Below are positions 1-64,000 of a stretch of DNA of 64,000 bases, piece after piece. Below the pieces are notes generated by a model that ran no database searches, had not been told where the DNA came from, and saw only the letters and a list, made by a program, of their open reading frames with translations. This DNA comes from Eukaryota sp. TZLM1-RC (lineage: Eukaryota > Protista > Metamonada: BaSk clade). The DNA is taken from the NCBI GenBank assembly GCA_040285825.1, contig JAUPSS010000004.1:3452550-3516549 (forward strand), given 5' to 3'. Numbering within the stretch: the first letter of the stretch is position 1; every line of letters starts with the position of its first letter. A program made the position numbers and the translations under genes.

Positions 1-510
1 ATTATTCTTACGAAAATCATCTTCAGTATCAAACAGATTTGACAACAGAGGTTCCAAAAAGGATTCAATTCTATGAGACTTACACATACAAAATAATTGG
101 TCTCTTACAGCATCGTGATCCTTGCTTCTAAAAATAAGAAAATGTTTACAATTTAACAAATGAGTAATTGTAATTTTTCGAGAACATTTACAAATTAAAT
201 TATGAGGTAAATTATCAGACCAGATAAAGGACCGAAATCTCATATTCAAAGTCCAAGCAGAATCAGTTAAGAGAGTACCATAAACTTGAGGAATTGTTGT
301 TACTAAGGCAGAAAAAGTTCTATCACACATATCTTGTAAAAGATTTGCAAAAGCGGGATTCTTTTTCTTGGCCAAGCCAAGTCTTCATCAAACTCCAAGC
401 TTCCAAAATTTTTTGACAATTTTTGTTGAAAAGTTTTTTTACAGCAAAACTGCAAATTAAAAAAAGATCGGTTTGGAATTTCTTGAATTGAGTGGGGAAA
501 ACATTTTGTC
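1..510 (-). mobile_element. Degenerate fragment of RLE non-LTR retrotransposon family A (Zn finger/RLE region), cut by window start
   Basis: Nucleotide similarity to 3045-3560 of the intact family A copy; frameshifted. Confidence 0.85.
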
Positions 511-519
511 CAAATTTGT

Positions 520-1310
520 GGTAACTTGCTGTCTCGCTAAAGTTTCTCTAATTCGATTGAAAAACCGAGGTAATCTTTTACTTATGGTAATTTGAATTTG
601 AGAGCACCATAAAAAAACATCAAATCTTTTCTTTGTTTTTTCATGAACAATTTTTTGGAACTGATTCAAAAAGGTTCTTGCTTCTACTAATAGTCTTGTG
701 TTTATCGAAGATAGAAAAGCAATAAAACTGTTCAATTTCTATAAGCATTAGCTTCTTCGATACCTTTGTCATATTTTCTATGTTTTTCTTTAGATCTAAA
801 TTCGAGAGCATCAACAGGATTAAGGTTCTTTCTTTGAACCAAAGAGTCATTTGCAACATAACAGGAGTCAAAGCCAACAACAGCTTCAGAGTTCTCCGAT
901 AAGTTATCAATTTCGAACAATTAAGAGCATGGTGTAAGTTGAGCTGTGGTGAATTCGAACAAATACATTTTTCTTTTAATGATAATTGGTTAATTGGAAT
1001 ATTCAAATATAATTTCATTTGTGTTACTAACGCTTAATTGTCAGCACACAGTCCAAATCTTCCTGATACAATAGTCACAAACAGTGAAGAATCTGATGAC
1101 TGATTTTCACAAACACCATTTACCAATAACAATGAATGAAGATCTTGATTTAAAACAGCCGAGCTGCGTATACTTTCATAAAGATCATTTTCATACATTC
1201 CAGTCAGTCGCTATTGTCATGTTTGAAGAGCGTATTTTAATTTTGTATAATTCTTTTCGGGTCATATTGCCATTGAGTGATTGGGGAAAGCAACATTCTG
1301 ATACGCAACA
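520..1310 (-). mobile_element. Degenerate fragment of RLE retrotransposon family B
   Basis: Translated pieces (KLYLNIPINQL, CICSNSPQL, KEKHRKYDK) match ORF 16800-17837; internal deletion and frameshifts. Confidence 0.85.
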
Positions 1311-1974
1311 CTAGATGAATTTTCAAACATCATTTCTTTAAATTGTTTCTTTCACACTTTTTAACATTTTATTAGATTTTGTGTAAGTTTCAAGAAGATA
1401 CCCAATTATTTGAGAATGTCCATTCCTTCATTTAATGCAAAAAATTGGTTGTTTTGCTTACCGATAGTCTTTTGGAATTTGTTTAACAACAAAACGGATT
1501 TTTTAAAGCAGAGCATTTTCTGATCAATGGTTTTAAACAAATGTAGCAAATGCGAAATTTTAATTACCACAAGAATTGCCTATGGGTTAATAATGATTTT
1601 GACGTTAACACAAAGCATGACCTGGTTGGACGTCATACATCATCTACTTAACAATATTGAATTTTGCAGATACTTGTCACAGTATTTCAACATTTTTGGC
1701 GAAGTAAATCAAAACAAAAGTTGTTGAAACCAAAAAAATTTCTATACTATAATGTGTTTGTAAAATTTTTGAGAATTTTGCCTTTTTGTGCCAAAGTTTT
1801 TTGGCCTCAAGTTTTTGCCGCCATAAAATATTGCTACCATAAAACAACTATGTCAAGTCCTGTTTCTGAACACCAACACCGTAAGCGCAGAGTTACTCTC
1901 TTTGACCGTTTTCAACCAGTAACAAAACAATTTTTTTATTCAATTGCAAAAAATTTATTACTTATCGTTGGACT

Positions 1975-2550
1975 ATGCATGATGCTGTCAGAGATCTAAT
2001 CCATACAAACTGTAATTCCTATCACATTGAATCACTTGTAGACCCGTTCTGGTTGTTGAGGTCTCTTGATATAAATGGAAAAGTAAGAGATTCAAAATAT
2101 GGAAAATGGAGTGCTGATGTTGTTGTGACCTCATTTGATGAAGTCTTGAATGTTGTTGAAGTTGTAACAGTGGATATATGCAAGAAAAGAGTATAATCCG
2201 AAGTATCCCCCCTTGTTGATTCAGAATTGTACAAACGGAAGAAATATATAAATCCTTTGAAAGAATTGAAACATGTTCGCCATTTGGATTACCAAATTTG
2301 CTCATTTGCTATATCCTTGTATAGGCATCTTGGAAACACTGCCATGAGTTTTATTGATGATTTTGAAAATCTGAAAACAAGAAGAATGAATAAGCGATTT
2401 GATCGTCGTATGTGGTTAAATCGTATTGTTTTTACTATTTTCACAACAATACCTAAAACTATGTCGAACGCTTTGATATCTGTCAGTGCACTTTACAACT
2501 ACATTGCTGTTGTACGGTTTGATGGTTCGAAAGCTTGTTTTGAAGATATT
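1975..2550 (+). mobile_element. 3' relic of RLE retrotransposon family C; its last codons resume at 4868-4925 after the nested family A insertion
   Basis: HDAVRD, KxxKY and WLNRIVF motifs; C-terminus ACFEDI(VF) split by a duplicated 15-mer. Confidence 0.75.
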
Positions 2551-4867
2551 TTTTTTTAAAATTTAATTTTATTCAAAACCTATAAATCAACATCTAAAAA
2601 ATCCATCTCTCCCAAAACAAAAACACTAGATGCAACTCTCTCATAGTGAGAGCCAAGAGAAAGCAAAGCATCAGAAACCATCTTCAAAATCCCCTTAAAA
2701 ATAGAAAACACAATTCTATTTTGCCAAAACAATCTGTTGAAATTTCTGCCAGTTCTTCTCTTTACAATCATTTCAAAATCATCCAAAAAACGTAAAGCAG
2801 TTGGTGCAAGTGAACCAAAAAGGGAAAATACAAATGGATACAAATTGTATTTTGCATGCTGTAGACTGGCCAATTTGGACAAAGGTTCATTGTATTTTTT
2901 GAATTTAAAATTTTCAGCATTTGAAAGGGGATTATGAATTTCAGAATTAACAAGCCTTTCATTTGAGGCATTACAAGGATCAACAGACATTACATCTAAT
3001 AAAATGAAGCTTCCATCTAATCCAGGTAATATGACATCACCTCTATTATTCTTATGAAAATCATTTTCTGCATCAAACAAATTTGACAACAGAGGTTCCA
3101 AGAAGGATTCAATTCTATGAGATTTACACATACAATATAACTGGTCTCTTACAGCATCATGAACCTTGCTTCTAAAAGTAATAAAATGTTTACAATTTAA
3201 CAAATGAGTAGTTGTAATTTCTCGAGAACATTTACAAATTAAATTATGAGGTAAATTATCAGGCCAGATAAAGGAACGAAATCTCATATTCAGAGTCCAA
3301 GCAGAATCGGATAAGAGAGTACCATAAACTTGTGGAATTGTTGTTACTAAGGCAGAAGAAGTACTGTCACACATATCTTGTAAAAGATTTGCAAAAGCGG
3401 GATTCTTTTTCTTGGCCAAGCCAAGTCTAACATCAAAATCCAAGCTTTCAAAAATCTTTGACAATTTTTGTTGAAGCTTTTTACAGCAAAACTGTAAATT
3501 AAATAGAGATCGGTTTGGAATTTCTTGAATTGATTGAGGAAAACATTTGGTCCAAATCTGTGGCGGTAATTTTTCAAGTTCACAAGATAACTCATACAAA
3601 TAGGGACTACAATTGGGGACTAACAGATGAGAATCATCAGGAAATCTACGAGAAAATTCATAAATAAAATTTTCGCCACCACCCAAGAATGCTGATTGAC
3701 ACAAAATTGAAGATTTAGTAAAACCAATACCACCCAAATTTGCGGAAGAAAATAAATGGCTTTTCAACATTCCTGGTTCTACATCCAATAAATCAGCAAA
3801 AAATTCTGTTCTCAATGAATTAAAAGAACGACAAAAATCTAATGCTATGGAAGGAGCACAAGATCTCAAAATGTGGGTTATTCTCCCAGTGTAGCAAATT
3901 TTAAGCATGAAAAATTTAATATGCTTTTCTATATCTAAAGAAGAAATTGAATCAAGTTCAATTTTCATTTTTTCCAAAATAACTTGCAATTCATTCTGAA
4001 TTTGAGGCACATTTCCTAACCAACAACCAAGGAACTTAAAAGCATCACTACTATAATTAGTAAAAGGGACAATAGAATCGTTTATCACGAGGTCTTGAGC
4101 AGAAGAGCCAATCAGAAGGCATTTGCTGGCATTAAGATGAAGCCCAATATTTTCATATGAATCGGCAATTTCTTGAGCAACCAATTCTAGTAAATCAAAT
4201 GAACCAATCAAGGATATATCATCCATATAAGCAACTATTTTTATAGAAGGGTATTTTTGCTTAATGATATTTAAAGTTTTGTGAATAGCTAAACAAAACA
4301 ATAATGGGCCTAAAGGATCTCCCTGCTTCACTCCAGAAGATGATTTAAGACCAAATGAATTAAAAATTAAATCTGATTCTTTCCCATAAAAATGGTAGAA
4401 AAAACTCGATAGCTCAGGAAAATCAGATTTAATTACTTCAAAAATTGCTTCTCGCTTTACAGAATTAAAAGCATTTTTAAAGTCGAGATTAAAAATAAAA
4501 TTATTTTCCTCTGCATTAAAAAAGGTATCAGAGGCAATAGCAGCAACAGAAGCACCATCAATTGTTTTGATTCCAAATTGATGAGGATTCAAAAATGTAG
4601 AAGCTTTGTCTTTGACACGATCGAAGACAATTGATGCTAGCAAACGAGAAAGAGATTCACCAACAGCAATTGGGCGTATTCCATCAGGTTTGATTCCGTT
4701 TCCAGGCTTTACTAAAGCAATCAGACGTGCTGCGAGTAATTCAAATGGAGGATTAATTTTCAAAACAATCAATTGTTGAAAATAGTGGGCTAGATCATCA
4801 GCAATTTCGGGAGCACTGGAACACGCTATTTTTAACAGATCAAAAGAAACTCCAGATGGGCCTGCAG
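2551..4867 (-). mobile_element. 5'-truncated CRE-like RLE non-LTR retrotransposon, family A copy 1; open ORF (RT + Zn finger + restriction-like endonuclease) ending at 2580
   Basis: GIRPIAVGE, LDFKNAFNS, GVKQGDPLGPLLF, YMDD, CxC..HLLNC, HDAVRD, RGD, KxxKY; AATAAA plus short A tail; TSD TGTTTTGAAGATATT at 2536-2550 and 4868-4882. Confidence 0.95.
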
Positions 4868-5893
4868 TGTTTTGAAGATATTGTTTTCTGTTTTTGAAAA
4901 TAATTTAAATTTATAAAAAAAATTACCAAACTCAAACGAAGTTATTGACGTTGAATCTGAAGCAGCAATTCCGCAACATTGCTCCCCTGCTAATATGGAA
5001 GATGCCAAACATACTCAAAAATATTGATGATTGCTGGTGTTTGGAGTAATACTATATTGATATGGAAATCGTAATTTGATAAAAGTATTGTTACTTCTAT
5101 GTTTTGAAAACAATAATTGGAAACAGAATAATAAATACCAGTAGTTTACAAACAACTTTGGGAATTTTGCCATTTACCCCAGAATTTTACAAACACGGTA
5201 AACAAATGCGTCCAATTTGTTATATTGTATTGTTATACCCGATTGCTGATTGTCTCTAATTAAGGTCGAATACACTAAAAATGCAATTGGGATCATGGTC
5301 CAATGGTAGGGCATCAGCCTCCAGAGCTGCAAGATCGTGGTTCGATTCCTCGTGGTCCCATAATTTTTGTGCAATACTTTTTGTGAAGACGATATATATA
5401 GGGTGCGACGATACCATTGAAATCAAATAGATTTCCATATTATAATGTGTTGGTGGCAGATTTTCCCTAACAAGCTGATAACCTCGTTCCAAAAAATTCA
5501 TTGAATCACATGGATTAATTGATCTCTGAGAAACTGCTTCCCTAAACAACGATGAAATTGGTCACTAATGTTTGAAAACTGTTGCTTTCAAATTTACATG
5601 GTAGAAATAACATAATAGTCGACTAGCAATATCTTTCCGAATACCTTTAAGCCCTCAATTCTACATCCACATTTTCAGCCTATAGGTTTTGTAGAGATTA
5701 AGCTTCTGCTTCATCAACTTGAAACAGATTGAAAGGGATTGACTATACGTTCCAACTGTGTACCATCTCTAGAATTGATTGAGCTGTGCAACTGTGATCA
5801 AAACACTTACTTATTTGGTTTGCATATTGGACTTCCCATAACTTTTGAACAATGTTCTGTTTTTGCGTTTATTTCTTGGTTCAAGTATAAACT

Positions 5894-7949
5894 TTTTTTT
5901 TTAAATTTAATTTTATTCTAAACCTATAAATCAACATCTAAAAAATCCATCTCTCCCAAAACAAAAACACTAGATGCAACTCTCTCATAGTGAGATCCAA
6001 GAGAAAGCAAAGCATCAGAAACCATCTTCAACATCCCTTTAAAAATAGAAAACACAATTCTATTTTGCCAAAACAATCTGTTGAAATTTCTGCCAGTTCT
6101 TCTCTTTACAATCATTTCAAAATCATCCAAAAAACGTAAAGCAGTTGGTGCAAGTGAACCAAAAAGGGAAAATACAAATGGATACAAATTGTATTTTGCA
6201 TGCTGTAGACTGGCCAATTTGGACAAAGGTTCATTGTATTTTTTGAATTTAAAATTTTCAGCATTTGAAAGGGGATTATGAATTTCAGAATTAACTAGCC
6301 TTTCATTTGAGGCATTACAAGGATCAACAGACATTACATCCAATAAAATGAAGCTTCCATCTAATCCAGGTAATATGACATCACCTCTATTATTCTTATG
6401 AAAATCTTTTTCAGCATCAAACAAATTTGACAACAAAGGTTCCAAGAAGGATTCAATTCTATGAGATTTACACATACAATATAACTGGTCTCTTACAGCA
6501 TCATGAACCTTGCTTCTAAAAGTAATAAAATGTTTACAATTTAACAAATGAGTAGTTGTAATTTCTCGAGAACATTTACAAATTAAATTATGAGGTAAAT
6601 TATCAGGCCAGATAAAGGAACGAAATCTCATATTCAGAGTCCAAGCAGAATCGGATAAAAGAGTACCATAAACTTGTGGAATTGTTGTTACTAAGGCAGA
6701 AGAAGTACTGTCACACATATCTTGTAAAAGATTTGCAAAAGCGGGATTCTTTTTCTTGGCCAAGCCAAGTCTAACATCAAAATCCAAGCTTTCAAAAATC
6801 TTTGACAATTTTTGTTGAAGCTTTTTACAGCAAAACTGTAAATTAAATAGAGATCGGTTTGGAATTTCTTGAATTGATTGAGGAAAACATTTGGTCCAAA
6901 TTTGTGGCGGTAATTTTTCAAGTTCACAAGATAACTCATACAAATAGGGACTACAATTGGGGACTAACAGATGAGAATCATCAGGAAATCTACGAGAAAA
7001 TTCATAAATAAAATTTTTGCCACCACCCAAGAATGCTGATTGACACAAAATTGAAGATTTAGTAAAACCAATACCACCCAAATTTGCTGAAGAAAATAAA
7101 TGGCTTTTCAACATTCCTGGTTCTACATCCAATAAATCAGCAAAAAATTCTGTTCTCAATGAATTAAAAGAACGACAAAAATCTAATGCTATGGAAGGAG
7201 CACAAGATCTCAAAATGTGGGTTATTCTCCCAGTGTAGCAAATTTTAAGCATGAAAAATTTAATATGCTTTTCTATATCTAAAGAAGAAATTGAATCAAG
7301 TTCAATTTTCATTTTTTCCAAAATAACTTGCAATTCATTCTGAATTTGAGGCACATTTCCTAACCAACAACCAAGGAACTTAAAAGCATCACTATTATAA
7401 TTAGTAAAAGGGACAAAAGAATCGTTTATCACGAGGTCTTGAGCAGAAGAGCCAATCAGAAGGCATTTGCTGGCATTAAGATGAAGCCCAATATTTTCAT
7501 ATGAATCGGCAATTTCTTGAGCAACCAATTCTAGTAAATCAAATGAACCAATCAAGGATATATCATCCATATAAGCAACTATTTTTATAGAAGGGTATTT
7601 TTGCTTAATGATATTTAAAGTTTTGTGAATAGCTAAACAAAACAATAATGGGCCTAAAGGATCTCCCTGCTTCACTCCAGAAGATGATTTAAGTCCAAAT
7701 GAATTAAAAATTAAATCTGATTCTTTCCCATAAAAATGGTAGAAAAAACTCGATAGCTCAGGAAAATCAGATTTAATTACTTCAAAAATTGCTTCTCGCT
7801 TTACAGAATTAAAAGCATTTTTAAAGTCGAGATTAAAAATGAAATTATTTTCCTCTGCATTAAAAAAGGTATCAGAGGCAATAGCAGCAACAGAAGCACC
7901 ATCAATTGTTTTGATTCCAAATTGATGAGGATTCAAAAATGTAGAAGCT
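5894..7949 (-). mobile_element. 5'-truncated family A copy 2 (ORF to 5924), near-identical to copy 1
   Basis: Same RT/RLE motifs; A tail; TSD TTCAAGTATAAACT at 5880-5893 and 7950-7963. Confidence 0.95.
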
Positions 7950-8429
7950 TTCAAGTATAAACTGTTCTGAATATCAAAGCATAATCTACAGTCTCAGATT
8001 CAAAGGTTAAGCAGAATCTTAAATAATAGAAAATGAGAACCATAAATTGAAGAAATGGTAGTAACTGAAGCAAAAGATGTACCGTCACAAATCATTTTGA
8101 ACAGGAAGTGGAACCTTGATCAATTTTCATTCTCTCTAGAATATATTTTGTAGTTCATGCAGAATATAAGGCATATTACCTGACCAGCAAGAAAAGAAAA
8201 GCTACAGATCGCAGCAGGAACAGTGAAATCAATGATTAGGCTATTGATATGAATTGGCTAATTCAAACAATTTTATCTGCATTTGCAGTGTTAAAGGAAC
8301 AAATGCTGCATTTGTCAGAAATGGCTGAGCAACGTCTAATCATCATATCAAGAGTTCTGCATTTTCGTACCCTCAAGCAGGTTTTCACTTGTGACATAAT
8401 GCTCCCATCAAAAACGAGGTCACCAGATC

Positions 8430-9880
8430 AACATGTCAGCCACTTCCCCTCCACTGTCCTCTAGCGAGCTCGATAAGTCCATCAATACGTTGCTGGAGCT
8501 TAGTTTCAAGATTCCTGAACAAATGAAGGAGGGTCATCTACTCAAACATGAACAACAACCCAGTGGAACAAGGTGCAAGGTCCATGACAGCAACCACATA
8601 TCTTTTGATCGAACAGATCTAGTCGTGATCCCTTCTTATATGTTTCATTCCCCTTCAAGACAACTCGATTCTCTACGATATAAATCATACTTATAAGATG
8701 GACAATGATGAATTTCTTGATTTTCTTACCTTCAATGCACTTCGATCAGTGCTCTCTAAGGAGGTTTCCTGGCAAGAGTTAATGGAATCATTTCTGCGTG
8801 ATTTGTTCCATGAAACTTTCCTTGTAAGCGATCGGGACATTGGGGGTCAGAAATCCTATTTACTCTCACTCAACAAGTAAAACAAATATTGTTAATTCAT
8901 CAAAGCTGCGGACCTCTGAAAATGTAGAGTCTGTGAGGTTGCCTGTTAGTATCAACCCAGCTTTCATTGCTTTTCAAGCCAATGATGGCATGGGCAAGGC
9001 TAAGAATCAGCTTTTCCTCAAAATGGTGACTCATTATTCTTTGCTGGTGATGGACATTAAAAACGAGAGAGATAGTTCAACGCATTCTGATCCAATGTTG
9101 CAATGTGATCTCTATGCTGGACGGAGTCTTCTCCACAACCACTTGTTCTATGTTATTGAAGCTCCTTGTTTGTTGCTTCATTTAGGATGGAACACACTTC
9201 CACCAGTATTCAATGTGTTTGACAAGAGAGAAACATTTCAACGTGTCGTTGGTTTATGATTTTGACTTTTCACGACCGAATCAAGATTCTTGGGCTAATT
9301 TTTCTTGGTTCTTTCAACAATTTCATTCCGTTTGGGAACTTTCTTGTTATGTCCCTCACAGGATTTATCTTGCTATTCAGGATGTTCGATCCTTGATATC
9401 GGTACTGCCAAATTAAAAATCCCAATTGATTCTAATTTTCAAAATTAAATGTCTTTGTGGGAATGTTCAAAGAGAAGCTTATTTTTGTCAAAATTGCTGA
9501 TTGAAGTTGAAAAATTGTTGGCCTTGCCCCATTCTATATGAACCATGTCAGTAAAAGCAAGGTAATTGGAAGATTGCCAAAGCCACCAGAAAGAATTTTA
9601 ACCGTTGAACTTTTGTTTTGCTACGAGTACCACAAAATTGATTGGCTAGACGGAGCTGAACCAGATCAACTTATTAAAAGCAGTCATGGTGCGTGGTGGA
9701 CATATACCAAGTGGCTATCTCCAGGATGTTTTCAAAGCTAGCCAAGCTCAAGCTGGAGCAAAGAAGAAGCAATGTGAGCAGCAAAAGGTTGATGATTACC
9801 TTGTATATGGGAAACGTCGACTTGCCGGTAGTTATGGTTATACCCTTTTTTATTAGGATTTTCTTATCAGTATGGTAACT
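8430..9880 (+). pseudogene. Decayed gene, possibly a Crinkler-type REase + protein kinase fusion
   Basis: Chain of frameshifted ORFs; LVMDIKNE..DPMLQ..Y motif, then IFVK, GLAP and YPFF kinase-like remnants; family assigned by motif resemblance only. Confidence 0.4.
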
Positions 9881-10899
9881 TGGAATGTTTCTGGACCTCT
9901 CATTTCATCATTTTGTCGATTTTTGAATTTTTGGTAAATACTAATCATCCTTTTAAACAATGGTATATTTATTTCATCATCATTTCCTCAAAATTATTCC
10001 AAATTTCGAATAACGTCCTTTGAATATTACTTGACTTTCAATTCCACATCATTAATTGTCATGGACATCGCAGAGGCTGAAAAAACACCCTAACCTATCG
10101 TGGGCAAGTACAACTCTATTATTTTCAAAATAAATTTTTTGTAGCACATAGTTTCTTTTTTAACAGCTTTTTTTTGTATTGCGAAATATTGTAAACTCAC
10201 AAGCAAAGATAACGTTGTATTTTTAAGGCTGATGTGAAATTTGACAGATGTCCATTATTTTTCGGAATATGCCAACAGATTTGCCTTCAGAATTACAAGA
10301 CAGAGAAGTGGTACGATACTTCGTGGTTTAATTTTTGATTTTTTCTATCTCTAAAACAAACAATATTGGTTACCGACAAAATGCTACAATTTGGTGAGAT
10401 TGGTTACTCATCCAACATTTTTGCCATTTTAATATGCACAACAAAGTGCTGAATTTAATGAATAAGGAACGAATAATGTTATCTCTTGAGTAGTATCTTC
10501 GCATTGATGACCGAAGTTGTTTCATTTGGAATAAGTAAATATGATAAAAATCAAACAGTATACCTGTTGATTTTTCACATAATTGAAATGAACGTGATTA
10601 GGAACAACACAACAGGAGAAACTGGTGTAGAGGACACAAACGTTTGGTTAAAGGGTTTAAATTTTGTTGTGAGAAACGAAATAGCAATGTCTTTGCAAAC
10701 TGAAGTTGTTAAATCTTTTGTAATTCAGTTCGTTGCTGAATTTGAAAACTGTACCTACAAAGACCAACATCAAGAAATTTCTGCAGAAAAAGTACAGCAA
10801 CAGTTGAAACAACATATGATTCTTGAAAATTACATAATTCAAATTGACTCAAATAATTCACCTTTTAAAATAGACTCAAAACTAGAATAATTAAATTTA

Positions 10900-11140
10900 T
10901 TTGGTCTCAAACAGCATCATGAACTTTTATCTGTAAGAATTTTGGGCCACACGTTTTGGCAGAACACAATTGTATTTTCATTTTTTTAAAGGTGTTGTCC
11001 CCTCATTAACTTCTGCTTTGTCATCTCTTGGTATTATGAAGGAACAACTTCCACTCGATTCTTTTCGGCTGATTTGGGGTATGAAGATTTACATATTTAA
11101 GGATGTTGTTGTGTTCTTCGTTGGAATAAATTAATGTTTG
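10900..11140 (+). mobile_element. Short 3' relic of an RLE retrotransposon
   Basis: FWQNTIVFS motif and ADLGYED tail followed by AATAAA; related short tail at ~38,880-38,940 (-). Confidence 0.6.
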
Positions 11141-11780
11141 GAAAAAATCTTTAAACTATTGGAATTATTGCCGTAGTTCTTGCTTGTTGTTTAAATGGAA
11201 GTCAAATGCACTGTGAATATTCACCTTTGAAAAGAGTGGTTCAGTTTGCTATGAATTTTTCAATCGATGCTGCAAATATTTGTGAATGAAAATAATTGTA
11301 GTGTACATTGAAACTGAGCAAAAAGGTCCAAAAGTAAATATCACTGAAATTGGAAAACTAAATGTTTTTGAACTTGATGATTGTGGTCAATTTTACTCCC
11401 AAGATCTTAAGCTTTTCAGTGAGGTGGCTCCAATGCTAGTGTTTGAATTTCTGAGTTTAAACATTTTGCAAGTTTTGATTTAATCAGAATTTAAAAACAC
11501 ATTCTGATTTAAATGTTTGGAGCTTAATTATCCATTTAATGCAGAACAATTACCCATTTCACGAGTGAAGTTTGTATGCGATAAATTCCACAAAGGAAAG
11601 TTGATTAAAATTTTATCTCCCGTTACTAAAAGTGTTTGTAATGTGTTTTATAAAACTCTAAAGCAAATTTAAAGCAAACTTAAAGCCAAATTAAACTAAT
11701 TTGCTTGTCTATTAATTATCAGACCAAAACAATTACAAAGAAAAAGATTCAATAGGACATAAAAATACTAGAATTTAGAC

Positions 11781-13118
11781 TCACTCCACAAAACCAAAAA
11801 CAAAAGAATAAAAAAATAAGATAAATGGTAATAAACAATTACCAAACAATAATAACTTATTAAGCGCGGTGGCAGCTACACCATACTCTTTCGATAAGGT
11901 AAAAACTGAAAGAGCAGATGGTAACGTGTAAATGAAAACCAAAATATTTCGTCCCACAGGAGTCATGTTGAAAAACCGGGTGACAAAAGAAATTAAAAAA
12001 GGTGCGACAAAAAACCGTAAGAGAAAAAGCAAGAGAACAAAAGAAAAAGAATTTGGATCATAAACATTGACAGAGTCTGTTGACTTCTCTTGAACAGAAG
12101 AAATCACATTGGCCTTTGACAACAACCCCTTATCAGAACCACTGTCACTCAATTCAATAACAATGTCTTCTTCCCCTCCATCTATACCTTCACTTCCTCC
12201 CATCGTCTCTCCCTCTACTATAGTTTCTTCTTCCGACCTTTCCACTTCTTCATCTTTAGAAGTAGCAACGCTTACGTCATTTCCTGTTATCAAGATGACG
12301 TCATCGTTTTCAGTGATTATGTTGTTGTCAACGTCACTTTCAGTTTCTTCAATTTCGGCCTCTTCCAAATTGTGATGAACAACATCTTGAAGCTCTGTGA
12401 TCACCTTTTCCTTTCCTTCCTTCAACTCGTTCATCCTCACTGCCAGAAACATTCCGATACAGAACAGTGATCCACCCACTGTGACGTTGGCTAGGTATGA
12501 TAAGCAAGTATCAATAACTTCAGGGATGGAAAGGGGAAGAAAGGTGAAGATTAAACCAAGAATGACAGCAATAATAGAATTGTTTGTGAAAACTTTTTTT
12601 GAAATAATTTTATATTTTTTTATTTCTATTCCGTGTTTTTCGGTTTGTCCAGATAATAAAAGAATAATTGATGTTGGAATATGTGTCAATTGATTTAAAG
12701 TCCCACAAATTACCGAATACTGGGCAGCTTGTTCCCCAAACAAAGCTGATCCTATAGGAATTCCCAAAATAACTGAATTAGTCCACGCAAAGGCTACCCA
12801 TATAGCGTAAATGCTAGCATGTAGGGGAGTCTCGAAACCAGCATGGCGCATGATGAGGCAAATGATCAAAGTGATTGTGAATGAGATGAATTTGAATGTG
12901 ATGAGGGCATAAATGAACTCAACCTCAACTGTTGAGATGTCAAGAGAGGACATGAGACGGAATAGAAGACTAGGTATGCAGAATCTAAAGATAAATGAGT
13001 TGATACTATTCACAGAAGAGTGCTTCATAGATTTGGCTTTAATAGCCAGCAATCCAATTGCCATGGTCATCACTGAAGGAAGAGTGGCATTCAAAACGGT
13101 GCTGACAAGAGACACCAT
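11781..13118 (-). CDS. Auxin efflux carrier (AEC/PIN-like, Mem_trans) family transporter, 445 aa
   Basis: FCIPSLLF and NSVILGIPI motifs; two hydrophobic halves; acidic insert; C-terminal LPSALSVFTLSKEYG. Confidence 0.85.
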   Translation of the reverse strand: MVSLVSTVLNATLPSVMTMAIGLLAIKAKSMKHSSVNSINSFIFRFCIPSLLFRLMSSLDISTVEVEFIYALITFKFISFTITLIICLIMRHAGFETPLHASIYAIWVAFAWTNSVILGIPIGSALFGEQAAQYSVICGTLNQLTHIPTSIILLLSGQTEKHGIEIKKYKIISKKVFTNNSIIAVILGLIFTFLPLSIPEVIDTCLSYLANVTVGGSLFCIGMFLAVRMNELKEGKEKVITELQDVVHHNLEEAEIEETESDVDNNIITENDDVILITGNDVSVATSKDEEVERSEEETIVEGETMGGSEGIDGGEEDIVIELSDSGSDKGLLSKANVISSVQEKSTDSVNVYDPNSFSFVLLLFLLRFFVAPFLISFVTRFFNMTPVGRNILVFIYTLPSALSVFTLSKEYGVAATALNKLLLFGNCLLPFILFFYSFVFGFVE

Positions 13119-13139
13119 TGTTTTGGCATATGTTGGGTA

Positions 13140-13759
13140 GATTCCTTTTTAGAACCGCTGTTATCAAAAATTCTTCATGATCCCAATATTGATAGTACGC
13201 GTTACAACAGAGCTTCTATGGGTCTGACTAGAGGTGATCTAGTTGTTCCTGTTTTAAATGGTAGTTTTACTATTTTGGACGCCATGTCTATTGACCCTTG
13301 TAATTCCTCTAACGAACATCTCATTAACTCGGATGTAAATAATCCTCTTCTGGCAGGCGAAAAATATAAAATTGCTAAATGAGCGAAAACACAAAATTGC
13401 TCATGACACAAAACCTATTTCCTCGGTTAATGAAAATTCTCATGCCCAATATAATTTATGTCCATTTGTTTTTTCTTTGCTTGGATCTCTAGGTAAGGCT
13501 GCTATGGCTTTCCTTGAGGATTTTGTTGTAGTTGTAAAGGAAAGAACTGGAATAATTTTCAATCGTGTTTACTGGCAAAACAGGATTGTATTTTCTATTT
13601 TTAAGGGAATGGTAAAACTAATTTCTGATTCACTATCTTCTTTTGGGAAATTTTCTGAATCTTTAGCAATTAATTGTTTTGATGTAGGGGAGGCAGGTTT
13701 TGAGGATGTCGAGTTTTAATTGTGTATTTCATATTTGTTGTTGAATAAAAATAAATCAT
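13140..13759 (+). mobile_element. 5'-truncated RLE element, diverged family A relative (A2), RLE tail only
   Basis: RGD, DPCN, PFVFS and YWQNRIVFSIFKG motifs; AATAAA; TSD CATATGTTGGGTA at 13127-13139 and 13760-13772. Confidence 0.85.
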
Positions 13760-13804
13760 CATATGTTGGGTATATGCAAATTTAAATTCGCTTTTTGATT
13801 TGCA

Positions 13805-14672
13805 ACAACTATATTCATTGAACATGCACACTTAATTAAATTAATTCATAACTAATGGGACGAAAATTATGAGCAAAGATTTCCTCTACGAAATCTCAAT
13901 CTGCATGATGTCAAGATAAGGCTTCTCTAATTCGATTGAAAAACCGTGGTAATCTATTAATAAAGGCAAATTGAATCCGAAAGCGTAATAGAAAAATATG
14001 AAATCTTTTGATTCCTTTTTTCTTGAACCATTTTTTGGATATCATTCAAAAAAGTTCCTGCTTCTACTGATAGTCTTCATTTGATCACAAATGGAAAAGC
14101 AATAAAAACAAGTGATCGATTTCTATCAGCGTTAGCTTCTTCGATATTTTTGTCATATTTTTTATGTCTTTTTTTAGCTTAAAGTTCAAGAGCACTTACG
14201 GGATTAAGTTTCCTTCTGTGATTCAGAGTATCATTTGCAACATTACATGAGACAAAGTCAACAACAGCTTCAAAGTTGTCAATCCAATCACAATATACAT
14301 CGCCTCTGTCATCAGAACCAAAATTATTCAATGACGGTGTTTCCTTCAGCAGGGGCTCTTTGATACACGATATCCTTGCAGTTTGTGCCATATTGAAAAC
14401 AGTGTCTCTAACAGCATCATGTATTGAAGAACTATAAGTTATCAATTTCGAACAATTCAGTGCATGTCGCAAAGTGAGCTGAGGTGAATTCGAACAAATA
14501 CATTTTTCTTTTGATAATAATTGATTAATGGGGATATTCAAATATAATCTCATTTTTGTTACAAATGCCTCATTAGTAGCACACAGTTCAAATCTTCGTG
14601 GTACAATGGTTACAAACAGTGAAGAATCTGATGACTTATTTTCACAAACACCTTTTTCCAATAACAATGAGT
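13805..14672 (-). mobile_element. Decayed 3' part of family B element
   Basis: ORF 14179-14679 matches 16800-17837; family B 3' UTR (GTCCCATTAGTTATG) present. Confidence 0.85.
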
Positions 14673-14789
14673 GCTTCATCCATTAAACAAAAATAGGTAC
14701 AAGGTCTATAATCTTCTGTACAATTCTGAAAGATGGCGTAGAATATAAAACTGATTAACAATTCATACTATAAATTACTTATTATTGCC

Positions 14790-15140
14790 AAATAATTGTA
14801 TTGCCAATTCAATTTTTCCTGGCCCTATGCATAATATTCGCTTTCGCAATTCGGGGGAATTAAGTCAAGTAAATCAACTAAAACCATTGTTCTCATTTGG
14901 TTAAAAATTCTGCAAAATTCAAAAGATGAAGATGTAAAGTTCGATCGAAAAATATGAGTGAATGTTCTCAAATGACAAATTGTCAGAAAGAGGTATTTCA
15001 ACTGTTTCATATATCAAGATCTGACAGAACTATCGATTCTTGTTGAAAAATCAACAGAAGAGTTGAAAGTGAACTTCCAACGTCATCAATTTTGCCTAAC
15101 TAACAACAGAAATAGAAATCATGATTACATCATAAATTAG
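14790..15140 (-). mobile_element. Highly decayed RT-thumb-region relic of an RLE element
   Basis: FTHIFRS..EFCRIFNQMRT resembles ITHILRS..DFCRSFNSLRT of family A. Confidence 0.5.
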
Positions 15141-15387
15141 CTGAGAATAGGAAAAAATTAGTATTGTTGACATTATAGATGGTTCAATTTTATTCAAATG
15201 AATTTTGATACAACTGAGTGTAAAAATGTAAGTTAAGTTTGAACAAGTTATATACTGTCAATAAAAAGTCGAATATATATCACTGTCGAAACAGAATCAC
15301 TGCATTTATAATTCCTCTGATGTTGGTATGCCTTCATCAGATACTGAAAACTATTAGGAAAACAACTAACATGTAATGAGAACACAT

Positions 15388-16039
15388 TTACTTCTTGGAC
15401 ATCTTCTTGACGTAGAAAGTGAGTTCATCTCCTTCAAGAATATAACCATCAGCACGGCCACATTGGCCTGGTCTGGAAGAGATACGAGCTAAGACACGAC
15501 CAGACAACATTTGGTCGGCAACTTGGGAATCGATTTTGCCAATGTTTCTGAGGTTTTGTTCTTGTTCCTTGGTGAGATTTGATGGGGCTTCAGTAGAAGT
15601 GGCCTTGACTGGGACACCGTAGTAGTTTTCGAACCATTGACGGAAAGGAGTAGCATCAATAGAGACAATGGCTCCCTTGACAAGAGTCTTGGTACGGGTA
15701 AGTTCGTTGTTGGATGCATTATACACAACATCTAAGATACGGGTCTTACGAGTAGAGCACTCTGATCCCCAGCAGAAGTTACCGGTGTTTAATCGGAGAG
15801 CACGTAATTTAGTGTTTCCTCCACGGACACGGACAACACGAATACGCTTATCGGCGTCTTTACCGACAGTGAGCTTAGTCATGGCGGCTTGACGGGCAAT
15901 TTGGTAGGCACGCTTCTTACGCCATTGCTTACGGAGACCTCCAGTAGCTTTTCTCTTGTGATCAGTATCTCGGGAAACACCTGTTGTTAGGATCTATAAA
16001 GAGAAAAGAAATGTCATCATAGGAGTTACACATACTCAT
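15388..16039 (-). CDS. RPS8: 40S ribosomal protein S8 (eS8), 198 aa; exons 16036-16039 and 15388-15980
   Basis: [14 protein letters not shown] and [17 protein letters not shown]; splicing yields [16 protein letters not shown]. Confidence 0.97.
15981..16035 (-). other. 55-nt spliceosomal intron of RPS8 (GTATGT...CCTAACAACAG)
   Basis: Removal joins ATGA to GT-GTT-TCC-CGA and restores the conserved N-terminus in frame. Confidence 0.92.
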
Positions 16040-16244
16040 TGATAAAAGGCAGGAGTGAAAAAAGGAGGTTCAAAGAAAGGAAAATTCCTCTCTCTCATTC
16101 ACTCTCCCTCCCACTGTTCAATATAGAAAATGTTATTCAAATGGTTGATACAGAACATTAGTAACAAATATGGATTTATAATAACACTATTAAAATTAAT
16201 TATGAAATAAATTTTAAACAATTGACAAATATGGGAGCAATGTC

Positions 16245-16682
16245 CTAATCTGAGTCTGATGCACAGAAAAATGACGTTCTATTTGGGTTGGGGTTTTCCC
16301 AAAGATCTTGGTCCGAATCCGAATCGCTTTGACAAAGAGTATTCATCCACACATCTGGCAGAATGTTCTCTGATATCATCTCCTCGATATGTTCATCAAC
16401 AAGAACATGCTCTATAATGCCATGTACATTGGCGTTATCTACTTCTTCAGCGGGCAACAACCGCACTGCACAAAAGGTCCCACGTCTCAACCAAAGAAGC
16501 TTTGAAAACTTGCTGGGAAGCAATACTACTATAGGTGTATTTGAATTTGGTGACATCTGAGCTTTGAATAAGTTACCACCAGTGGCTGATACAATTTGTA
16601 CTATGGTATGATCCTCAGTCAAAAAGTCTGTGACTGGAGCGGTTTCTAACAGTTCATGGATATGTTTTCGGGCATGACTCAT
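16245..16682 (-). CDS. EIF1AD: Probable RNA-binding protein EIF1AD (eIF1A-like OB fold), 145 aa
   Basis: RKH, IVQIVSATGGNLF, LPSKF..LWLRRG and NPNR motifs with acidic tail; ATG at 16682. Confidence 0.85.
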   Translation of the reverse strand: MSHARKHIHELLETAPVTDFLTEDHTIVQIVSATGGNLFKAQMSPNSNTPIVVLLPSKFSKLLWLRRGTFCAVRLLPAEEVDNANVHGIIEHVLVDEHIEEMISENILPDVWMNTLCQSDSDSDQDLWENPNPNRTSFFCASDSD

Positions 16683-16782
16683 GTAATAAAAATTTGTGAA
16701 GAAACACAAAAAAGGGATTAGGTAGGGATTAGGTTGAGAAGGGAAAAGAAAAGGGATTAGTCTATGTATTAGTATTCAGCAT

Positions 16783-17900
16783 TTGATTGGGAAGATTTAT
16801 TGATGACAACGCAAAGTTCCACTGTTTTTGCATTAAATGAAGAAATTTCAAGAATTGATGTGGAAAAATGGGGTCGATGTTTTCCCCAATCATTCAATGG
16901 CAATATTCCAGAAAAAAATGTTTTAAATTTGAAGTACACCCTTCGAACATTACAGAAAAGATTGACTGGAATGTATGAAAAAGATCTTTATAATAATATA
17001 TGCAGCTCGGCTGTTTTAAATCAAGATCTTCACTCATTGTTATTGGAAAAGGGTGTTTGTGAAAACAAGTCGTCAGCTTCTTCACTTTTTGTAACCATTG
17101 TACCACGAAGATTTGGATTGTTTGCCACTAATGAAGCATTTGTAACAAAAATGAGATTATATTTGAACATCCCCATTAACCAATTATTATCAAAAGAAAA
17201 ATGTATTTGTTCGAATTCACCTCAACTCACTTTGCACCATGCTCTGGATTGCTCTAAATTGATAACTTATCGTTCTTCATTACATGATGCTGTTAGAGAC
17301 ACTGTTTTCAATATGGCACAAACTGCAAGGATATCGTGTATCAAAGAGCCCCTGCTGAAGGAAACACTTTCTCTGAATAATTTTGGTTCTGATGATAGAG
17401 GTGATGTATACTGTGATTGGATTGATAATTCTGAAGCTATTGTTGACTTTGTCTCATGTAATGTTGCAAATGATAGTTTGGTTCACAGAAGAAAACTTAA
17501 TCCGGTGGCTGCTCTGGATTTTAAAGCAAAAGCGAAACATAGAAAATATGATAAAGATATTGAAGAGGCAAATGTCGATAGAAATACACAGCTGGTTTTT
17601 ATTGCTTTCCCATTTTCGATAAATGGTAGATTATCAGTCGAAGCAGAAACTTTTTTGGATGACTTCCAAAAAATGGTGCAAGAAAAAACAATGAAAAGAT
17701 TTGATATTTTTTTATGGCGTTCACGGATTCAATTTGCCATTATTAATAGATTACCGCGGTTTTTCAATCGAATTAGAGACGCTTTAGCTAGACAGCAAGC
17801 AAATCAAGATTTTGTAGAGGAAATCTTGGTTCAATGATAGTCGTCCCATTAGTTATGATTTAATTTAATTAAGTGTGCAAATTCAATAAATTCATCAAGA
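16783..17900 (+). mobile_element. 5'-truncated family B RLE element; open 345-aa Zn finger + RLE ORF (16800-17837)
   Basis: CIC..HALDC, HDAVRD, RGD, KHRKY; TSD TATTCAGCAT at 16773-16782 and 17901-17910. Confidence 0.9.
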
Positions 17901-17946
17901 TATTCAGCATAAAATTCAACCACAGAAAATTGATTTCAATCAACTT

Positions 17947-20900
17947 ATGATATGTGTGCCATTCGAGCTTGGAGAGTCACACTTCTCTGATGTCTCTGCA
18001 CTTCATTGGATACCAGATGCTTCTCAGTTGGTGGTCGCTGTGTCCCATGATGTCCATCTTTTGTCATTGCCTGCAAAAGACTCAACCAAATGTTGCTCAA
18101 CATCGGATACAGTACTCTTTATTTCTTCACAAGCTAATAACTCCTTCACTTGTTCATTATCCAATGGTTCTTCTCATACATATAACCTCTTCAATTCTTC
18201 TTCAGACACTTCACTACCCTCGCAGTCACTCTCTCAACAGTTTCACCAAGCTCTAACGCTACCCAATGGCACTTCTATATTTCTCTCCTCCAACAAAACT
18301 TTTTCAATCAGACCTGATCTTGTACTACATCTTAAACTTCACACTAAATCAACTGCTCTTATTGCCTCTTTTGGGGACCTCCTCCTTTCTTCCTCTTCTA
18401 ATGGTACAGTCCGTTGCTGGGATCCCTCTTGCCTCACCTCATCTCGACCATCTCCTCTGTTCTCATTCAGAAGCAAGGAAATCTGGAAGTTAGGCAGAAC
18501 TGCCAGGATCTCAAGTATGGTCGCCTTTCCTTGCATGGAAGAGAATGAACATGGGCTTATTGGTGTAATAGGTGTCTCTTTTGGATCTTCTCTTTGTGTT
18601 TTCGGGGTTGATCAGAGTTTCTCCACAAAATCATTAATCAACATTCCCTGTATAAAACCTATATCTACAATATTAATTTCAAATCATTTTTATTTAAATT
18701 CTTTTTTGATTTGGGTTTGTTTTGATTCAGACTGTGAAATTTTTTTGCTTAATCCCAACAAACCTTTTGAATTATTGGAATTCTTCTCATTCAAGACCAA
18801 AAACACTATTAAACAACTTTATTTTTCTCCAAGTTCATCATTTATTGCGGCAATTGAGGGTAGTTCTAACACGTTAAGTATTTATAAATACTGTTTTTCA
18901 TTACCCTTTACCCGATTAAACATGCCTTTTTTAGATGAAATAGGCAAGAGGCCACAATCACTTGTGATTGATGGACAGTCGACAATCATTTTGAACGGCA
19001 ACCTTGTGACTTTTGGCCTAGATCGTTCTAGTAAAATATCAACCCAATCATTATCGTTTTTAAAAGAAAAGGATAATTTAATAGGAATTAAGGAGTATTT
19101 AATTAATTCAACTGACAAACACTTTGTCTTTGCTTTTATCTATAGCAATCAAACCCAATCAGTTGCTGTTTTTTCCCAACCCGGTTATGAACTGATTTCA
19201 GAAGTCACCGGAAGTCAAGCGGTTCTGATCAATAATAATTTTTTCCATTTATTTAAAGACTCATTTATTTATTGTCATAATATATCCAATTCCCCTTCTG
19301 TTTTATGGGAAATGAATATTACTTCTCTGATTGGAAGTAATTTTGACAATCTTGAATTGCTCAGTTCCAATTCTCACTTATCTAGTTATTTTCTCACTGT
19401 TTCTGGTAATTTATTTACATTTTATCAATTGAATTATGATGAAGAAAATTCCCGTGTTTCACACTGTTCTTTTAATTGTGAATCTAAATTATTTATTGAT
19501 ACTGATAATGTTTGTTTGTTTTGGAATGGTCTAAATTTCTGTTGCTTGGTGCTTGATTGTTCTCTGGTAGTTTTTGACTGTCGATCTGAATCAATCAAAC
19601 TAATCAATCAGATCGACCTTCCTGGTCAAATAGAATATGTTTTCTTTTCTAATCATTTACTTCTATGCCAAGCCGATTTTTGTCTTTATAGAATTGATTT
19701 AGTTTCTGATCGATATTCATTTGTTCAACATTTATCATGTGGCAAAGTTATTGCCACTCTCCATGATCGAATAATCAGCATTTCGAATTGTTTTATTTCC
19801 TCAAATATTAATAATGAATTTAAATTTAATTTATCAACATTTCCACTAGTCACTGAGCTTTTGTTGAGCTCTTTTAGTCACTCTGACCAAATTTCGGAAC
19901 AAATTTTGGTTAATATTCCTGGTATTGAGAAGATTTCACCATCAAAAGCAGTCAAAGTTGCTCTTCATTGCTGCTATCACAATCATTTTCAAATAGCATG
20001 TAGCCTTATTTCTCAGCTACTAACAAGTAATTCATGGATAGACAACAATGCTGAACTTCTGAATGATTTTATTCAAGTGCTGGTTTATTGTAAACAGATC
20101 AAAACTGCATTGACTTTTTTGATTGGTCTTCCATTTTCAATCAATAATGACCTTTATAATTCTTTAATTTCACAAATTTTGCATGAATCTTTTAAATCAA
20201 ATTCATTATTTATTTCTGTGTTCTGTCTTGGATTACTTTCAAATATTGATGGTTTATTGAGTTTATTAATTTATGTAAATAATGATTCTATTAAATCATT
20301 AATTCATTATTTTCTCACCAAGAATGACGACAGACAGGATGTAACTGAACTATTTGAATTTATTGAACTACCAACCAATGCTCCTCGTATATCAAATGAT
20401 TTTGACTTCCTTCCTATTTTGGAAACTGACCCCCATCTCGAAACAATCACTTGCCAGTCACTTTCCTCCCAAATTACCCATCAATCCAAACCACTCAAAA
20501 CGTTTATGGACACCGTCTCCATCACTTTCGACGCCCCTTCATGTCTTCCCGTCTTCCGTGTGGATAACGAAGGCAGGGAGCTTGACCCATTAGGGTGCAT
20601 CAAGTTGGAGGCTGAAGAAAGTGAATCTGACGATGAAGAGCAAGAAGAAGATGGGTCTATAATTCAAGTTGTTATCGCTAAACATAGTAGTGATGAAGAT
20701 CTTGATTATGATGACTTCAGCTTAGATGCAGCTCCTCCAACCAGATCTCCAGCTGCCAATCCCAGTTCTAGTTCGTCCAAGTCTCTTACGACAGCAGCTG
20801 ATGGTTACTTCACGAAAGCATTGGGTTTATTGGAGAAGGGTAGATTCAAGCAGGCGTTACTTGAGATAAAGGCTGGTTTTGGTAATCTTTCCAGAGACAA

Positions 20901-21432
20901 TATTGTTCATTTTCAGTCTTACAGTTTATATTTTGTGGTTTTAACTTTACTAAATGTGATTTCTCCCAAATCAAGTCATTTTCTTTATCATTCTTGTATA
21001 GCGGCCATCCCCAATATCGAAGCCAAGCATAGATCTGTCCTTTGTGCTATTGCTGCTAAAAAGCTTGAAAAGACTCATTTGGAGTTGAGCAAATGTTTTG
21101 CTCGTAAAGCTCTCGATCTAAGCGTCAATAAGCAAGCTAATTTCGTTTCTGATTGTCAGCGTATCATCAATAAAAGTAATAATGAATTTAATAATAATGA
21201 ATTGATTAACAATTCCCAAGCCGATAGTTTCCTACAGTGTCCAAGATGTTCTTCTTCCTTGGAGTTTTCAGTTTCCCGTTTCGGTTACTGCTCTGATTGT
21301 CTTGATTATGTTATAGTGTGTGTTTCAAAACTTTGTCTAGTTTTAGAGTCTGATGTAGCTTTTGTTTGTCGATTCTGTGGCAGTTCATATAGTACTGTTC
21401 CTAATAAGTGCATTTGTTGTGCAATGTCTTAG
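17947..21432 (+). CDS. 1161-aa beta-propeller + solenoid + Cys-rich C-terminal coat protein; probable TSET subunit TWD40-1/TTRAY1 (alpha-COP-like C-terminus)
   Basis: WD-like repeat (GTVRCWD), acidic linker, F..AL..LE...F..AL, IEAKHR, terminal CRFCGSSY...CICCAM. Confidence 0.65.
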   Translation: MICVPFELGESHFSDVSALHWIPDASQLVVAVSHDVHLLSLPAKDSTKCCSTSDTVLFISSQANNSFTCSLSNGSSHTYNLFNSSSDTSLPSQSLSQQFHQALTLPNGTSIFLSSNKTFSIRPDLVLHLKLHTKSTALIASFGDLLLSSSSNGTVRCWDPSCLTSSRPSPLFSFRSKEIWKLGRTARISSMVAFPCMEENEHGLIGVIGVSFGSSLCVFGVDQSFSTKSLINIPCIKPISTILISNHFYLNSFLIWVCFDSDCEIFLLNPNKPFELLEFFSFKTKNTIKQLYFSPSSSFIAAIEGSSNTLSIYKYCFSLPFTRLNMPFLDEIGKRPQSLVIDGQSTIILNGNLVTFGLDRSSKISTQSLSFLKEKDNLIGIKEYLINSTDKHFVFAFIYSNQTQSVAVFSQPGYELISEVTGSQAVLINNNFFHLFKDSFIYCHNISNSPSVLWEMNITSLIGSNFDNLELLSSNSHLSSYFLTVSGNLFTFYQLNYDEENSRVSHCSFNCESKLFIDTDNVCLFWNGLNFCCLVLDCSLVVFDCRSESIKLINQIDLPGQIEYVFFSNHLLLCQADFCLYRIDLVSDRYSFVQHLSCGKVIATLHDRIISISNCFISSNINNEFKFNLSTFPLVTELLLSSFSHSDQISEQILVNIPGIEKISPSKAVKVALHCCYHNHFQIACSLISQLLTSNSWIDNNAELLNDFIQVLVYCKQIKTALTFLIGLPFSINNDLYNSLISQILHESFKSNSLFISVFCLGLLSNIDGLLSLLIYVNNDSIKSLIHYFLTKNDDRQDVTELFEFIELPTNAPRISNDFDFLPILETDPHLETITCQSLSSQITHQSKPLKTFMDTVSITFDAPSCLPVFRVDNEGRELDPLGCIKLEAEESESDDEEQEEDGSIIQVVIAKHSSDEDLDYDDFSLDAAPPTRSPAANPSSSSSKSLTTAADGYFTKALGLLEKGRFKQALLEIKAGFGNLSRDNIVHFQSYSLYFVVLTLLNVISPKSSHFLYHSCIAAIPNIEAKHRSVLCAIAAKKLEKTHLELSKCFARKALDLSVNKQANFVSDCQRIINKSNNEFNNNELINNSQADSFLQCPRCSSSLEFSVSRFGYCSDCLDYVIVCVSKLCLVLESDVAFVCRFCGSSYSTVPNKCICCAMS

Positions 21433-21502
21433 TTTTTGTAAATATTTTATTACAATTTATTAAACATTTATTTCAATTTTATTAAAACACATTTACCCCA
21501 TC

Positions 21503-21973
21503 CTATTTGTTTTCGAGTTCTACCAATTCAGTAATGACCATTAAATATTGATGCAACAAACTAAGTAGAGGGTCATCAAAAACACCAGTTTGAAGTGATC
21601 CATGATGGATAAACGGTAAAATTCTAATCATAAGTTCTTCATTTAAATTATTTGGTTTAACAGTACTGATTTGGTCAATAAATCTTTGAGTTACCATTTG
21701 CTCATTGTTTTGCACGTGAATGACAAGCTGGACGTAACTTGTAGAAGGTGCATTCAAGAGCTTTTCAACTAATTTGCTTACATTCAAATCTTGATGAAAT
21801 ATCAAGAGTCCCAAAGCAGACATTAATAAAGTTATATTAAGAGGAGCAAATTCAAAAGCATATCCAGCAAGCGCTAGTAGATCATTCGAAGAAATCTGTT
21901 TCAACTTAGTCAACAAATATTTTCGCTTTAAAGACAGCAAATGCAACCGTGTTCCAGGTATTAAACAAGGCAT
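21503..21973 (-). CDS. Hypothetical protein, 156 aa
   Basis: ATG-initiated ORF convergent with the WD40 gene, AATAAA downstream; no recognisable domain. Confidence 0.5.
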   Translation of the reverse strand: MPCLIPGTRLHLLSLKRKYLLTKLKQISSNDLLALAGYAFEFAPLNITLLMSALGLLIFHQDLNVSKLVEKLLNAPSTSYVQLVIHVQNNEQMVTQRFIDQISTVKPNNLNEELMIRILPFIHHGSLQTGVFDDPLLSLLHQYLMVITELVELENK

Positions 21974-22240
21974 AGAAAAACTACCAAGGTGACATTAGTA
22001 GAACGAGATAAACAACATTAGTAGAGTCAGTAATTTATAACAAAATTTAGTACTTTTTTGGTATTAATTAACACCAAAAAACCAAACATTAGTAGAGTTT
22101 TAAATAAAACAGGGATTGAATGTAAGTACTAGTAATTCGTTGGTTGGCTTTTCAAGTGCAGATTGTAATTGAAATGTTAATAAATCTTATAATAATTTAA
22201 TTTAAAAAACCACAAAAAACCAAAAAAAAGAGTTTATTGA

Positions 22241-23437
22241 CTAATAATCATCGCCTCTGGTTAAAATTTCTTTATAACCATGACCAATATAAACTGTATG
22301 TTCAAATTGAGCAACATAGCTACCAACAACATCAGATAATGGTGGATATTCATTCACAATCCCCTTATTAACAAGAGTCCTTAAAGCCAAAAGATAACTT
22401 TTTCCTTTAAGCGGTTTTAAAGCATCAACCCATCTCTTTGACCAAGCCAAAGTTCCAAAATTAGTCTTGATGCACCTCAAAAGAGCCCTTGCGTTGGCAT
22501 TAAGTTCCTGGAAAGGAGCGTCAGGATTCAACATGTAATGTGAACATTCTCCGTCGTCAACCACTCTTCCCTTTCCAGTAGAGGCAAAGGTTTCAAGAGC
22601 ATAAAACTCCCCTTCCTTCATCCTGGTGGGTTCAGAACACTTTACGATAGGGACGCTTCTGCCACCATGCACCCTGTAGTCATCAACGGAATGACCAGAG
22701 AGGTTCCTTATAGGCACACATTGCTTGATTTGACCATTGATTTCAACTTCATAACTTTCAATTGCTTCTTGTACAGCAGCACCAATTTCAGAGAACCTAG
22801 CATCCACTCCTGCCTCACGGAGAGCGGCTTCTGTACCAGCCTTGGCAGCATCCAAGAGAGGATTGAATTTAGGATCAAAACAAATCGTATGAGCACTATC
22901 AATTACATTTCCATTTGAATGCAGTCCAAAGTCGACCTTTACCACGTCTTCCTTCTTGATAACCCGGACATCACCCTTATTAGGAGTCCAATGAGCAGCA
23001 CAATTGTTGACAGATACTCCACAAGGGAAGGAAAGGCCTGCTTCAAGACCGTTGGCTTCGATCAATCTTTTGTTACACTGATCAATTAGATCAACTAGAT
23101 CGGAGTAGAGCATTCCAGGACGTATGACTGATTGAGCAAATCGACGGGTTTGACGGTGCACTTCAGCACCCTTGCGGAAGTGTTGTAGCTTTTCTTCAGG
23201 TGTGGAAGAGAGCAGTTTAGAGGCGGTATCTTGTGGAGAGGTTGTGGTTGTGGATACGATTTCACCTTGTCTTAATTTGTTCTTAAACTGTTGAGAGACA
23301 GGCGTTTGAGGACCAAGAGGGTAATTGGATAAATCGAACTGATTTTCAACAGGAGTTGTCCAGTGTTCTGGCTCGAGCTGTGTTCTGGAGCCAAGATAAA
23401 TAGGAATTTTAGGGAGAGATAGGTAGGAAGATGACAT
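22241..23437 (-). CDS. METAP2: Methionine aminopeptidase 2, 398 aa
   Basis: AAHWTPN, KVDFG, IDSA, NLSGH, ALETF, AQFEHT and terminal RGDDY. Confidence 0.97.
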   Translation of the reverse strand: MSSSYLSLPKIPIYLGSRTQLEPEHWTTPVENQFDLSNYPLGPQTPVSQQFKNKLRQGEIVSTTTTSPQDTASKLLSSTPEEKLQHFRKGAEVHRQTRRFAQSVIRPGMLYSDLVDLIDQCNKRLIEANGLEAGLSFPCGVSVNNCAAHWTPNKGDVRVIKKEDVVKVDFGLHSNGNVIDSAHTICFDPKFNPLLDAAKAGTEAALREAGVDARFSEIGAAVQEAIESYEVEINGQIKQCVPIRNLSGHSVDDYRVHGGRSVPIVKCSEPTRMKEGEFYALETFASTGKGRVVDDGECSHYMLNPDAPFQELNANARALLRCIKTNFGTLAWSKRWVDALKPLKGKSYLLALRTLVNKGIVNEYPPLSDVVGSYVAQFEHTVYIGHGYKEILTRGDDY

Positions 23438-23852
23438 TAGCCAATTGATTAATAAATCAAGTTTTCCACGCTTGTTTTTTTCTTATTTTTTTATTTTGAA
23501 ACGCAAACCAAATAATCACTAACACAATCTCAATGATATTCACTGTTCCACACTTGTTTGGTAGTCCAAATCGGAGTTATGTTTAGTATTTCAGCACAGT
23601 GCAACTTCCTATGACATGATTAGCCTCAACAAAAAGCATTTGATCACAATTTTTTGGTGCAGTATCCATGGCGCTTTTTTGAATTACTTGCCAGAATTGT
23701 TACCTTATTTTCAAACAACGTATTGCACATATTCTGATTTGCATTTTGCTGATTCTGTTTGAAAATCATCAAGCGGTGTTGAGCATGGAGATCCTTCAGT
23801 ACCTCTTCTGTTTTGTCTGGCCATTCATCCAATTTGATTACAAATTCAAGCA

Positions 23853-26800
23853 ATGATTCGTTCCTTAAAAATGATTGCTTATATGGATGATGTTGTTCTT
23901 TTGCATGACTTAACGATTGTCAGAGAAGCAACTTTATGTTTTAGAGAATAATTCAACAAAATTGGCCTCTGGAATTTACAAAATTGGCAATTACTGAAAT
24001 GTGTTTCACTTTCGAATTCTCCAGTTTCTACAATAGTTGATGGTCTTGAAATTCAAGCAAAATTATACTCAATTGATGCTATTCGTCATTTGGATTCGTG
24101 TTTAGGAAATAATGATGAAATTACCAAAGAATTGTTTGAAAAGTTGAACTAAATTGGGGACAAAATTGACCGAATGATGATTTTAGATATACAAAAACAC
24201 ATCAAATTTACCATTATAAGACTGTGTTTTAGTTCCAACTTTAATCATATATTTCGATCTACAAATCCTCTCGTCATTAGGCCCTTGGCCCAGAAGTTTA
24301 AAGAAATACGTGCGAAAATTTTTTCCCAATTCATGGGATGTAAAATGTTCCAAATTCGAGATCATGCTCATCTTAGTCCACATTATGGCGGTTTAGGTTG
24401 GACAAAGGCTTCTATTCTTACTTCATGTGCTTTTATTGGTGGATACAGGAATGTAATATTTGAGTTTTCGGAAAGATTTGCCGATTGAGAAGATTTATTA
24501 AAACAGAAAGTTCTACTATTTTTAATGAATTAATTTATTGAATTTGCACACTTGATTAAATTAAATCATAACTAATGGGACGACTATCATTAAACCAAGA
24601 TTTCCTCTACAAAATCTTGATTTGCTTGCTGTCTAGCTAAAGCTTCTCTAATTCGATTGAAAAACCGCGGTAATCTATTAATAATGGCAAATTGAATCCG
24701 TGAACGCCATAAAAAAATATCAAATCTTTTCATTGTTTTTTTCTTTCACCATTTTTTTGGAAGTCATCCAAAAAAGTTTCTGCTTCAACTGATAATCTTC
24801 CATTTATCGAAAATGGAAAAGCAATAAAAACCAGCTGTGTATTTCTATCGATATTTGCATCTTCAATTTCTTTATCATATTTTCTATGTTTTTCTTTTGC
24901 TTTAAAATCCAGAGCAGCCACAGGATTAAGTTTTCTTCTGTGAACCAAAGTATCGTTTGCAACATTACATGAGACAAAGTCAACAATAGCTTCAGAATTA
25001 TCAATCCAATCACAGTATACATCACCTCTATCATCAGAACCAAAATTATTCAGAGAAAGTGTTTCTTTCAGCAGGGGCTCTTTGATACACGATATCCTTG
25101 CAGTTTGTGCCATATTGAAAACAGTGTCTCTAACAGCATCATGTAATGAAGAACGATAAGTTATCAATTTAGAGCAATTTAGAGCATGTCGCAAAGTGAG
25201 TTGAGGTGAATTCGAACAAATACATTTTTCTTTTGATAATAATTGGTTAATGGGGATGTTCAAATATAATCTCATTTTTGTTACAAATGCTTCATTAGTA
25301 GCACACAATCCAAATCTTCGTGGTACAATGGTTACAAAAAGTGAAGAATCTGACACCTTGTTTTCACAAACACCCTTTTCCAATAACAATGAGTGAAGAT
25401 CTTGATTTAAAACAGCCGAGCTGCAAATATTATTATAAAGATCTTTTCATACATTCCAGTCAATCTTTTCTGTAATGTTCGAAGAGTGTACTTCAAATTT
25501 AAAACATTTTTTTCTGGAATATTGCCATTGAATGATTGGGGAAAACATCGACCCCATTTTTCTACATCAATTCTTGAAATTTCTTCATTTAATGCAAAAA
25601 CAGTGGAACTTTGCGTTGTCATCAATAAATCTTCCCAATCTGCAAATCTTTCGGAGAACTCAAAGATTGCATTTCTGCATCCACCAACAAAAGCACACGA
25701 GGTAAGAATAGAAGCCTTCGTCCACCCTAAACCACCATATTGTGGACTAAGGTAAGCATGATCTGGAATTTGAAACATTTTACATCCCAGTAATTGAGAC
25801 AGAACTTTTGCACGTAACTCATTAAACTTTTTGAGCCAAAGGTCTAGTGACGAGAGGATTTGTAGATCGAAATATATGATTAAAATTGGAACTAAAACAC
25901 AGTCTTATAATGGTAAATTTGATGTGTTTTTTTATATCTAAATTCATCATTCGGTCAATTTTGTCAGAAATTGAGTTCAACTTTTCAAACAATTTTTTGG
26001 TAATTTCATCATTATTTCCTAAAAACGAACCCAAATGACGAATAGCATCAATTGAATATAATTTGGCTTGAATTTCAATATCATCAATTATTGTGGAAAC
26101 TGGAGAATTCGATAACAAAACACATTTAAGTAAATTAAGTCGGAGACCAATTTTGGTAAATAATTCTTTAAAACATACAGTTGCTTTTTTTCACAATATT
26201 TAATTCACCAATAAGCACAACATCATCCATATATGCAATCATTTTTAGTGAAGGAAACATCTCTTGAATTTGCAGTAGAATAGGATGAATGGCCAAACAA
26301 AACAAAAGAGGTCCTAACGGATCTCCTTGCTTTTACGCCACTTGATGAAATCAAAATGTTGTTACCAAAATGTAAATTAGAATATGTGCAATATGTTGAT
26401 TGAAAATATGGTATTAATTCTGGCATATATTGCAATAGAGCACCATGGATACTGCGACGACTTAGCGAATTGAAAGCATTACTAAAATCCAATGACATGC
26501 AAACATTGGATTCATTTTGACGAAATAAGACATCAGTAGCAAAAATCGCTGAAGAGACTCCATCTGTAGTATTTATACCATATTGAAAGGGTAATAAAAT
26601 CTTTTTAGCTTTTTCATTGAACCTGCTTAAGCAACACGCAGAAAAAATATTATGTAAGCTCTCAGAGACTGCAATAGGACGAACATCCATTTTTGAATTT
26701 TTGACAAGTGCAGTCAAACGAGAACTTCTTAATTCTTCTGGGTACTTGCGTCTACTATTTTTGCATTAAATGAAGAAATTTCAAAAATTGATGTAGAACA

Positions 26801-27820
26801 GTGGAGTCGATGCTTTCCCCAAATCATTCAATGGCAATATTCCAGAAAAAATGTTTTAAATTTGAAGTACACTCTTCGAACATTACAGAAACGATCGACT
26901 AGAATGTATGAAAATAATCTTCATAATAATATATGCAGCTCGGCTGTTTTAAATCAAGATCTTCACTCATTGTTATTGGAAAAGGGTGTTTGCGAAAACA
27001 AGTCATCAGATTCTTCACTTGTTGTAACCATTGTACCAAGAAGATTTGGATTGTGTGCCACTGATGAAGCATTTGTAACAAAATTCAGATTATATTTGAA
27101 TATCCCAATTAATCAATTATTATCAAAAGAAAAATGTATTTGTTCGAATTCACCTCAACTCACTTTGCATCATGCTCTAAATTGCTCTGAATTGATAACT
27201 TATCGTTCTTCAATACATGATGCTGTTAGAGACACTGTTTTTTAGATTGCACGAACTGCATGAATATCGTGTATCAAAGAGCGTCTGCTGGAGGAAACAT
27301 TGTTATTGAATAATTTTGGTTCTGATGATAGAGGTGATGTATATTGTGATCTGATTGATAACTCTGAAACTGTTGTTGACTTTGAATCCTGTAATGTTGC
27401 AAATGACTCTTTGGTTCAAAGAAGAAAATTTAATCTTGTAAATGCTCTTGAATTTAAATCCAAAGAAAAACATAGAAAATATGGCAAACATATTGAAGAA
27501 GCTAATGCTGATAAAAATAGACTACTTGTTAATGTGGCTTTCCCATTTTCGATAAACAGAAGACTTTCATAAGTAGCAGGAACTATATTGAACGATTTCC
27601 AAAAAATGGTTCAAGAAAAACAATGAAAAGATTTGATATGTTTTATAACTCTCTCAAATTCAATTTGCCATAATTAATAGATTGCCTCGGTTTTTCAATC
27701 GAATTAGAGAAGCTTTAGCTAGACAGCAAGCAGATCATGATTCTGCAGAGAAAATCTTGGTTCAATGAATTTCGTCCCGTTAGTTCTGAGTTTATGTTGT
27801 TAAGTGTGGAAGTTCAATTA
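23853..27820 (+). mobile_element. Older, decayed family B element (23853-24523 and 26751-27820) split by a younger antiparallel family B copy
   Basis: AYMDD at ~23,880; sequence is continuous with the family B consensus once 24524-26750 and one TSD copy are removed. Confidence 0.85.
24524..26750 (-). mobile_element. Younger 5'-truncated family B element (RT + Zn finger + RLE; a few frameshifts, mostly in homopolymers)
   Basis: VRPIAVSE, LDFSNAFNS, YMDD, HDAVRD; TSD TCTACTATTTTT at 24512-24523 and 26751-26762. Confidence 0.92.
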
Positions 27821-28539
27821 ATATATGTTTTTACAATACATAAAAACAACCTTATTCTGTGTACCTTCAACTTGCTCTCAAATCATTTCAATATTGGTGT
27901 GTCCAAAATAAAGATTGATTAAAATAAAAAGTTTTTGTATATAGATTTATTCAAGTGTCGTTGAAAGTCTTATTAAAATTCAAGAGCTTCAAATGTGTTG
28001 AAACAAGGATGTTTCAGCCCATTACCAATCAGGCAAGTGTCAATCTGTTTAAGATATCCAAAACAACAACTGCAATAATTTCAGACAACCTTGAATTGAT
28101 TATTTCATCAGGTGATTTCATCAATGGCTGGTTCTTTTGTTGTATTTATATTTTTTTTAAAGAATTCATTTGCTGTGGCATTTAAAATAAATAATTATTT
28201 TCAGAGAATTTACTTTCTTGATATCCATATAGGCCATGAAATAATTCAAGAAAAATAGAAATACAAAAAAAATACAGAAACAACAATTAATGTAAATAAA
28301 ATTAAATAAATGAAAATAGTTGGAATGCTGCACAACAGAAATAAAATAAAAACAATCAAAAATATGTATAAAAAAACAAATAATGAATATTATATTTAAA
28401 TATATTAATGACAAAAATAACAGAAAACAAAAGAAACAAACATGTCAAATTCTAAACAATCAAAAAATAGCTTATTAGGAAAATTAAATAAAATTAAAGC
28501 TTGAGATAGTGTAGTAAAGTAATTTTAAATACTACTCAT

Positions 28540-29118
28540 CTAATCATCAATAATTCGACACTGCACAGTGAATTTTGTCTCGAAAAAATGAACAACCTCA
28601 TTGATCCTTTCTGTGAGCTCTGCAGCATCTGCACCAAAATTTAAGTTAAATACAGCAACTGGGCCTGTATGTGGGGAATCAAAAAGACAGTTCAAAATTA
28701 TTTCAGAAAAAGAAAGAAAGTCTTCCTGATTCATGGAGTCATTGCTGGAGATGAGAATTGCTATGGGGCATTGTTGCAGCCGTGGCAAAAGATGATGGAA
28801 TAAGTCCAACGACTTGGGGCTCTGTGAAAAGGAAATGAAAAAAACAGCTCCATGTGACTTGGACGAATAGTTTTCCCAAGTTTCTATGTAGGAAGGATCA
28901 CCAGGAAGGTCCCAGAGACGTAGAGAGAGCTTAGAAGAGGAGAGAGGAAGAACGTGTATGTTGAGTCCATAAGACGGTGTTGTTTGCGATGGTGGTCTTG
29001 ACGGATGTTTAAGCCGTTGTAAGAACAGTGACTTACCTGATGAACGATGTCCTAATAAAATGACATTACATTGAACTGGTGCAAGGAGTCTAGAGAGCTG
29101 GTTAACAAGGGATATCAT
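28540..29118 (-). CDS. Divergent ARF-like small GTPase, 192 aa
   Basis: P-loop GHRSSGKS, PSYGLN, LWDLPG, W..Y; G4 NKxD not recognisable. Confidence 0.75.
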   Translation of the reverse strand: MISLVNQLSRLLAPVQCNVILLGHRSSGKSLFLQRLKHPSRPPSQTTPSYGLNIHVLPLSSSKLSLRLWDLPGDPSYIETWENYSSKSHGAVFFISFSQSPKSLDLFHHLLPRLQQCPIAILISSNDSMNQEDFLSFSEIILNCLFDSPHTGPVAVFNLNFGADAAELTERINEVVHFFETKFTVQCRIIDD

Positions 29119-29229
29119 GTAGTAGAATAGTCATAGATTGACACCACAAGGAATGAACAGCAAATATTGTGTAAAAACTTCATCTTCTGGCTATTTGGAT
29201 AATCTTCTTTTAATTGATCTTACACACTT

Positions 29230-29885
29230 AACAAAATAAACTCATAACTAATGGGACGAAATTCATTGAATAATTGGATAATATTTGATAGATATTGTAT
29301 GCATTACAAAATTTTCTGGAGAAAATGAAAATTGAACTTGATTCCATTTTTCTTCAGATTGATTTGCGACATTACATCTTCTGCTTTAATAACTACAATT
29401 TCTCAAATCTATGGTTGTCTATTAAATGACTCTGCCTGGACTTTGACTATGAGACTTCGTTTCTTCATCGATAATTTAGCTTATAATTTAATTTGTAAAT
29501 GTAGTCGAAAAATTCCTATTACTCATTTATTAAATTGCAAACGTTTTATTATTTCTCGAAGCAAGGTTCATGACGGTAAAGGAGATTAAGTATATTGTAT
29601 GTGCAAGTCTGATAGAATTGAATCTTTTATGGTTCCTCCATTCCCAAATCTGCTTGGTCCTGAAGACAACAATCCTGATTCACAACAATAATAGAGGTGA
29701 TGTTGTTTTACCTGAATTAGGTAGGAACTTTTTATATGATATGATTTCTGTTGATCCTTGTAATGTCTCAAATGAAAGAGGATCCAATTCTGAAATTCGA
29801 AATCCTCTTTCTAATTCTGAAAATTTCAAAACCAAAAAATATTGAACCTTTATCCAAATTGTGCATCCAACAACATAGTTATAAA
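29230..29885 (+). mobile_element. Decayed family A fragment (+), preceded by a ~50 bp family B 3' end (-)
   Basis: DSAWTL, CKCSR..HLLNCK, NRGD and VDPCN remnants with stops and frameshifts. Confidence 0.8.
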
Positions 29886-30402
29886 TCTATGCATTAGTAC
29901 CATTAGAAACAATTATCACAAAGATCCAAGGTTTACTGGCATGTTCTTGAACTTCACTTTTCTAACAAATTTGCTGATGTTTTTTGAATACCTCTGGTGA
30001 TTCAAAAGGACATTTATATTGTTCAAAAGTAGGTTTAAGATCTTCAGTATTCATTAGGTCAGTTAAAATGCATAAACCACAGAATTAATCCCTGATATGA
30101 AAAGAATCACGTTTAAAATAGTTGAAGAGCGATAAGAACTAACAAAGAAGATTAAAAGCAATTCATTGTGATGAGATTCTAAATAGAATGCTTATTGTGT
30201 TTATTTAAAACAAGGCAAAATAGGAATTGATGGTCAATTTGCTGCATCCATTTTGTACTAAATTTCAGTTTTTTTATATAACACTATCGATTTCATTGAA
30301 TTGCATGACTAATTTTCTGGAAGAATTTCGCTTTACTTTTCAAGAATTAAAAATTTTAATTTAAAACGTTTTTAATTCTATATAAATGTATATGTTATAA
30401 AC

Positions 30403-31590
30403 ATGCTTCATCTCCCCAATTCCCTTGCTCAACGAGTCCTTTCTTTTTGTTCTGTCAAGGTCCTATTGAAATGTAGACCAGTCTCTTCTTCATTTACCAA
30501 TATCTCCAACTCCATTTTGGGATCTTTATCAATCATAGACGAACTCCAGGAGGGCTTAGCCATCTCTAAACTAGTTCATTTCTGTCCATATTTTACAGAC
30601 CTCACTAGAATCGCTATTGTTTTTACTTCTACTTCAATCGATCTCACCCATCTCTTATCACACTTTACATGTGTTTCTACCATCATTATCTATCGGAACG
30701 ACCCAAACATCAACGTATCATCCCCTTGTCCCATCACTATCCATTTACGCACACTTTCCCATCCCTCTCTCATTATTCCTTACCCTCTTTCTTTTATTAC
30801 TGACTCATCTCCTTTTGTCACCTTTGCTGAATTACTGGTAAACATTCATCTTGATTCTATGTTATTGTCGAACATTTGCCCAAATCATTTGGTGAAAGTT
30901 GTTTATCTTGATGTTTCTGGTTCGATGTGCGGTCCGTCAGTAGAAGCTTTCGAGATTGTTAAGCGTAAGTTTTTTAAATTGAATGTTGTTTATTTATCAG
31001 ATCCAATTTATTTAGAAACTAATATTTCAACTCAAGTAGCGTTATTAAATGATTTTTCTTTTAATGGGATTTTAAATTCCAATGATTTTAGTACTGAAAT
31101 TGTTCAACATGCTACCCATCAGAGCCTTTCCCAAATTGATTGTGTTCAGTCAAGGTTTATTAAATCATTATTACTCTATGACGTTGATTTTGCCAAAGTG
31201 GAATTCAATGTACCAAAATTGAGGTTTTTGCATGTGGAATCTACTGCTCAAGATTCATCAATAATTAGATTTAATAAGAATTACTCAGTTACATGTAATG
31301 TTTTTCCACAATTAACTTATCTTTCTGTTAAAGGAAATCCTAATATTTTTTCGTTAATTCCAATAATTTGCCCGAATTTGAGGTTTTTGAGTTTCATTAG
31401 TACTGATGAAACCCTAATACTTGAATCAATTGAATTTTCCCTTGCTTTTTTGAAAAAATTACAAAAATTCTTTTTATTTCTACAAGAAATACCCAGTGAA
31501 GTCTCAATTAATGATTTAACCGAGGTTTTGAATTACGTAAAAGATCATCATTCCACTTTGGATACAATCACAATTGAGCTTCTGGATTAA
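30403..31590 (+). CDS. F-box protein with degenerate LRR-like C-terminus, 395 aa
   Basis: LP...RVLSF....LLKCRPVSSSF F-box pattern; PKLRFL, FPQLTYL and CPNLRFL repeats. Confidence 0.7.
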   Translation: MLHLPNSLAQRVLSFCSVKVLLKCRPVSSSFTNISNSILGSLSIIDELQEGLAISKLVHFCPYFTDLTRIAIVFTSTSIDLTHLLSHFTCVSTIIIYRNDPNINVSSPCPITIHLRTLSHPSLIIPYPLSFITDSSPFVTFAELLVNIHLDSMLLSNICPNHLVKVVYLDVSGSMCGPSVEAFEIVKRKFFKLNVVYLSDPIYLETNISTQVALLNDFSFNGILNSNDFSTEIVQHATHQSLSQIDCVQSRFIKSLLLYDVDFAKVEFNVPKLRFLHVESTAQDSSIIRFNKNYSVTCNVFPQLTYLSVKGNPNIFSLIPIICPNLRFLSFISTDETLILESIEFSLAFLKKLQKFFLFLQEIPSEVSINDLTEVLNYVKDHHSTLDTITIELLD

Positions 31591-31632
31591 ATAAACCCTC
31601 TTTAATTTTTTTAATAATTAATTTGAATTTGA

Positions 31633-32835
31633 TTATTCCGAACAAAATAATATAGCTTTTGGATAAAGACCCAATTCTTTTAAGGTAAGATTTGGTTGAT
31701 CAAAGACCTGCTTAGGAATAGGCCTGAATAACTTAAACTTGGGTGATTTAGACGGCAAAAATTGAGTAATTAAATCAATAACAACTTGAATAGTATCAAA
31801 ACTCACCATTTTGAGCTTCAGAAAACCATCAATCAATTTTGATTGGTCAAGAAATGTCCATGATGAACTAAACTTTATGTTTACATCAACAAAATCAGAC
31901 ACTGCTGTTTTGCTATTTTCGGAACATAAATTATAAAAAACATTTTCTGGATGTGGTTTTTGTCCATGCTTATCTGAAATTGCTGATTTAACTTCAATAA
32001 TTTTTCCATCTTTGATCACCTGATTAGGCAAGTTGTTGACCAAACGTTCAAGTGTTAAAGGTTTTTGACTCCCAGGTCCATTGACTTCCGTTGACTGTTT
32101 CTCTGCCCAAGATTTGTAGGTTTTATCAGTACAATCAATCAAATCAATCAAAACCCCATTCGGAAAGTCAGTTTTTAACTCTGAAGGAAAGTAAGATTCT
32201 AAAAGATCAAATAACACGTCATCAGCACCAGGACTTCCAAAGACTCGTAATAAACCCCCTCTGAGGGTTAATCCATCCTCAAAGACCATTAATTGAATCG
32301 CATCCGGAGACTTTAATTGACTGATTCTCCCTTTTTGAGCTACTTCTAACGCTGATGATACCTTTTCATTGAGCTTTTCTATAGCAGCACCTAGCTTAGC
32401 CATATTGAGACTTGCTGCTGTCATGACAGGAGCTGATGATCCAACCCAACGAAGGTCGTAGTCCTTGAAGAATTGTTCCATTTCTTGCACTCTCTTGGCT
32501 AGCCTTCTTGCCTCGGATTTATGGTGACAATCAGGGGGGCAAGAAGTTTCAATGAGGTCTGACTTTGAGTGTAGTAGTTCATCTTGAAGCCGACTATTCT
32601 CTGTTGTTAGGGTTTTGATTTTGGATTGTGCTTCAGAAAGCTGATGTTCTGCGGCCTTGAGTCGGGTGGCCATTGAAGTGAGAAGTGAGGCATCAGAGTT
32701 ACTAGAAGATTGTGGTTTCCTCTTTCGGGCTGAAGAAGGTACTCTTGATGACAGATGATTGATGAGAGTTCGATCATCTTCATCTGATTTGCCAAAGAAG
32801 GGAAATGGTTTGCTCTGTTTGTAGAGAGGATGCAT
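31633..32835 (-). CDS. UBXN11: UBXN11-like (coiled coil + SEP + UBX) p97 adaptor, ~400 aa; probable ATG at 32835
   Basis: EMEQFFKDYDLRWVG, DLLESYFPSELK..FPNGV, LPNQVIKDGKIIEV, TLKELGLYP. Confidence 0.85.
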   Translation of the reverse strand: MHPLYKQSKPFPFFGKSDEDDRTLINHLSSRVPSSARKRKPQSSSNSDASLLTSMATRLKAAEHQLSEAQSKIKTLTTENSRLQDELLHSKSDLIETSCPPDCHHKSEARRLAKRVQEMEQFFKDYDLRWVGSSAPVMTAASLNMAKLGAAIEKLNEKVSSALEVAQKGRISQLKSPDAIQLMVFEDGLTLRGGLLRVFGSPGADDVLFDLLESYFPSELKTDFPNGVLIDLIDCTDKTYKSWAEKQSTEVNGPGSQKPLTLERLVNNLPNQVIKDGKIIEVKSAISDKHGQKPHPENVFYNLCSENSKTAVSDFVDVNIKFSSSWTFLDQSKLIDGFLKLKMVSFDTIQVVIDLITQFLPSKSPKFKLFRPIPKQVFDQPNLTLKELGLYPKAILFCSE

Positions 32836-33693
32836 TGATGGGAATATGTATAACCCTGAACCCTTAGATGAGTTTCTTCCAAATAAAATCAAAAGAACGT
32901 CCACTAGTCTGCAAAGCTTCTCCTAGATCATTCGAGAAAGTCAGACCTTCCTTTCCTAAAGTGCTACAAATGTGAATGTCAATTGGAACAAATTGACTAT
33001 TTTTGGTTCGTTCACTAAACAATTGCTTTGACCACTCACCCATTTCAAAGGAATAATCATTTTCAGGATTCTTCCAAGAGCGATACTGTTGTACAATCAA
33101 ATATTTATTATTATTAATATTTTTTTCTCCATCAGACCAAGCATAGTGAATGTCACCTCAGCTTTGACAATGGGTCAATTTTTATATATCGAACATGTTG
33201 ATAAACACATTTGAGTAGATCAAAAATGCAATCAAGAACAATCACGAACAGCGTTGTGATTGATTGATTTCTTTTGTGTGAATTTTCGGCAAGAAAAGTC
33301 AGTAAATTCCTATTCTCAGATTTTGTATTTGACAAACATTGTGGAGGAGGAACATTTATTCTAATTCGCGTAATTGTTGAAAAAACTGGTCGTCTGATAA
33401 CACAAGAGCAAAATGAAGAAGAACCTACCGTTTTCATTGGCTTGAGAAAAGGTGTTCAATAAGCCTGACCTAATTTGCCACCCGTTCAACTCATCATCAG
33501 TTCAATGCATCAAATAAATAAATTAAATAAATTACAACTTTTGCTGCTAGGATTCAAACGGGCTATTGAGGTAGATTCGAAGGGTTAATGTTTTGGTTGT
33601 TTATATAGTGTTGGCAAATTGATTGAGGGGCAAAACAAGTTTACAAACCTTCTATTCATCCAAAGCTCGCATTCTCATTCTGTAACTTACACT

Positions 33694-35427
33694 ATGACCA
33701 GTGAACCCCCGCTCAAAAAGAAACGTCCCTCCGAGAGAGGTAGACTTCGATCCATTTTAATGTCACTTCCCGATTCTCAGCTATATGAGTATTCGTATCC
33801 ACATCCAGCCCCTCTACTATGTTTGGATATAACAACTAAAGGTTTTCTTCTGTCAGCAGATGCCAAAGGTCATGTGGTCTTTTGGCGAAAGAAAGATGAT
33901 GACGGACTAGAACTTATACGTAGTTATCATTGCCACACAACTCCTGTTGTCGATCTACATATTTCTTTTGATGAAGCTTATGCTGTTACGATATCCGATG
34001 AAGACATGTCGATTTGTTTATTCGATGTTGATACATTTGAATTAATTTCTAAAACTGAACTATCATACTATCCATCTAGAGTGGCTTTTCTTCCAGGTAG
34101 TATTTCAAATAGAATACTAGTCTCAGATGCTTCAACACCAAATGTTCATATATACAATGTTCCTTTCAACATTCCATTAGAACCAGTTTCGACGATTACA
34201 CCCCTTCCATCACCTACCTTTGCTGTATGTTGCTCTCCCATATCTCCAGCGATAGTATTTACAGACGAGTTTAGCTATTTTAGCGTGTGGAACGCTGATA
34301 CCCTAAGTCCAGCAGATGCATCACTAGTAGGATGGACTGATATTGAGAACACAGAGGTTACGAAGCTGAGTATCAGAAGGATGATTATTGAGTGGATAGC
34401 ATTTAACAAGAGAGGAGACAAGCTTGCTGTAATGACAACAAGTGGTGTTTTTGTTTTTACCTTTCCTTCTCTCCTTACCATTGCTTCATTCTCTACTTCC
34501 CTCCCGTCTCTTGCTTCCAAGACTGCACAGGAAGAGTCTCTTTTGGTCATTCCCTCTGATGACTGGACCATGCGGTTTGAGAGAGAGCATAAGCTGGTGG
34601 AGCACCGTCCTAGACCTAGTTTCAGGGTATTGTTTGACCATTCAGGGGAATTGGTGGTCTTTACCACTTGCGTCGGCATCCACATTTGTCAGCTAGACCC
34701 AGCTCGTTTGGTGGCGGTGCTTGGGAAGCCAGAGAGCAAGCACAGGTTCTCTACGTTTACGATTTATCAGCAAAATGATCCTGTCATTATTGCTATTGGT
34801 ATAAATGAGTCACGATTGTTCTTATTTACGAATAGGGAGCCAGCAGAGCCAAACCCTCGAGATCCAAATACTATTAGAGATAAACAGTTTGAGATTGAAG
34901 CTGTCAAGGGAGAAATTCCTCATGAGGTTGAGGAAAAGCTGGCGATGTCAGTTCAGCAGACGACAGAGAGGGATTCATCTGAGATTGAATCTGGTTTCTT
35001 TAAAGTGGTGTTAAAGACAGCTGAGGGCGACGTTGTTCTTTCCCTGTTTCCGTCCATGGCCAGTAATCATTTTGGTATCTCTGTTTCCAAGAAATTACTT
35101 GACGGTGTGGTTTTTAATAGGTTTTTAGATAACTTTATTCTTCAAGCCCCCTTGCCAAACGATGATGGAGTTTTGGCATCAGTGAGGAGTAGAGGTAAAC
35201 CTGATGTAGACATATCTCGAACGCTGGGGTTGGATTTCAAGGATCCTTTCAAGCTAGCCTTAGCTAATTCTGATAGGGATGGTGTTGTGGAGGAGTGGTT
35301 TCTAACTTTGTCTCCTGCTGTCCATCTGAATGGTAAACATTTTATTTTTGGGGAAGTTGTGAGTGGAACGGAAGTTTTATCAAAACTTGGACAGGACAGC
35401 AGAATTCTCGAAGCTGAAATTGTGTAA
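33694..35427 (+). CDS. PPWD1: Spliceosome-associated WD40 + cyclophilin protein PPWD1, 577 aa
   Basis: LPDSQLYEYSY, GHVVFW, FDHSG, FTNREP; C-terminal cyclophilin (FNRF..FILQ, LNGKHFIFGEV). Confidence 0.9.
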   Translation: MTSEPPLKKKRPSERGRLRSILMSLPDSQLYEYSYPHPAPLLCLDITTKGFLLSADAKGHVVFWRKKDDDGLELIRSYHCHTTPVVDLHISFDEAYAVTISDEDMSICLFDVDTFELISKTELSYYPSRVAFLPGSISNRILVSDASTPNVHIYNVPFNIPLEPVSTITPLPSPTFAVCCSPISPAIVFTDEFSYFSVWNADTLSPADASLVGWTDIENTEVTKLSIRRMIIEWIAFNKRGDKLAVMTTSGVFVFTFPSLLTIASFSTSLPSLASKTAQEESLLVIPSDDWTMRFEREHKLVEHRPRPSFRVLFDHSGELVVFTTCVGIHICQLDPARLVAVLGKPESKHRFSTFTIYQQNDPVIIAIGINESRLFLFTNREPAEPNPRDPNTIRDKQFEIEAVKGEIPHEVEEKLAMSVQQTTERDSSEIESGFFKVVLKTAEGDVVLSLFPSMASNHFGISVSKKLLDGVVFNRFLDNFILQAPLPNDDGVLASVRSRGKPDVDISRTLGLDFKDPFKLALANSDRDGVVEEWFLTLSPAVHLNGKHFIFGEVVSGTEVLSKLGQDSRILEAEIV

Positions 35428-36587
35428 ATATTTTGTGATAAAAGTTTATAATTCACGTTGAGTTGTATTTTTATTTTGTTACTTTAAGGCAATTTTTAAT
35501 CATCAGTGTATTTAAAGATATATTGTTATTGATATACAACTAATTAATGTACCTCTACAAAATCGTCATCTGCTTGAATTCTTGACATTGCTTCTCCTCT
35601 TTGATGAAAAAACTATTGATCATGGCGAGTTGGATTCGAGAGGGACATAGAAAGACATCAATCTTAGTTATTCATTAATGTTGCTTAATCTATTTTGAGA
35701 AATTTGTCGAATAATACCTAAACTACCGAATAGAACCCCATAATAAAGAGATTTCTTCATTACACTGTTTTATCTAAAAAGGGCAAATTACTTAAAAGCA
35801 ATAACACTATGCAACTACTTGTTCTTCAATACCTTTGGTTTGAAAGCAATGGAAATCTGTTGTCTGGCTTTCTTGGGCGTATCAAAAGAAATTGAGAGAG
35901 AGTATTGAGAACGTGAAGCAGAATGTGGACTCATTGAAAGCAAAGCTTCTAGAATTGTAAAGTTTGAGTTTTTGTCACTGTGTATTTTAAACAACTGATT
36001 TTTTATAAATACTAATATATGCTAAAAATAAAATGAGGCTCTATTCGGCAGTTTGCTTCATTTTTATTGAAAAACAATAAAAACAGGAAAAAATTGCTAA
36101 TTAATAACATAATATATGAAATTTTTTTCCACACAAAAAGTGTATTTATTTATTTTGTATCTTTATAAATATCATTATCACCAGAATACAAACAAATTAC
36201 AATTGAATTTTCACAAGGTCTTAAAAAGGGCAGAACACGTGACTAACAATCGATGGGGAATTTCCCTCCTGTTGTAATTGATGAAAATGATTCAGAAAAT
36301 TAGCTAATAGAGATTTTCTACTGAAATCTAGTTAATATTACATCAATACCAACTACTGAATTCCAATATTGCTCACTTTTACATGGGACAAATGATGTTA
36401 AAACATGCAAATAATTTCTGTTTAAATTGTTTTTTATTTGACAATGTGACACAGTATTTTGATCATAATGTCTACAAAAAATAGTCTTTGTCAAAGATCC
36501 GAAAACACTATCTACAGCATGTGGTATTTCATTTAAAAAGGGTTTATTGATTTTATTAAATTCCAACATGATCACGGAAAATATCAA

Positions 36588-38753
36588 TCAAATATCAAAA
36601 ATATCAATCAAATGCCTGTCAGATGGATAGTGAATCCACCATGGAAAACATGATAATTCAACTAAACATTGTTGTTTGATTAGTTTTACAGATTTAATTA
36701 AAGCTTGATCAATAAATTTTAATGGAGATAGGGAAGAATTTAATAAAGATTTTTCTTCAAGTCCAATTATTTCCACTACTCTTAACAAAGGAAAGTTTTG
36801 TTCAGTGATATTGGTAGGAACATTGCGATGAATTATCAATTCCCTCAGGTTTAGTAATTGAAAAGGAATTATAAAAGTTTTCTCGACTTCAAACCCTCGC
36901 CAGGAATCTACAAATAATTCCAATCTAACAATGGATTGAGGTAATGGTAATTCTCCACCTAAAATATCTGATGAAATAAAAAGAGATAATACAACCAATT
37001 CTCTTAAATGTAAAAGATAGCTTAAATTATAGACCTCAGTGTCATCACTATGAAGCACTAACTTCACTAGTGAAGTAGGTAATTGTTCTATATAACAACC
37101 ATAATCAAGCTCTAGACATTTAAGACTTGATAAATGTGCAAGTTTAAGAGAAAAACCAAATCTTGACCTTCCACTAAGCTTAAGAACCTCAACATTTGGG
37201 AAAAATAACAATAATTGTGGATCATAATCAACTTCATCATAGTAAACATCAAGTTTTTTAATTCTAGTATTAATTACTTTGGGAGCTTTAAAAACAGTAG
37301 ATAATCGCAATTGTAAATCACAAATATTATCATTTAAATTGAATTTTCGAGGATTTTTTAAAGACAACTTGTTGTGAACTGGATGAACATTAAACACTTC
37401 TTTAGCAAATTGAGCTACCCTTTTACTAATACCACATTTGGTGTAAAATCTTGCTTTAACATATGGATGATTACCAAAGAGATTTTGCAAATAATTTAAA
37501 TATTCCCAATAAACAAGCTTAATCAGACCACTAAACATTCTATCCAAAGGTTGTCTTGGATAATGGAAACTGCCAAGTATTTCGGAACCAAATACTTTGA
37601 CAGGTTGTGGTCGATCAATCAAATCACCTGTACCTAATTGACCTTGATCATTACTTCCCCAAGCCCAAACAGTGTTTTTGTTGTATGCAAAAAGGAAGTC
37701 GTAACCTACTGAAATACCTTCTATATTAGTGAAAGCTTCAATACATCTTGGTTCATCACTATCTTTATAAACAACGCTAATTCTGCTCAACTTACCCCAA
37801 ACAAAAACTTTACCACTACTATCACGGGCAGCACACACACCAGTATAACCACTAATAGAAACAATGTTACTCAACCCTGGAACTTTGGTGGGTTTGTTAT
37901 TGAAGGGAACATCACCCTGCTTGGCAAACTTCCAAACTTCACCATTAGTATTAATAACAAAAAGGAAATCCCCACTAAAGAAAAAACATCCCTCAAATGG
38001 TGCTTTTAAAGAAAAATACTTGGAGACTGGGATTTTGGTGATGTATTTGGACTTGTCAACATCATAAAAATACCTATTAAAGAAGAAAAGCTCGCAAGTG
38101 TCATCAATTGCTACAAAAGAATCATAATGAACAGAGATGAAAACAATATTTTGCAAATCTGTAATAAAGTAAGGTGACACAAAGCCTCCCCATTTGACAA
38201 CTTGACCTTCCTGAGTCAAAGCAAACGAGCAATTACGACCACCATGAATTTCCTTAATTTCACAAGGAATACTTATTAAAGTGGTTGGTAATGATTCTCT
38301 ACTGGACTTATTAATCTGGCAACTGGAATTAGAGCCCCAACTATATAACTTGCCTTCAGAAGAGATGGCAAGGGAATGATCATGACCAGCAGAAACGGAA
38401 ACAAAATCATTTAGCAATTTGATTTTTGTTTTGACTAGTTCAGGTCCTTTAAAAAGAACTTGTCCTTTATAATTATAACCCCATCCATAAACCTCACCAG
38501 AATAGGTGAGGAGGAGGGTATGATAATGATCACTATAAACACACTGGACACCAACCTTTCTTTCCGATCGATCGGACAATTCAGTATTTTGTGAATATTG
38601 AGCAGACAGAGATTGTCCGTGAGTAAACTCGTTGGTGGTCACATTCATTGGTGAAGAAGTAGTAGTAGAGGATAAATGTGATGAACATTGAGACTCAGGA
38701 AAAGAGTGGAAGGGATATTGTGAAGAACCTTCTTCATCGGAGAAGACGTCCAT
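36588..38753 (-). CDS. RCC1-repeat + LRR-like protein, 721 aa
   Basis: HTLLLTYSGEVYGWGYN, SAGHDHSLA, WAWGSNDQGQLGTGD; LPxSLxxL-type repeats at the C-terminus. Confidence 0.9.
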   Translation of the reverse strand: MDVFSDEEGSSQYPFHSFPESQCSSHLSSTTTSSPMNVTTNEFTHGQSLSAQYSQNTELSDRSERKVGVQCVYSDHYHTLLLTYSGEVYGWGYNYKGQVLFKGPELVKTKIKLLNDFVSVSAGHDHSLAISSEGKLYSWGSNSSCQINKSSRESLPTTLISIPCEIKEIHGGRNCSFALTQEGQVVKWGGFVSPYFITDLQNIVFISVHYDSFVAIDDTCELFFFNRYFYDVDKSKYITKIPVSKYFSLKAPFEGCFFFSGDFLFVINTNGEVWKFAKQGDVPFNNKPTKVPGLSNIVSISGYTGVCAARDSSGKVFVWGKLSRISVVYKDSDEPRCIEAFTNIEGISVGYDFLFAYNKNTVWAWGSNDQGQLGTGDLIDRPQPVKVFGSEILGSFHYPRQPLDRMFSGLIKLVYWEYLNYLQNLFGNHPYVKARFYTKCGISKRVAQFAKEVFNVHPVHNKLSLKNPRKFNLNDNICDLQLRLSTVFKAPKVINTRIKKLDVYYDEVDYDPQLLLFFPNVEVLKLSGRSRFGFSLKLAHLSSLKCLELDYGCYIEQLPTSLVKLVLHSDDTEVYNLSYLLHLRELVVLSLFISSDILGGELPLPQSIVRLELFVDSWRGFEVEKTFIIPFQLLNLRELIIHRNVPTNITEQNFPLLRVVEIIGLEEKSLLNSSLSPLKFIDQALIKSVKLIKQQCLVELSCFPWWIHYPSDRHLIDIFDI

Positions 38754-39440
38754 GTTGCTTGAAGAGGGGGTGTGAGTGAGACACAGAGGTCAGGGTACAA
38801 GGATTAAAGAGGAAATACTGAGGTTGAGCAACACAATTAGTTCACACTAATAACACCGTTTACTGCAGTAGAAAACACTTAAAATAAATTGTTTTATTCC
38901 TTTGAAATTCTAATTCTTCATACCCCAAATCAGCCAATAATTTTAATTTATTTTCCAAACCACAGTCTAAAAGTCAATATTTTCAAAACAAGCTTCCACA
39001 AGAATCAGCCAATAAGAAGTGACTTGAAGTGTTTCTTTCATAAAACCGATTAAGGGATGACAAAGCTGAAGATGGGACAATACAGTTAAAAATTGAGACA
39101 AATTTGTACACCTATACAATTCATTTTTACATTTTCCTATTTTTGAGAGAACAGTTTGTGTATTTTCCATGTTTCTTTATCCCAATACAGTGCGTCAACA
39201 ACTGGTTCGGAATTCTTGAGGAGATCCCGTGTGTATCTGATGTTGATATGTTGAATTTAAAGATGTGAAATGAGAGAAGGTAACCACCAAGCTCCGGTCG
39301 CAGATCAGCTTGGTTAATATTTAAAACAATAATTAATATGTACTTCTTAATATTTATGAACATATCAATATGAACGCCGTCTCTCTTTTGGTTTCAGTAT
39401 TTTCAATGAAGGCATCATCCAGTTTACAACAGAATTTTAA

Positions 39441-40762
39441 TTTTTTTTTGACCAAAATTTTAATTTTATTCAAAACCTATAAATCAACATCTAAAAAATC
39501 CATCTCTCCCAAAACAAAAACACTAGATGCAACTCTTTCATAGTGAGATCCAAGAGAAAGCAAAGCATCAGAAACCATCTTCAACATCCCCTTAAAAATA
39601 GAAAACACAATTCTATTTTGCCAAAACAATCTGTTGAAATTTCTGCCAGTTCTTCTCTTTACAATCATTTCAAAATCTTCCAAAAAACGTAAAGCAGTTG
39701 GTGCAAGTGAACCAAAAAGGGAAAATACAAATGGATACAAATTGTATTTTGCATGCTGTAAAGGTTGCTATAATGGGCTAGATCATCAGCAATTTCGGGA
39801 GCACTGGAACACGCTATTTTTAACAGATCAAAAGAAATTCCAGCTGGGCCTGCTGCTTTCCCCTTTGGTAATTTTTTTGAATAGCTTTAAGAACTTCAAT
39901 TGAAGTAATAGGATTTTCAATCCAAAAAGGACACACATCAGGCTTGCTGCACTTAAAATTTTCTTGAGGATGCAACTTTTGAAGTTTTTCAAGGGTATCA
40001 GAGTTTGCATCAGCCAAAAAAGAGGAAAACAAGGACTGCTTTGCGGCACCATAACGACCACGTAAGCACAATTTTTTCGGCAAATTTTTTTGATTTTACA
40101 ATTTTTCTATTTCCAAATTTTTTAAAACAATTTTTGTTTTTTCGAGCAAAATATTTTCAGAAGGATGAAATATTCCACTTATTATTTTTCAATTCAGAAG
40201 TAAAATTTCTCATTTCCATTGAGAAGGGAATTGTGCTGGCGGGGCTAATTTCTACTGGGATCTGGATCGGGGGTCTTACAGTATCAGCAGCTTTTTCAAT
40301 TGGTACAAAACAGAAGTTTTCGACCATTTCTTGAATCTGTAACATTTTTGCAAAATGGACAACAAAAATTATTGTTTTCAGAAGGGGAAGAAGAGTGAGC
40401 ACTAGAAGCATTCAAATGTTGATCGTCAGAAACTTTATTTTCAGCACCTTTCACATCGGCATCAGCTGGAACAGAACATTCGAGAATTTGTTGAGCAGAT
40501 TTTAATTCAATTTCTCTTTTTTGTTTTTCAGGGCATGTTCTCGAATTATGACCACTGATACCACAAATCGAACATTTTTTTAGAACCTTTTTAATGGCAA
40601 TGGTTTCATTTTTTTCAGTTATTTCTATTTTGTCAATTTGTGAGTTAAAAGTAGAAGTAGATTTTTGACTTTTTCCAGTTTCAGCAGGAGAAAACAAATT
40701 TCGAGAAACGGAGTTGTTAATAGAACGCGCATCAGAACGTAAGGATCGTTATTGTGGTTTTT
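39441..40762 (-). mobile_element. Family A copy 3: internally deleted derivative keeping an N-terminal CCHC zinc knuckle and the 3' end, no RT
   Basis: CSICGISGHNSRTC; junction at 39761-39769; TSD AACAGAATTTTAA at 39428-39440 and 40763-40775. Confidence 0.9.
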
Positions 40763-42290
40763 AACAGAATTTTAAAGATAATTGTATCGTAAATTATTTG
40801 TCAAACTTTTTGAAAGGCCTGATTGTTGATTAACAACGGTTGATTTTTGTTGAACAATAATAAATGAAGTTCTTTTTAGAACAAGATGGAACCTAAAAGA
40901 GAACCCAACTTTTGCAGTTAAATTTGAAAACCCCAACTTCTGAACACACGATTTTGACAAAATTGTTAGTCATTAGTTGATCGGGCAATAATCAAAACTA
41001 AGGCTTCGAATACAAAAATGTTGTTTCAAATGTGAGGTTTGCAATTCTTTGATGAACTCGAACCCATTACAACGTTTAGTACAACACATACAGTTTTGAA
41101 AATGTAGTCAAAAGGAAAATCTAGGTTGATAGTGCTCAGAGCATCGAATCACCTTTGTATCAATGTAAGTTGACTTGACCCGGGGTGAGTCAAAACTCAA
41201 TGTGCAAAATAGGGGACCAACAATGTTGCGTTTCATGAACGTGATATGATTCATATTTGGAACCATTCTGCTGTCTTTTCATCGGCTGAACACAAGAAGA
41301 ATCGTTTTGCATGAAATGATCATGATTTATTGCTTTAAATGGCAACTGTTTCACTTTTGATAGAGTAAGTGGCCCAGCTACAATAAGAACTCCACAGAAT
41401 CCTATTTTTCCACAAACACATCTAAAAAAGTTGCTGGCGCGAGTTTTTACAAATTGTGTTATATCTGAAAACAAATTCAAAGTAGGAATTTCAAAACTTT
41501 AATGAAGACAAATCGTTGAGGAAAATGTGTTTATTGAATAATATTGAAGTGTAAATGAGACAAGTAAATTGCATAATGTTTGATGGTTATATTGTCAGCA
41601 CTGTCTAAATAAATGGCTGAACTGTTCATTGCTAGATCTTTGATTGGATTGGTTACAAGGATCAACTGAAACACAGTCGATAATTCAAAATTTGTCAATT
41701 AACCAGCAAGTACAGCATCTGGAATCCGTCTACCGAAAACTTCTGAGTAAAATTGTCAATCTTAATTCAAGAGGTGTTTCTGAATAGGCTTAAATACTGA
41801 AGAACCCAGACTTAAACATAACTAACCACCTACTGAAAATGTAAGGAAATCAATGAAATACATGAGTTAACGCTATCGTCTTTCCAGGGTGAAGATTTGT
41901 CCTTATTCAATGATAGAAAAATCGACTAGCAGTTTTTGTTCATGTAGAAAATGATGAACTATGAACTAGACTAGGTTCCATTGAATGAACGATGAACAAA
42001 CTATGAATTTCGAAGGAAATTGATCAACCTACCAACTAAAGTCCAATCTAACATCTTATATCAATGACGTAATATAATATCATCATGACGGCTAATAATG
42101 GCTTTTGAGTAGAGTTGCACAAAATACGTTAGCACATTCCGGTATTATTGCATTACTATTACTGCAGGCTTCAAGCATTTGTGATTAAACCCTGAAACCC
42201 AACAATCACCATTGATTGATATGATTTTAACCCCAGCAATCAAGCAAAAATGCCCCCCACTCAAAAATTAACAATTACTATTGACAAACA

Positions 42291-42314
42291 ACAATTAATC
42301 TTGGCAAGACAATT
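42291..42314 (+). promoter_or_regulatory. Candidate histone upstream motif (ACAATTAATCTTGGCAAGACA)
   Basis: Similar motif upstream of H3 (44386-44407) and between H2A and H2B (43549-43577). Confidence 0.55.
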
Positions 42315-42379
42315 TGCAAAATCAAACTCAAATTCTCAAACTCCTTTCTAATGCTGTATTCTTATCTTCATCGATCTCA

Positions 42380-42691
42380 ATGGCTGGCCGTGGAAAAGGT
42401 GGAAAAGGTTTAGGTAAAGGTGGTGCCAAGCGCCATAGAAAGGTTCTTCGTGAAAACATCCAAGGTATTACCAAGCCTGCTATTCGTCGTCTTGCTCGTC
42501 GTGGTGGTGTCAAGCGTATCTCTGCACTTATCTATGATGAAACCCGTACTGTTCTCCGTACTTTCCTCGAAAACGTGATCCGTGACTCTGTTACTTATTG
42601 TGAACATGCCAGAAGGAAGACTGTCACTGCCATGGATGTTGTCTATGCTTTGAAACGTCATGGACGTGTTTTGTATGGTTTTGGTGTTTAG
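42380..42691 (+). CDS. H4: Histone H4, 103 aa
   Basis: [21 protein letters not shown]...LYGFG; ATG at 42380. Confidence 0.99.
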
Positions 42692-42705
42692 GTTTTTGTT
42701 TTTGG

Positions 42706-42721
42706 GGTGTTTTTCAACACT
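42706..42721 (+). promoter_or_regulatory. Histone 3' UTR stem-loop of H4 (GGTGTT-TTTC-AACACT), AATAAA at 42722
   Basis: 6-bp stem/4-nt loop shared by all histone genes here. Confidence 0.85.
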
Positions 42722-43089
42722 AATAAAGCTTTTAAATTTGATTTATTTGTTGTTTTAAATTAGCTTATAATTTTCTATAATTTGTTTGAAACTGATTATT
42801 TAATTTGGAATCGTTGACTAACATTCTCATCATTTATAAGACAATAGCTTGAATTGTACTTGCCAAGACCTTGTAAAAGTTAAAGCCATAAAGTGTTGGT
42901 CAATTAACCATCTTCTGGACGTTTTGCTTCAGGTAAATGTCAAGCGTCCTCATTTACAGATTTTGCATGCATTAACTGCCACCTAGGGCTCAATTACTTT
43001 GATTCTAGGATTCAGTATTTGCAGTTTTTGGTTCTTTAAGAAAAATAAGAAGGACTTTTTATTTAGAAAATCACATTTATTACCCAAAT

Positions 43090-43105
43090 AGTGTTGAAAA
43101 ACACC
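43090..43105 (-). promoter_or_regulatory. Histone 3' UTR stem-loop of H2A
   Basis: GGTGTT-TTTC-AACACT on - strand; AATAAA at 43076-43081. Confidence 0.85.
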
Positions 43106-43117
43106 ATGCAAAACAAC

Positions 43118-43501
43118 CTAGATTTCCTGGGAAGCTTGTTCTTCGGCTTCAACACGAGCCTTGGACCCCTTGGGAAGGAGATCGGAATGAATATGAGGAA
43201 GAACACCACCAGAAGGAATCATGATATGAGACAACAGCTTACTGAGTTCTTCATCATTGCGGATAGCCAAGAGAATGTGTCTAGGGACGATACGGGTCTT
43301 CTTGTTATCTCTAGCAGCGTTACCAGACAATTCAAGGACCTCAGCAGTGAGGTATTCAAGGACAGCAGCCATATAAACGGGAGCGCCAGCTGCAATACGT
43401 TCAGCATAGCGACCTTCACGGAGGTAACGACGGATACGACCTACAGGGAATTGGAGTCCCGCTTTGAAGGAGAGAGTACGAGCACCAGTTTCTTCAGCCA
43501 T
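43118..43501 (-). CDS. H2A: Histone H2A with H2A.X-type SQEI C-terminus, 127 aa
   Basis: [30 protein letters not shown], terminal ASQEI. Confidence 0.98.
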
Positions 43502-43548
43502 GAGAGATGAATTAATGAGGATGAGGAAATAGAATTTCAATTTCAACA

Positions 43549-43577
43549 CGACAATTTTGATTGTTGCAAGATTGTCG
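43549..43577. promoter_or_regulatory. Candidate bidirectional H2A/H2B promoter element, CGACAAT-N15-ATTGTCG enclosing TTGCAAG
   Basis: Inverted 7-mer in the 149-bp divergent intergenic region; shares ACAATT..TTGCAAGA with H3 and H4 upstream regions. Confidence 0.55.
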
Positions 43578-43650
43578 TTTGTGGCAAACCATTGAATCAG
43601 CTTGTTTTTGCTGCAAAAACTAAATCCCAATCACCATTTCTCTCAATCTC

Positions 43651-44085
43651 ATGCCTGGAAAGAAGTCTGTAAAGTCTACCAAATCCATCAAGGGAGTTCC
43701 CTCCAAAGCCCCATCAAAGGCTCCTGCCAAAGCTGTAAGCAAGGCTGTTGCTGAAGGAGGTGCTGCCGCTGCTGTCCCCAAGCGCAAGAAGGCCCGCAAG
43801 GAGACATGGGCTACTTACATTTACCGTGTCCTTCGCCAAGTCCATCCCGATACTGGTATCTCCACCAAGGCCATGGGAATCATGAACTCTTTTGTCAATG
43901 ACATCTTTGAACGTATCGCCACTGAAGCTTCCCGTCTTGCTCGTGTTAACAAGAGAAATACCCTTTCTTCTCGTGAGATTCAGACTGCTGTTAGATTATT
44001 GCTACCTGGTGAACTCTCCAAGCATGCTGTTTCTGAAGGTACCAAGGCTGTTACCAAGTTTACCTCTGCTGGTGAAGGTGAATAG
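43651..44085 (+). CDS. H2B: Histone H2B, 144 aa
   Basis: [42 protein letters not shown]. Confidence 0.99.
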
Positions 44086-44101
44086 ATTTGTGGTTTTTGA
44101 T

Positions 44102-44117
44102 AGTGTTTTTCAACACT
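44102..44117 (+). promoter_or_regulatory. Histone 3' UTR stem-loop of H2B
   Basis: AGTGTT-TTTC-AACACT followed by GATAAA. Confidence 0.85.
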
Positions 44118-44385
44118 GGATAAATTTGTTGTTTAATGTGTATTTTAATTTAAAAGTTTTATTGATGTTTTCATCAGGATTGCAGTTTTTGGGGAAATAC
44201 AAATGACAATTGTTCAATCAAATTGGGATTTGCTAAACTTGTTGTTCCTAAACAGAACCCACATTGAATATTTCAATAGTTCCATATAGGAAAAGAATTA
44301 AGTGCACATCTAATGAAGAGTGACAACAAAGCCGTAAGTCTACACAACCAAACCACCAAAAACTAACCATCCAACAAAAGCAAAT

Positions 44386-44407
44386 GACAATTGATTCTTG
44401 CAAGACA
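44386..44407 (+). promoter_or_regulatory. Candidate histone upstream motif of H3 (GACAATTGATTCTTGCAAGACA)
   Basis: Matches the H4 upstream motif at a similar distance (~65 nt) from the ATG. Confidence 0.55.
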
Positions 44408-44470
44408 TTTTCCCTGCTCTGAATTTCTGCTCAATTACAATGCAGAATGACATAATCCTGATCTACACTA

Positions 44471-44878
44471 ATGGCCCGTACTAAGCAAACCTCTCGCAAG
44501 ACTACCTCCACCAAGACTCCAAGAAAGCATTTGGCTACCAAGGCTGCTCGCAAAGCTGCCCCCGCTACTGGTGGTATCAAGAAACCCCATCGTTATCGTC
44601 CTGGTACCGTTGCTCTCCGTGAAATCAGAAAGTACCAAAAGTCTACTGAGCTGTTAATCCGTAAGCTACCCTTCCAACGTTTGGTTAGAGAAATTGCCCA
44701 AGAGTTTAAGGGTGAGTTGAGATTCCAAGCATCTGGTATCTCTGCACTTCAAGAAGCTGCTGAAGCTTACCTTGTTGGTTTGTTTGAAGATACCAATCTC
44801 TGTGCTATTCATGCTAAACGTGTTACCATTATGCCCAAGGATATGGCCTTGGCTAAGAGAATTCGTTCTGATTTTTAG
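44471..44878 (+). CDS. H3: Histone H3, 135 aa
   Basis: [37 protein letters not shown]. Confidence 0.99.
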
Positions 44879-44893
44879 TTTGGGGTTATTAGA

Positions 44894-44909
44894 GGTGTTT
44901 ATCAACACT
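44894..44909 (+). promoter_or_regulatory. Histone 3' UTR stem-loop of H3
   Basis: GGTGTT-TATC-AACACT; AATAAA at 44916. Confidence 0.85.
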
Positions 44910-45184
44910 CGTTTCAATAAAATCTTTTTTTATTATTGCATTTATGAAAAATGTTATCAGGTTCTATTTACATCGAGTTTTTTGATCATCTCTTATTTAA
45001 ACAAAGAAAGTTCAACACAAAAGATAGGTCAAGCCATTATACACTGATTGCATCCATTATTTGAAGGCACGGTTTTTCTATAAGGAATGTTTGTCAATGA
45101 CAAACATGTCATCAATCTTGTCTTGTCCTCTACTACTAATGGCGATGATTCTTCATGCCAGATGTTTCTCTCCACTGATCATTG

Positions 45185-45691
45185 ATGCCTGGTATCACTG
45201 CTACCTCTCCCGTTTCTCTATCCGATCAATCCCTCTCCTCTGTTGTTTACACGTGTTCTGCCATACTTGAGCAACTTTTGGATGTGGAAGACCATACTTG
45301 TGACTCATCATTTGGCTCTGAACCTACCGTCAGCTTTCCTGTTTGGATTAGAAGAATTGTTTCTAAATCAGAAGCCTCTTTGGAATGTGCTTTTGTTGCC
45401 CTCTACTATCTTTCAAAGATACAAGCAAAGTTTCCTCAGCTTCGCTATTCTTCCACTAATGTTTATCGCTGTTTCCTTGTTGCGTTCATGCTTGCTGCCA
45501 AGTTTTGCGAAGATTCTACCTTTCAAAATCCTAGCTGGAGAATTATTGGTTATTCTTTTTATTCCCTTGAAATTCTTAATGCTATGGAAGTTGAATTTAT
45601 TAAACTTCTTGATTGGAATTTGCACGTTTCTCCAAATGATTTACAAGGTTTTCTTTCTGATTATAAGAATATTTTTGATAAGTTGTGCTAA
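45185..45691 (+). CDS. PHO80/PCL-like (P/U-type) cyclin, 168 aa
   Basis: ALYYL, NVYRCFLVAFMLAAKFCED, LNAMEVEFIKLLDWNLHV. Confidence 0.9.
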   Translation: MPGITATSPVSLSDQSLSSVVYTCSAILEQLLDVEDHTCDSSFGSEPTVSFPVWIRRIVSKSEASLECAFVALYYLSKIQAKFPQLRYSSTNVYRCFLVAFMLAAKFCEDSTFQNPSWRIIGYSFYSLEILNAMEVEFIKLLDWNLHVSPNDLQGFLSDYKNIFDKLC

Positions 45692-45973
45692 ATGTGTAAT
45701 AAATTTATTTAATAATGTTTTTTCTTAACCTTTATTGATTTTGTATGGTAAAGAATAGATCTTAATATTTGTTTATTACACCTTTAATCTCAAAACATTA
45801 TGGAGATTTGTCATTCACTTTGCTAATGCTGAACAATCGGTCCAACAGTGTCTACTTGGCAGCAGTGAATCAAAGTGTAAACGAATGAGGGAAAGAGTAC
45901 TGTAATGTCCATCTACAGACACTGTAAGTAAACATTCAACTTGATGGTGCTCTCTGAAAGGTCATCAATTCCA

Positions 45974-46215
45974 ATGCAACAACCTCAACGTATGCAAGCA
46001 ACGGAATGCTAATCACAGAGCCTGAACATCAACAGCAAAAACAGTCCCAACAACCCCAACAACCTGGTCAAATGGGCGAGCAACCTGGACAACGCCAACA
46101 ACCCCAACAGCCCGGTCAAGGTCCCCAACAAGGTGAACAGATGCGTCCTGGTCAACAACAACAACGCAAGGGTCAGCCTGAACAGCCTCAGCAACAACAG
46201 GGTAGAAGAGAGTAG
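45974..46215 (+). CDS. Gln/Pro/Gly-rich micro-protein Q1, 70 aa; exons 45974-45989 and 46019-46215
   Basis: 29-nt intron GTATGC...GCTAATCACAG (45990-46018); spliced product MQQPQQPEHQQQ...; AATAAA after the stop. Confidence 0.8.
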
Positions 46216-46923
46216 GTTGCTTTCATTGTTGTGAATAAATGTTGCTTATGATGAGCTCATTCTTTAAAATTTAAAATCATTACTTTAGAATTTGTTGCTT
46301 AGCTAAAAACAATAATTACTGGTAATTCTATTAAAAGAGGATTACTGCTGCAAACATTGCTTGTCTCCTTCAAATAACAAAATTGCTATCATCAAGTTGC
46401 AGTCAGTAGTCATATTATGATTTACACATTCCTCCTCTTTAAAGGAATTCTTCGTTAACACCACGCAAAACATATTGCAAGTACAGGAGTGTATTAATGA
46501 GATAAATTTATTTTCATTTGTTCAATCAACCACTTTGCAACTCATCAATAGAAGAGGTTGATAATGATTACCACAAAGATTAGAGTCTCTATATACAGTC
46601 TGGCTTCATATTGAGATTTATTTAGTGTTAATGTTGGTAATGGGTTTGACTACCATAGCATGTAATGTAGTAGTGTGGCATTTCAAAACAATCATGATTT
46701 GGTGAATTAACTATGATTATTTGATTGATTGCTTCAACTTCAGTAAATTTCAAAACCAGTATGGTGGTAATAGTATTTACAGTTGTTATTGGTCTAAAAC
46801 ACCAGTAACCCAAACTATTTATTTTTTAAGAAAAAAAAACAATTTTCCAAGAATAAACTATTTACAAATACTGTAGATACACAAAGACATCAACAGAAAT
46901 GGTTCAAAAACCCATCTTTCTCA

Positions 46924-47137
46924 ATGGAACAATCTCAGCGTATGGTGTATCTAAAAATTGATCATAGAATCTCATCAACAAGAACAAACACAGCAACCAG
47001 GCGGAAAAGAACAGCAATATAAGCATCGTCAACATCCAGAGGGGGTAGCACAGGACAAAATGCACCGTATTCAGCCTGGTCAAGAAGAGCCAAGCGAACA
47101 GCAGTCACAACAGCAGCAACAGGGAAGTAGAATGTGA
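46924..47137 (+). CDS. Gln-rich micro-protein Q2 (paralog of Q1), 61 aa; exons 46924-46939 and 46968-47137
   Basis: 28-nt intron GTATGG...TTGATCATAG (46940-46967) at the same position and phase as in Q1; product MEQSQQSHQQEQ...QQQQQGSRM; AATAAA after the stop. Confidence 0.75.
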
Positions 47138-49006
47138 TGTTCTAATAAACATTATTGGTCAGTCATTCTTCGAAAAGTATAGAAACAACTAGCAATGTTA
47201 TGACCAGCGCTAGTAAAGACAGTTTTAATTTAAGGGATTGTGACTGATTGCACTTGTTAATGAGTCTGAAATCTTCAATCTTACTAATGTAAAACTAAAA
47301 GTCTTAAGTGGTTTCACTTTTTGGAAAAATTAAAATGCATGTTGTTGTTTCAGGCAGTACAAGAGCACAATTCAAACTCAGTAACAGTTGTACAACTTGT
47401 TGAGCCGAAGCAATGAGAGAATGGTGAGATGTGAATCGATTATGATGGAACAGTCTTGTAGAACCCATTCTAAAGAATATCATGACAGAAAACTAAGCAA
47501 TGGAGGTTCAAAATGGACTCCATGATCAAGCAAAGTCTTTTGTTAGCCTTTTGTTTGGAGCTTCAATACTGTATTTATATTATAGTTTCTTTAGTTTGCC
47601 GAATAATCAATATTGCGCTATTGCGCTCAATTTCCTTGTAATAATTACATACCTTACATACTTATGTCTAGTAACAACCAGCATACTCACCTCAGGTCAT
47701 CAATTTACAAGAATTTTAAGCTAAATTGCTACTTGTTCTCCCATAGGAAAAAGGTAAAATGAAAACTAATCTGAGTGGACCATTATCTTATTGAAGAGCA
47801 TAGTGGCACTCACTTTTGTGACGCATTGCAATAAATTTAGTAAACAAAAAGCAAAACTGGGATAATGAGTCTGTTTTAAAAGGAACACTTGTATTTAATT
47901 TTGCAGTTTGGTGACTTGATTCACGTCATCAAATTTGGTTTACACAATAAAGACCATTTTGTAGAAATTGATATATTATAATTGGGAAATTAATATATCA
48001 GTATTTATTGGTATAAATTGGTAAATTCAGCGAAATATTGAAATACTAGTTCAGGGTGATTTTGGAAAGTATTCACATCAACTCTTTTCCAAACGTATAA
48101 TAATTCGTGTGGAAGAAGTCTGTTAGAAAAACTCAACTTCGTAAACAGTGAGGTTACTAGGGTTCTAAAATATGTGCAAAACGTCTTTTTGTAAAAGTGG
48201 TGATACAGCAATCGCAACTCTGAAAAAAGAAGATTAAAACAAGATAAGTGACTGATCATAGAGTTTGATGACAAGACAAACTATGTATGAGGAAGTGCGT
48301 TGTTCAAAATAAGATGATGACTAAAAGACAAAAGTAAGAAATTCAGGCTATAAAAACACAACGCTTTTATGGACAATCTTGCCATAGTTTGAGGTTTCTT
48401 CAACGAAGACGTAGCCTATGAACTGCCATGATTAGTCCTAGAAGTACGTAATCCGAAAGCTACATACTTCCTCATAGTATTTAAAGCTGCCGAACACGTT
48501 CTACATTAGGGGAATCATCAGCTCTGAATTGGTTGAATATGTTGACCTGTTCGCGTTCCGATTTCGCACACTCTCTATTCTAACAACTGTTTATTCGTGT
48601 CATTATCCTGGTGTATCTGGTAGTGGTTAGAGGTGCTTTCAGCTGTCCAATTTTAGTTCATCATCAAGGATCAATGTCCCATCATAGTGAAGACTGCATT
48701 TCTTCACTTGGAAGTTTCAGTACTCTTGTTTTGGACGAAGATACTTAATCATTATGTATTTTGATTAATGACAACTTGACAGTTGCCATCTATCTGTTGT
48801 GTTTTCAGTTGAATGTTTCATGAGGAACCTGATGATGAATTTATTTTCCGTAAACCCCTCAAGGCTTGGTGAAGAACACTGGGTGTACCCCAGAGTATCT
48901 ACACATGTGTTGCTACAAAAAAATCTTTGTTTTGATTTAGTGTGTATTTACTTCCTAATCAATTGGTATAAAGCTGGCTTACAGAACACCGTTAGAACAT
49001 CTCACT

Positions 49007-49567
49007 ATGTCAACACGTTCCCATTCATCTCTATCAACTCTCAATGATGCTTCAGCATTTGTTCTGCATCACCATCGGCCATCAGAGGTGCACATCAGCT
49101 CATCGTTTGATTGTTCGCGACAACATTCTAATACTCTCACACTGGATACAATGAATGACTCTATACATCAGCAAAGTTCTGAACTCAACAGTGTTCTTTC
49201 ACAAATTCCAGACAATCATTTCTACTTCAATAGATTTCGGCAACACATCAAAGATTCACCGATTCCTTTTCACCAAAAGTTAGCAAGGATGGATGCTATG
49301 AAAGCTGTTGCTGATTTGGAGTCTTTTGATAACACGACCGAAAATTCCCTCTCAATTGAACATCAGTATTGTCTGCATCTTTTATCATTGTGATGACATT
49401 TTTTGATGCCTAACACCTCTCCTTGGGACGTTTAGTATTTTTACAACTGACTTCTCGACATTATGAGGATTATCTGTCATGGACATTCCAACACCACCTG
49501 GTCGAGGTTCAATCAATTACCACAACAAAGTCAGATGAAATGATTTTAGTAGCTTTATGCAGATTAA
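49007..49567 (+). pseudogene. Spacer gene: 128-aa ORF to 49393 with a probable stop-riddled continuation to TAA at 49567
   Basis: ATG start with TATAAA upstream; in-frame TGA/TAG codons; AATAAA just after 49567. Confidence 0.45.
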
Positions 49568-51546
49568 TTTTCAATAAAATCAAAACATGTTGAGAAATAG
49601 ATCTCAAAGATTTGGTATTTTTGTTTTGGTATAAGATCTACCCAGTTTTTGGAAGCAAATAATTGGGAATGCATTTCGGATGTTCAAGAGCTAAGAAATT
49701 TTATTTTATTTATTTATTTCATGGAGCAACAAATGTTTTATTATATTTTTTTGAAAAAATATTTTGTACATACTCTTCCTGGGGTACACCCAGTGTTCTT
49801 CACCAAGCCTTGAGGGGTTTACGGAAAATAAATTCATCATCAAGTTCCTCATGAAACATTCAACTGAAAACACAACAGATAGATGGCAACAGTCAAGTTG
49901 CCATCAATCAAAATACATAATGATTAAGTATCTTCGTCAAGAGCAAAAGTACTGAAACTTCCAAGTGAAGAAATGCAGTCTCCACTATGATGGGACATTG
50001 ATCCTTGATGATGAACTAAAATTGGACAGCTGAAAGCACCTCTAACCACTACCAGATACACCAGATGACACGAATAAACAGTTGTTAGAATAGAGAGTGT
50101 GCGAAATCGGAACGCGAACAGGTCAACATATTCAACCAATTCAGAGCTGATGATTCCCCTAATGTAGAACGTGTTCGGCAGCTTTAAATACTATGAGGAA
50201 GTATGTAGCTTTCGGATTACGTACTTCTAGGACTAATCATGGCAGTTCATAGGCTACGTCTTCGTTGAAGAAACCTCAAACTATGGCAAGATTGTCCATA
50301 AAAGCGTTGTGTTTTTATAGCCAGAATTTCTTACTTTTGTCATTTGCTCACCATCTTATTTTGAACATCATACTTCCTCATACATTGTTTGCCTTGCCAT
50401 CATACTGTATGATCAGTCACTTTTCTTGTTTTAATCTTCTTTTTTCAGAGTTACGATTGCTTCATCACCACGTTTTTACAAAAAGACGTATTACACATAT
50501 TTTGGAACCCTAGTAACCTCACTGTTCACGAAGTCGAGTTCTTCTAACAGACTTCTTCCACATGAATTATTATACGTTTGGAAAAGAGTTGATGTGAATA
50601 CTTTCCAAAATCACCCAGAACTAGTATTTCAATATTTCGCTGAATTTACCAATTTATACCATTAAATACTAGTTTATTAATTTCGTAATTATAATAAATC
50701 ATTTTCTACACAATGGTCTCTACTGTGTAAACCAAATTTGATGACGTGGACCAAGTCAAATAACTGCGACTTTAAACACAACTGTTTAAAGCAGGCTCAT
50801 CATTCCAGTTTTGCTTTTTGTTTACTAAATTTATTGCAAAGTGTTACTAAAATTATTGTTTACTATGCACTTCAATGAGTTATTGGTCCACTGAGATTAG
50901 TTTTCATTTTACCCTTTTGCTATAAGAGAACAAGTAGGAATTTAGCTCAAAATTCTTGTGAATTGATAACCTGGGGTGAGTTTGCTGGTTGTTACTAGAC
51001 ATAGGTATGTAAGGTATGTAATTTATTACAAGAAAAAGTGGATTGCTCATGACTTGAGCGCAATAGCGCAAAATTGATTATTCGGCAAACTAAAGAAACT
51101 ATAATATAAATACAGTATTGAAGCTCCAAACAAAAGGCTAACAAAAGACTTTGCTTGATCATGGAGTTTATTTTGAACCTCCATTGCTTAGTTTTCTGTC
51201 ATGATATTCTTTAGAATGGGTTCTACAAGACTGTTCCATCATAATCGATTCACATCTCACCATTCTCTCATTGCTTCGGCTCAACAAGTTGTACAACTGT
51301 TACTGAGTTTGAATTGTGCTCTTGTACTGCCTGAAACAACAACATGCATTTTAATTTTTCCAAAAAGTGAAACCACTTAAGACTTTTAGTTTTACATCAG
51401 CAAGATTGAAGATTTCAGACCCATTAACAAGTGCAATCAGTCACAATCCCTTAAATTAAAACTGTCTTTACTAGCGCTGGTCATGACATTGCTAGTTGTT
51501 TCTATACTTTTCGAAGAATGGTTGACCAATAATGTTTATTAGAACA

Positions 51547-51760
51547 TCACATTCTACTTCCCTGTTGCTGCTGTTGTGACTGCTGTTCGCTTGGCTCTTC
51601 TTGACCAGGCTGAATACGGTGCTTTTTGTCCTGTGCTACCCCCTCTGGATGTTGACGATGCTTAAATTGCTGTTCTTTTCCGCCTGGTTGCTGTGTTTGT
51701 TCTTGTTGATGAGATTCTATGATAATTTTCCAGATACACCATACGCTGAGATTGTTCCAT
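51547..51760 (-). CDS. Gln-rich micro-protein Q2, second copy; intron 51717-51744
   Basis: Mirror of 46924-47137; frame intact, two amino-acid changes. Confidence 0.7.
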
Positions 51761-52364
51761 TGAGAAAGATTGGTTTTGAACCATTTCTGTTGATGTCTTT
51801 GTGTATCTACAGTATTTGTAAATAGTTTATTCTTGGAAAATTGTTTTTTTTTTTCTTAAAAAATAAATAGTTTGGGTTACTGGTGTTTTAGACCAATAAC
51901 AACTGTAAATACTATTACCAGCACACTGGTTTTAAAATTTAGTGAAGTTGAAGCAATCAATCAAATAATAATAGTTAATTCACCAAATCATGATTGTTTT
52001 GAAATGGCGCACTAATACATTACATGCTATGGTAGTCAAACCCATTACCAACATTAACACTAAATAAATCTCAATATGAAGCCAGACTGTATAAAGAGAC
52101 TCTAATCTTTGTGGTAATCATTGTCAACCTCTTCTATGGATGAGTTGCAAAGTGGTTGATTGAACAAATGAAATTAAATTTATCTCATTAATACACTCCT
52201 GTACTTGCAATCTGTTTTGCGTGGTGTTAACGAAGAATTCTTTTGAAGAGGAGGAATGTGTAAATCATAATATGACTGCAGCAACAAATTCTAAAATAAT
52301 GATTTTAAAATTTAAAGAATGACCCTCATCATAAGCAACATTTATTCACAACAATGAAAGCAAC

Positions 52365-52600
52365 CTACTCTCTTCTACCCTGTTGTTGCTGAGGCTGTTC
52401 AGGCTGACCCTTGCGTTGTTGTTGTTGTTGACCAGGACGCATCTGTTCACCTTGTTGGGGACCTTGACCGGGCTGTTGGGGTGTTTGGCGTTGTCCCGGT
52501 TGCTCGCCCATTTGTTGGGGTTGTTTGGGCTGTTTTAGCTGTTGTTGTTCAGGCTCTGTGATTAGCATTCTGTTGCTTGCATACGTTGAGGTTGTTGCAT
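52365..52600 (-). CDS. Gln-rich micro-protein Q1, second copy, 68 aa; intron 52556-52584
   Basis: Mirror of 45974-46215; only in-frame indels. Confidence 0.8.
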
Positions 52601-52882
52601 TGGAATTGATGACCTTTCAGAGAGCACCATCAAGTTGAATGTTTACTTACAGTGTCTGTAGATGGACATTACAGTACTCTTTCCCTCATTCGTTTACACT
52701 TTGATTCACTGCTGCCAAGTAGACACTGTTGGACCGATTGTTCAGCATTAGCAAAGTGAATGACAAATCTCCATAATGTTTTGAGATTAAAGGTGTAATA
52801 AACAAATATTAAGATCTATTCTTTACCATACAAAATCAATAAAAGTTAAGAAAAAACATTATTAAATAAATTTATTACACAT

Positions 52883-53389
52883 TTAGCACAACTTATCAAA
52901 AATATTCTTATAATCAGAAAGAAAACCTTGTAAATCATTTGGAGAAACGTGCAAATTCCAATCAAGAAGTTTAATAAATTCAACTTCCATAGCATTAAGA
53001 ATTTCAAGGGAATAAAAAGAATAACCAATAATTCTCCAGCTAGGATTTTGAAAGGTAGAATCTTCGCAAAACTTGGCAGCAAGCATGAAGGCAACAAGGA
53101 AACACCGATGGGCATTAGTGGGAGAGTACCGAAGCTGAGGAAACTTTGCTTGTATCTTTGAAAGATAGTAGAGAGCAACAAAAGCACATTCCAAAGAGGC
53201 TTCTGATTTAGAAACAATTCTTCTAATCCAAACAGGAAAGCTGACGGTAGGTTCAGAGCCAAATGATGAGTCACAAGTATGGTCTTCCACATCCAAAAGT
53301 TGCTCAAGTATGGCAGAACACGTGTAAACAACAGAGGAGAGGGATTGATCGGATAGAGAAACGGGAGAGGTAGCAGTGATACCAGGCAT
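52883..53389 (-). CDS. PHO80-like cyclin, second copy
   Basis: Mirror of 45185-45691; SPTNAHR versus SSTNVYR. Confidence 0.9.
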   Translation of the reverse strand: MPGITATSPVSLSDQSLSSVVYTCSAILEQLLDVEDHTCDSSFGSEPTVSFPVWIRRIVSKSEASLECAFVALYYLSKIQAKFPQLRYSPTNAHRCFLVAFMLAAKFCEDSTFQNPSWRIIGYSFYSLEILNAMEVEFIKLLDWNLHVSPNDLQGFLSDYKNIFDKLC

Positions 53390-53664
53390 CAATGATCAGT
53401 GGAGAGAAACATCTGGCATGAAGAATCATCGCCATTAGTAGTAGAGGACAAGACAAGATTGATGACATGTTTGTCATTGACAAACATTCCTTATAGAAAA
53501 ACCGTGCCTTCAAATAATGGATGCAATCAGTGTATAATGGCTTGACCTATCTTTTGTGTTGAACTTTCTTTGTTTAAATAAGAGATGATCAAAAAACTCG
53601 ATGTAAATAGAACCTGATAACATTTTTCATAAATGCAATAATAAAAAAAGATTTTATTGAAACG

Positions 53665-53680
53665 AGTGTTGATAAACACC
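53665..53680 (-). promoter_or_regulatory. H3 3' stem-loop, second copy
   Basis: Identical to 44894-44909. Confidence 0.85.
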
Positions 53681-53695
53681 TCTAATAACCCCAAA

Positions 53696-54103
53696 CTAAA
53701 AATCAGAACGAATTCTCTTAGCCAAGGCCATATCCTTGGGCATAATGGTAACACGTTTAGCATGAATAGCACAGAGATTGGTATCTTCAAACAAACCAAC
53801 AAGGTAAGCTTCAGCAGCTTCTTGAAGTGCAGAGATACCAGATGCTTGGAATCTCAACTCACCCTTAAACTCTTGGGCAATTTCTCTAACCAAACGTTGG
53901 AAGGGTAGCTTACGGATTAACAGCTCAGTAGACTTTTGGTACTTTCTGATTTCACGGAGAGCAACGGTACCAGGACGATAACGATGGGGTTTCTTGATAC
54001 CACCAGTAGCGGGGGCAGCTTTGCGAGCAGCCTTGGTAGCCAAATGCTTTCTTGGAGTCTTGGTGGAGGTAGTCTTGCGAGAGGTTTGCTTAGTACGGGC
54101 CAT
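53696..54103 (-). CDS. H3: Histone H3, second copy
   Basis: Protein identical to 44471-44878. Confidence 0.99.
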
Positions 54104-54456
54104 TAGTGTAGATCAGGATTATGTCATTCTGCATTGTAATTGAGCAGAAATTCAGAGCAGGGAAAATGTCTTGCGAGAATCAATTGTCATTTGCTTTTGT
54201 TGGATGATTCGTTTTTGGTGGTTTGGTTGTGTAGACCTACGGCTTTGTTGTCACTCTTCAATAAACGTGCACTAAATTTTTTTCCTATATGGAACTATTG
54301 AAATATTCAATGTGGGTTCTGTTTAGGAACAACAAGTTTAGCAAATCCCAATTTGATTGAACAATTGTCATTTGTATTTCCCCAAAAACTGCAATCCTGA
54401 TGAAAACATCAATAAAACTTTTAAATTAAAATACACATTAAACAACAAATTTATCC

Positions 54457-54472
54457 AGTGTTGAAAAACACT
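54457..54472 (-). promoter_or_regulatory. H2B 3' stem-loop, second copy
   Basis: Identical to 44102-44117. Confidence 0.85.
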
Positions 54473-54488
54473 ATCAAAAACCACAAAT

Positions 54489-54923
54489 CTATTCACCTTC
54501 ACCAGCAGAGGTAAACTTGGTAACAGCCTTGGTACCTTCAGAAACAGCATGCTTGGAGAGTTCACCAGGTAGCAATAATCTAACAGCAGTCTGAATCTCA
54601 CGAGAAGAAAGGGTATTTCTCTTGTTAACACGAGCAAGACGGGAAGCTTCAGTGGCGATACGTTCAAAGATGTCATTGACAAAAGAGTTCATGATTCCCA
54701 TGGCCTTGGTGGAGATACCAGTATCGGGATGGACTTGGCGAAGGACACGGTAAATGTAAGTAGCCCATGTCTCCTTGCGGGCCTTCTTGCGCTTGGGGGC
54801 AGCAGCGGCAGCACCTCCTTCAGCAACAGCCTTGCTTACAGCTTTGGCAGGAGCCTTTGATGGGGCTTTGGAGGGAACTCCCTTGATGGATTTGGTAGAC
54901 TTTACAGACTTCTTTCCAGGCAT
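54489..54923 (-). CDS. H2B: Histone H2B, second copy
   Basis: One V/A difference from 43651-44085; ATG at 54923. Confidence 0.99.
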
Positions 54924-55080
54924 GAGATTGAGAGATTGAGAGAAATTGTGATTGGGATTCAGTTTTTGCCACAAAAACAAGTTGATTCAATGTTTTGCCA
55001 CAAACGACAATCTTGCAACAATCAAAATTGTCGTGTTGAAATAGAAATTCTATTTTCTTTTCCTCATTAATTCATCTCTC

Positions 55081-55464
55081 ATGGCTGAAGAAACTGGTGC
55101 TCGTACTCTCTCCTTCAAAGCTGGACTCCAATTCCCTGTAGGTCGTATCCGTCGTTACCTCCGTGAAGGCCGCTATGCTGAACGTATTGCAGCTGGCGCT
55201 CCCGTTTATATGGCTGCTGTACTCGAATACCTCACCGCTGAGGTCCTTGAATTGTCTGGTAACGCTGCTAGAGATAACAAGAAGACCCGTATCGTCCCCA
55301 GACACATTCTCTTGGCTATCCGCAATGATGAAGAACTCAGTAAGCTCTTGTCTCACATCATGATTCCCTCTGGTGGTGTTCTTCCTCATATTCATTCCGA
55401 TCTCCTTCCCAAGGGATCCAAGGCTCGTGTTGAAGCCGAAGAACAAGCTTCCCAGGAAATCTAG
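55081..55464 (+). CDS. H2A: Histone H2A (SQEI tail), second copy
   Basis: Protein identical to the left copy; about 10 synonymous changes. Confidence 0.98.
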
Positions 55465-55476
55465 GTTGTTTTGCAT

Positions 55477-55492
55477 GGTGTTTTTCAACACT
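55477..55492 (+). promoter_or_regulatory. H2A 3' stem-loop, second copy
   Basis: GGTGTT-TTTC-AACACT; AATAAA at 55501. Confidence 0.85.
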
Positions 55493-55860
55493 ATTTGGGT
55501 AATAAATGTGATTTTCTAAATAAAAAGTCCTTCTTATTTTTCTTAAAGAACCAAAAACTGCAAATACTGAATCCTAGAATCAAAGTAATTGAGCCCTAGG
55601 TGGCAGTTAATGCATGCAAAATCTGTAAATGAGGACGCTTGACATTTACCTGAAGCAAAACACCCAGAAGATGGTTAATTGACCAACACTTTATGGCTTT
55701 AACTCTTACAAGGTCTTGGCAAGTACAATTCAAGCAATTGTCTTATAAGTGATGAGAATGTTAGTCAACGATTCCAAATTAAATAATCAGTTTCAAACAA
55801 ATTATAGAAAATTATAAGCTAATTTAAAAAAACAAACAAATCAAATTTAAAATCTTTATT

Positions 55861-55876
55861 AGTGTTGAAAAACACC
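55861..55876 (-). promoter_or_regulatory. H4 3' stem-loop, second copy
   Basis: Identical to 42706-42721. Confidence 0.85.
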
Positions 55877-55890
55877 CCAAAAACAAAAAC

Positions 55891-56202
55891 CTAAACACCA
55901 AAACCATACAAAACACGTCCATGACGTTTCAAAGCATAGACAACATCCATGGCAGTGACAGTCTTCCTTCTGGCATGTTCACAATAAGTAACAGAGTCAC
56001 GGATCACGTTTTCGAGGAAAGTACGGAGAACAGTACGGGTTTCATCATAGATAAGTGCAGAGATACGCTTGACACCACCACGGCGAGCAAGACGACGAAT
56101 AGCAGGCTTGGTAATACCTTGGATGTTTTCACGAAGAACCTTTCTATGGCGCTTGGCACCACCTTTACCTAAACCTTTTCCACCTTTTCCACGGCCAGCC
56201 AT
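55891..56202 (-). CDS. H4: Histone H4, second copy
   Basis: Protein identical to 42380-42691. Confidence 0.99.
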
Positions 56203-57817
56203 TGAGATCGATGAAGATAAGAATACAGCATTAGAAAGGAGTTTGACAATTTGAGTTTGATTTTGCAAATTGTCCTGCCAAGATTAATTGTTGTTTGTCA
56301 ATAGTAATTCTCAATTTTTGAGTGGGGGGCATTTTTGCTTGATTGCTGGGGTTAAAATCATATCAATCAATGGTGATTGTTGGGTTTCAGGGTTTAATCA
56401 CAAATGGTTGAAGCCTGCAGTAATAGTAATGCAATAATGCCGGAATGTGCTAACGTATTTTGTGCAACTCTACTCAAAAGCCATTATTAGCCGTCATGAT
56501 GACATTATATTACGTCATTGATATAAGATGTTAGATTGGACTTTAGTTGGTAAGTCGATCAATTTCCTTCGAAATTCATAGTTTGTTCATCGTTTATTCA
56601 ATGGAACCTAGTCTAGTTCATAGTTCATCATTTTCTACATGAACAAAAACTGCTAGTCGATTTTTCTATCATTGAATAAGGACAAATCTTCACCCTGGAA
56701 AGACGATAGCGTTAACTCATGTATTTCATTGATTTCCTTACATTTTCAGTACGTGGTTAGTTATGTTTAAGTCTGGGTTCTTCAGTATTTAAGCCTATTC
56801 AGAAACACCTCTTGAATTAAGATTGACAATTTTACTCAGAAGTTTTCGGTAGACGGATTCCAGATGCTGTACTTGCTGGTTAATTGACAAATTTTGAATT
56901 AACGACTGTGTTTCAGTTGATCCTTGTAACCAATCCAATCAAAGATCTAGCAATGAACAGTTCAGCCATTTATTTAGACAGTGCTGACAATATAACGATC
57001 AAACACTATGCAATTTACTTGTCTCATTTACACTTCAATATTATTCAATACACACATTTTCCTCAACGATTTGTCTTCATTAAAGTTTTGAAATTCCTAC
57101 TTTGAATTTGTTTTCAGATATAACACAATTTGTAAAAACTCGCGCCAGCAACTTTTTTAGATGTGTTTGTGGAAAAATAGGATTCTGTGGAGTTTTTATT
57201 GTAGCTGGGCCACTTACTCTATCAAAAGTTAAACAGTTGCCATTTAAAGCAATAAATCATGATCATTTCATGCAAAACGATTCTTCTTGTGTTCAGCTGA
57301 TGAAAAGACAGCAGAATGGTTCCAAATATGAAGCATATCACGTTCATGAAACGTAACATTGTTGGTCCCCTATTTTGCACATTGAGTTTTGACTCACCCC
57401 AGGTCAAGTCAACTTACATTGATACAAAGGTGATTCGATGCTCTGAGCACTATCAACCTAGATTTTCCTTTTGAATACATTTTCAAAACTGTATGTGTTG
57501 TACTAAACGTTGTAATGGGTTCGAGTTCATCAAAGAATTGCAAACCTCACATTTGAAACAACATTTTTGTATTCGAAGCCTTAGTTTTGATTATTGCCCG
57601 ATCAACTAATGACTAACAATTTTGTCAAAATCGTGTGTTCAGAAGTTGGGGTTTTCAAATTTAACTGCAAAAGTTGGGTTCTCTTTTAGGTTCCATCTTG
57701 TTCTAAAAGAACTTCATTTATTATTGTTCAACAAAATCAACCGTTGTTAATCAACAATCAGGCCTTTCAAAAAGTTTGACAAATAATTTACGATACAATT
57801 ATCTTTAAAATTCTGTT

Positions 57818-59127
57818 AAAAACCACAATAACGATCCTTACGTTCTGATGCGCGTTCTATTAACAACTCCGTTTCTCGAAATTTGTTTTCTCCTGCTGAA
57901 ACTGGAAAAAGTCAAAAATCTACTTCTACTTTTAACTCACAAATTGACAAAATAGAAATAACTGAAAAAATGAAACCATTGCCATTAAAAGGTTCTAAAA
58001 AATGTTCGATTTGTGGTATCAGTGGTCATAATTCGAGAACATGCCCTGAAAAACAAAAAAGAGAAATTGAATTAAAATCTGCTCAACAAATTCTCGAATG
58101 TTCTGTTCCAGCTGATGCCGATGTGAAAGGTGCTGAAAATAAAGTTTCTGACGATCAACATTTGAATGCTTCTAGTGCTCACTCTTCTTCCCCTTCTGAA
58201 AACAATAATTTTTGTTGTCCATTTTGCAAAAAAAATGTTACAGATTCAAGAAATGGTCGAAAACTTCTGTTTTGTACCAATTGAAAAGCTGCTGATACTG
58301 TAAGACCCCCGATCCAGATCCCAGTAGAAATTAGCCCCGCCAGCACAATTCCCTTCTCAATGGAAATGAGAAATTTTACTTCTGAATTGAAAAATAATAA
58401 GTGGAATATTTCATCCTTCTGAAAATATTTTGCTCGAAAAAACAAAAATTGTTTTAAAAAAATTTGGAAATAGAAAAATTGTAAAATCAAAAATTTGCCG
58501 AAAATTGTGCTTACGTGGTCGTTATGGTGCCGCAAAGCAGTCCTTGTTTTCCTCTTTTTTGGCTGATGCAAACTCTGATACCCTTGAAAAACTTCAAAAG
58601 TTGCATCCTCAAGAAAATTTTAAGTGCAGCAAGCCTGATGTGTGTCCTTTTTGGATTGAAAATCCTATTACTTCAATTGAAGTTCTTAAAGCTATTCAAA
58701 AATTACCAAAGGGGAAAGCAGCAGGCCCAGCTGGAATTTCTTTTGATCTGTTAAAAATAGCGTGTTCCAGTGCTCCCGAAATTGCTGATGATCTAGCCCA
58801 TTATAGCAACCTTTACAGCATGCAAAATACAATTTGTATCCATTTGTATTTTCCCTTTTTGGTTCACTTGCACCAACTGCTTTACGTTTTTTGGAAGATT
58901 TTGAAATGATTGTAAAGAGAAGAACTGGCAGAAATTTCAACAGATTGTTTTGGCAAAATAGAATTGTGTTTTCTATTTTTAAGGGGATGTTGAAGATGGT
59001 TTCTGATGCTTTGCTTTCTCTTGGATCTCACTATGAAAGAGTTGCATCTAGTGTTTTTGTTTTGGGAGAGATGGATTTTTTTAGATGTTGATTTATAGGT
59101 TTGAATAAAATTAAAATTTTGGTCAGG
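57818..59127 (+). mobile_element. Mirror copy of the internally deleted family A element
   Basis: Same deletion junction and TSD (57805-57817, 59128-59139). Confidence 0.88.
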
Positions 59128-59815
59128 TAAAATTCTGTTGTAAACTGGATGATGCCTTCATTGAAAATACTGAAACCAAAAGAGAGACGGCGTTCATATT
59201 GATATGTTCATAAATATTAAGAAGTACATATTAATTATTGTTTTAAATATTAACCAAGCTGATCTGCGACCGGAGCTTGGTGGTTACCTTCTCTCATTTC
59301 ACATCTTTAAATTCAACATATCAACATCAGATACACACGGGATCTCCTCAAGAATTCCGAACCAGTTGTTGACGCACTGTATTGGGATAAAGAAACATGG
59401 AAAATACACAAACTGTTCTCTCAAAAATAGGAAAATGTAAAAAAATGAATTGTATAGGTGTACAAATTTGTCTCAATTTTTAACTGTATTGTCCCATCTT
59501 CAGCTTTGTCATCCCTTAATCGGTTTTATGAAAGAAACACTTCAAGTCACTTCTTATTGGCTGATTCTTGTGGAAGCTTGTTTTGAAAATATTGACTTTT
59601 TAGACTGTGGTTTGGAAAATAAATTAAAAATTATTGGCTGATTTGGGGTATGAAGAATTAGAATTTCAAAGGAATAAAACAATTTATTTTAAGTGTTTTC
59701 TACTGCAGTAAACGGTGTTATTAGTGTGAACTAATTGTGTTGCTCAACCTCAGTATTTCCTCTTTAATCCTTGTACCCTGACCTCTGTGTCTCACTCCAC
59801 CCCTCTTCAAGCAAC

Positions 59816-61987
59816 ATGGACGTCTTCTCCGATGAAGAAGGTTCTTCACAATATCCCTTCCACTCTTTTCCTGAGTCTCAATGTTCATCACATTTATCCT
59901 CTACTACTTCTTCACCAATGAATGTGACCACCAACGAGTTTACTCACGGACAATCTCTGTCTGCTCAATATTCACAAAATACTGAATTGTCCGATCGATC
60001 GGAAAGAAAGGTTGGTGTCCAGTGTGTTTTATAGTGATCATTATCATACCCTCCTCCTCACCTATTCTGGTGAGGTTTATGGATGGGGTTATAATTATAA
60101 AGGACAAGTTCTTTTTAAAGGACCTGAACTAGTCAAAACAAAAATCAAATTGCTAAATGATTTTGTTTCCGTTTCTGCTGGTCATGATCATTCCCTTGCC
60201 ATCTCTTCTGAAGGCAAGTTATATAGTTAGGGGCTCTAATTCCAGTTGCCAGATTAATAAGTCCAGTAGAGAATCATTACCAACCACTTTAATAAGTATT
60301 CCTTGTGAAATTAAGGAAATTCATGGTGGTCGTAATTGCTCGTTTGCTTTGACTCCAGGAAGGTCAAGTTGTCAAATGGGAGGCTTTGTGTCACCTTACT
60401 TTATTACAGATTTGCAAAATATTGTTTTCATCTCTGTTCATTATGATTCTTTGTAGCAATTGATGACACTTGCGAGCTTTTCTTCTTTAATAGGTATTTT
60501 TATGATGTTGACAAGTCCAAATACATCACCAAAATCCCAGTCTCCAAGTATTTTTCTTTAAAAGCACCATTTGAGGGATGTTTTTTTCTTTAGTGGGGAT
60601 TTCCTTTTTGTTATTAATACTAATGGTGAAGTTTGGAAGTTTGCCAAGCAGGGTGATGTTCCCTTCAATAACAAACCCACCAAAGTTCCAGGGTTGAGTA
60701 ACATTGTTTCTATTAGTGGTTATACTGGTGTGTGTGCTGCCCGTGATAGTAGTGGTAAAAGTTTTTGTTTTGGGGTAAGTTGAGCAGAATTAGCGTTGTT
60801 TATAAAGATAGTGATGAACCAAGATGTATTGAAGCTTTCACTAATATAGAAGGTATTTCAGTAGGTTACGACTTCCTTTTTGCATACAACAAAAACACTG
60901 TTTGGGCTTGGGAAGTAATGATCAAGGTCAATTAGGGTACAGGTGATTTGATTGATCGACCACAACCTGTCAAAGTATTTGGTTCCGAAATACTTGGCAG
61001 TTTCCATTATCCAAGACAACCTTTGGATAGAATGTTTAGTGGTCTGATTAAGCTTGTTTATTGGGAATATTTAAATTATTTGCAAAAATCTCTTTGGTAA
61101 TCATCCATATGTTAAAAGCAAGATTTTTACACCAAATGTGGTATTAGTAAAAGGGTAGCTCAATTTGCTAAAGAAGTGTTTAATGTTCATCCAGTTCACA
61201 ACAAAGTTGTCTTTAAAAAAATCCTCGAAAATTCAATTTAAATGATAATATTTGTGATTTACAATTGCGATTATCTACTGTTTTTAAAGCTCCCAAAGTA
61301 ATTAATACTAGAATTAAAAACTTGATGTTTACTATGATGAAGTTGATTATGATCCTACAATTATTGTTATTTTTCCCAAATGTTGAGGTTCTTAAGCTTA
61401 GTGGAAGGTCAAGATTTGGTTTTTCTCTTAAACTTGCACATTTATCAAGTCTTAAATGTCTAGAGCTTGATTATGGTTGTTATATAGAACAATTACCTAC
61501 TTCACTAGTGAGTTAGTGCTTCATAGTGATGACACTGAGGTCTATAATTTAAGCTATCTTTTTACATTTAAGAGAATTGGTTTGTATTATCTCTTTTTTT
61601 ATTTCATCAGATATTTTAGGTGGAGAATTACCATTACCTCAATCCATTGTTAGATTGGAATTATTTGTAGATTCCTGGCGAGGGTTTGAAGTCGAAAACT
61701 TTTATAATTCCTTTTTCAATTACTAAACCTGAGGGAATTGATAATTCATCACTAATGTTCCTACCAATATCACTGAACAAAACTTTGTTAAGAGTAGTGG
61801 AAATAATTGGACTTGAAGAAAAATCTTTATTAAAATTCTTCCCTATCTCCATTAAAATTTATTGATCAAGCTTTAATTAAATCTGTAAAACTAATCAAAC
61901 AACAATGTTTAGTTGAATTATCATGTTTTTCCATGGTGGATTCACTATCCATCTGACAGGCATTTGATTGATATTTTTGATATTTGA
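59816..61987 (+). pseudogene. Frameshifted mirror copy of the RCC1/LRR gene (frameshifts probably consensus errors)
   Basis: Near-identical to 36588-38753 apart from short indels, mostly in homopolymers. Confidence 0.7.
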
Positions 61988-63140
61988 TTGATATTTTCCG
62001 TGATCATGTTGGAATTTAATAAAATCAATAAACCCTTTTAAATGAAATACCACATGCTGTAGATAGTGTTTTCGGATCTTTGACAAAAGACTATTTTTGT
62101 AGACATTATGATCAAAAATACTGTGTCACATTGTCAAATAAAAACAATTTTAAACAGAAATTATTTGCATGTTTTAACATCATTTGTCCCATGTAAAGTG
62201 GGCAATATTGGAATTCAGTGGTTGGTATTGATGTAATATTAACTAGATTTCAGTAGAAAATCTCTATTAGCTAATTTTTCTGAATCATTTTCATCGAATT
62301 ACAACAGGAGGAAATTCCCCATCGATTATTAGTCACGTGTTCTGCCCTTTTTAAGACCTTGTGAAAAATTCAATTGTAATTTTGTTTTGTATTCTGGTGA
62401 TAATGATATTTATGAAGATGCAAAATAAAATAAATACACTTTTTTGTGTGGAAAAATTTCATATATTATGTTATTAATTGCAATTTTTCCTGTTTTGTGT
62501 TTTTCAATAAAAATGAAACAAACTATAGAATAGAGCCTCATTTTATTTTTAGCATATATTAGTATTTTATAAAAATCAGTTGTTTAAAATACACGAGTGA
62601 CAAAAACTCAAACTTTACAATTCTAGAAGCTTTAGCTGCCAAGTGAGTCCACATTCTGCTTCACGTTCTCTCTCTCCTCAATTTCTTTTGAAATTACTGG
62701 CCAAAGCCAGACAACAGATTTCCATTGCTTTCAAACCCAAGGTATTGAAGAACAAGTAGTTGCATAGTGTTATTGCTTTTAAGTAATTTGCCCTTTTAGA
62801 TAAAACAGTGTAATGAAATCTCTATTATGGGGTTCTATTCGGTGGTTTGGAGCATTATTCGACAAATTTCTCAAAATAGATTAAGCAGCATTAATGAATA
62901 ACTAAGATTGATGTCTTTCCTATGTCCTCTCGAGATCCAACTCGCCATGATCAATAGTTTTCATCCAAAGGGGAGAAGCAATGTCAGAATTCAAGCAGAT
63001 GACGATTTTGTAGAGTGCATTAATGTTGTATATCAATAACAATATATCTTTAAATACACTGATGATTAAAATTGCCTATATAGTATGCAAAATAAAAATA
63101 CAGCTCAACGTGAATTATAAACTTTTATCACAGAAATATG

Positions 63141-64000
63141 TTACACAATTTCAGCTTCGAGGAATTCTGCTGTCTGTCCCAGTTTTTGATAAAACTTCCG
63201 TTCCTCACAACTTCCCCAAAAGACTGAAAATGTGTACACCATTCAGATGGACAGCAGGAGACAAGAGTTAGAAACCACTCCTCCACAACACCATCCTATC
63301 AGAATTAGCTAAAGAGTCTAGGCTTGAAGGAGTCCTTGAAATCCAACCCCCAGCGTTCGAGATATATGTCTACATCAAGGTTTACCTCTACTCCTCACTG
63401 ATGCCAAAACTCCATCTGTCGTTTGGCAAGGGAGCTTCGAAGAATAAAAGTTATCTAAAAACCTATTAAAACCACACCGTCTAGGTAATTTCTTGGAAAC
63501 AGAGATGCCAAAATGATTACTGGCCATGGACGGAAACAGGGAAAAGAACAACGTCGCCCTCAGCTGTCTTTAACACCCACTTTAAAGAAACCAGATTCAA
63601 TCTCAGATGTAGATCCCTCTCTATCGTCTGCACTGAGACTGACATCGCCAGCTTTCCTCAACCTCATGAGGGAATTTCTCCCTTGCTTCAATCTCAAACT
63701 GTTTATCTCTAATGGTATTTGGATCTCGAGGGGTTTGGCTCTGCTGGCTCCTATTCGTAAATAAGAACAATCGTGACTCATTTGTACCAATGACTTAATA
63801 ATGACTTAGGATCATTTTGCTGATAAATCGTAAACGTAGAACCTGTGCTTGCTCTCCTTCCCAACACCGCCACCAAACGAAGCTGGAGTCTAGCTGACAA
63901 ATGTGGATGCCGACACTGGAAGTGGTAAAGACCACCAATTCTGAATGAATTAAATGACAATACCCTGAAACTAGGTCTAGGACAGTGCTCCACCAGCTTA
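63141..64000 (-). pseudogene. PPWD1: Frameshifted mirror copy of the 3' half of PPWD1 (probably low-quality consensus)
   Basis: Reverse complement of 34,590-35,427 with dense indels. Confidence 0.7.

Follow-up and report, generated by a model that had tools for sequence, protein, structure and literature searches.

Animals and many protists have a stem-loop as the 3' end of their histone mRNAs. The histone genes in a 64,000-nt stretch of DNA from Skoliomonas litria, an anaerobic protist (Metamonada; clade of barthelonids and skoliomonads), hereafter the window, carry a short hairpin together with a poly(A)-type hexamer closely past their stop codons, and this arrangement raises the question of whether the hairpin belongs to the SLBP-type family and how the 3' ends of these mRNAs are made. 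A first-pass annotation of the window had proposed that a lineage-specific pairing of SLBP and stem-loop acts on polyadenylated histone mRNAs. We examined this proposal at 105 distinct histone 3' flanks from three genomes, those of Skoliomonas litria, Skoliomonas sp. GEM-RC1 and TZLM3-RCL.

Results

The hairpin is confined to histone genes

The window holds two near-identical mirrored gene clusters, and a hairpin follows H4, H2A, H2B and H3 in each. Histone clusters in Skoliomonas are highly duplicated and partly palindromic. The features of the two arms are as follows.

42380..42691, plus strand: histone H4 coding sequence, 103 aa, TAG stop (open reading frame and translation)
42706..42721, plus strand: H4 stem-loop GGUGUU-UUUC-AACACU, 14 nt past the stop (motif search, MFE fold)
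42722..42727, plus strand: AATAAA, 0 nt from the H4 stem-loop, putative poly(A) signal
43118..43501, minus strand: histone H2A coding sequence, H2A.X-type, 127 aa
43090..43105, minus strand: H2A stem-loop GGUGUU-UUUC-AACACU, 12 nt past the stop (motif search, MFE fold)
43076..43081, minus strand: AATAAA, 8 nt beyond the H2A stem-loop
43651..44085, plus strand: histone H2B coding sequence, 144 aa
44102..44117, plus strand: H2B stem-loop AGUGUU-UUUC-AACACU, 16 nt past the stop (motif search, MFE fold)
44119..44124, plus strand: GATAAA, a variant hexamer, 1 nt beyond the H2B stem-loop
44471..44878, plus strand: histone H3 coding sequence, 135 aa
44894..44909, plus strand: H3 stem-loop GGUGUU-UAUC-AACACU, 15 nt past the stop (motif search, MFE fold)
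44916..44921, plus strand: AATAAA, 6 nt beyond the H3 stem-loop
53653..53680, minus strand: mirror-arm H3 stem-loop (53665-53680) and AATAAA (53653-53658), coding sequence 53696-54103
54450..54472, minus strand: mirror-arm H2B stem-loop (54457-54472) and GATAAA (54450-54455), coding sequence 54489-54923
55477..55506, plus strand: mirror-arm H2A stem-loop (55477-55492) and AATAAA (55501-55506), coding sequence 55081-55464
55855..55876, minus strand: mirror-arm H4 stem-loop (55861-55876) and AATAAA (55855-55860), coding sequence 55891-56202

[quoted passage not shown] Its positions were correct (H4 at 42706, H2A at 43090 on the minus strand, H2B at 44102 and H3 at 44894), with gaps of 14, 12, 16 and 15 nt, and all four copies recur in the right arm as described. 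Because the two arms are near-identical, inverted copies of one another, the window contributes four independent instances rather than eight; independent support for the hairpin comes from other histone clusters and from the two further Skoliomonas species.

The 16-mer RGTGTTTWTCAACACT (RGTGTT-TWTC-AACACT) has eight exact matches in the window, compared to 0.00 expected from shuffles, and the relaxed palindrome GTGTT-N4-AACAC finds the same eight sites only, where 0.12 would be expected. No hairpin was found at the non-histone genes of the window, in agreement with the claim that the motif does not follow such genes. Matches with one mismatch at 1860, 17053, 25360 and 33195 occur at chance level and lack an adjoining histone gene; the last of these (33195-33208) is intergenic with no histone gene nearby, and we discarded it as a chance match. 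The proposed confinement to histone genes also withstood a wider motif search, in which 338 kb yielded 108 core matches and all but one of them (107) fell no more than 60 nt 3' of a histone stop codon. Across the three genomes, the hairpin is present at 104 of the 105 distinct flanks, which include those of H2A, H2B, H3 and H4 genes, and it lies 8-39 nt (median 15) past the stop.

Searches for related loci gave a narrow range of sources. An exact look-up of the H4 protein identified Skoliomonas sp. GEM-RC1 clusters that encode an H4 identical to that of the window, and no matches outside Skoliomonas loci were found. Neither Barthelona nor other metamonads appeared among the 120 matches listed in the H2A and H2B protein searches. 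Vertebrate and human-labelled histone proteins also turned up in the match lists and were set aside from all comparisons. A metagenome scan with H2B found no close relatives of Skoliomonas, with a best match of 68-71% identity, and yielded a panel of histone genes from other eukaryotes.

The hairpin acts as sense-strand RNA and is nearly invariant

The first-pass annotation described a fold with a 6-bp stem and a 4-nt loop, and this hairpin is contained in the MFE structure of all four 3' flanks. Stem and loop positions were scored over 104 copies. Read as the sense strand, every copy forms pairs 2-6 and 99 copies form pair 1-16; read as the antisense strand, just 37 would form pair 1-16. There are ten substitutions in the stem core (eight C13U, one A14G and one C15U, amounting to about five independent events), all of which are transitions that produce G.U wobbles on the sense strand only. 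Since every one of these changes keeps a wobble pair on the sense strand alone, the hairpin works as sense-strand RNA. Covariation in relatives had been suggested as a further check. Pairing is indeed preserved through sense-strand wobbles, but none of the five core pairs shows a double compensatory change in the three species. The lack of such changes points to reading of the sequence by a sequence-specific protein.

Several positions are fixed. Stem position 2 is G in all 104 copies, paired as G-C in 103 and as G.U in one. The U-A pair beneath the loop (6-11) and the U at loop position 3 are also found in 104 of 104, and loop position 1 is U in 94 copies and C in the other 10. The sole base-specific contact of SLBP is between G7 and Arg181, and this G is needed for binding (PMC10388802). 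The annotation had also noted that a G with a C partner interrupts the pyrimidine arm and that the closing pair is G-U or A-U. Pair 4 is G-C (or G.U) in every copy, so the pyrimidine 5' arm of the GGYYYU/ARRRCC consensus is not present. The closing pair is G.U in 66 copies, A-U in 21 and G-C in 12, with an A.C or A.A mismatch in the remaining 5.

A hexamer adjoins the hairpin and animal processing signals are absent

Hexamer and downstream-element statistics were taken over 94 hairpin copies. NATAAA occurs no more than 30 nt past the hairpin in 85 of these, compared to approximately 9 in shuffled controls, and the hexamer is conserved well above chance in all three Skoliomonas species. In the window, the reported spacing of hairpin and poly(A)-type hexamer was reproduced: AATAAA directly adjoins the H4 hairpin (0 nt) and lies 8 nt beyond that of H2A and 6 nt beyond that of H3, and GATAAA lies 1 nt beyond that of H2B. 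AAUAAA is the poly(A) signal of other non-Giardia metamonads (PMC11529991), and AATAAA is the most enriched A/T-rich hexamer past non-histone long open reading frames (21 of 85, compared to 7.3 expected). A general role of the hexamer as poly(A) signal rests on modest statistics, because ATAAA lies within 60 nt of the stop in just 26 of 77 annotated non-histone genes.

The flanks of the hairpin differ from those of animal histone genes. On the 5' side the sequence is U-rich and the animal-type A-rich CCAAA flank, which adds to full-affinity SLBP binding in animals (PMC10388802), is absent. The first 3 nt past the stem vary (GGA, TTT, AAT, GTT, CAT and others); all 94 copies lack an ACCCA-type flank, and none has ACC past the stem. 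We found no purine-rich HDE for U7 pairing downstream of the 94 copies. The downstream sequence is instead T-rich, with a T fraction of 0.50-0.58 and a purine fraction of 0.27-0.35, and a 9-nt window with at least eight purines occurs in only 9 of 94. Because an NAUAAA hexamer is near and both the ACCCA flank and the purine-rich HDE are missing, Skoliomonas histone mRNAs probably receive a poly(A) tail and retain the stem-loop in their 3' UTR. The Skoliomonas RNA-seq that has been published is poly(A)-selected (PMC11316075).

Standard models overlook a stem that other eukaryotes share

The first-pass annotation anticipated that standard models may miss this hairpin, and they do. Rfam RF00032 (Histone3) gave no match anywhere in the window at the gathering score (34 bits), and an Rfam search of 42300-45000 at E<=10 returned no Histone3 match and only chance snoRNA-like matches. 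The same model recovers canonical environmental copies at 37-39 bits. We also trained a custom covariance model (R1) on 64 other environmental histone stem-loops. All eight hairpin sites rank within the 13 best matches of this model in the window, at 9-12 bits and E values of 0.5-4 per site for the hairpin alone, and a chance site in a coding region scored higher. The best R1 match (18872-18897) lies antisense inside a 1161-aa open reading frame, and we attribute it to chance. A text search of the literature for the stem sequence returned only primer lists.

The environmental panel bears directly on lineage specificity. A GGUGUU-N4-AACACC stem stands behind H2A, H2B, H3 and H4 genes of unrelated environmental eukaryotes (loci L031, L047, L076, L086, L097 and L106), where it is flanked by CAAA-type sequence on the 5' side and ACCCA or ACAC on the 3' side. 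The consensus of the environmental stem-loop set is AAAC-stem-ACCAA. These copies share the GUGUU/AACAC stem core and a U-rich loop with Skoliomonas, and Rfam misses both. They differ from Skoliomonas in their G-C closing pair and in having kept the CAAA-type and ACCCA/ACAC flanks, several with purine-rich downstream elements; judged by these flanks, they look like canonical processing sites. Thus, the proposal that the G-interrupted stem is the mark of a lineage-specific SLBP/stem-loop pair is not supported, because unrelated eukaryotes use the same stem with canonical flanks. Since environmental stem-loops with canonical flanks also depart at pair 4, the GGYYYU arm is a trait of animals and not of the family at large. 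Skoliomonas is set apart by its closing pair (G.U or A-U), by having lost both flanks together with any purine-rich downstream element, and by the hexamer that adjoins the hairpin.

Discussion

We consider it likely that this hairpin is the form that the SLBP-type histone mRNA 3' stem-loop takes in Skoliomonas and that it lies within the 3' UTR of polyadenylated mRNAs. As first proposed, a histone-specific hairpin in sense RNA occurs together with a poly(A)-type hexamer; the lineage-specific pairing is the part of that interpretation for which we found no support. Each core histone mRNA would carry the hairpin in its 3' UTR, folded in the sense RNA, where an SLBP-family protein most likely reads its near-invariant sequence. 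All four histone classes would then share a single post-transcriptional control, with processing, translation and stability coupled to DNA replication. Where animals have the ACCCA flank and the U7-pairing purine-rich element, Skoliomonas has an AAUAAA-type hexamer 0-20 nt past the hairpin. With neither of these animal signals present and a hexamer instead, the 3' end most likely results from standard cleavage and polyadenylation slightly downstream, which would leave the stem-loop in a short 3' UTR.

The hairpin could alternatively be the true 3' end, generated by an SLBP-dependent cut just past the stem with a very divergent U7 or none. The mRNAs would then be non-polyadenylated, and NAUAAA would serve as a back-up or alternative signal or as part of the cleavage-site definition. 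Animals and many protists do end histone mRNAs at the stem-loop, the hairpin retains every position that SLBP reads, and the hexamer is often 0-2 nt from the stem, such that a bound protein could mask it. There is also a precedent in Physarum, which has dual signals with alternative use (PMC8600027). We nevertheless regard this reading as unlikely, given that none of the 94 copies has an ACCCA-type flank, that the purine-rich downstream element is absent, and that conservation of the hexamer far above chance in three species is hard to explain if it were rarely used.

A different explanation would dispense with SLBP altogether, such that the element is convergent and works through another lineage-specific RNA-binding protein or through structure alone. 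The failure of Rfam to recognize the hairpin, two flanks unlike the family consensus, and the reported lack of SLBP in Giardia, a member of the sister group Fornicata (PMC11529991), would all suit convergence. Against this, the place, size and loop pattern of the hairpin and its diagnostic G2 and U3 match the SLBP-type family, other eukaryotes have the identical stem with canonical flanks, and a purely structural role would allow compensatory changes, of which none were observed. We therefore judge convergence to be improbable. It is more improbable still that the element is a DNA-level palindrome, acting as a transcription-factor site, a terminator or a recombination signal of histone clusters. 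At the DNA level the core does form a perfect inverted repeat, and the clusters show extensive duplication and partial palindromes, but the loop is asymmetric and keeps one orientation relative to the gene, stem changes preserve pairing in the sense RNA alone (a closing G.U is A.C on the other strand), and the location is set by the stop codon (8-39 nt) and not by cluster boundaries.

The preferred reading, an SLBP-type stem-loop in a polyadenylated 3' UTR, can be extended. Hairpin and hexamer might form one composite 3'-end module, in which bound SLBP directly helps or blocks cleavage and polyadenylation factors 0-8 nt away, such that histone 3'-end formation would be replication-coupled without the U7 snRNP. 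Given the deep branching of barthelonids and skoliomonads within Metamonada, such a module could approach the ancestral eukaryotic mode on which the animal U7 pathway was subsequently built. We offer this extension tentatively, as a possibility that we rate well short of even.

Compared to the animal RF00032 stem-loop, which is served by SLBP and the U7 snRNP, the Skoliomonas hairpin shares the 6-bp stem, the 4-nt loop, the G2-C pair, the U-A pair beneath the loop and U at loop positions 1 and 3. It fits the animal GGYYYU-UYUN-ARRRCC pattern at 13 of 16 positions with a G.U closing pair and at 14 of 16 with G-C. Unlike the animal element, it has G-C rather than Y-R at pair 4, a closing pair that is mostly G.U or A-U, an AAUAAA-type hexamer directly after it and no Rfam match, and it lacks CCAAA, ACCCA and the purine-rich HDE.

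Closer parallels are found outside animals. Stem-loop and poly(A) signal occur together in Physarum histone genes (PMC8600027) and in those of early-diverging fungi (preprint 10.64898/2026.10.14.759114). The dual signal (the "SLBP-SL-PAS" state) extends to most or all histone genes of Physarum, Dictyostelium and early-diverging fungi, where U7-type signals are weak or absent. Skoliomonas differs from these in its uniformity (104 of 105 flanks), in a near-invariant hairpin and in a hexamer that is usually only a few nt away. The clade of barthelonids and skoliomonads is a new lineage for the dual-signal state, with polyadenylation in Skoliomonas being putative. Maternal histone mRNAs of Drosophila offer a precedent, being reported as stem-loop-bearing and SLBP-dependent, yet polyadenylated (PMC11997800). 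In the fly, which has the full U7 machinery, such polyadenylation is an exception tied to development; for Skoliomonas it would be the standard route. In Giardia and Naegleria, histone transcripts share the poly(A) signals of other genes and SLBP is reportedly lacking (PMC11529991). No stem-loop has been described for these organisms, in contrast to Skoliomonas, which is sister to the Giardia-containing Fornicata and keeps a strongly conserved hairpin. We regard the Skoliomonas hairpin as a further, clear-cut case of a known kind of system, from a lineage that has received little study.

Several unrelated eukaryotes use a stem variant that escapes both the standard Rfam model and the animal GGYYYU rule, and surveys that rely on these two undercount such elements. 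Taxon-restricted surveys likely skipped the S. litria genome because its record is filed under "unclassified eukaryotes". For annotation, the 16-mer is a reliable practical marker of replication-type histone genes in these genomes. A histone-wide stem-loop in the sister group of the Fornicata, which reportedly lack SLBP, helps date the loss of the system within metamonads, and this very uniform case of a stem-loop with a poly(A) signal and no U7 signals feeds the debate on how histone mRNA 3' ends have evolved.

Histone genes and hairpins in the window

The window carries two sets of histone genes in opposite orientation:

42.3-45.0 kb: intron-less histone quartet, H4 (+), H2A (-), H2B (+), H3 (+)
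53.6-56.2 kb: inverted, near-identical copy of the quartet

Pattern counts over the window gave eight matches to the 16-mer RGTGTTTWTCAACACT, against 0.00 expected, and the relaxed pattern GTGTT-N4-AACAC returned the same eight sites and nothing further (0.12 expected). Each hairpin lies 12-16 nt after a TAG stop codon and is followed at 0-8 nt by AATAAA, or by GATAAA in the case of H2B. The MFE fold included the hairpin in all four flanks (H4, H2A, H2B and H3). Because the right arm arose by recent duplication, the independent instances in the window number four rather than eight. The first-pass annotation had described the 16-mer, its spacing from the stops, the hexamers and the right-arm repeats, and was correct in every detail.

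The large inverted duplication also doubles a neighbouring Pho80-like cyclin gene (42300-45700 versus 53400-56400), and its arms differ at scattered sites only, for example AATAAAGCT versus AATAAAGAT after H4. A candidate common histone promoter element, TTGCAAGA(C/T) with GACAAT(T) close by, was present in every histone promoter region:

42280-42330: shared promoter-region motif
43540-43600: shared promoter-region motif
44385-44420: shared promoter-region motif

Occurrence in Skoliomonas

The H2A protein of the window is identical to that of a gene on contig JAUPSS010000004.1 of assembly GCA_040285825.1 ("Eukaryota sp. TZLM1-RC"), which is Skoliomonas litria. This species is an anaerobic, free-living metamonad from soda lakes, and belongs to the barthelonid and skoliomonad clade, the sister group of which is Fornicata (PMC11316075). 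We sampled at least 14 S. litria histone clusters together with clusters from Skoliomonas sp. GEM-RC1 and TZLM3-RCL, and compared 105 distinct histone 3' flanks from the three species. The strict core GTGTT-N4-AACAC was found in 94 of these flanks, and a core with one change in a further 10. The S. litria clusters L018-L029 were among those in which the hairpin was present. The single flank lacking the hairpin belongs to a divergent H2A of GEM-RC1. The core had 108 matches in 338 kb of Skoliomonas DNA; 107 lay within 60 nt 3' of a histone stop, and the remaining one fell within a Tfb2 coding region. No hairpin was found behind any of 77 annotated non-histone genes.

Histone clusters are numerous in S. 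litria (L018-L029, on contigs JAUPSS010000004.1 and JAUPSS010000010.1), with at least 12 inside about 360 kb of one contig. Two layouts were seen: H4, H3 and H2B on the same strand with H2A divergent, or a cyclin gene at the place of H4 and H4 beyond H2A. The exceptional GEM-RC1 H2A belongs to a divergent H2A/H2B pair apart from the main clusters (L007:5479-6390); this H2B has a wobble form of the hairpin, GGUGUU-UUUA-AACAUC, and AAATAAA about 20 nt beyond it. The pair may represent replication-independent or decaying copies. Three GEM-RC1 H3 copies were called at 126 aa owing to an in-frame TAG about 26 nt ahead of the usual TAA:

L009:2254-2660: 126-aa H3 call
L011:2253-2659: 126-aa H3 call
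L013:2253-2659: 126-aa H3 call

The other codons downstream of the early TAG and the hairpin are intact in all three, and the TAG could be due to assembly error, pseudogene formation or another cause.

Strand and sequence constraints

Ten copies carried changes in the stem core: C13 to U (eight copies, at least three events), A14 to G and C15 to U. On the sense strand all ten replace a Watson-Crick pair by a G.U wobble; on the opposite strand each would give an A.C mismatch. The closing pair, G.U in 66, A-U in 21 and G-C in 12 of 104 copies, is formed in 99 of 104 on the sense strand and would form in just 37 on the antisense strand. The loop is asymmetric (Y-N-U-N) and its orientation to the gene is constant. 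The hairpin therefore belongs to the sense transcript, and a DNA palindrome was rejected.

In none of the three Skoliomonas species had both sides of any of the five core pairs changed in a compensatory way, which points to recognition of the hairpin by its sequence as well as its shape. Stem position 2 is G, the pair below the loop is U-A and loop position 3 is U in 104 of 104 copies, and loop position 1 is U in 94 and C in 10. The invariant positions are those important for SLBP. An H3 subfamily in S. litria clusters L020-L025 has GGUGUU-CUUC-AAUACU, in which pair 4 is a G.U wobble and loop position 1 is C, and shows which positions tolerate change.

Comparison with other histone stem-loops

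A metagenome scan with H2B yielded an environmental panel of 80 loci from unrelated eukaryotes (H2B identity 64-84%). Among its 126 histone flanks, 41 had the animal-type GGYYYU-N4-ARRRCC stem, and other GG....CC stems were common (GGAUUU, GGAGAU, GGAAUU, GGCUAU and others). The GUGUU-N4-AACAC core was present in eight environmental loci (L031, L047, L056, L059, L076, L086, L097 and L106), and in seven of them the hairpin lay behind histone genes, at 11 distinct flanks that include H2A, H2B, H3 and H4. Six of these loci have the form GGUGUU-N4-AACACC. Most environmental GUGUU copies have canonical CAAA and ACCCA flanks, such as CAATC-stem-ACCCA, and several are followed by purine-rich stretches. 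Since the same stem occurs with canonical flanks in unrelated eukaryotes, the GGUGUU variant is an ordinary part of the protist histone stem-loop repertoire.

Rfam Histone3 detected the animal-like environmental copies (37-39 bits versus a gathering score of 34) but no GGUGUU copy in the panel, and missed all eight loci with the GUGUU core. The earlier interpretation was thus partly supported: standard models do miss the hairpin, beyond Skoliomonas too, but its G-interrupted stem is not lineage-specific. The sole Rfam match at gathering score in the window was a tRNA gene (5289-5360, 57 bits).

A covariance model based on 64 environmental histone stem-loops, with all GUGUU types left out, was also run unfiltered over the window. 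The eight histone sites took ranks 2-7 and 12-13 of all matches, each through the hairpin only (model positions 6-21 or 7-20; 9-12 bits, E 0.5-4). The best match (17 bits), on the antisense strand of a long ORF, was put down to chance. By this model, the Skoliomonas hairpin appears to fit the histone stem-loop family but its flanks do not.

Flanks and 3' end formation

In Skoliomonas the stem closes with a weak pair (G.U or A-U), U rather than A predominates in the 5' flank, and ACC(C)A is absent 3' of the stem. The sequence further downstream is rich in T (0.50-0.58) and poor in purines (0.27-0.35), and therefore holds nothing like a U7-pairing element. NATAAA occurs within 30 nt 3' of 85 of 94 hairpins, against about 9 in shuffled flanks, at a median gap of 2-5 nt and in all three species. 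AATAAA was also the most enriched A/T-rich hexamer behind non-histone long ORFs (21 of 85 versus 7.3), and the non-Giardia metamonads examined to date use AAUAAA as their poly(A) signal (PMC11529991). On the simplest reading, the hexamer would be the poly(A) signal and the stem-loop part of the 3' UTR of polyadenylated histone mRNAs.

These sequence features are probably best explained by an SLBP-type stem-loop, which would lie inside polyadenylated histone mRNAs. The main rival, in which the stem-loop is itself the 3' end of the mRNA, seems unlikely. That stem-loop and hexamer would form an SLBP-guided, U7-free composite module is a tentative suggestion.

Histone genes that combine a stem-loop with a poly(A) signal have been described in Physarum (PMC8600027), and for early-diverging fungi the arrangement is termed an "SLBP-SL-PAS" state, in which U7 machinery is sparse (preprint 10.64898/2026.10.14.759114). 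The protists of that preprint come from named clades only and the Skoliomonas assembly is filed under "unclassified eukaryotes", so it was probably left out of the survey. Polyadenylation of Drosophila maternal histone mRNAs is SLBP-dependent (PMC11997800). The Skoliomonas element is unusual in its uniformity and in how tightly the hexamer is joined to it. Davila Lopez and Samuelsson (2008) reportedly described a histone stem-loop in Trichomonas as well. The combination of stem-loop and poly(A) signal is therefore a known type, to which Skoliomonas is newly added as a lineage.
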